In this document: one piece after another, positions 1 through 14,811 of the stretch
How the letters are laid out: every line of letters starts with the position of its first letter
Position numbering within the stretch: the first letter of the stretch is position 1
Source of the DNA: a virus
Lineage: Duplodnaviria; Heunggongvirae; Uroviricota; Caudoviricetes
DNA length: 14,811 bases
Strand: one strand, 5' to 3'
Virus record (IMG/VR): IMGVR_UViG_2534681835_000032
Location: 1 to 14,811 of that record
Translations under genes and position numbers: made by a program
The notes under the pieces: model-generated
What the model was told of the DNA's origin: nothing
The model's database searches: none
The model's input: only the letters and a program-made list of their open reading frames with translations

Positions 1-6745: not shown

Positions 6746-6944
6746 AAAGTGAATTTTGTGATGCGGTGAATGCGGCTAAGCGCACGCGGAACAGTTAAAA
6801 AGCTATTGTCCTTCGTAGCAGAGTTATGGGTGAAATATCCGGCGTTAATTGTTAACTGGTTAACGTCACCTGGAGGCACCAGGCACCGCATCAACAAAGT
6901 TCACTTCAGTGATGAAAGGTGAGAGAAAATGTTGAATGTAGCTA

Positions 6945-6973
6945 TTGAAAACCAGAACGGGTGGAATTATAGT
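6945..6973 (+). promoter_or_regulatory. Near-consensus sigma70 promoter TTGAAA-N17-TATAGT
   Basis: -35 TTGAAA (6945-6950), 17-bp spacer, -10 TATAGT (6968-6973); predicted transcription start near 6980. Confidence 0.45.
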
Positions 6974-6979
6974 GCACCT

Positions 6980-7057
6980 GCACCTCATAAAACGGGTGCC
7001 GGGATTTGCACCCCGATGATCACTAGAGCGCATAACCGCGCCAAAGCGGTTTTTTTA
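6980..7057 (+). ncRNA. Candidate ~77-nt small RNA / leader transcript upstream of the Rha gene
   Basis: Delimited by the promoter at 6945-6973 and the terminator at 7034-7057; internal hairpin GGGTGC(6994-6999)/GCACCC(7008-7013); carries copy 1 of the bipartite motif TTTGCAC...TCACTAGAG in the single-stranded stretch before the terminator. Confidence 0.35.
7034..7057 (+). terminator. Candidate intrinsic terminator (AACCGC-GCCAAA-GCGGTT + T-run)
   Basis: 6-bp GC-rich stem with 6-nt loop followed by a run of T residues; short stem, so moderate confidence. Confidence 0.4.
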
Positions 7058-7222
7058 TGCGTAAAGCGCAGCCACATTCAGATTATGGTGGGGCGTATGG
7101 GGCCGTTTTCGGGCGGGCCGGATTCTCTAGTGACCGGTAGTGCAAACCCTGTACGTCTCACCACCCATGAGATTTGCACCTCCGGTGGCGAGTTTACCAA
7201 CTTATCACTAGAGGCTGCCATC

Positions 7223-7777
7223 ATGGCTACTATCCCTACCCTTTCTCACCCTGACGTAACCATCGAAAATGGTCGTGCTGTCACTACGTCTGTTGCAGTT
7301 GCAGAGTTTTTCCGCAAGCTGCATAAAAACGTCATTCAAAAAATTGAAGCTCTGGAATGTTCCTCAGAATTCACTGAGCTTAATTTTAAGCCAAGTGAAT
7401 ACACCGACTCAACCGGGCGCAAACTCCCAATGTACCAAATCACCAAAAACGGCTTCGTTTTCCTGGTGATGGGCTTCACCGGCAAAAAAGCCGCTGCATT
7501 TAAAGAAGCCTACATCGCTGAGTTCGATCGCATGGAAGCAGAGCTACGCCAGAATAATACCACTCCCACAAACAAAATCATTCCGGGCGATGGGCGCACT
7601 CTGGTTGTTCGCTTCGACAAATTCGGCAACGTCGAATTCACTGAAACCGTTCCTGATGGCGCTCTCGTCTGTACCCTGGACACTTTCCGCCTTTATCTGG
7701 AGAAACAGGGCTGGACTCTTGTAAACCGAAGCGCAATTAAAAATATGACCGTCGAGCAGTTGCTGAGTATTAAATAG
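7223..7777 (+). CDS. Rha-family phage regulatory protein (Phage_pRha domain), 184 aa
   Basis: N-terminal region (LSHPDVTIENGRAVTTSVAVAEFFRKLHKNVIQKIEAL...SEFTELNF...MYQITKNGFVFLVMGFTGKKAAAFKEAYIAEFDRME) matches the Rha domain; SD GAGG 8 nt before ATG 7223. The track ORF extends in frame to 6929, but that extension is rich in rare codons (AGA, CTA, GGG) and contains promoter, terminator and repeat elements. Confidence 0.6.
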   Translation: MATIPTLSHPDVTIENGRAVTTSVAVAEFFRKLHKNVIQKIEALECSSEFTELNFKPSEYTDSTGRKLPMYQITKNGFVFLVMGFTGKKAAAFKEAYIAEFDRMEAELRQNNTTPTNKIIPGDGRTLVVRFDKFGNVEFTETVPDGALVCTLDTFRLYLEKQGWTLVNRSAIKNMTVEQLLSIK

Positions 7778-7823
7778 TTTTCTGGAATTTTCTTAATACG
7801 AGAAATTTATTAAGGAGATAATT

Positions 7824-8045
7824 ATGATTGCTCATCACTTCGGAACTGATGAAATACCACGTCAGTGTGTGACTCCTGGCGATTATGTTCTTCATGAAGG
7901 CCGGACATATATCGCCTCGGCAAACAATATTAAAAAGCGAAAACTTTATATTCGTAGCCTGACTACAAAAACATGCATTACTGACTGCATGATTAAAGTC
8001 TTCCTCGGTCGTGATGGTTTACCTGTAAAGGCGGAGTCATGGTGA
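7824..8045 (+). CDS. kilR: Killing protein KilR (cell-division inhibitor), 73 aa
   Basis: [76 protein letters not shown]; strong SD AAGGAG 6 nt upstream; size and position match Rac kilR. Confidence 0.75.
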
Positions 8046-8215
8046 TGACTAAGAAAATAAAATGTGCTTACCACCTTTGCAAAAAAGACGTTGAAGAAAG
8101 CAAAGCTATTGAAAGAATGCTTCACTTCATGCACGGGACTTTATCAAAAGACGAACCGAGAAAATATTGCAGTGAAGCTTGTGCCGAAAAAGACCAGATG
8201 GCACACGAACTTTAA
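8039..8215 (+). CDS. ydaE: Small Cys-rich (zinc-binding-like) protein YdaE-like, 58 aa
   Basis: [61 protein letters not shown] with CxxxxC ... CxxxC; overlaps the kilR stop (ATGGTGATGA); SD AAGGCGGAG. Confidence 0.65.
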
Positions 8216-8288
8216 TTAATTGACTATTCGAAACTGAATTTATGCCAGCAATGGCAGGGATTCGCTCAACCTTAATTAAGGAGAAAAA

Positions 8289-8565
8289 ATGATTACCAGT
8301 TATGAAGCCACTGTTGTAACTACCGATGACATTGTTCACGAGGTTAATCTGGAAGGAAAGCGTATTGGCTACGTGATTAAAACAGAAAATAAAGAAACCC
8401 CCATTCACTGTGGTTGATATCGATGGTCCATCAGGCAACGTAAAAACACTTGATGAAGGTGTCAAAAAAATGTGCCTGGTGCATATCGGAAAGAATCTGC
8501 CCGCAGAAAAAAAAGCCGAATTTCTGGCAACTCTGATTGCAATGAAATTAAAAGGTGAAATCTGA
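8289..8565 (+). pseudogene. racC: racC interrupted by a +1 frameshift in a C5 homopolymer (8398-8402)
   Basis: ATG 8289 (SD AAGGAG) reads MITSYEATVVTTDDIVHEVNLEGKRIGYVIKTENKETP then hits TGA at 8415-8417 (42 aa). Removing one C restores ...ETPFTVVDIDGPSGNVKTLDEGVKKMCLVHIGKNLPAEKKAEFLATLIAMKLKGEI ending at 8565 (91 aa). Span length 277 = 3n+1. Confidence 0.6.
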
Positions 8566-8665
8566 AAGAAATAGCCTGCGTATGGCGCAGGCTATGAACA
8601 GTGTGTATCCGGCAAGATTATTCACTGAACAAACGAATTTTAATCTGAGTTGAGGTTAAAAAACA

Positions 8666-11413
8666 ATGAGCACCGATAAACAAGTTTACCCACTGTATTA
8701 CGAAGCAAAAAATGACAAAGTAAGAAAACGTCTCGGTATTAAAGGCGGTTTCTACTGGACTGAAGCGAAAAAATTATCCATTGCCATATCCCGTGGTGCT
8801 GTTGCTATTGACGATGCTGGCTACGATGAAGATGACTTTAAAAAACCCGTTCGCGTAAATTTCCCCGTCGTGAATGACCTTCCACCGGAAGGCGTGTTTG
8901 ATACTGAATTCTGCAACCGCTATGAAAAAGGCGGGGAAGATGGCATCACCATGATGGCTATATCCTTCAATGACAACATCAACGGTGAAGATGCCACAAC
9001 TGCTGGCGATGACAACGATGACCCGGACGGAACTATTCCGGATGATGTGGAGAAAAGCGAATCCCCGGACAGCGACGATGACTGTTCTGAGTGTGAAATT
9101 CCCGTCGCCACTCTGAGCCTTACTCATCGCTTCCTTCACCTCTTCTTCTTCAGCAAGGATGAAGATGGAAAATACCGGCATCACGCCACACCAGAACAAC
9201 GCAATAACGTGATCCGTATGGAGATGGACACAGAGGACAGTTACCTTCAGAGCCTGCTTACTGCTGTGCGCGCCGCACATCATGAACTGGATAAACTGAC
9301 GAACTATCACCTTAGTCGCCTGGCTGAATCTGTAGGGAAAGCATTCCCCCACTCTGCAAATCATCGCATCAGCCCGGCTGAATTCGACAAGTTCATTTCC
9401 ACCTGGATGAAAACTGACTACCTTGATCAGGGCCTGCTGACAAAAGAATGGCAGAACGGAAATTATGTTTCAGGAATTACCCGTACGCCTTCCGGTGCTA
9501 ACGCTGGCGGCGGAAATATTACCGATCGTGGTGAAGGATTCAAACATGATAAGACATCACTCGCACGAGATGTAGCCACCGGCGTTCTGGCCCGTTCAAT
9601 GGATGTGGATATTTATAACCTTCATCCGGCACACGCTAAACGTGTCGAGGAAATTATCGCTGAAAATAAACCGCCCTTTTCTGTTTTCCGCGACAAATTC
9701 ATCACCATGCCTGGCGGGCTGGATTATTCCCGCGCCATCGTGGTTGCGTCCGTAAAAGAAGCACCAATTGGGATCGAGGTTATCCCTGCGCATGTCACTG
9801 AATATCTGAACAAGGTGCTGATTGAAACCGATCATGCCAACCCTGATCCGGAAATCGTGGATATTGCCTGCGGTCGTTCCTCTGCCCCGATGCCGCAGCG
9901 TGTAACAGAAGAAGGAAAACACGATGGTGAAGAAAAACCGCAACCATCTTGCGCAATGGCAGATAAACAGGCAACGGCTGAAACAGTGGAACCGGATGCA
10001 ACTGAACATCATCAGGACACGCAGCCGCTGGATGCTCAGTCACAGGTAAATTCTGTTGATGCGAAATATCAGAAACTGCGGGCAGAACTCCATGAAGCCC
10101 GGAAAACCATTCCGCCCAAAAATCCTGTCGATGCCGACAAATTGCTGGCTGCCTCTCGCGGAGAATTTGTTGAAGGGATTAGCGACCCGAATGATCCGAA
10201 ATGGATTAAGGGGATCCAGACCCGCGATTCTGTGTACCAGAATCAGCCAGAAACGGAACAGAACGACCAGAAAGCGGAACAGAACAGCCCAAATACGCAA
10301 CAAAACGAGCCAGAAACGAAACAACCTGAACCAGTAGTGCAACAGGAACCGGAAAAGATCTGCACCGCCTGCGGCCAGAGGAGTGGCGGCAACTGCCCTG
10401 ATTGTGGCGCGGTGATGGGCGACGCAACATACCAGGAAACATTCGATGAAGAGAATCAGGTTGAAGCTAAGGAAAATGATCCGGAGGAAATGGAAGGCGC
10501 TGAACATCCGCACAATGAGAATGCTGGCAGCGATCCGCATCGCGATTGCAGTGATGAAACTGGCGAAGTCGCAGATCCCGTAATCGTAGAAGACATAGAG
10601 CCAGGTATTTATTACGGAATTTCGAATGAGAATTACCACGTAGGTCCCGGTGTCAGTAAGTCTCAGCTCGATGACATTGCTGATACTCCGGCACTGTATT
10701 TGTGGCGTAAAAATGCCCCCGTGGACAACACAAAGACAAAAACGCTCGATTTAGGAACCGCTTTCCACTTCCGGGTACTTGAACCGGAAGAATTCAGTAA
10801 CCGCTTTATCGTAGCACCTGAATTTAACCGCCGTACAAACGCCGGAAAAGAAGAAGAGAAAGCGTTTCTGATGGAATGCGCAAGCACAGGAAAAACGGTT
10901 ATCACTGCGGAAGAAGGTCGGAAAATTGAACTCATGTATCAAAGCGTTATGGCTTTGCCGCTGGGGCAATGGCTTGTTGAAAGCGCCGGACACGCTGAAT
11001 CATCAATTTACTGGGAAGATCCTGAAACAGGAATTTTGTGTCGGTGCCGTCCGGACAAAATTATCCCTGAATTTCACTGGATCATGGACGTGAAAACTAC
11101 GGCGGATATTCAACGATTCAAAACCGCTTATTACGACTACCGCTATCACGTTCAGGATGCATTCTACAGTGACGGTTATGAAGCACAGTTTGGAGTGCAG
11201 CCAACTTTCGTTTTTCTGGTTGCCAGCACAACTATTGAATGCGGACGTTATCCGGTTGAAATTTTCATGATGGGCGAAGAAGCAAAACTGGCAGGTCAGC
11301 TGGAATATCACCGCAATCTGCGAACCCTGGCTGACTGCCTCAATACCAATGAATGGCCAGCTATTAAGACGTTATCACTGCCCCGCTGGGCTAAGGAATA
11401 TGCAAATGACTAA
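8666..11413 (+). CDS. recE: Exodeoxyribonuclease VIII (RecE), 915 aa
   Basis: Long ORF whose C-terminal ~600 aa are recognisable as RecE (e.g. [34 protein letters not shown], nuclease domain ...[40 protein letters not shown]...); immediately followed by, and overlapping, recT. Confidence 0.9.
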
Positions 11414-12215
11414 GCAACCACCAATCGCAAAAGCCGATCTGCAAAAAACTCAGGGAAACCGTGCACCAGCAGCAATTAAAAATAACGACATGATTAGTTT
11501 TATTAACCAGCCATCAATGAAAGAGCAACTGGCAGCAGCTCTTCCACGCCATATGACGGCTGAACGTATGATCCGTATCGCCACCACAGAAATTCGTAAA
11601 GTTCCGGCGTTAGGAAACTGTGACACTATGAGTTTTGTCAGTGCAATCGTACAGTGTTCACAGCTCGGACTTGAGCCAGGTAGCGCCCTCGGTCATGCAT
11701 ATTTACTGCCTTTTGGTAATAAAAACGAAAAGAGCGGTAAAAAAAACGTTCAGCTAATCATTGGCTATCGCGGCATGATTGATCTGGCTCGCCGTTCAGG
11801 TCAAATCGCCAGCCTGTCAGCCCGTGTTGTCCGTGAAGGTGACGAATTTAATTTCGAATTTGGCCTTGATGAAAAGTTAATACACCGCCCAGGAGAAAAC
11901 GAAGATGCCCCGGTTACCCACGTCTATGCTGTCGCAAGACTGAAAGACGGAGGTACTCAGTTTGAAGTTATGACGCGCAAACAGATTGAGCTGGTGCGCA
12001 GCCAGAGTAAGGCTGGTAATAACGGGCCATGGGTAACTCACTGGGAAGAAATGGCAAAAAAAACGGCTATTCGTCGCCTGTTTAAATACCTGCCTGTCTC
12101 AATTGAAATCCAGCGTGCAGTATCAATGGATGAAAAGGAACCACTGACAATCGATCCGGCAGACTCCTCTGTATTAACCGGGGAATACAGTGTGATCGAT
12201 AATTCAGAAGAATAA
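11406..12215 (+). CDS. recT: Recombinase RecT (single-strand annealing protein), 269 aa
   Basis: Starts [28 protein letters not shown]... ; ATG overlaps the recE stop by 8 nt. Track ORF start at 11349 is an upstream in-frame extension that would overlap recE further. Confidence 0.9.
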
Positions 12216-12271
12216 TTCAGCCTGGCGGTGTAATGCACCGCCAACGCGAGACAGTTTTTATGACAAAAATT

Positions 12272-12466
12272 ATGAGATATGACGATGTTAAACCATGTCC
12301 GTTTTGTGGTTGTCCATCTGTTACGGTGAAAGCAATTTCAGGATATTACCGGGCAAAATGCAACGGATGCGAATCCCGAACTGGCTATGGTGGAAGTGAA
12401 AAAGAAGCACTCGAAAGATGGAATAAACGAACTACTGGAAATAATAATGGAGGTGTTCATGTATAA
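12272..12466 (+). CDS. ralR: RalR / Lar (restriction alleviation; type I toxin of the RalR-RalA pair), 64 aa
   Basis: MRYDDVKPCPFCGCPSVTVKAISGYYRAKCNGCESRTGYGGSEKEALERWNKRTTGNNNGGVHV, recognised as RalR; in-frame upstream ATGs at 12260 and 12233 are alternative starts; no clear SD. Confidence 0.75.
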   Translation: MRYDDVKPCPFCGCPSVTVKAISGYYRAKCNGCESRTGYGGSEKEALERWNKRTTGNNNGGVHV

Positions 12467-12647
12467 AATAACTGCCACTATTGAAAAAGAAGGTGGCACT
12501 CCTACTAACTGGACAAGATATTCAAAATCTAAATTAACGAAATCAGAATGCGAAAAAATGCTCTCAGGGAAAAAAGAAGCAGGCGTGTCCAGAGAGCAGA
12601 AAGTAAAGCTGATAAATTTTAATTGCGAGAAACTTCTGTCCTCGTGA
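12459..12647 (+). CDS. ydaC: Small protein YdaC-like, 62 aa
   Basis: MYKITATIEKEGGTPTNWTRYSKSKLTKSECEKMLSGKKEAGVSREQKVKLINFNCEKLLSS; SD GGAGG 6 nt upstream of ATG 12459; overlaps the ralR stop by 8 nt. Confidence 0.65.
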   Translation: MYKITATIEKEGGTPTNWTRYSKSKLTKSECEKMLSGKKEAGVSREQKVKLINFNCEKLLSS

Positions 12648-12753
12648 GTTGCATTATATACAAATTAGAACTTCATAGCTGATTATTAAAAATCAACCAC
12701 ACCCGCCAGTATTCTGTATATTTACTGGCGGTCATATCGTAAGAGGTATGGCA

Positions 12754-13035
12754 ATGAATCTTGTGACACTCAAAACGTGGGGAAAACTCAGATATCCGGA
12801 TAACCCACCATCAATATCAACGCTGAGACGATGGGCAAGGAATGGAAACATTTATCCTGCACCTGAACTACACGGGAGGAGTTACAGGGTGGTTCCGGAA
12901 GCTTTCTATATCAACCCCAATAAGGTTGATACCGATATAACACACCATCAGCCTAATGGGCGACAAGGGAGAGACAGTCCGTTACTGGAGAAGTTAAAAC
13001 ATGCAGCGGAAAAAATACGATCCCAATTTGCCTAA
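12754..13035 (+). CDS. xis: Excisionase (lambda Xis-like), about 93 aa
   Basis: N-terminus LVTLKTWGKLRYPDNPPSISTLRRWARNGNIYPAPELHGRSYRV resembles the lambda Xis winged helix; SD AAGAGG 7 nt before ATG 12754 (ATG 12748 is an alternative); overlaps int as in lambda. Confidence 0.7.
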   Translation: MNLVTLKTWGKLRYPDNPPSISTLRRWARNGNIYPAPELHGRSYRVVPEAFYINPNKVDTDITHHQPNGRQGRDSPLLEKLKHAAEKIRSQFA

Positions 13036-14077
13036 AAACTTAACATATCGAAGGAGGGACAAAGCATATTACTGGCGCAACCCTCTGACGAAAGAAGAAT
13101 TTACACTAGGTAAAATTTCAAGAAGAGATGCAATCGCGCAGGCAATTGAAGCAAATCACTATATATACAAAAACTACTCTACTGCTGCCTTAATTGAAAA
13201 ACTTAAAGGGTTCGACTCATTTACTATGGCAGACTGGATTGAACGTTACAAAACGATTCTTATAAGGAGAAAAGTGTCCAGAAATACTTATAAAATTCGG
13301 GTAAATCAACTGGAGACAATAAAAGAAAAATTGGGAGAGATTTTACTGACAGAAATAACCACTCGCCATATTGCCGAGTTTCTTGATTTGTGGATTGAAG
13401 GAGGGAAAAACACAATGGCAGGATCAATGCGTTCTGTGTTGTCTGATATGTTTCGTGAGGCCATTGTTGAAGGACGTATATCTCAAAATCCAGTAACGCC
13501 AACAAGAGCACCGAAAATAGTAGTTACAAGAGAACGACTGAAACTAAAGACATACAACTGCATCAGGGAGGCAGCAGATCAACTTCCGGCATGGTTCCCA
13601 TTAGCTATGGATTTAGCCCTTGTAACAGGACAACGTCGCGAAGACATAACGAATATGCGGTTTAGTGATATTTATGATGATCGTCTCCACATCAGGCAAA
13701 TTAAGACAGGAATGATGATTGCTATCCCCCTGTCACTCAGCCTTCCTGTCGCTGGTCTACGGCTTGGTACAGTAGTTGAACAGTGCCGCCTGGTAAGCCG
13801 GGGAGATTATCTAATCAGTGCCGGGATTAGAAAAAACAGCCCTGACGGCAGCATTCACCCGGATGGCCTGACAAAAAAATTTGTCGCAGCCAGAAAATTA
13901 ACAGGTATCCAGTTCAGTGAAAACCCACCAACTTTTCACGAGATCAGAAGCCTGGCTGGACGATTGTACAAAGAAACATATGGAGAAGAATTTGCTCAGC
14001 GTCTACTTGGCCACACATCGGAGAAGACAACAAAAATGTATCTTGATGAGAGAGAAAAAACGTACTTACTGCTCTGA
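13001..14077 (+). CDS. int: Lambda-type tyrosine integrase, 358 aa
   Basis: Collinear with lambda Int (N-terminal arm-binding domain [28 protein letters not shown]; catalytic region [34 protein letters not shown] with the presumed catalytic Tyr). Confidence 0.9.
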
Positions 14078-14225
14078 TTTTAACGTAAATGGATTGTTAA
14101 ATGTATTTTGGTTGTGATATAACCAAAAAAGACCGGAATACAGAAATTCGAGTAAATTTCGGGGAATTTCGGGGAGACGCTTGCAACTGATTGATTTTAA
14201 ATACAATTAAAAAAAGACCGAGTAC
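14078..14225. other. attL-like junction: phage P-prime arm with arm-type repeats, and putative core overlapping the 3-prime end of sdsR
   Basis: Region between the int stop and the first recognisable host sequence; contains tandem AATTTCGGGG repeats and two near-copies of AAAAAAGACCG(A/G)(A/G)TAC. Exact crossover point not determinable from one junction. Confidence 0.45.
14144..14174 (+). repeat. Tandem direct repeats AAATTCGAGT / AAATTTCGGGG / AATTTCGGGG (candidate arm-type Int-binding sites)
   Basis: Three adjacent 10-11 bp repeats (two perfect) 67-97 bp downstream of the int stop, in the position of lambda P-prime arm sites. Confidence 0.35.
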
Positions 14226-14311
14226 GATTCCTGTATTCGGTCCAGGGAAATGGCTCTTGGGAGAGAGCCGTGCGCTAAAAGTTGGCATTAATGCAGGCTT
14301 AGTTGCCTTGC
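14209..14311 (-). ncRNA. sdsR: SdsR (RyeB) RpoS-dependent small RNA, ~103 nt
   Basis: Minus-strand sequence GCAAGGCAACTAAGCCTGCATTAATGCCAACTTTTAGCGCACGGCTCTCTCCCAAGAGCCATTTCCCTGGACCGAATACAGGAATCGTACTCGGTCTTTTTT matches SdsR as recalled from memory; terminal hairpin plus U-run at the 3-prime end. Confidence 0.75.
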
Positions 14312-14350
14312 CCTTTAAGAATAGATGACGACGCCAGGTTTTCCAGTTTG
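14312..14350 (-). promoter_or_regulatory. sdsR promoter region with sigmaS-type -10 (TCTATTCT)
   Basis: Minus-strand TCTATTCT ends ~6 nt upstream of the SdsR 5-prime G; consistent with the known RpoS dependence of sdsR. Confidence 0.4.
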
Positions 14351-14400
14351 CGTGCAAAATGGTCAATAAAAAGCGTGGTGGTCATCAGCTGAAATGTTAA

Positions 14401-14440
14401 AAACCGCCCGTTCTGGTGAAAGAACTGAGGCGGTTTTTTT
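14401..14440 (+). terminator. Strong intrinsic terminator (likely RyeA 3-prime end; possibly bidirectional for the yebY-like gene)
   Basis: Long GC-rich interrupted stem (14401-14414 with 14421-14436) followed by a run of T residues on the plus strand; A-run upstream gives weaker terminator character on the minus strand. Confidence 0.65.
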
Positions 14441-14469
14441 ATTGGAAATCAAAAGGCTATTTTAGGTAA

Positions 14470-14811
14470 TTAACAGAGTTTTTCAGCTCGTTCTATAAAC
14501 GGTGCCAGACTCATTTTTTCGCCGGGATTGTTAGGATCATCAATCTGAATCACCGAAATGGGTTGGGCTTTAGTCTTCCCACTGGCAACTTCCTTTTGTG
14601 CGATATCGTTTAAAGGATACTGCACGAGGGTACTTGGGTTAATGACATACAAAGCATTACCCGGTCTGCAAGTCAGCATCACCTCTTCGCGATTAAACGC
14701 CCATTTGTCTTTACCCACTTCAAAACGACTGACGGTAATCACCTGCGGTGCAGCCAGCGCCGCTGCAGAACTGGTGAGTAACAGAAACGTCAGAATACTT
14801 TTTTTCATCAT
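14470..14811 (-). CDS. yebY: Secreted DUF2511-like host protein (YebY-like), 113 aa
   Basis: [40 protein letters not shown]... with a signal peptide; start codon at the window edge; in E. coli the sdsR/ryeA locus lies beside yebY. Symbol assigned from memory and context. Confidence 0.6.

Follow-up and report, generated by a model that had tools for sequence, protein, structure and literature searches.

A very probable IsrK–C4 RNA module ahead of the rha gene in a Rac-like prophage

The principle of C4-type RNA control has been known since 1990. In the immI region of phages P1 and P7, c4 and the boxes a1/b1 and a2/b2 control icd-ant (Citron & Schuster 1990, as related in passages of PMC8201110 and PMC12197685), and the C4 RNA, bound around the ribosome-binding site, prevents ant expression, according to a passage of PMC12197685 and the notes of the P1 record. 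In P4, the seqA–CI RNA (seqB)–seqC region leads to premature transcription termination of the replication operon and not to antirepressor control (PMC4825925), and the seqA-CI leader is a primary untranslated transcript according to Hershko-Shalev et al. (PMC4825925). The C4 and CI RNAs are RNase P substrates, as cited in a passage of PMC5499578. Barquist et al. 2013 (PMC3632133) pointed to an IsrK–C4 element in lambdoid prophages and equated IsrK with seqA and C4 with the CI RNA.

The third described system is the isrK–orf45 (STnc1160)–anrP region of Gifsy-1. There, anrP translation rises 139-fold when IsrK is provided in trans, and mutating the a1-equivalent helix has effects both in cis and in trans (PMC4825925). 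The authors of that work ascribe activation to an opened orf45 ribosome-binding site combined with translational coupling. STnc1160, which is the C4 homologue, gives a stronger, not a weaker, growth arrest when co-expressed with IsrK (PMC4825925), which fits poorly with a simple model of C4 as a repressor and IsrK as its sponge. The logic of terminator read-through is experimental in Gifsy-1, and this is the only system for which the action of IsrK in trans on its own read-through mRNA and its binding to Hfq have been shown (PMC4825925).

The DNA analysed here is a stretch of 14,811 nucleotides (IMG/VR record IMGVR_UViG_2534681835_000032), referred to below as the window. It carries, in the early-left operon of a Rac-like prophage and before kilR-recET, a rha gene preceded by a bipartite motif, TTTGCAC...TCACTAGAG, which an exact string check finds in three copies, two direct and one inverted. 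In the form TTTGCAC-N(5-30)-TCACTAGAG the motif has three matches (two on the + strand and one on the - strand), against a mean of 0.00 in 200 dinucleotide-preserving shuffles. The six motif coordinates and sequences of the first-pass annotation were all exact, including GAGG at 7211-7214 and the ATG at 7223. The element at 6945-7225 is almost certainly an IsrK–C4 module. It is matched at full length by the Rfam models of isrK and C4 and resembles the loci of P1, P4 and Gifsy-1, and is therefore a new example of a known system. P1, P4 and Gifsy-1 match the same two Rfam structures in an Rfam scan, and the same isrK–C4 tandem pair is present in all 18 phage homologues retrieved. The earlier remark that no such element had been described does not hold, the C4/IsrK system being on record as RF01695 and RF01394, in P1 and P4 and in Stx phage annotation. 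The features of the locus are:

6945..6973 (+), promoter-like site of the IsrK-like RNA, with TTGAAA at 6945-6950, a 17-nt spacer and TATAGT at 6968-6973
6980..7056 (+), IsrK-like small RNA of 77 nt, Rfam RF01394
7005..7011 (+), a1 box TTTGCAC, first half of copy 1, complementary to a' and matching the annotated a1 of P1 in position
7020..7028 (+), b1 box TCACTAGAG, second half of copy 1, complementary to b' and matching the annotated b1 of P1 in position
7034..7056 (+), terminator-like hairpin of IsrK, a putative intrinsic terminator from a terminator scan, with stem 7034-7051 and U7
7081..7168 (+), C4-type antisense RNA with a 17-bp basal stem and two hairpins, Rfam RF01695
7085..7222 (+), putative orf45-like open frame, with ATG 7085 and ATG 7097 in the 5' stem strand of C4
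7125..7133 (+), b' box CTCTAGTGA of copy 2, in the 12-nt loop of the second C4 hairpin
7140..7146 (+), a' box GTGCAAA of copy 2, in the single-stranded 3' junction of C4
7173..7179 (+), a2 target box TTTGCAC of copy 3, in the rha leader
7205..7214 (+), b2 target box of copy 3, TCACTAGAG plus G7214 as a G-U pair, overlapping the SD GAGG at 7211-7214
7223..7777 (+), rha, 184 aa, with a Phage_pRha domain at aa 21-105 (Pfam, 108.8 bits)

The upstream unit matches RF01394 (isrK) at 6980-7056 on the + strand with 68.6 bits (GA 50), over positions 1-77 of the 77 in the model. Its promoter-like site has 10 of 12 consensus matches in a consensus scan, with a predicted start near 6980, and the positions of the TTGAY and TAYAMT hexamers are conserved across 19 loci; the terminator-like site, too, keeps its position. 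The RNA folds into a hairpin at 6980-6999, in which five of the six pairs show compensatory change, and a second hairpin at 7000-7015 with a1 in its loop, followed by a single-stranded b1 and the terminator. The promoter-like site and the terminator-like hairpin that had been proposed to bound a 77-nt unit were both recovered by the scans. The accompanying suggestion that the copy 1 unit may act in trans has a parallel in the homologous IsrK of Gifsy-1, which does so experimentally (PMC4825925). Read-through of the terminator would, by analogy with that system, give a C4-rha transcript. The IsrK-like RNA is the equivalent of P1 c4-a1b1 and P4 seqA. P1 and Gifsy-1 both reach the threshold of the c4-a1b1 model (RF03163), and the upstream unit of P1 scores as c4-a1b1, whereas that of the window scores as isrK and gives RF03163 only 18.8 bits against a GA of 46.7 (6967-7019, E = 0.015). 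Judged by sequence, the isrK model is the better description of this unit.

The downstream unit matches RF01695 (C4) at 7081-7168 on the + strand with 78.1 bits (GA 45), over positions 1-87 of the 87 in the model. Its MFE is -41.6 kcal/mol (z = -3.1), and the Rfam alignment and the MFE structure agree on a fold that places b' in the loop of the second hairpin and a' in the 3' junction. Across 20 loci the pairing of the three C4 helices is 100%, and 10 of their pairs show compensatory change. Taken jointly, the isrK and C4 helices are 95.9% paired with 16 compensatory pairs, a score reached by none of 500 shuffles. The conserved GGUGGGG...CACCACC ends of C4 align with mature P1 C4, and alignment to this 77-nt RNA predicts a mature C4 of 79 nt at about 7087-7165.

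P1 shares with the window the Rfam C4 family and the order promoter, a1, b1, C4, a2, b2, start codon, and the geometry of its c4 locus (NC_005856 annotation) matches that of the window almost base for base. In both, b' lies in a loop and a' in a junction, the a boxes are 7 nt long, C4 ends 3-8 nt before a2 (the position of a2 relative to the C4 end being that of the annotated P1 a2), b2 ends 9-10 nt before an ATG (10 nt before that of icd in P1), and the regulated gene is of antirepressor type. The b boxes, however, are 8 nt long in P1 and 9 nt in the window. In P1, the ribosome-binding site under b2 is that of icd, a separate leader gene required for ant expression, whereas b2 of the window stands directly before rha without an icd-like ORF. 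The downstream proteins also differ, the Rha of the window carrying only Phage_pRha and P1 Ant (PF03374) an ANT/KilAC domain, and the P1 promoter carries a C1 operator. With neither an icd-like ORF nor an Ant domain, the module is therefore immI-like in its working but not an immI operon.

P4 has the two RNAs in the same order as the window, its seqA – CI RNA (seqB) – seqC region scoring 60.8 bits for isrK and 74.9 bits for C4, and the two loci share GGAGGCTGCCATCATGGCTAC, the SD and start context that follows the third copy. The gap between the RNAs, however, is about 107 nt in P4 and 24 nt in the window. Gifsy-1 has the same two Rfam families in tandem, also in a lambdoid prophage, with an IsrK promoter, a leaky terminator and a and b boxes in three copies (in the window, promoter and terminator are predicted). 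The two AUGs in the 5' stem strand of C4 are conserved between Gifsy-1 and the window, but the sequences of the a and b boxes differ, and the b' loop of Gifsy-1 is 4 nt shorter. The Gifsy-1 module adjoins antQ in the late region, unlike the early-left module of the window. In the alignment, the same two AUGs open orf45, whose terminal ATGA overlaps the start of anrP, whereas the frame in the window has no stop codon and is fused in phase to rha. Lacking this stop/start coupling, and with a Rha (PF09669) that is unrelated to AnrP (ORF6N) as it is to P1 Ant (PF03374), the window does not contain an operon of the Gifsy-1 isrK-orf45-anrP kind; a comparison of Rha with Gifsy-1 AnrP detected no similarity. 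Stx phage F039 (LC710660) is 73% identical over the module and has both ncRNAs annotated, followed by a homologous Rha-type CDS and kilR. E. coli O157:H7 or O111 strains carry a copy that is 99-100% identical to that of the window. Its boxes are TTAGGAC / CAATCAAGG, as against TTTGCAC / TCACTAGAG in the window.

Copy 2 is perfectly complementary to copy 1 and to copy 3, with 7/7 Watson-Crick pairs for a':a2 and 9/9 for b':b2. Covariation of the three copies holds across 20 aligned loci and across 119 unique viral modules; in 112 of the latter, all four helices have at least 6 bp. Together, a1:a' and b1:b' have 95.8% of cells paired and compensatory changes at 14 of their 16 pairs; they score 0.797 for covariation versus 0.205 in shuffled data, and none of 500 shuffles reaches the observed value. 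Where the DNA of b1 departs from that of b2, G-U wobbles in b1:b' keep the RNA paired. Counted on MAFFT columns, the copy2:copy3 pairs are only 63.6% paired (70% with a slide of -2), since the alignment displaces b2 and part of a2 by 2-3 columns in most loci. For these pairs column counting was replaced by a register-free best-helix search with foreign-probe controls, which gives 0.97-1.0 for the pairing of a2 and b2 within their own locus; the controls score high, as G-U pairs are allowed and the boxes are alike in part of their sequence. The idea of the first-pass annotation that the three copies are RNA pairing partners is thus borne out by perfect complementarity and by covariation across homologues, and compensatory changes, which it had proposed to look for in the 7- and 9-nt arms, were found in related loci.

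The isolated duplexes have energies of -13.6 kcal/mol (b':b2) and -7.1 kcal/mol (a':a2). Bimolecular cofolding of C4 with its target and of IsrK with C4 yields a ddG of about 0 to -1 kcal/mol (a gain of -1.1 for C4 and target). This gain is small because loop-target (pseudoknot-type) pairing lies outside the cofolding model, and the result is uninformative. A local hairpin at 7176-7218, in which CCUC pairs with the SD, is also predicted; it is weakly supported across loci (62% paired) and was not relied on.

By analogy with the described systems, the balance of probability tilts towards a regulatory logic in which C4 represses rha and IsrK competes with C4 and relieves the repression. As in the homologues of P1/P7, P4 and Gifsy-1, the majority of transcripts would end at the IsrK terminator, and those that read through would give C4, probably excised by RNase P to about 79 nt. 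The b' and a' boxes of C4 would then pair with b2 and a2 of the rha mRNA and block ribosome binding, probably also bringing Rho-dependent polarity on rha-kilR. Such polarity in P1 was reportedly the subject of work by Biere et al. in 1992, as kil/eta translation in P4 is said to have been for Forti et al. in 1999. IsrK, with its own copies of both boxes, would be a competitor: inside the precursor it would act in cis, through the copy1:copy2 fold, and as a free sRNA it would act in trans. Since it would compete for the boxes of C4, an excess of IsrK would free the rha ribosome-binding site, and the antirepressor-type protein would be made. Rha is taken to be this regulated protein, and its role as an antirepressor is an assumption. 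The particular a and b sequences would act as a specificity code that differs among modules.

Several other explanations of the repeats have to be weighed. The first-pass annotation had proposed a purely cis-acting switch, in which copy2:copy3 pairing alternates with copy1:copy2 pairing and neither a processed nor a trans-acting RNA takes part. The 7 + 9 complementarity is indeed exact both ways, and folding agrees with one half of the proposal, the copy1:copy2 fold at -99.1 kcal/mol lying within 0.4 kcal/mol of the MFE (-99.5). The other half is disfavoured, since the nested cis copy2:copy3 fold (-91.9 kcal/mol) costs 7.6 kcal/mol. Copy 2, moreover, is not a bare switch strand but lies in the loop and junction of a C4 fold that is stable in its own right and supported by covariation. 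Copy 1 has its own predicted terminator, and among the homologues C4 and CI are processed RNAs that act in trans, as IsrK does too. Such a switch is thus improbable, and for the contact between C4 and its target a loop-to-target pairing is more likely than a classic mutually exclusive hairpin switch. We also doubt, without dismissing it, a mechanism of the Gifsy-1 type. Here C4 would be no repressor, and the read-through RNA would be inactive through copy1:copy2 pairing in cis. IsrK in trans would displace this pairing and open an orf45-like start (AUG 7085/7097), from which ribosomes would reach rha by in-frame read-through instead of stop/start coupling. This mechanism has experimental evidence from Gifsy-1 (PMC4825925), and the window retains both AUGs and the reading frame of Gifsy-1 orf45. 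The energy of the copy1:copy2 fold is almost that of the MFE, and in 81 of 118 modules the ORF that begins at the C4 AUG extends to the downstream start. In the other 37, however, this ORF stops early, and in P1 it does so after 14 codons, so an orf45-like ORF is not a family-wide feature. Its amino-acid sequence is not under selection (pN/pS 0.89, as in the other two frames), and its AUGs are buried in the 17-bp stem without a clear SD. The mechanism also leaves unexplained that b2 always lies over the downstream SD and co-varies with b'.

The remaining alternatives concern the nature of the sequence itself. PGAP annotates the ORF 6929-7777, which is open, as one CDS for a "282-aa Rha family protein", and its segment 6929-7222 could in principle be a genuine N-terminal 'Ash' domain, with the repeats incidental to coding. 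The Phage_ASH HMM (PF10554) matches aa 14-108 of this ORF with 57.2 bits (E = 2.6e-15), and in 11 of 19 loci no stop interrupts this frame between the isrK start and the ATG. The other eight have in-frame stops. The pN/pS ratio upstream of 7223 is 0.89 in the frame of the gene and 0.89 and 0.91 in the other two, versus 0.36 for the Rha CDS, and the substitutions are without codon periodicity, which counts equally against the alternative offered in the earlier annotation, a conserved N-terminal domain of Rha. A promoter-like site and a U7 terminator-like hairpin lie inside the ORF, the same 'domain' is found before unrelated proteins, and Phage_ASH also matches (75.8 bits) the conceptual translation of the untranslated P4 seqA-CI leader. 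The variation, finally, is concentrated in boxes that co-vary as RNA pairs. A coding role for this segment is therefore very unlikely. The PGAP protein most likely represents two small RNA genes followed by the 184-aa Rha from 7223, and 7223 is likely the true rha start. Copy 3 overlaps the SD of this start, as had been claimed, and the start is conserved. Its context GAGGCTGCCATCATGGCTAC is retained even in P4, b2 ends 8-9 nt before the ATG in most of the 119 modules, and the equivalent start is used by the annotators of F039, PhiR12_3, VT2phi_272 and TL-2011c. There is scarcely any likelihood that the repeats are DNA operators for a DNA-binding protein such as a prophage repressor or Rha itself. 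A promoter with direct and inverted repeats nearby is a typical operator arrangement, and in P1 the C1 operator overlaps a c4 promoter. In many loci, however, a transition between b1 and b2 keeps the pairing with b' only via G-U, which is meaningful in RNA only. The loops in which the boxes sit also belong to RNA structures supported by covariation, copy 2 invariably stands as the reverse complement of its two partners and never as a direct copy, and the repeats are downstream of the promoter and spread over 200 nt.

Repression of rha by C4 with relief by IsrK thus remains the favoured logic, and the boxes on which it would depend are diverse. The 119 unique viral modules contain 48 b' loops, 18 a' junctions and 68 combinations of the two, with the a and b boxes reassorting independently; the b box of the window was not seen in other modules among the 119 sampled. 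Co-residency was tested on phage VT2phi_272 and on viral contigs, and the tandem or co-resident modules differ in at least one box in all six cases. In pairing strength, b2 exceeds b1 in 78 modules versus 30, counts that ignore shared ancestry. The reassortment, the co-resident differences and the greater strength of b2, uncorrected for ancestry, hint at a joint reading that we offer tentatively and consider possible but not probable. Together, the a and b boxes may make up a two-part 'address code' in RNA, in which both must match and by which the many IsrK–C4 modules of one cell or one phage avoid cross-talk. IsrK may be a built-in decoy, with b1 often slightly weaker than b2, and the IsrK:C4 ratio may set the threshold for antirepressor synthesis.

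For the window itself, the finding mainly corrects the annotation. More broadly, the module shows the RNA immunity circuit of the P1/P4 type to be a portable cassette, found in Rac-like and Stx-type lambdoid prophages of pathogenic E. coli, where it precedes varied antirepressor-type genes and carries highly diversified, co-varying recognition boxes. This bears on independent induction control by co-resident prophages, including Shiga-toxin phages. The isrK and C4 RNAs are absent from the annotation of the RefSeq record, and five further places in the source genome match the query.

The three copies of the bipartite motif upstream of rha are parts of two tandem RNAs, IsrK and C4, and of the leader that follows them. 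This module is a fresh instance of the already known IsrK–C4 kind. When the whole window was scanned with Rfam, both RNAs matched over their full length and above the curated gathering threshold (GA), and both matches were reproduced in a repeat scan. The box coordinates proposed in the first-pass annotation, all checked against the window sequence, are exact, and the bipartite pattern occurs three times versus 0.00 expected (200 shuffles).

Features of the module and other RNA matches in the window
6945–6973, +, promoter-like site TTGAAA-17-TATAGT flanking copy 1
6980–7056, +, isrK (RF01394), full-length Rfam match, 68.6 bits (GA 50)
7005–7011 and 7173–7179, +, a box TTTGCAC (a1 in copy 1, a2 in copy 3), sequence match
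7020–7028 and 7205–7213, +, b box TCACTAGAG (b1 in copy 1, b2 in copy 3), sequence match
7034–7051, +, terminator-like hairpin with T7 on the other flank of copy 1
7081–7168, +, C4 antisense RNA (RF01695), full-length Rfam match, 78.1 bits (GA 45)
7125–7133, +, b′ box CTCTAGTGA (copy 2), sequence match
7140–7146, +, a′ box GTGCAAA (copy 2), reverse complement of TTTGCAC
7211–7214, +, GAGG (SD)
7223, +, rha ATG
151–325, −, sok adjoining hokD, Rfam match
12465–12643, −, RalA antitoxin RNA opposite ralR, Rfam match
14205–14349, +/−, SraC/RyeA with SdsR/RyeB, immediately outside the integrase gene, Rfam match

Copy 1 lies inside IsrK, whose second hairpin carries a1 in its loop, while b1 is in a single-stranded stretch 5′ of the terminator. 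Copy 2 makes up the functional surface of C4: b′ occupies the 12-nt loop of its second internal hairpin, and a′ the 3′ junction. When mature P1 C4 is aligned to the window, the mature RNA is predicted to span about 7087–7165. Copy 3 follows C4 and precedes the rha start. The element had been thought undescribed in Rac-like prophages, but “the IsrK-C4 immunity system” was reported in some lambdoid prophages by Barquist et al. 2013 (PMC3632133), and the Stx phage F039 deposit annotates both ncRNAs ahead of a homologous gene and kilR.

The window matches E. coli O111:H8 strain 8E at 100% identity and carries a Rac-like prophage, which is placed next to the ryeA/ryeB–yebY locus by the SraC/RyeA and SdsR/RyeB matches directly outside the integrase gene. 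The plus-strand order is HTH repressor-like gene, ydaF, the module, rha, kilR, ydaE, recE, recT, ralR, xis and int. PGAP annotates no RNAs in the module stretch; its 282-residue Rha-family CDS (6929–7777, RefSeq WP_000935592.1) spans both RNA genes. Across phages (e.g. WGPS2 and mEp460, 441–1595; PhiR12_1, 792–1747), the same cassette takes up differing genome positions: between cII and the O gene for replication, within the nin region 3′ of ninE, or in the early-left operon 5′ of kil. It precedes differing antirepressor-type proteins. Some records have a CDS of up to 383 residues annotated right across both RNAs.

The P1 record has the layout of the window: promoter P1c4, a1 (7 nt), b1 (8 nt), c4 (77 nt), a2, b2 and the icd ATG, 10 nt after b2. 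Rfam finds c4-a1b1 and C4 in P1, and isrK and C4, as in the window, in both P4 (seqA–CI RNA) and the experimentally studied Gifsy-1 locus (isrK–STnc1160/orf45–anrP). The window departs from these models in four respects: the regulated gene codes for a protein with a Rha domain, a separate leader gene of the icd/orf45 type is absent, an orf45-like frame is joined in phase to rha, and the b box is unique within the modules sampled, where it had no second occurrence.

The module was matched by blastn in 208 phage records, and isrK and C4 stand in tandem at 18/18 fetched phage loci. In an alignment of 20 loci, pairing within the IsrK and C4 helices is 95.9%, and 16 pairs show compensatory change (covariation score 0.348 versus 0.175 shuffled, reached in 0/500, and ≤0.08 for slid partners). 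Compensatory change, which the first-pass annotation proposed to look for, is seen between the boxes: the a1:a′ and b1:b′ helices are 95.8% paired, compensatory in 14/16 pairs, and score 0.797 versus 0.205 shuffled (0/500). Copy 3 columns were out of register in the MAFFT alignment; a register-free search gave own-locus pairing of 0.97–1.0 at the 20 loci. About 9 different a boxes are present at these loci, with at least 11 b boxes, and together they make 18 combinations; the a box of the window, for example, occurs alongside five other b boxes. An IMG/VR pattern scan added 119 unique modules, in which 48 b′ loops and 18 a′ junctions form 68 combinations; in 112 of these modules each of the four helices is 6 bp or longer, and in most modules the ATG lies 8–9 nt after the end of b2. 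Differences between b1 and b2 usually preserve pairing with b′ via a G-U pair, which points to RNA pairing and not to DNA-level recognition.

The first-pass annotation also proposed that copy 2 switches between copies 1 and 3, and folding bears out half of this idea. For the 6980–7240 RNA the MFE is −99.5 kcal/mol, and in that structure IsrK, C4 and leader are each self-folded. The forced copy 1:copy 2 fold, the counterpart of Gifsy-1 “structure A”, is essentially isoenergetic (−99.1 kcal/mol) and present in the centroid structure, whereas the forced nested copy 2:copy 3 fold reaches only −91.9 kcal/mol. The isolated duplexes b′:b2 and a′:a2 have energies of −13.6 and −7.1 kcal/mol. By analogy with P1, the contact of C4 with its target is best understood as a folded RNA pairing through its loop and junction. 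A local hairpin predicted in the rha leader (7176–7218), in which CCUC (7179–7182) pairs with the SD GAGG, joins a2 and b2; across loci this hairpin is weakly supported (62% of cells paired).

By analogy with its relatives, the module would control rha translation. C4 would arise from read-through transcripts and mask the rha SD through b′:b2 and a′:a2, while IsrK, carrying identical boxes, would relieve repression by competing for C4 both in cis and in trans. In the relatives, C4 acts at the ribosome-binding site to block translation of ant (PMC12197685; P1 record notes), Gifsy-1 IsrK activates anrP 139-fold in trans, and Gifsy-1 box mutations have opposite effects in cis and in trans (PMC4825925). 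The main rival, by the same analogy, is activation via the orf45 ribosome-binding site, which the Gifsy-1 authors favour: orf45 starts at two AUGs in the 5′ strand of the C4 stem and is required for anrP expression, and STnc1160 co-expression made toxicity stronger, not weaker (PMC4825925). Both AUGs are kept in the C4 stem of the window (7085 and 7097), and the frame 7085–7222 has no stop and runs in phase into rha, whereas Gifsy-1 orf45 (34210–34074, minus strand) ends in ATGA over the anrP start. Ribosomes may, as in Gifsy-1, read part of the 6929–7222 region. In 60 of 118 modules the C4-stem ORF is an in-frame fusion, in 21 it extends to the next start in a different frame and in 37 it ends early, and in P1 it stops after 14 codons; because of these early stops, the orf45-like ORF is not family-wide.

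Translation of 6929–7222 as a conserved N-terminal Rha domain, which the first-pass annotation held would count against an RNA switch, has surface signs in its favour (an open ORF, the PGAP annotation and a Pfam Phage_ASH match, PF10554, at residues 14–108), yet the evolution of the region is not protein-like. Substitutions across homologues show no codon periodicity in it, pN/pS is 0.89 in the frame of the gene, with 0.89 and 0.91 for the two alternative frames (versus 0.36 in the Rha domain), and 8/19 homologues have in-frame stops. This stretch is found ahead of unrelated proteins (Rha, ORF6N, ORF6N with P22_AR_C, derepression protein, icd/Ant), and the conceptually translated P4 seqA–CI leader is matched by Phage_ASH too (75.8 bits). 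The ‘Ash’ family may be largely a translation of conserved RNA genes. The pN/pS result agrees with the finding of Hershko-Shalev, as relayed in PMC12197685, that the nucleotide but not the amino-acid sequence of orf45 is conserved.

The a and b boxes appear to reassort, in counts that ignore shared ancestry. The b2:b′ pairing tends to be stronger than b1:b′ (b2 better in 78, b1 in 30, equal in 11 of the 119 modules, kinship ignored), the weaker b1:b′ typically having one G-U pair or a shorter helix. P1 is alike, b2 (GTTAGTGA) being a better partner of b′ than b1 (GTTAGTGC); in the window both are perfect partners. Two modules can be found in one phage or contig, sometimes in tandem 650–1000 nt apart, and in none of the 6 cases do such co-resident modules share both their a and their b boxes, kinship ignored (five viral contigs and VT2phi_272, with modules at 5429–5611 and 17384–17571).

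Follow-up and report, generated by a model that had tools for sequence, protein, structure and literature searches.

An IsrK-family small RNA and a C4-type antisense RNA precede rha in a Rac-like prophage of Escherichia coli

Results

The window, i.e. the whole 14,811-nt stretch of DNA analysed here, belongs to a lambdoid, Rac-like prophage. The locus described in the following is situated in the early-left region, flanked by a cI-like HTH gene (5503–5967) on one side and kilR/recE on the other, neighbours which bear out the placement made in an initial annotation of this DNA. No RNA is annotated at this locus in RefSeq; a single coding sequence of 282 amino acids (6929–7777, plus strand), termed Rha family phage regulatory protein (WP_000935592.1), is drawn across two RNAs, an IsrK-family small RNA and a C4-type antisense RNA. 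The first 98 codons of this long ORF traverse the promoter, IsrK, the terminator, C4 and two short elements, a2 and b2. Downstream of them, at a conserved ATG (7223), starts rha (7223–7777, plus strand), which encodes a Rha-type antirepressor-like regulator of 184 amino acids. All flanking genes are encoded on the same strand and the RefSeq annotation contains no minus-strand gene across the RNA. Two minus-strand ORFs (6866–7033 and 6985–7077) were found to be devoid of annotation or other support, and the antisense reading modelled on oop was dropped. A tRNA scan of the window did not reveal any tRNA.

The PisrK-like sigma-70 promoter (6945–6973, plus strand) is composed of the −35 hexamer TTGAAA (6945–6950), a 17-nt spacer and the −10 hexamer TATAGT (6968–6973). 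In a pattern scan, it was the sole site in the window with 10 of 12 matches to the sigma-70 consensus and the best consensus match. The predicted start at 6980, approximately 7 nt past the −10 box, results in an RNA of 77 to 78 nt, and the DNA similarity of the window to phage relatives begins at about 6977–6981, corresponding to the predicted +1. The intrinsic terminator (7034–7058, plus strand) is formed by the stem-loop AACCGCGCCAAAGCGGTT (7034–7051) and the following seven T (U7 in the RNA), and a single-stranded stretch, GATGATCACTAGAG, is located at 7015–7028. Among 97 unique relatives, the −10 box (TAnAnT) was present at the aligned position in 92, and the aligned spacer measured 17 nt in all of them, with the −35 hexamer one column off register in about one third of the rows. 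A U-run of at least five residues was found in 96 of the 97, directly preceded by a hairpin of −5 kcal/mol or lower in 95. Taken alone, the pair of promoter and terminator is weak evidence, being weakly beyond chance: 300 mononucleotide shuffles of the window contained on average 3.4 promoters with at least 10 of 12 matches (one observed), and 8% of the shuffled windows harbored a promoter followed by a terminator 50–110 nt downstream. Over the whole window, 13 promoter-like sites were counted compared to 21.3 expected, and 22 terminator-like sites compared to 16.2.

The Rfam model isrK (RF01394) matched positions 6980–7056 over its full length (model positions 1–77 of 77) with 68.6 bits, compared to a gathering score of 50. 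Model position 1 corresponds to 6980, with the −10 box ending 7 nt 5′ of it. At the level of sequence, the prediction of a 77-nt RNA holds, but the RNA is not new: it represents a copy, so far lacking from the annotation, of the known prophage small RNA IsrK. It spans 6980–7057 on the plus strand and consists of hairpin 1 (6980–6999), hairpin 2 (7000–7015), a single-stranded linker and the terminator, with a predicted folding energy of −24.3 kcal/mol (z = −2.56). Both hairpins are backed by the MFE and centroid folds, the Rfam isrK consensus and compensatory changes in relatives. Those in hairpin 1 (AU/GC/CG and CG/GC/AU) go along with 96–100% canonical pairing in the 97 relatives, and a column count on alignment A1 agrees. 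A 5′ hairpin at 6994–7013 (GGGTGC/GCACCC), proposed in the initial annotation, can be drawn, but competes with these two better-supported hairpins. The promoter, the terminator, their spacing, the length of about 77 nt and the single-stranded stretch described there were all confirmed, and the conserved elements together with the isrK match indicate a distinct gene for a small RNA, furnished with a promoter and an intrinsic terminator of its own. The suggested trans-acting layout also finds support, as a seed-like single-stranded stretch is present, the family acts in trans in Salmonella (PMC4825925) and Rfam describes isrK as Hfq-binding. In Salmonella lysogens, transcription of both IsrK and STnc1160 is high, whichever of the tested conditions is considered (PMC7067206). 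A literature search for the E. coli homologue did not retrieve any published RNA-seq, Northern or Hfq data; in one EHEC study, isrK (two copies) and C4 appear among the Rfam annotations left out of its analysis.

The C4-type antisense RNA (7081–7168, plus strand) is encoded 25 nt downstream of isrK on the same strand and was identified with 78.1 bits by the Rfam model C4 (RF01695; gathering score 45, model positions 1–87 of 87). RNAs of this type are named STnc1160 or "orf45" in Gifsy-1 and CI RNA in P4. The C4 RNA comprises a long basal stem, a UUCG hairpin, a loop carrying the element b′ (CUCUAGUGA, 7125–7133) and a junction carrying a′ (GUGCAAA, 7140–7146). Exact complements of both are found on the plus strand in IsrK, where a1 (UUUGCAC, 7005–7011) is located in the loop of hairpin 2 and would pair with a′, while b1 (UCACUAGAG, 7020–7028) is located in the single-stranded linker and is complementary to b′. 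This complementarity of the central part of IsrK to the adjoining downstream RNA corresponds to helix b-I of Hershko-Shalev et al. 2016. The rha leader contains both elements a second time on the same strand. The element a2 (UUUGCAC, 7173–7179) is an exact repeat of a1, and b2 (7205–7214, of which 7205–7213 repeat the b1 sequence UCACUAGAG) overlaps the Shine-Dalgarno sequence GAGG of rha (7211–7214). An isrK-C4 pair about 25 nt apart was found in all ten phage relatives fetched, and the order is the same in Gifsy-1, P1 and P4. When Gifsy-1 was aligned to the window, the published mutations G28A and G31A mapped to the loop of hairpin 2, and the compensating partners C162U and C159U (PMC4825925) to a′.

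The three specificity sites co-vary in concert across the 97 unique relatives and 46 combinations. Different sets of a and b elements are found on near-identical backbones, swapped at all three sites. The contact a1:a′ is 97% canonical, with six of seven pairs changed on both sides (column count, 11 relatives), and b1:b′ is 95% canonical with seven of nine pairs changed on both sides (column count). With the IsrK helices, a1:a′ and b1:b′ taken together, 92.8% of the cells were paired vs 35–44% with slid partners, 17 pairs were changed on both sides, and the covariation score was 0.472 compared to at most 0.126 in the slid controls. The column count for a2:a′ and b2:b′ on alignment A1 was lower (65.7% paired) and equalled by one slid register, because the leader is misaligned by indels; therefore, an alignment-free comparison of cognate and non-cognate duplexes was relied on for these two contacts. 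In this test, comprising 97 unique modules and 46 distinct (a′,b′) combinations, the cognate partners were better by 6–7 kcal/mol at all four contacts. Mean duplex energies for a1:a′ were −15.6 kcal/mol (cognate) vs −8.3 kcal/mol (non-cognate); the corresponding values were −12.5 vs −6.1 kcal/mol for b1:b′, −10.0 vs −4.0 kcal/mol for a2:a′ (58 distinct element sets) and −13.5 vs −6.4 kcal/mol for b2:b′. Nested cofolding of IsrK with C4 and of C4 with the leader did not recover the a/b contacts; the gains (−4.3 and −0.2 kcal/mol, respectively) came from unrelated pairs. Since nested models cannot represent loop-loop contacts, short-duplex energies and co-variation were used, and the energetics given for IsrK-C4 and C4-leader are short-duplex estimates.

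The Phage_pRha domain covers amino acids 119–203 of the long ORF, which correspond to amino acids 21–105 counted from ATG 7223. PHROG matches of Rha are Rha-like regulators and anti-repressors, and the C-terminal stretch of about 70 amino acids is assigned to phrog_2379, the family of Gifsy-1 AnrP. The Shine-Dalgarno sequence GAGG and ATG 7223 are conserved (alignment A1). A codon-like pattern of variation starts at this ATG: variation by codon position was 0.54/0.23/0.72 in the first rha codons compared to 0.47/0.51/0.49 in the isrK-C4 module, the length of which is not a multiple of three in 29 of 95 cases. Residues 14–108 of the long ORF are matched by Pfam Phage_ASH (PF10554), and the DNA underlying this match is the isrK-C4 module. 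The start codon of the long ORF (ATG 6929) is preceded by an SD-like sequence, AAGGTGAGAG, and several relatives possess in-frame starts 213–360 nt further upstream, either with a Shine-Dalgarno sequence or coupled to the stop of the upstream gene.

In the Rha-type clade, to which the window belongs, the rha frame is free of stops from the +1 of IsrK to the ATG of rha in 54 of 55 unique sequences. Only one of 41 distinct stop-triplet sites lies in the rha frame, stop-codon depletion being counted here as distinct stop sites within this one clade, and the frame is open across dozens of swapped specificity elements. An earlier stop-depletion test in the hypervariable elements (34/65/76 by frame) was distorted, since conserved triplets at the flanks were counted repeatedly, and was replaced. 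Although kept open in the Rha-type clade, this frame does not display codon-like conservation.

Discussion

Very probably, the RNA at 6980–7057 is an IsrK-family RNA and represents the terminated leader, adjacent to the promoter, of an RNA switch in three parts, the type known from P1/P7 immI and from P4 immunity. The promoter (6945–6973) would fire in the lysogen and most transcripts would end at the terminator (7034–7058), giving rise to IsrK of about 77 nt, while the fraction reading through would yield the C4 antisense RNA (7081–7168) and the rha message. C4 would expose b′ in its loop and a′ in its junction for pairing with a2 (7173–7179) and b2 (7205–7213) in the rha leader, and with b2 overlapping the Shine-Dalgarno sequence, translation of Rha would be blocked. 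IsrK is expected to compete for C4 both in cis, as part of the read-through RNA, and in trans, in the form of the free sRNA, because it holds exact second copies of the targets, a1 in a loop and b1 single-stranded. With IsrK in excess, C4 would be titrated or the leader refolded, and the antirepressor-like Rha would be made. The observations in the window and its relatives which bear on this scheme are the family membership of both RNAs, the layout of the elements, the conserved promoter, terminator, Shine-Dalgarno sequence and start codon, and the three-site co-variation.

In Gifsy-1, the homologous promoter drives transcription of isrK-orf45-anrP, and a fraction of the transcripts reads through the isrK terminator, so that 77-nt IsrK is found besides a read-through mRNA; IsrK trans-activates translation of the antirepressor, and the a1:a′ helix was proven by compensatory mutations (PMC4825925). 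We infer that the same events may occur in this E. coli prophage, that Rha would act as antirepressor, and that IsrK would serve as a C4 decoy rather than solely by the uORF-refolding route proposed for Gifsy-1. Constitutive expression of STnc1160 together with IsrK led to a stronger, not weaker, growth arrest in Gifsy-1 (PMC4825925), which a pure model of repression by C4 and titration by IsrK does not predict.

A first competing explanation regards the 77-nt RNA as a by-product of attenuation: the terminator would set read-through into C4 and rha, a1 and b1 would act in cis only, and the free RNA would be functionless here. All structural features found in the window suit a cis-acting leader equally well, the P1 record marks a1 and b1 only as putative target sites, and the trans effects in Gifsy-1 were obtained with plasmid-expressed IsrK (PMC4825925). 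Nevertheless, this explanation is considered unlikely. IsrK supplied in trans lifts anrP translation 139-fold in Gifsy-1, the G28A and G31A mutants being inactive, and deletion of the chromosomal isrK promoter abolishes spontaneous production of Gifsy-1 phage (PMC4825925). Furthermore, the sRNA is abundant in Salmonella lysogens (PMC7067206), and hairpin 1 is conserved with compensatory changes even though it lies outside the C4 contacts, which suggests selection on the free RNA. A functionless chance co-occurrence of promoter-like hexamers with a hairpin and T-run, to which the shuffled windows and the lacking enrichment of promoter-like sites would lend themselves, can be practically dismissed in view of the full-length Rfam match, the position kept in 97 unique relatives, the co-variation and the Gifsy-1 experiments (PMC4825925). 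Scarcely more probable is an antisense RNA whose target mRNA would be transcribed from the opposite strand, convergently or with overlap, in the manner of lambda OOP, to which the initial annotation likened the RNA. Lambda OOP is of the cis-antisense type: it is transcribed convergently with cII and is antisense to the 3′ end of this gene. The RNA described here resembles OOP in its 77 nt, its own promoter, its intrinsic terminator and its location in a prophage regulatory region. In contrast to OOP, it is co-directional with the operon and belongs to the family isrK, its complementary partners are encoded downstream on the same strand, in C4, which follows at a distance of 25 nt, and the minus strand carries no annotated convergent gene but only short, mechanically called ORFs. 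The initial interpretation was thus partly supported: the small-RNA gene, the seed stretch and the early-left location stand, whereas likeness to oop and the 5′ hairpin do not, and the implied stand-alone sRNA is replaced by the terminated leader of an isrK-C4-rha cassette.

It is also very improbable that 6929–7777 simply encodes one "Ash-Rha" protein of 282 amino acids, with the promoter, the terminator and the RNA matches being incidental. This corresponds to the RefSeq annotation and to the possibility, already raised in the initial annotation, that the region is simply the coding 5′ end of a longer rha gene; the Phage_ASH match, the SD-like sequence before ATG 6929, the upstream in-frame starts of several relatives and the stop-free frame of the Rha-type clade are in its favor. 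However, two structured-RNA models score above threshold, a complementary co-variation of three sites would be meaningless for a protein, the supposed domain harbors a strong, conserved terminator with U7, and the module shows neither codon periodicity nor a length kept at a multiple of three. The frame is closed in front of other genes (open in 0 of 40 modules), in Gifsy-1 and in P1. In P4, the ORF matching Phage_ASH is the old "cI protein" ORF overlying the C4-type RNA, and the immunity factor of P4 is given as CI RNA (PMC4825925). Moreover, ATG 6929 is located upstream of the −35 box, hence transcripts from the isrK promoter cannot encode the long form.

Since the frame of the module is kept open in the Rha-type clade, translation may add a layer which the switch model ignores. 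It is conceivable, albeit doubtful, that the isrK-C4 module of this clade is also read by ribosomes, with upstream transcripts being translated through the terminator, C4 and the a2/b2-SD block. Equally tentative is the assignment of the start sites for such an override, which would be ATG 6929 in the window and, in relatives, the starts 213–360 nt further upstream, often coupled to the preceding gene. If this were the case, both RNA structures would be unfolded by the passing ribosomes, which would produce an N-terminally extended Rha escaping control by C4. An RNA immunity switch would then be overridden by translation, with two RNA genes inside an ORF that is selected only for openness. The stop-free frame of the Rha clade is a testable oddity.

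The cassette proposed here as an RNA switch has one of its closest known counterparts in IsrK/STnc1160/anrP of Gifsy-1 (RF01394). Both loci share a 77-nt RNA with its own promoter, two 5′ hairpins, a single-stranded stretch and an intrinsic terminator, followed on the same strand, after about 25 nt, by a C4-type RNA to which a1 and b1 are complementary, and by an antirepressor-like gene whose Shine-Dalgarno sequence is overlapped by b2. An invariant AUG in the 5′ stem of C4 is found at +106 (7085) here and at +107 in Gifsy-1. In Gifsy-1, C4 (STnc1160) is reported to be processed from a precursor into a stable RNA of about 77 nt (PMC4825925). Differences concern the DNA identity of the module, which is only about 77%, both specificity elements, and the downstream protein, which is of the Rha type and not AnrP. 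BLASTP of the window Rha against Gifsy-1 AnrP did not give significant overall similarity (E = 0.14), the C-termini being linked only by the PHROG profile. The uORF begun in C4 (AUG 7085) is fused in frame to rha here instead of forming a separate ORF of 45 codons, and in 56 of 95 relatives the uORF frame runs into the downstream gene without a stop. A separate uORF of the "orf45" type, absent from the window, is a trait of the Gifsy-1 locus and not of the RNA family model. While the cassette is located beside kilR/recE in the early-left region here, that of Gifsy-1 is located downstream of the Q-like antQ.

The P1 record annotates promoter, a1, b1, c4, a2, b2 and icd, an arrangement that agrees with the window in its order and almost exactly in its spacing. 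The element a1 follows the −10 box at a distance of 32 nt in P1 and of 31 nt here, and b2 precedes the start codon by 11 nt in P1 and by 9 nt here. According to the same record, C4 represses icd/ant through a2/b2. As in immI of P1/P7, b2 is located at the ribosome-binding site and the controlled product is of the antirepressor type. The P1 leader also displays an IsrK-like fold and a terminator-like hairpin (isrK 35.1 bits, below the cut-off). In contrast to P1/P7 immI, the window contains no icd-like ORF and neither ant1 nor ant2, the Rha-type gene follows directly downstream, and the host element is a Rac-like lambdoid prophage, not a plasmid prophage of the P1 type. The window would function like immI, but its gene content is not that of the immI operon. 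The narrower Rfam model c4-a1b1 (RF03163) scored 18.8 bits in the window and thus below its gathering score of 46.7, compared to 25.6–46.2 bits in relatives, 51.0 bits in P1 and 48.1 bits in Gifsy-1, where the match is above threshold and overlaps isrK. Since the isrK and c4-a1b1 models cover the same nucleotides, both Rfam families describe overlapping parts of one element.

The immunity region of P4 comprises seqA, CI RNA (seqB) and seqC. The isrK model matched the P4 leader above threshold (60.8 bits) and the C4 model matched CI RNA (74.9 bits) downstream on the same strand, with a gap of about 108 nt between the two RNAs compared to 25 nt in the window. SeqA of P4 was already called a structural homologue of IsrK by Hershko-Shalev et al. 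2016 (PMC4825925). The downstream genes of P4 differ from those in the window, and the P4 RNA factor is described as ending transcription of the replication operon prematurely and not as blocking antirepressor translation (summarized in PMC4825925).

The RNA gene described here belongs to a known and experimentally studied family, and the finding is of practical use for annotation and interpretation. Of 5,426 complete E. coli genomes, 973 contain similar DNA. What Pfam Phage_ASH and several PHROG families represent appears to be the isrK-C4 RNA module in conceptual translation; therefore, the "Ash domain" annotations in studies of Stx phages and P4 satellites probably mark an RNA switch and not a protein. 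IsrK of Salmonella, a1/b1-c4 of P1/P7 and seqA-CI of P4, which are listed apart in Rfam and in a 2025 review, are one cassette type, which precedes different antirepressor-like genes and of which at least 46 variants in specificity exist. These variants would explain heteroimmunity among otherwise near-identical prophages, which is relevant to the induction of Stx phages.

IsrK and C4 in a Rac-like prophage

An Rfam scan of the window with curated thresholds gave two adjacent matches on the plus strand, isrK (RF01394; 6980–7056, full model, 68.6 bits, cut-off 50) and the C4 antisense RNA (RF01695; 7081–7168, 78.1 bits, cut-off 45). The small RNA is the already known IsrK and forms the leader part of an RNA switch of the c4 type. 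The initial annotation had described an oop-like, trans-acting sRNA; a small-RNA gene of a trans-acting family is indeed present, but as the leader of such a switch rather than as a stand-alone sRNA, and it is not oop-like.

Both the sigma-70 promoter (TTGAAA-N17-TATAGT, 6945–6973 (+), the sole 10-of-12 consensus match in the window) and the terminator found by sequence scan (stem-loop AACCGCGCCAAAGCGGTT, 7034–7051 (+), followed by seven T) lie where they had first been placed, and with a start at approximately 6980 the predicted transcript is 77–78 nt long. This pair is by itself evidence of little weight. The window shows no enrichment of promoter-like sites (13 observed, 21.3 expected), and a promoter with at least 10 of 12 consensus positions and a terminator-like site 50–110 nt downstream occurred in 8% of 300 shuffles. 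The 5' hairpin proposed at 6994–7013 can be drawn, but the rival hairpins at 6980–6999 and 7000–7015 are better supported, being favoured by the fold, the Rfam consensus and compensatory changes among relatives.

The window matches the chromosome of E. coli O111:H8 strain 8E at 100% identity and lies there in a Rac-like prophage adjoining yebY (gene order: cI-like HTH gene, ydaF, 'Rha family' CDS, kilR, ydaE, recE, recT, ralR, xis, int). Among complete E. coli genomes, 973 of 5,426 contain similar DNA, as do 206 phage records; in the phage records, the similarity starts at the predicted +1.

Several other RNA or RNA-like elements lie in the window. A DicF-like RNA (6686–6740 (+); full model 1–52, 42.8 bits, just below the gathering score of 48, E = 4e-8) precedes the isrK promoter by about 240 nt and has the same orientation. 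Between the two sits an STnc100-like structured region (RF02076; 6752–6898 (+), partial model 22–154, 40.6 bits, below the gathering score of 47), overlapped by a 50-codon ORF in the rha frame (6770–6922, TGA at 6920). Apart from isrK and C4, the Rfam matches above threshold are RalA, the antitoxin of ralR (12465–12643 (−)), sok (151–325 (−)), which adjoins hokD, and the SraC/RyeA-SdsR/RyeB pair (14205–14349 (+/−)). The latter is found just past the integrase, adjoining yebY, so the prophage is located at the ryeA/ryeB locus. A strong terminator-like hairpin (5987–6008 (+), nine pairs, then T-rich) directly follows the cI-like HTH gene (5503–5967); therefore, transcripts of this gene may stop short of the ydaF/DicF-like/isrK region.

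Specificity elements and their co-variation

The paired target elements of C4 occur twice on the plus strand. The first copy lies in IsrK, with a1 (UUUGCAC, 7005–7011) in the loop of hairpin 2 and b1 (UCACUAGAG, 7020–7028) in the single-stranded stretch pointed out before. The second is in the rha leader, where a2 (UUUGCAC) is found at 7173–7179 and b2 (UCACUAGAG) at 7205–7213 (+), overlapping the Shine-Dalgarno sequence GAGG (7211–7214) ahead of the conserved rha start codon (ATG 7223 (+)). C4 carries the exact complements, b' (CUCUAGUGA, 7125–7133 (+)) in its 12-nt loop and a' (GUGCAAA, 7140–7146 (+)) at its 3' junction.

In an alignment of 11 sequences, 92.8% of the pairs in the IsrK helices and the intermolecular a1:a' and b1:b' contacts, taken together, are canonical, with 17 pairs changed on both sides; once partners are slid by 1–3 columns, only 35–44% are canonical. 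The covariation score was 0.472, whereas none of the slid controls exceeded 0.126. For a2/b2, poor alignment of the rha leader kept the column-based count from being clean, and this contact was judged by an alignment-free comparison of cognate with non-cognate partners. A 19-mer taken from the 3' stem of C4 was used to scan viral contigs and yielded, together with the earlier loci, 97 unique isrK-C4 modules. Mean duplex energies (kcal/mol) for cognate and non-cognate partners, respectively, were −15.6 and −8.3 for a1:a', −12.5 and −6.1 for b1:b', −10.0 and −4.0 for a2:a', and −13.5 and −6.4 for b2:b'.

Among the 97 modules there are 16 different a' and 37 different b' sequences; a types and b types reassort independently of each other, in 46 combinations. 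The related loci L024, L039, L041, L046, L051 and L053, compared over 6932–7275, are near-identical to the window in promoter and backbone and have different a/b sets, with all three sites exchanged together. Such concerted change is the signature expected of immunity-specificity determinants and shows that the 'seed' of the sRNA fits its own C4 as well as the rha leader. In one further locus (L095), the a1 type differs from its own a'/a2; it may be a recombinant.

Coding annotation and the open rha frame

RefSeq holds no RNA annotation at the isrK-C4 site. Its PGAP CDS (6929–7777 (+), a 282-aa 'Rha family phage regulatory protein', WP_000935592.1) traverses the isrK promoter, IsrK, the terminator, C4 and the rha Shine-Dalgarno sequence, so that the region would be the coding 5' end of a long Rha ORF. 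The same over-extension is seen in ST64B sb41, Stx2a_1447 ('antirepressor'), Stx1_699 ('Ant'), Hafnia yong2 ('Ash family protein') and ASU11. This annotation is favoured by a match of the first 98 codons to Pfam Phage_ASH (PF10554; aa 14–108, nt 6968–7252), a span that comprises the −10 box, IsrK, the terminator, C4, a2/b2 and the first ten rha codons. However, the P4 ORF matching Phage_ASH (8168–8584 (−) of the P4 locus L135) is the old 'cI gene product', which overlies a C4-type RNA, and the module is without codon periodicity (entropy by codon position 0.47/0.51/0.49), whereas the first 17 rha codons show a coding pattern (0.54/0.23/0.72). The isrK-C4 region is therefore not 'simply' coding, the case that had been named as refuting the small RNA. 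When translated conceptually, the isrK-C4 RNA module yields matches to PF10554 and PHROGs 995, 821, 6928 and 3960. A satellite-detection study gives PF10554 as its epsilon profile (PMC8628076); P4 epsilon matches PF25738 instead.

In the Rha-type clade (downstream gene starting M[A/T]T[I/L/T/V/F], window included), the rha frame contains no stop codon between IsrK +1 and the ATG in 54 of 55 unique sequences, and the 41 distinct stop-triplet sites are distributed over frames 0, 1 and 2 as 1, 23 and 17. The frame is open in none of the 40 modules located before other genes, and the corresponding frame is closed in Gifsy-1 and P1, unlike in the window. Together with the lacking codon periodicity, this suggests that some selection for an open frame, without selection for the amino-acid sequence, acts in the Rha-type clade. 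Several relatives have an in-frame ATG 213–360 nt upstream, either with a Shine-Dalgarno sequence or coupled to the stop of the upstream gene.

Mechanism and related phage systems

In the Salmonella prophage Gifsy-1, the isrK promoter drives a 77-nt RNA and a translationally silent read-through mRNA, and translation of anrP rises 139-fold with IsrK in trans (PMC4825925). The helix involved was defined there by compensation between IsrK G28A and G31A and downstream C162U and C159U (PMC4825925). Aligned to the window, G28 and G31 fall within the loop carrying a1, and C159 and C162 within a', so that the published 'helix b-I' is a1:a'. According to the P1 record, a2/b2 are the sites at which C4 acts to repress translation of icd and ant. 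By analogy, the window element most likely works by C4 occluding the rha ribosome-binding site via a2/b2 and IsrK relieving this block with its matched decoy sites, the balance being set by the efficiency of the IsrK terminator. Transcription, processing, block, relief and the antirepressor activity of Rha are what we infer for the window locus. Enhancement of IsrK toxicity by constitutive STnc1160 in Gifsy-1 counts against a pure titration model, and its authors prefer refolding around the orf45 ribosome-binding site (PMC4825925). The downstream protein in the window has a Phage_pRha domain, matches antirepressor PHROGs and is related to AnrP in the C-terminal ~70 residues only; the RNA cassette is evidently portable before different antirepressor-like genes.

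C4 follows isrK by approximately 25 nt in all ten phage relatives fetched. In the IsrK type locus, Gifsy-1, its position is exactly the one given by Hershko-Shalev et al. for 'orf45' and the stable RNA STnc1160, and the Rfam c4-a1b1 motif overlaps isrK above threshold. The P1 record lists promoter P1c4, a1, b1, c4, a2, b2 and icd, in the order of the window and with almost equal spacing. The alignment of the isrK model covers the P1 leader with a terminator-like hairpin and scores 35.1 bits, below the cut-off. In P4, this model matches the leader at 60.8 bits, and the C4 model matches the CI RNA. IsrK, the P1/P7 a1/b1 leader and P4 seqA are therefore one element, as are C4, STnc1160 and CI. 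In Gifsy-1, P1, P4 and two other phages (L012, L008, L009, L134 and L135), isrK (RF01394, no clan) and c4-a1b1 (RF03163, clan CL00128) match overlapping nucleotides of the same leader and appear to describe a single element with two models. The interest of the locus lies mainly in the consequences for annotation, in the oddity of the open frame and in uniting three systems that bear separate names, IsrK, P1/P7 a1/b1 and P4 seqA.

Follow-up and report, generated by a model that had tools for sequence, protein, structure and literature searches.

The RacC protein of the Rac prophage of E. coli K-12 (b1351, RACC_ECOLI, 91 aa) has been described as the strongest blocker of RcaT, the toxin of retron-Sen2, and it also blocks the RcaT toxin of retron-Eco9 (Bobonis et al., bioRxiv 10.1101/2020.06.22.160242). 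These retrons are in turn set off by RecE, which degrades their msDNA, and racC-recE was called a linked blocker-trigger pair; RcaT blocking was reported for the K-12 RacC protein (bioRxiv 10.1101/2020.06.22.160242). RacC proteins constitute a narrow family, found in E. coli and Shigella prophages, in which identities range down to about 55-60% and the conserved length is 91 aa.

The DNA analysed here, referred to as the window, is a stretch of 14,811 nt that is 100% identical to the genome of E. coli O111:H8 strain 8E (NZ_CP077465.1). According to the annotation of that genome, the window covers the early part of a lambdoid prophage, in which replication and immunity genes come first. A Rha-family gene, kilR, ydaE, a racC pseudogene and recE follow, and recE is followed at the 3' side by recT, ralR, a DUF1187 gene, xis, int and the chromosomal gene yebY. 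The kilR-ydaE-racC-recE-recT set is a Rac-like recombination module in a lambdoid prophage integrated next to yebY. The window racC is the same gene as that of K-12, has about 97% DNA identity to it (97.4% when flanks are included) and occupies the same position in the early-left operon, between kilR/ydaE and recE. In contrast, the Rac prophage of K-12 is located at ttcA, and its recE gene encodes a protein of 866 aa, while that of the window encodes 915 aa. The features relevant to this report are as follows (positions refer to the window).

6929-7777: Rha-family gene (annotation of NZ_CP077465.1)
7824-8045: kilR (same annotation)
8045-8215: ydaE (same annotation)
8278-8283, + strand: Shine-Dalgarno sequence AAGGAG, read in the sequence and conserved in K-12
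8289-8565, + strand: racC pseudogene, 277 nt versus 276 nt in the intact gene, labelled 'hypothetical protein, frameshifted' in NZ_CP077465.1
8289-8417, + strand: truncated racC reading frame, 42 aa, consisting of 38 native RacC residues plus IHCG and a stop
8398-8402, + strand: C5 homopolymer, in which one C is the inserted base and C4 is ancestral (alignment to K-12; genome counts)
8403-8565, + strand: out-of-frame racC remnant corresponding to RacC residues 39-91 (FTVVD...KGEI), recognised by protein-level identity to the C-terminal half of the K-12 protein
8410 (start), + strand: mechanically called GTG reading frame of 51 aa within the racC remnant
8415-8417, + strand: premature TGA stop created by the frameshift
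8464-8470, + strand: A7 tract in racC, of wild-type length in the window and a frequent frameshift point of other alleles
8507-8514, + strand: A8 tract in racC, of wild-type length in the window; A9 in a sub-lineage that also carries C5
8666-11413, + strand: intact recE gene for exodeoxyribonuclease VIII (915 aa), published as the retron trigger that is paired with racC

The Rha-family gene occupies the place of sieB in K-12. Within recE, identity to K-12 is only about 90% over 9408-10258, and the segment 8674-9407 has no reported alignment. The gap between racC and recE contains a perfect 10-bp inverted repeat (8571-8595, ATAGCCTGCG-TATGG-CGCAGGCTAT) that is conserved in K-12. A promoter and terminator scan of the interval 7700-8800 scored this hairpin only as a minus-strand terminator-like site, and found neither promoters nor terminators on the + strand inside racC.

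Read directly in the sequence, the Shine-Dalgarno element is spaced by 5 nt from the racC start codon (ATG, 8289-8291). The zero frame crosses the five Cs, which lie in the context ACCCCCA, and stops at the premature TGA after 42 codons, giving the product MITSYEATVVTTDDIVHEVNLEGKRIGYVIKTENKETPIHCG. From 8377 onward the +1 frame stays open as far as the TGA at 8563-8565, and the two frames overlap over 8377-8414. The +1 frame reads ...KKPPFTVVDIDGPSGNVKTLDEGVKKMCLVHIGKNLPAEKKAEFLATLIAMKLKGEI, also written out as ...PFTVVDIDGPSGNVKTLDEGVKKMCLVHIGKNLPAEKKAEFLATLIAMKLKGEI. Pairwise alignment to K-12 MG1655, in which racC is intact and 276 nt long, revealed CCCC at the same site. The C-run is the sole length difference inside the gene; because K-12 has four Cs, the window carries a 1-nt insertion that converts C4 into C5. 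Alignment and annotation therefore agree with the preliminary description, which held that racC is split in its C-run just upstream of recE and whose coordinates (ATG at 8289, C-run at 8398-8402, 42 codons, TGA at 8415) proved exact. Its further statement that deletion of one C restores a 91-aa protein is also borne out, as the restored sequence exactly matches a protein found on at least 1000 public contigs, and falls into the same 90% cluster as RACC_ECOLI. Restored RacC is thus similar to the family over its full length. The frame present in the window ends after 42 codons, however, and the locus is a pseudogene of the RacC family rather than a functional member. RefSeq already flags the C5 allele as a pseudogene. 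The possibility had been raised that the 42-aa form is the product conserved among orthologues; the conserved product is the 91-aa protein.

The C5 state is rare. A 64-mer carrying C4 between the same flanks occurs exactly in 1402 of the 1729 complete E. coli genomes that bear racC, and most genomes lacking an exact match differ by substitutions that leave the length unchanged. C5 is present in three of the 1729, or about 0.2% of copies; in the query with the C5 65-mer, 1459 genomes were matched, three of them with C5. Given the overwhelming prevalence of C4 in complete genomes, C5 is the derived state. Exact copies of the 65-mer, which has the run at its centre, occur in strain 8E, in O45:H2 strain FWSEC0003 and in strain 2014C-3061, and the gene is annotated as frameshifted in all three. 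Among complete genomes, the 421-nt racC haplotype is likewise confined to these three when at least 99% identity is required; the best matches outside them are 97.4% identical. Carriers of the module include some enterohaemorrhagic-type E. coli, namely O111:H8 8E/DEC8E, O45:H2 FWSEC0003 and 2014C-3061, along with draft assemblies numbering about 100 or more.

Long-read assemblies err most often by indels in homopolymers, and the assembly of one carrier, 2014C-3061, contains other frameshifted genes nearby (e.g., copD). The true genome might on this account have four Cs and an intact racC, as the preliminary description had allowed, but the chance that this is so is vanishingly small. All 16 other fetched loci bearing the module have C5, although they come from separate assemblies that include drafts of the short-read era. 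A DEC8E draft contig (AIGJ01000044.1), evidently an independent sequencing of the same strain as 8E, matches the window over 13,523 nt at 100% identity, C5 included. Moreover, the exact 42-aa product is recorded on 82 contigs in NCBI, ENA and Logan assemblies, one of which is named for E. coli DEC8E, and C5 was found in each of the ten loci fetched for carrying this product. Taken together, these observations exclude an assembly artefact for practical purposes. Confinement to a single haplotype, as observed here, is likewise not expected of errors.

We consider instead that a genuine, heritable C4-to-C5 insertion has inactivated racC in one lineage of the Rac-like module, and assign this reading a probability of about 0.85. 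It corresponds to the real inactivating mutation that the preliminary description listed among its options, and the comparison of C-run length across related prophages proposed there supports it, as C5 is present in all 17 haplotype copies examined (the window and the 16 fetched loci) and C4 dominates elsewhere. A C4 copy of the haplotype was not found among these 17. An unbiased check was made on contigs selected only for an exact 915-aa RecE, 24 of which were read from 172 index blocks. None of the 24 had a called 91-aa racC; they collapse into two contexts, and the representatives of both carry C5. Strain O111:H8 7-55 62A was considered as a C4 sister and set aside, as its racC lies in a classical Rac at ttcA and has a different haplotype, which makes it uninformative on the immediate ancestor.

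With one exception, the C5 loci are 99.9-100% identical from kilR to the DUF1187 gene (4.8 kb). The exception (L013) is a Rac prophage at the ttcA site, in which identity to the window extends from 7897 to approximately 10200 and the sequence is mosaic or divergent beyond. An identical core in divergent surroundings points to movement of C5 by recombination between Rac-like prophages rather than to a second origin. The mutation accordingly arose once, and has been passed on thereafter both by vertical inheritance and by recombinational transfer between Rac-like prophages. It is young, since the remnant 3' of the shift is identical at the protein level to intact alleles.

The surroundings of the module differ among carriers. 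FWSEC0003 matches the window only from position 6907 onward, and in this strain the same module is joined on the left to nifJ-ompN-uspF-nleC. In L013, the module is found at ttcA together with a Rac-type integrase. These differences indicate that recombination or inversion has taken place between Rac-like prophages. In FWSEC0003, nleC, a type III effector gene adjoining the prophage, is itself annotated as frameshifted (6312-7299 of the fetched locus L001).

A second lesion has accumulated within the haplotype. In two independent assemblies, 2014C-3061 and the fetched locus L017, the latter a representative of the contigs selected for the exact 915-aa RecE, the A8 tract equivalent to 8507-8514 is replaced by A9. 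This additional frameshift does not compensate for the first, and is the kind of lesion that a dead gene would be expected to acquire.

The C5 allele resembles prfB-type programmed +1 sites in that a +1 shift is needed and the tRNA could re-pair in the +1 frame. The two frames overlap, exactly wild-type RacC would result if tRNA-Pro slipped by +1 from CCC to CCA on the sequence ACC-CCC-A, and CCC-N sites are known as weak +1 frameshift sites. It is nevertheless very unlikely that full-length RacC is made from C5 by programmed or functional ribosomal frameshifting. Unlike prfB-type sites, the racC arrangement is not conserved, as its frequency among complete genomes makes clear, and it lacks both a stimulatory Shine-Dalgarno-like element and a slow A-site codon. 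The sequence upstream of the C-run is AAAAUAAAGAAA, which contains nothing similar to a Shine-Dalgarno element, and the A-site codon is AUU, which is neither rare nor a stop. The local RNA fold around and downstream of the run is no better than that of shuffled sequences (z = -0.41). The flanks of the C5 run equal those of the C4 consensus, so that nothing has co-evolved with the insertion, and the A9 frameshift of the sub-lineage does not compensate for it. Spontaneous slippage of tRNA-Pro on CCC-A may yield traces of full-length RacC, which would be a leak and not a design.

Reversible changes in the length of the C-run might alternatively switch racC on and off, as in phase-variable contingency loci. 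The run is a homopolymer, the population harbours many racC alleles that differ in homopolymer length, and one of them, P0133 (81 aa), has C3. Mononucleotide contingency tracts, however, typically comprise at least 7-8 units; at 5 nt, the racC run is well below useful switching lengths, and is also short for transcriptional slippage. Nor does its length vary among close relatives, where such a tract would be expected to vary: all 17 copies of the haplotype have C5, the 24 contigs with the exact 915-aa RecE are devoid of an intact called racC, and C4 prevails overwhelmingly in the rest of the species. Switching of this kind is therefore extremely improbable. A slippery tract permitting phase-variable or frameshifted expression, the remaining option of the preliminary description, finds no support in a run that is fixed in its haplotype, absent elsewhere and free of any recoding signal. 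The C5 allele of racC is a case of ordinary lineage-specific gene decay, not a recoding or switching device.

The probable consequences for the protein were evaluated by structure prediction. An AlphaFold model of restored RacC, built on 22 sequences, features one compact domain (pLDDT 86.6, pTM 0.75), with strands at residues 5-9, 16-21, 24-31, 39-43 and 48-51, and helices at residues 54-69 and 72-88. Truncation at residue 39 costs the protein two of the predicted strands and both helices, leaving three strands and four foreign residues. As the 42-aa peptide would retain only the first three predicted beta-strands, it is reasonable to infer from the model that RacC function is lost in the C5 allele. 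A Pfam search with restored RacC gave nothing above threshold; DUF2969 was rejected as the family of RacC, its score being sub-threshold (E = 0.005, 17.6 bits versus a cut-off of 25). Compared with PDB by Foldseek, the model had no significant match (best E = 0.37, TM below 0.5). As modelled, this retron blocker has an uncharacterised fold.

RacC activity could in principle survive as a split gene, if the 42-aa peptide and the 51-aa peptide starting at GTG 8410, made by termination-reinitiation, retained it together or separately. The GTG lies 5 nt upstream of the TGA at 8415, an overlapping geometry that permits coupling, and the 51-aa frame is called by some annotators and recorded on seven contigs. 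Yet GTG 8410 is not preceded by a Shine-Dalgarno sequence, the predicted fold is a single domain in which the split would separate strand 3 of the sheet from strand 4, and the A9 frameshift destroys the C-terminal piece as well in the sub-lineage that carries it. We regard a functional split gene as scarcely credible, and loss of RacC through the C5 insertion is retained as the preferred reading.

Frameshifting in racC is not limited to the C5 haplotype. Approximately 250 variant RacC proteins were mapped on the three frames of K-12 racC, and the points at which they switch frame are the C-run, the A7 tract and the A8 tract. Frameshift alleles other than C5, located at the C4, A7 and A8 tracts, are each found on tens to about 150 contigs. 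A7 and A8 are the main frameshift points of these public alleles, some of which occur on 50-150 contigs. In some alleles encoding 90-91 aa, the 15 codons that separate A7 from A8 are translated in another frame, and the original one is regained at A8. These are compensated double frameshifts, and they hint that selection on full-length RacC, or on its C-terminal helix, persists in some other lineages.

The many homopolymer lesions across racC fit selection that is relaxed or fluctuates in prophages that are largely silent. In view of the numerous frameshift alleles that have arisen independently at the racC homopolymers, the loss of racC is most likely the decay, assumed to be neutral, of an accessory gene whose prophage operon is mostly silent. 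The same allele series could be read differently, with racC as a recurrent mutational target rather than a randomly decaying gene. Its tracts would yield many independent on/off and frame-swapped alleles, among them the compensated double frameshifts, in which the C-terminal helix is kept, and the loss of the blocker with retention of the RecE trigger might then result from a conflict over a prophage anti-retron factor. This is quite unlikely; if true, disarming of the blocker could benefit the host, or low-level tract slippage could tune the dose of RacC.

Viewed as neutral decay, the C5 allele is similar to the ordinary homopolymer frameshift pseudogenes of cryptic prophages, which PGAP labels 'frameshifted': a single-base indel in a short mononucleotide run was inherited clonally, and a further indel followed. 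It does not differ materially from them; the lost gene here is, however, a known anti-defence factor.

In the window, recE is intact and the racC blocker is truncated. The 65-mer search detected one racC copy in strain 8E and two in FWSEC0003. As translation from ATG 8289 would end at TGA 8415, the RcaT-blocking RacC would be lost and the RecE trigger kept. Taken alone, the C5 finding matters little; the residual interest lies in the broken blocker-trigger pair and in the series of racC homopolymer alleles. The frameshift alleles found across E. coli could be used as a natural allele series for the RcaT-blocking function. The prophage lineage described here, having kept the trigger and lost the antidote, is predicted to be sensitive to RcaT-type retrons on induction or after transfer.

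Follow-up and report, generated by a model that had tools for sequence, protein, structure and literature searches.

SdsR, also called RyeB, is a conserved sigma-S-dependent small RNA (sRNA) that regulates porins, tolC, and mutS. In E. coli, SdsR and its antisense partner RyeA have been proposed to function as an RNA toxin/antitoxin pair. For integrases that target tRNA and tmRNA genes, the principle associated with Williams 2002 is that crossover occurs in a loop of 7 nt between the halves of a symmetric stem and that the phage replaces the 3' end, such that the RNA gene stays intact. The closest described case of integration at sdsR is that of the Salmonella DT104 phage ΦW104. According to review passages that relay the work of Balbontín 2008 (J Bacteriol 190:4075; PMC7380047, PMC3333887), ΦW104 integrates in the last ~23 bp of ryeB, internal to ryeA, and ΦW104 lysogeny alters the 5' part of ryeA, lowers ryeA, and raises ryeB (PMC7380047, PMC3333887). 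Hairpin-forming sRNA targets, with a citation of the ryeB integration, are discussed by Bobay 2013, and island nomenclature names the site, as in "Cfr111.52.RyeB." The basic phenomenon is already known from Salmonella since 2008, and the E. coli case that we describe here extends that work. No published description of an E. coli case at the SdsR terminator was found in the literature searched.

The stretch of DNA analyzed, called the window here, is 14,811 nt long and 100% identical to E. coli O111:H8 strain 8E (NZ_CP077465.1). Our conclusion, to which we assign a probability of roughly 90%, is that a lambdoid prophage with a Rac-like early region was inserted by Int-mediated site-specific recombination into the sdsR terminator, and that RyeA was thereby cut from its promoter. 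The recombination genes lie next to the attachment site. Specifically, xis, the excisionase gene, occupies positions 12748..13035 on the plus strand (Pfam PF07825 Exc, E=6.5e-14; strain 8E has a RefSeq excisionase annotation at the corresponding place). It overlaps int (13001..14077, plus strand), an open reading frame for a 358-aa tyrosine integrase of the lambda family (Pfam PF00589, PF22022, and PF09003). The int stop at 14077 is followed by a 130-bp spacer, by sdsR on the minus strand (14209..14311), and by the host flank gene yebY, also on the minus strand (14470..14811; Pfam DUF2511, E=4.8e-45, and RefSeq annotation). The Rfam SdsR_RyeB model RF00111 matches 14308..14209 on the minus strand over model positions 1-100 of 100, with 113.1 bits against a cut-off of 38; K-12 SdsR scores 114.4 bits. 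The SdsR 5' end, GCAAGG, was placed by sequence at 14311. A previous sequence-only reading of this DNA had recognized the same order of a lambda-type int, SdsR, and yebY, and the reading-frame, Rfam, and Pfam evidence bears it out, including the identification of 14209-14311 as sdsR.

That reading had also located the prophage in the 3' end of sdsR, and three comparisons, with the K-12 locus, with the second prophage end, and with a phage attP, agree. Compared with K-12, where the locus (pphA - sdsR - yebY) is empty, the window matches exactly from ACGATTCCTG (14224) rightward, shows three base differences in the distal terminator arm and tail, and has no relation further left. Among 5426 complete E. 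coli genomes, 5425 match window positions 14078-14811 over at least 80% of the length, nearly all of them only from 14208 on. Because E. coli homology begins at 14208, the stretch 14078-14207 is not ordinary host DNA. Rather, 14078..14223 constitutes the int-proximal arm of attP, the counterpart of the lambda P' arm. It is wholly phage-derived and colinear with the attP of phage record PP818812.1, is unrelated to the K-12 pphA-sdsR spacer, and is present in only 228 of the 5426 genomes. The opposing possibility, namely that host sequence runs unbroken through 14078-14210 and that the attachment site lies elsewhere, is refuted by the genome alignments, the K-12 spacer, and the free-phage attP; nothing was found in its favor, and we consider it extremely improbable.

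The second prophage end lies on the pphA side of the locus in strain 8E, in which the prophage is ~56 kb in length and spans sdsR to pphA. In window orientation, the pphA-side junction reads ...ATAAAAAGAGACCGAACACGATTCCTGT|TTTCGTCAACAAACG..., that is, host, ACGATTCCTGT, phage. The int-side junction present in the window, attL in lambda terms, reads ...TTAAAAAAAGACCGAGTACGATTCCTGT|ATTCGGTCCAGG..., and the K-12 attB in the same orientation reads ...ATAAAAAGAGACCGAACACGATTCCTGTATTCGGTCCAGG.... The predicted order in attP is arm, ACGATTCCTGT, TTTCGTCAAC, and PP818812.1, whose int gene is 96.8% identical in DNA, carries ...TTAAAAAAAGACCGAATACGATTCCTGTTTTCGTCAAC..., unbroken through both phage arms. 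All four sites share an identical 11-bp core, ACGATTCCTGT (14224..14234), and both copies in strain 8E are perfect. Four-way and six-way att alignments show that the bases bordering the core (phage T or host C at 14223; host A or phage T at 14235) swap as reciprocal exchange predicts. These diagnostic bases confine the crossover to 14224-14234. The att anatomy is that of classic site-specific integration with reciprocal exchange; the junctions, the attP, the family of the integrase, and the population frequency of the insertion are all direct observations in support of integration. One junction in IMG/VR reads GTTTTCGGTCCAG, with the phage T at the equivalent of 14235 and host sequence thereafter; thus, the boundary of exchange or repair is not always the same. 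Several IMG/VR attP loci possess alternative int-distal arms (GTTCTCGCC..., GTTTACGG...).

The placement of the core suggests how an sRNA terminator could serve as an attachment site. The core contains the 7-nt loop of the SdsR terminator, GATTCCT (14226-14232), which lies between the two stem arms. Those arms form a 10-bp inverted repeat around the loop and, together with it, would imitate a lambda-type C-O-C' core. By analogy, the loop is likely the overlap region and the stem arms are likely the core-type Int sites. Strand exchange took place inside the 11-bp identity ACGATTCCTGT. Since a copy of the distal stem arm and U-tail is present in the phage attP, SdsR is rebuilt as a host/phage chimera: the 5' part, 14311-14235, is host, the core is shared, and the 3' end is phage. 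The phage supplies 14209..14223 on the minus strand, which covers the U-tail (14209-14215) together with most of the distal terminator arm, and the chimeric SdsR would keep what looks like a working terminator. In these respects, the window prophage behaves as do phages that target tRNA and tmRNA genes: crossover falls in a 7-nt loop and the phage restores the 3' end of the target RNA. The difference is that sdsR encodes a regulatory sRNA that depends on Hfq and is overlapped by an antisense partner, so restoring sdsR truncates ryeA.

The integrase is of lambda type, and the arm that it presumably binds resembles that of lambda in layout. The PF00589 catalytic domain match has E=7e-17, the PF09003 arm-binding domain scores 29.7 bits against a cut-off of 22, and comparison with lambda Int structures (5j0n, 1z1b) gives E=1.8e-72. 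All six catalytic residues are present, with R212, K235, H313, R316, H338, and Y347 aligning to lambda R212, K235, H308, R311, H333, and Y342. The protein is ~42% identical to HK022 Int and 97.5% identical to the Int of phage pPE4, the phage of record PP818812.1. Within the arm, a tandem pair of AATTTCGGGG (14155..14174), also present in pPE4 and, as AATTTCGAGG, in a related Salmonella module, provides candidate arm-type binding sites, and we infer from the repeat pattern that Int may bind there. An IHF-consensus match, AATCAATCAGTTG (14184..14196, minus strand; pattern WATCAANNNNTTR), adjoins the core, and the pattern recurs at this position in each of the three attP versions. If this element is an IHF site, the order of core, H'-like site, and P'1-3-like sites would resemble that of lambda. 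The other attP arm carries a related AAATTTTCGGG motif and an IHF-like TTCAATTAGTTA. Shared with lambda and HK022, then, are the Int domain set and catalytic residues, the overlap of xis and int by the att site, an IHF-like site with tandem arm repeats, and an inverted-repeat core around a 7-bp spacer. The differences are that Int is only ~40-42% identical, that the target is an sRNA terminator rather than the gal-bio intergenic attB, and that the arm harbors an extra core-like element.

That extra element, AAAAAAGACCGGAATACAG (14125..14143), is a second, degenerate copy of the 3' half of the SdsR terminator, a direct repeat (D2) in the phage arm. On the minus strand it reads CTGTATTCCGGTCTTTTTT, compared with GTATTCGGTCTTTTTTT in SdsR. 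The 27-mer that holds it does not differ between the E. coli and Salmonella modules, although its flanks diverge, and no matches to this arm 27-mer were found in species-representative genomes. We considered a role for the copy as a backup terminator on the SdsR-sense strand and rejected it, as the element folds no better than shuffled sequence (z = -0.65 and -0.16). It could instead be an extra Int site. The Salmonella module is that of phage record OK490361.1, which encodes an Int that is 73% identical, presents the attP elements in the same order, and has the core AAAAAGAGACCGAATACGATTCCTGT. This is therefore a single, conserved family of Int/attP modules that targets the SdsR terminator in E. 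coli and Salmonella alike.

In the window, the SdsR terminator pairs the minus-strand arms GACCGAATAC and GTACTCGGTC, leaving one A·C mismatch. The sequence-only reading had noted the mismatch and explained it as the expected mark of a distal arm acquired from attP. The mismatch is present, and the arm and U-tail are phage-derived in the att alignments; the explanation, however, fails, since the stem is perfect in attP and in 98% of lysogens. Specifically, the usual attP arm, GAATAC, found in the free phage and in lysogens such as O157:H7 Z869 and RMDEC465, makes a perfect 10-bp stem with a U7 tail. The window arm, GAGTAC, carries a private A-to-G SNP, the G at 14222, that occurs in 4 of 227 lysogens. 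These counts derive from an 81-mer probe whose exact window version is present in only 4 of 273 matching genomes; 227 genomes cover the 81-mer, most with three differences. The window arm has three SNPs relative to the common version, one of them in a presumed core-type site. IMG/VR gives a similar picture, with GAATAC in 79 and GAGTAC in 3 of 82 loci. The calculated hairpin energy is -13.7 kcal/mol for K-12, -13.7 for a typical lysogen, and -9.8 for the window, and the SNP at 14222 would thus be predicted to weaken the SdsR terminator in the window lineage. Most E. coli terminators carry GAACAC, which forms a G·U pair. The K-12 terminator has this pair and a UCUUUUU tail; the tail in the window is U7. 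In approximately 46 genomes, the match is limited to the host portion of the probe and the terminator has the perfect-stem GAATAC form; the one inspected (strain 005008) has an empty site. The attP/attB identity amounts to 11 bp with the K-12-type (GAACAC) attB and to 20 bp with the GAATAC-type attB, a polymorphism that might affect the efficiency of integration.

The consequences of integration for RyeA follow from its position on the opposite strand. In K-12, the most downstream ryeA start lies at SdsR coordinate ~+141, and RyeA reaches a length of up to 272 nt (Choi 2019, PMC6610125). Using those data, we set the K-12 ryeA -10 element, TATGGT, at positions 2451-2456 of our K-12 locus (L001) and the start at ~2464; the -10 assignment rests on the mutagenic primer that converts TATGGT to CTCGAG (Choi 2019, PMC6610125). 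Adding 11707 to an L001 coordinate gives the window coordinate, and the -10 element and start therefore map to 14158-14171. The segment corresponding to the promoter and the first ~53 nt of RyeA, 14158-14223, is phage DNA, as the sequence-only reading had anticipated. Because RyeA starts ~40 nt past the SdsR 3' end, its promoter and roughly first 53 nt went with the other junction, by pphA: there, 56 kb away, the native promoter and ~64 nt of RyeA are kept, reading into the other phage arm. The displaced promoter points towards an nleC pseudogene and an IS1 copy. What the window retains of host ryeA is 14224..14442 on the plus strand, from approximately RyeA nt +54 to the terminator (stem 14404-14408 / 14429-14433, U-run 14434-14440), with the native promoter and 5' end gone. 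Nonetheless, the Rfam SraC_RyeA model RF00101 matches 14205-14349 on the plus strand at 176 bits, against a cut-off of 37, over its full 145-nt length. The model begins at L001 2498 in K-12, ~34 nt downstream of the mapped RyeA start, and for this reason a full match cannot reveal loss of the promoter or the 5' end. Rfam-based annotation thus needs care, since RyeA is still called complete in lysogens.

Integration also separates a second host gene from its transcription. In K-12, most pphA transcription arises by read-through from the sdsR promoter, and sdsR is subject to interference from ryeA transcription (Choi 2019, PMC6610125). In the lysogen, pphA lies 56 kb from the sdsR promoter, and read-through from SdsR would be expected to enter the prophage antisense to int. 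By analogy with the K-12 and Salmonella literature, RyeA should fall in lysogens, SdsR should rise, and pphA should lose transcription from the sdsR promoter. Shifts in the SdsR/RyeA balance could change stress and drug-tolerance traits.

A different outcome is that RyeA is rewired rather than lost. The notion is that antisense RNA across sdsR now begins within phage DNA, by way of an arm promoter or of read-through from int, which would place the SdsR antagonist under phage control. In typical lysogens, a sigma-70-like TTTGCA-16-TACAAT lies on the plus strand just before the SdsR 3' end and matches 9 of 12 consensus positions; int and ryeA point in the same direction; and, according to a passage in one review (PMC7380047), ryeA is reduced, not abolished, in ΦW104 lysogens. 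Moreover, no terminator-like element or significant structure was found on the plus strand between the int stop and sdsR, making read-through from int possible. In the window itself, however, the -35 is CTTGCA, below the threshold of the promoter scan; the Salmonella module does not preserve the -35, and the conserved IHF-consensus site overlaps the spacer. The same scan misses the experimentally proven K-12 ryeA promoter and so says little either way. On these grounds we rejected a substitute RyeA promoter in the phage arm as a feature of the window and kept it only as part of this rival account, which overall we judge plausible, at somewhat under even odds. Simple separation of RyeA from its promoter is the reading that we prefer.

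A more elaborate form of rewiring would have three components: the native RyeA promoter is removed, pphA is cut from its promoters, and sigma-S-driven read-through from SdsR converges on int while read-through from int becomes a new SdsR antisense RNA. We regard this full combination as unlikely. If true, expression of the phage int gene would be tied to a stationary-phase sRNA circuit of the host in ~4% of E. coli strains, among them EHEC O157, O111, and O26-like lineages.

How does the E. coli prophage compare with ΦW104? As at the ΦW104 site, the core falls within the final ~23 bp of sdsR, internal to ryeA. A copy is found at each prophage end, the arms being reciprocally exchanged, and in attP, and the 5' part of ryeA is replaced. 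As far as the reviews describe ΦW104, the target and the consequence for the ryeA 5' part are the same. The sequence-only reading had drawn attention to the site because an sRNA gene rather than a tRNA gene is the target; the peculiarity is real, and ΦW104, in those review passages (PMC7380047, PMC3333887), is its precedent, meaning that it is not new. OK490361.1 shares its attP layout with the window and is a related Salmonella phage record, not established as ΦW104. Relative to what the reviews report of ΦW104, the window prophage differs in that its host is E. coli, its integrase is a diverged homolog, and its identical core with the majority GAACAC attB is 11 bp, not 20 or more; the window lineage additionally has the SNP predicted to weaken the terminator. 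Because the E. coli downstream gene, pphA, shares transcription from the sdsR promoter, a further host gene is disconnected. Three points are specific to E. coli: pphA is cut off, RyeA, as part of a proposed toxin/antitoxin pair, loses its promoter, and the terminator is putatively weakened in the window lineage.

The locus is intact in 5191 of 5426 complete E. coli genomes and split in 235, and the int-arm-sdsR junction occurs in 228 (~4.2%). At least two of the splits without this integrase are insertion sequence events, not other phages: an IS10-family (ISVsa5) copy lies inside sdsR in one genome and IS1 lies between pphA and yebY in another (NZ_AP027783.1, NZ_CM128592.1). In IMG/VR there are 65 loci with the junction and at least 7 with an intact attP; the junctions flank two SdsR sequence types. 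With ~4% of complete E. coli genomes, including many Shiga-toxin-producing lineages, carrying a prophage here, the insertion is relevant to comparisons of SdsR, RyeA, and pphA expression between strains. The Int/attP module is joined to differing late regions, with lambda-like tail genes in strain 8E versus a baseplate J type in pPE4, which shows mosaic exchange.

One can ask whether the junction in strain 8E is a fossil, left by a defective, fixed prophage whose att sites are no longer recombined. The terminase large-subunit gene of strain 8E is interrupted by a ~10-kb integrase-bearing element, IS1 and an nleC pseudogene lie near the far att site, and the three SNPs in the window arm include the one in a presumed core-type site. 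All are compatible with decay, and the strain 8E prophage may be defective. Yet the int and xis reading frames are intact and both core copies are perfect. Furthermore, O111:H8 strain 9662 is without the phage arm, which shows that the element is polymorphic within the serotype. A satellite embedded in one of the helper's late genes is, moreover, a described reversible arrangement and not necessarily a sign of decay (PMC10111431). We find a fossil junction rather unlikely. The terminase-splitting element (L003 4295-16667 in our strain 8E locus, outside the window) has its own integrase, primase, and capsid genes and looks like a helper-embedded PICI of the kind reported in PMC10111431. Just inside the pphA-side att site (L003 35102-36613, strain 8E) are IS1 and the nleC gene, a type III effector gene that is frameshifted.

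The early region of the window prophage has recE, recT, ralR/RalA, kilR, ydaE, ydaF, and ydaT in common with the Rac prophage of K-12, a comparison made by gene names only. K-12 Rac sits at ttcA and has its own integrase. Given that the att site in the window is sdsR, the prophage is not Rac itself. Two type I toxin-antitoxin pairs are encoded in the Rac-like early region: hokD with sok RNA at window 1-325 (sok at 151-325, minus strand), and ralR with RalA RNA at 12272-12643 (RalA at 12465-12643, minus strand, 219 bits). PP818812.1, deposited as "Actinobacillus phage vB_Apl-pPE4," has an int and attP ~97% identical to those of the E. coli prophages and further encodes RalA, sok, isrK, and C4 RNAs of E. 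coli type along with recET/kil/ydaT genes; its Actinobacillus host label looks doubtful. Finally, at window 6929-7777, Rfam isrK (6980-7056) and C4 (7081-7168) antisense-RNA matches fall in the 5' part of an open reading frame annotated as encoding a Rha-family regulator. Either its start has been annotated too far upstream, or the frame has an RNA-regulated leader like that of P1 c4/icd-ant or Gifsy-1 isrK.

Follow-up and report, generated by a model that had tools for sequence, protein, structure and literature searches.

The region from position 14078 to 14242 of the DNA analysed here (the window, a stretch of 14,811 nucleotides) can be assigned with good confidence as the P' arm and core of the attL of a prophage with a lambda Int-type integrase that targets the terminator hairpin of the small RNA gene sdsR. 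In mechanism and membership, it is a lambda-type attachment site at the already known ryeA/ryeB hot spot. The anatomy of the site, meaning its core, crossover interval and arm sites, is mapped with high confidence by sequence comparison (Table 1), and we thereby provide a complete, testable attachment-site map for a widespread enterobacterial prophage family.

Over its whole length the window matches E. coli 2014C-3061 at 100% identity, and it covers the early-left end of a Rac-like lambdoid prophage of ~44 kb, up to its int-proximal junction. Genes are ordered toward this junction as RecE, RecT, RalR/RalA, excisionase and int. Directly to the right of the junction lies yebY, while pphA, the usual left neighbour of sdsR, is found ~44 kb off, past the tail genes. 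The integrase shares 39% identity with lambda Int and 42% with HK022 Int across 97% of its length and is ~73% identical to its Salmonella relatives; in close homologues, Pfam recognizes the arm-binding domain PF09003 together with PF22022 and PF00589. We use the lambda nomenclature, in which the site reads B-O-C'-P' from right to left in the window, and all distances are given relative to a core centre at position 14229.

Table 1. Features of the attL region and the adjoining sdsR/ryeA locus
Feature	Position	Strand	Sequence, basis and distance to core centre
int, lambda-family tyrosine integrase, 358 aa	13001-14077	+	ORF, RefSeq annotation, Pfam; reads toward junction
Candidate sigma-70 promoter, RyeA direction (inferred)	14094-14123	+	TTGTTA (14094-14099), 18 bp, TGaTATAAC (14115-14123)
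Inner copy, conserved distal P'-arm element	14125-14141	+	A6 (14125-14130) and GACCGGAATAC (14131-14141); 88-98 bp
Arm-type Int site, outermost (P'3 position)	14144-14153	+	AAATTCGAGT, degenerate unit; 76-85 bp
Arm-type Int site (P'2 position)	14154-14164	+	AAATTTCGGGG; 65-75 bp
Arm-type Int site (P'1 position)	14165-14174	+	AATTTCGGGG; 55-64 bp
IHF consensus match (H' position), predicted	14184-14196	-	AATCAATCAGTTG; 33-45 bp
ryeA/sraC antisense RNA, Rfam-covered part	14205-14349	+	Rfam, 176 bits
sdsR (ryeB) small RNA	14209-14308	-	Rfam SdsR_RyeB 14308->14209, 113 bits
Outer copy	14209-14225	+	A-run 14209-14215 (SdsR U-tail) and phage-derived core half-site; Rfam, genome homology, att-site comparison
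Outer-copy half-site (lambda C' counterpart, SdsR terminator 3' arm)	14216-14225		GACCGAGTAC
Strand-exchange interval	14224-14234	.	ACGATTCCTGT; attL/attR/attB/attP comparison
Host core half-site (lambda B counterpart, SdsR terminator 5' arm)	14233-14242	+	GTATTCGGTC; Rfam, inverted repeat

Rfam identifies a full-length SdsR across the junction, the final ~17 nt of which are supplied by the phage. The two arms of its terminator stem are 10-bp inverted sequences that pair across a 7-nt loop. The initial annotation of this DNA had described direct near-repeats at 14125-14141 and 14210-14225, 85 bp apart, and all of its sequences are found where it placed them. It had also described both copies as resembling the 3' arm of the SdsR terminator. 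The likeness is real, but since Rfam places SdsR from 14308 to 14209, the outer copy is itself the DNA encoding the 3' arm and the U-tail.

The junction is defined by genome homology on either side. All 5426 complete E. coli genomes have homology from position 14208 rightwards, and 228 of them also have int and the arm. In the phage genome PP818812 (97% identical), the match ends at position 14239 and is followed by a different P arm beside tail-fibre genes; PP818812 therefore displays attP. The far junction in the source genome (~29540-29560 of L004) is the reciprocal hybrid. Aligned, the sequences read ATAAAAAGA GACCGAACAC GATTCCT GTATTCGGTC for attB at an unoccupied site (L003), TTAAAAAAA GACCGAGTAC GATTCCT GTATTCGGTC for attL in the window, ...GACCGAACAC GATTCCT GTTTTCGTCA for the far junction and ...GACCGAATAC GATTCCT GTTTTCGTCA for attP (L001). 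Because bases in attL are phage-type up to 14223 and host-type from 14235 in this four-way comparison, the exchange must fall inside ACGATTCCTGT. The comparison thus identifies the two arms of the hairpin as the inverted core half-sites and places the exchange in or beside the 7-nt loop. The likely 7-bp overlap would be GATTCCT at 14226-14232, the loop of the terminator, the mapped interval being 11 bp. The core, which the initial annotation allowed might map to an unrelated sequence, accordingly coincides with the sdsR terminator.

The crossover interval is 16-26 nt from the SdsR 3' end, and the phage provides a substitute 3' arm and U-tail in the form of the outer copy. With the arm supplied by the phage, the SdsR terminator stem of this strain has an A.C mismatch, and the computed folding energy of the terminator is -11.9 kcal/mol in the window compared to -15.8 kcal/mol for the native E. 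coli sequence.

We collected ~250 related loci in total from IMG/VR scans with the Int of the window, the Int of phage Flyfo and a Serratia Int, from two phage records, from Yersinia, Serratia and Pantoea genomic loci and from a DNA-pattern scan; a scan of genome contigs with Int gave 2 near-identical loci only. The attL layout is found in 199 loci (139 distinct versions) whose integrases form four clades with a mutual identity of 46-50%, all of them targeting sdsR. A survey of prophages at sdsR, which the initial annotation had called for, thus recovers the same arrangement, with the repeats present in the homologous prophage ends. One Rahnella locus (L174, Int 64% identical) was rejected, its int having no adjoining sdsR. 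Among complete E. coli genomes, about 4% carry a prophage of this family, O157:H7 and O55:H7 strains among them; it is also present in Salmonella, Klebsiella/Enterobacter-type hosts, Serratia, Yersinia and Pantoea.

Between the two copies lie three tandem repeats (14144-14174), which had been noted as laid out like lambda P' arm sites. The unit AATTTCGGG occurs at 14155 and 14165, and the third unit is degenerate. In lambda, H', P'1, P'2 and P'3 lie 32-44, 52-62, 63-72 and 73-83 bp from the core centre, and the repeats and the IHF match of the window agree with this spacing within 1-3 bp. The IHF consensus WATCAANNNNTTR has 2 matches in the whole window, one of them the perfect match of the arm, which is oriented away from the core like lambda H'. 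In the Yersinia/Serratia lineages, the best IHF consensus match is at another place and on the other strand. By analogy with lambda, IHF would bend the arm so that Int molecules held at the repeats reach the core sites.

Across the 199 loci the repeats keep A/T-TTCG while the next three bases are specific to each lineage, the three units having changed in step (GAGG, GGAC, GGAA, GTGT, GGGG and GATA); in L181, TTGG replaces TTCG. The number of repeats ranges from 2 to 5 among lineages (L173, L242, L248), and TTCG-type units are present in the P arm too. The variable triplet tracks a seven-residue motif in the Int N-terminal domain, located between NLT[YF]R and WRNP. Units with GGAC accompany the motif RSRKTFA or RNRNAFY, those with GGAA (K/N)ASKSFF, those with GAGG KND(R/K)AFY, and those with GTGT HRYKSYY or AKYKTYY. 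The pairing holds between distant hosts: Serratia and Salmonella have both GGAC and R(S/N)R(K/N)xF in common, and Yersinia and Pantoea have GTGT and xxYK(S/T)YY in common. This co-variation is the strongest support for the repeats being arm-type sites. Together with the geometry, the PF09003 domain and the conservation in ~200 loci, it identifies the three tandem A/T-TTCG-NNN units at the sequence level as arm-type sites for the Int N-terminal domain, in agreement with the initial annotation. The co-varying triplet and motif amount to a natural specificity experiment, which could guide the re-targeting of lambda-type integrases.

The inner copy follows the outermost arm site at a distance of 3 bp and resembles the host half-site with an A-run. 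It shares with the outer copy the exact 11-nt direct repeat AAAAAAGACCG (14125-14135 and 14210-14220, spacing 85) and, allowing for one 1-nt indel, a similarity of 17 versus 16 nt (AAAAAAGACCGGAATAC / AAAAAAGACCGAGTAC). Given an AT-rich region and an exact shared word of just 11 nt, one may ask whether the likeness is a chance match in A-rich DNA. We consider the probability of this negligible: the word AAAAAGACCG is observed 2 times in the 14.8-kb window against 0.04 expected, a count of 2 is reached in 1 of 200 shuffles, and the element recurs at the same distance in ~200 loci.

The initial annotation had offered three readings of the inner copy, the first being that it is part of attP. This is borne out by the attP-type sequences (six loci with a full int, plus ZC-S1_prp), the inner copy being present in L001, L005, L006, L036, L068, L083 and L147. 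All lineages space inner copy and core by 83-85 bp, even with an intervening spacer that cannot be aligned between clades, and the element is kept in all four Int clades with the consensus G-R-C-N-G-R-(A)-N-T-A-Y. Its form is GACCGGAATAC, carrying a 1-nt insertion, in E. coli and most Salmonella, GACCGAATAC in several Salmonella types, GACCGAATAT in Yersinia/Serratia and Flyfo, GACCGGATAC in Pantoea and GACAGGATAT in clade B, where it is identical to the core at 7/10 positions; in the MAFFT alignment A2, the 11-nt variants are mis-registered. The int stop codon abuts the inner copy in 3 of the 4 clades, and 47 bp separate them in the clade of the window. These comparisons establish the inner copy as a fixed, conserved component of attP.

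The second reading, a remnant of an earlier integration, does not hold up. A functionless relic, whether a half-site left by an earlier integration or by a duplication during arm building, would be in keeping with the insertion hot spot known at this locus (Balbontin 2008, as reported in citing papers) and with the genuine P'-arm fossils found beside unoccupied sites. The two copies are also able to recombine: in the IMG/VR prophage L035, exactly 85 bp between the copies are lost, a perfect terminator is rebuilt and the arm sites are gone. This type of deletion is absent from the best 30 of 221 carrier E. coli genomes, all of which give undeleted two-piece matches. Nevertheless, we judge a relic improbable. 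Free phages carry the inner copy, its position is constant within +/-1 bp in Int clades that are only 46-50% identical and next to a spacer that cannot be aligned, and it decays after prophage death. Since the inner copy decays in int-less, dead remnants, it behaves as a selected part of a live attachment site, and it is quite probably functional within attP.

What this function might be is suggested by the resemblance to the core. The inner copy is core-like rather than arm-like because it does not follow the lineage variants of the arm repeats. For the same reason, a fourth, inverted arm-type site was ruled out: the element ignores the lineage triplets, and most lineages lack an intact TTCG in it. 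For lambda, the core-binding domain of one Int bound to the P' arm stays unoccupied until attB capture (PMC4880445). The inner copy may be an accessory dock, a 'parked' mimic of the target, where an arm-bound Int places its core-binding/catalytic part prior to attB capture. A target-mimicking sequence was the third reading of the initial annotation, and it is our best guess for the putative function, although we rate it less likely than not. Against docking stand the 1-nt insertion in the commonest form and the divergence of clade B; a reading in which the same domain recognizes core and inner copy is disfavoured because such a site would hardly tolerate either. An extra conserved half-site of this kind, lacking in lambda, may bear on how the attP complex holds Int subunits for a naked attB.

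Co-variation between inner copy and core is weak, which likewise counts against docking. In L218/L221 both change (inner copy GAGTAT, core GAGTAC, host ATACTC). In L247 the inner copy alone is changed (GGCCGAGTAT, with core GAATAC), in L007/L008 the core alone is changed (GACCAACAT) with an unchanged inner copy, and the window likewise shows a core-only change. These cases contradict L218/L221, and we make no claim of co-variation. A separate idea, that position 10 of the inner copy (C/T) tracks the host half-site, was also dropped: all lineages outside clade A commonly have T, irrespective of their host, and in L243, an int-less junction from the Yersinia-type set, the host-side half-site ends in C, counter to such tracking.

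The inner copy could alternatively act on the RNA as a back-up terminator arm, with read-through transcripts of SdsR pairing to it and stopping transcription antisense into int. The minus strand of the inner copy reads GUAUUCCGGUC followed by U6, and in most lineages the inner copy follows an A-run. In the minimum free energy fold of a 131-nt read-through RNA, the SdsR 5' arm and loop pair with the inner copy, and a 12-nt inverted repeat (14136-14147 / 14227-14238) is 92% complementary. K-12 shows substantial transcription past the sdsR terminator (PMC6610125), and the terminator of this strain is itself weakened as described above. We nonetheless hold this function to be very improbable. Clade B, Flyfo and L240 have no U-tract, the int stop codon there directly adjoining the element, and pairing in clade B would involve three mismatches. 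The pairing needs a loop of ~90 nt while the local hairpin forms earlier, and the fold is no better than that of shuffled sequence (z = -1.2). The inner copy is without a local 5' arm, the terminator scan described below was negative, and the pairing is long-range only, falling short of the local GC-rich hairpin directly followed by a U-tract that characterizes an intrinsic terminator. A bias toward G.U wobbles in the inner-copy substitutions was considered as a sign of plus-strand RNA pairing (~9 wobble-preserving versus 2-3 disruptive changes) and rejected, the test being uninformative because a ratio of 7:3 is expected from the element's base composition alone.

Integration affects the two RNAs of the locus differently. 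Because the locus is bidirectional, the antisense gene is severed from its promoter upon integration, and the native ryeA promoter is displaced by ~44 kb to the far junction. A candidate sigma-70 promoter in the RyeA direction lies in the arm, with a predicted start at about 14129-14132. The pattern TGNTATAAY has its one match in 14.8 kb at this -10, and TGTG(A/G)TATAA is shared without change by all clade-A lineages and kept in the int-less fossils of K. oxytoca and E. cloacae. A scan of 13900-14480 for promoters and terminators returned nothing under rules that exclude TATAAC and the mismatched SdsR stem; the consensus scan missed the element at 14115-14123 because position 6 of the hexamer is C. 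On this sequence evidence, we put the chances that the arm holds a promoter at about even. The extended -10 would probably let the prophage restart antisense RyeA transcription after displacing the native ryeA promoter.

The unoccupied sdsR sites of other genera, obtained via YebY homologues, bear on the origin of this promoter. At the unoccupied sites of E. coli, Citrobacter, Kosakonia and Leclercia, where pphA is adjacent, the left flank aligns with the last ~65 nt of clade-B int (z = 4.4, 8.4, 13.2 and 7.6, respectively; Smith-Waterman scores against 500 dinucleotide shuffles, as for all z-scores of fossils). The matching part of clade-B int encodes H-K-N-L-T-M-T-K-K-Y-L-D...E-Y-V-M-V-stop, and in these older flanks its counterpart is followed by a decayed arm. 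Younger fossils are also found: three repeats are still visible in L184 (z = 46), two in E. cloacae L187 and the clade-A outer block alone in K. oxytoca L177 (z = 7.2), and the pattern recurs at the Yersinia-type junctions L235 and L245. True remnants thus exist on the opposite side, flanking unoccupied attB sites. A -10-like hexamer is kept in 7 of 7 aligned fossil flanks, while the inner element and the repeats decay. The direction of transfer is from phage to host, because the phages have a conserved Int C-terminus with the catalytic tyrosine region and the host copies are frameshifted and non-coding. The alignments make an integrase fossil at native sdsR sites quite probable.

This fossil overlaps the ryeA promoter of K-12. 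According to the primers of Choi et al. (PMC6610125), the -10 mutated in that study is TATGGT, within TGTTATGGTT, and clade-B int ends with the identical TGTTATGGTT-TAG. The 5' end of the 272-nt K-12 RyeA is 6-8 nt downstream of TATGGT, inside the fossil of the inner element. These matches suggest that the native ryeA promoter was derived from the 3' end of an integrase gene and that today's phages carry their own equivalent. An integrase-derived promoter fits the reported change in the 5' part and level of ryeA upon PhiW104 lysogeny (PMC7380047).

The same observations can be turned into another explanation of the inner copy, in which it forms, with the extended -10, a portable ryeA promoter/5'-end cassette conserved for transcription or RNA function and not for Int binding. 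The -10 of the window is the sole match of its type and invariant in clade A, a TGn-hexamer is found 1-9 nt upstream of the inner element in other lineages, clade-B int terminates in TGTTATGGTTTAG with the K-12 -10 inside the shared sequence, and the K-12 RyeA start lies within the inner-element fossil. The -10 is kept in all seven fossil flanks where the arm repeats are decayed or lost, and, according to a review (PMC7380047), the 5' part of ryeA is altered by PhiW104 lysogeny. We find this explanation rather unlikely, however. The fossils retain the -10 without the inner element, so that host RyeA function appears independent of the latter. The distance between -10 and inner element varies from 1 to 9 nt among lineages, conservation as strong as this is rare for an initial transcribed region, and the promoter scan gave nothing. 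The cassette would be compatible with our main explanation of the remaining arm.

Taken together, these results lead to a combined model, which we consider about as likely to be right as wrong. The outer P' arm would be both a recombination scaffold and a replacement promoter, so that the prophage rebuilds the SdsR 3' end as well as the RyeA promoter. The native ryeA promoter/5' region of E. coli, Citrobacter, Kosakonia and Leclercia would be a domesticated fossil of the last ~65 nt of int, with the -10 TATGGT formed by the final codons V-M-V, and of the decayed P' arm of an ancient prophage, while the inner copy would be the target-mimic dock of the live phage. If so, both partners of the bidirectional, toxin-antitoxin-like SdsR/RyeA pair would be rebuilt by the prophage. 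If the fossil holds, the promoter of an antisense RNA would have been born of the 3' end of an integrase gene, and each new lysogen would swap in its own version, which should change SdsR/RyeA/pphA regulation in lysogens.

The site closely resembles that of lambda. Both have a heterobivalent Int with PF09003, inverted core half-sites round a short overlap and, on the way from the core to the end of int, three arm-type sites in tandem; the IHF site that lambda has in this stretch is matched here by a consensus sequence. However, neither the arm-type (A/T-TTCG-NNN) nor the core (GACCGAATAC) sequence is related to its lambda counterpart, and the core of the window phage is a perfect RNA terminator hairpin of a small RNA. 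The arm also holds the conserved promoter-like element, and an extra conserved core-like half-site past the outermost arm site that lambda is without. In lambda, P'3 overlaps the int stop codon and the position 88-98 bp from the core centre is int coding sequence; our search there for a distal core-like site gave only CAATTTTGT, a 6/7 match in the opposite orientation that is not significant.

A second comparison is with phages that integrate in RNA genes. P4, P22 and HP1, for example, insert into tRNA or tmRNA genes at the 3' end, for which they bring a replacement. As in these phages, the core is a symmetric stem-loop with a 7-nt loop, and the RNA gene survives integration because the phage copy restores its 3' end. 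The target differs, being the Rho-independent terminator of an Hfq-dependent small RNA and not a tRNA stem-loop, and the locus is bidirectional, with an antisense gene that is cut from its promoter.

The target itself is identical to that of the Salmonella elements at the ryeA/ryeB hot spot. Two papers (PMC7380047, PMC3333887), summarising Balbontin et al. (2008, J Bacteriol 190:4075), locate the att site of PhiW104 and others within the final ~23 bp of ryeB (sdsR), a stretch inside ryeA, and state that lysogeny alters the 5' part and expression of ryeA. The window has its junction in the same last ~23 bp of sdsR and belongs to an E. coli Rac-like lambdoid prophage. Finally, arm sites overlap a promoter at the attL/intS region of KplE1 (CPS-53), according to Panis et al. 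(2010, PMC2951348). There, as here, the DNA of the recombination arm would also be DNA of transcription control. In KplE1 the promoter is that of the integrase itself, whereas int reads toward the arm in the window and the candidate promoter would serve a host antisense small RNA.

The spacer between pphA and sdsR at sites that are otherwise "empty" shares, judged from sequence comparison, homology with the final ~65 nt of the integrase gene of clade B (the window belongs to clade A), followed by a decayed P' arm. Against shuffled sequences, the homology of these empty-site spacers to the clade-B int 3' end and arm gave z values of 4.4 to 13.2. The final V-M-V codons of the clade-B integrase are the counterpart of the experimentally defined -10 of ryeA (TATGGT), the RNA antisense to sdsR. 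Younger fossils that have lost int were also identified next to sdsR (see table). The -10-like block, located just left of the inner copy, is retained in 5/5 of the younger fossils that were aligned, while the arm repeats and the inner element are progressively gone.

A different loss is seen in L035 (IMGVR_UViG_2728369554_000022), where a clean 85-bp deletion after int, between the inner and outer copies, removes every arm site and the IHF site and leaves int intact. The deletion rebuilds a perfect SdsR terminator, and the prophage is presumably locked in. No deletion of this type was found among the best 30 of the 221 carrier E. coli genomes listed.

The terminator itself differs in the window strain. 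At 14216-14242, the terminator arm supplied by the phage reads GAGTAC, so that the SdsR terminator contains an A.C mismatch and has a stability of -11.9 kcal/mol compared to -15.8 kcal/mol for the native structure; in the majority of related prophages the arm is GAATAC and is fully paired. The mismatched terminator may allow more read-through into antisense int. At the far junction of the source genome (L004 29540-29600), the displaced native ryeA promoter is now directed into the P arm of the prophage and the end of its tail-fibre genes. Two further genomes with Int 94% identical (L007 and L008) have the attL sequence GACCAACAT-GATTCCT-GTATTGGGTC (3710-3745), in which both core half-sites are changed and the inner copy is unchanged. 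A host whose sdsR is divergent may account for these altered half-sites, or the junction may be a mosaic.

Relatives differ in how many arm repeats they carry, from 2 in a Pantoea locus (L173) to 4-5 TTTCGATAA units in two Yersinia-type loci (L248 and L242), consistent with slippage between tandem units. In a Kosakonia prophage (L181), TTTGG-TGG replaces TTCG-NNN in two or more of the three arm repeats, so that the CG, invariant elsewhere, is altered in concert. Separately, in the lambda record NC_001416 the GenBank feature 'int 4' (27814-27854) is placed within the int coding sequence, not on P'1-P'3 (27784-27815), in what looks like a coordinate error.

In many Yersinia-type contigs (L169, L233-L248), junctions in the attP-like order P'-core-P were found within long contigs, which suggests tandem prophages or permuted phage genomes. 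The free phage PP818812.1, deposited as 'Actinobacillus phage vB_Apl-pPE4', shares 96.7% identity with the E. coli prophage across int and att and bears an attP for the enterobacterial sdsR terminator. Actinobacillus as its stated host looks doubtful.

Probable integrase and P'-arm fossils at sdsR and other RNA features of the window
Feature	Locus and position	Genomes	Basis
Empty site with integrase fossil	L003 ~1400-1500	E. coli	Spacer homology
Empty sites with integrase fossil	L178, L182, L185	Citrobacter, Kosakonia, Leclercia	Spacer homology
Younger int-less fossils, same P' arm, adjoining sdsR	L184, L187-L189, L177, L235, L245	Leclercia-like, E. cloacae, K. oxytoca, Yersinia-type	
sok antitoxin RNA	151-325	Window	Rfam match
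isrK and C4 antisense RNA, adjacent	6980-7168	Window	Rfam match
RalA, antitoxin of RalR	12465-12643	Window	Rfam match

In the unoccupied E. coli site, the integrase fossil lies about 35 nt to the right of pphA (L003 711-1367). pphA may itself be a prophage relic: it encodes a Ser/Thr phosphatase homologous to that of lambda, and it is oriented beside the fossil as a gene of the nin region would be in a prophage inserted at sdsR.
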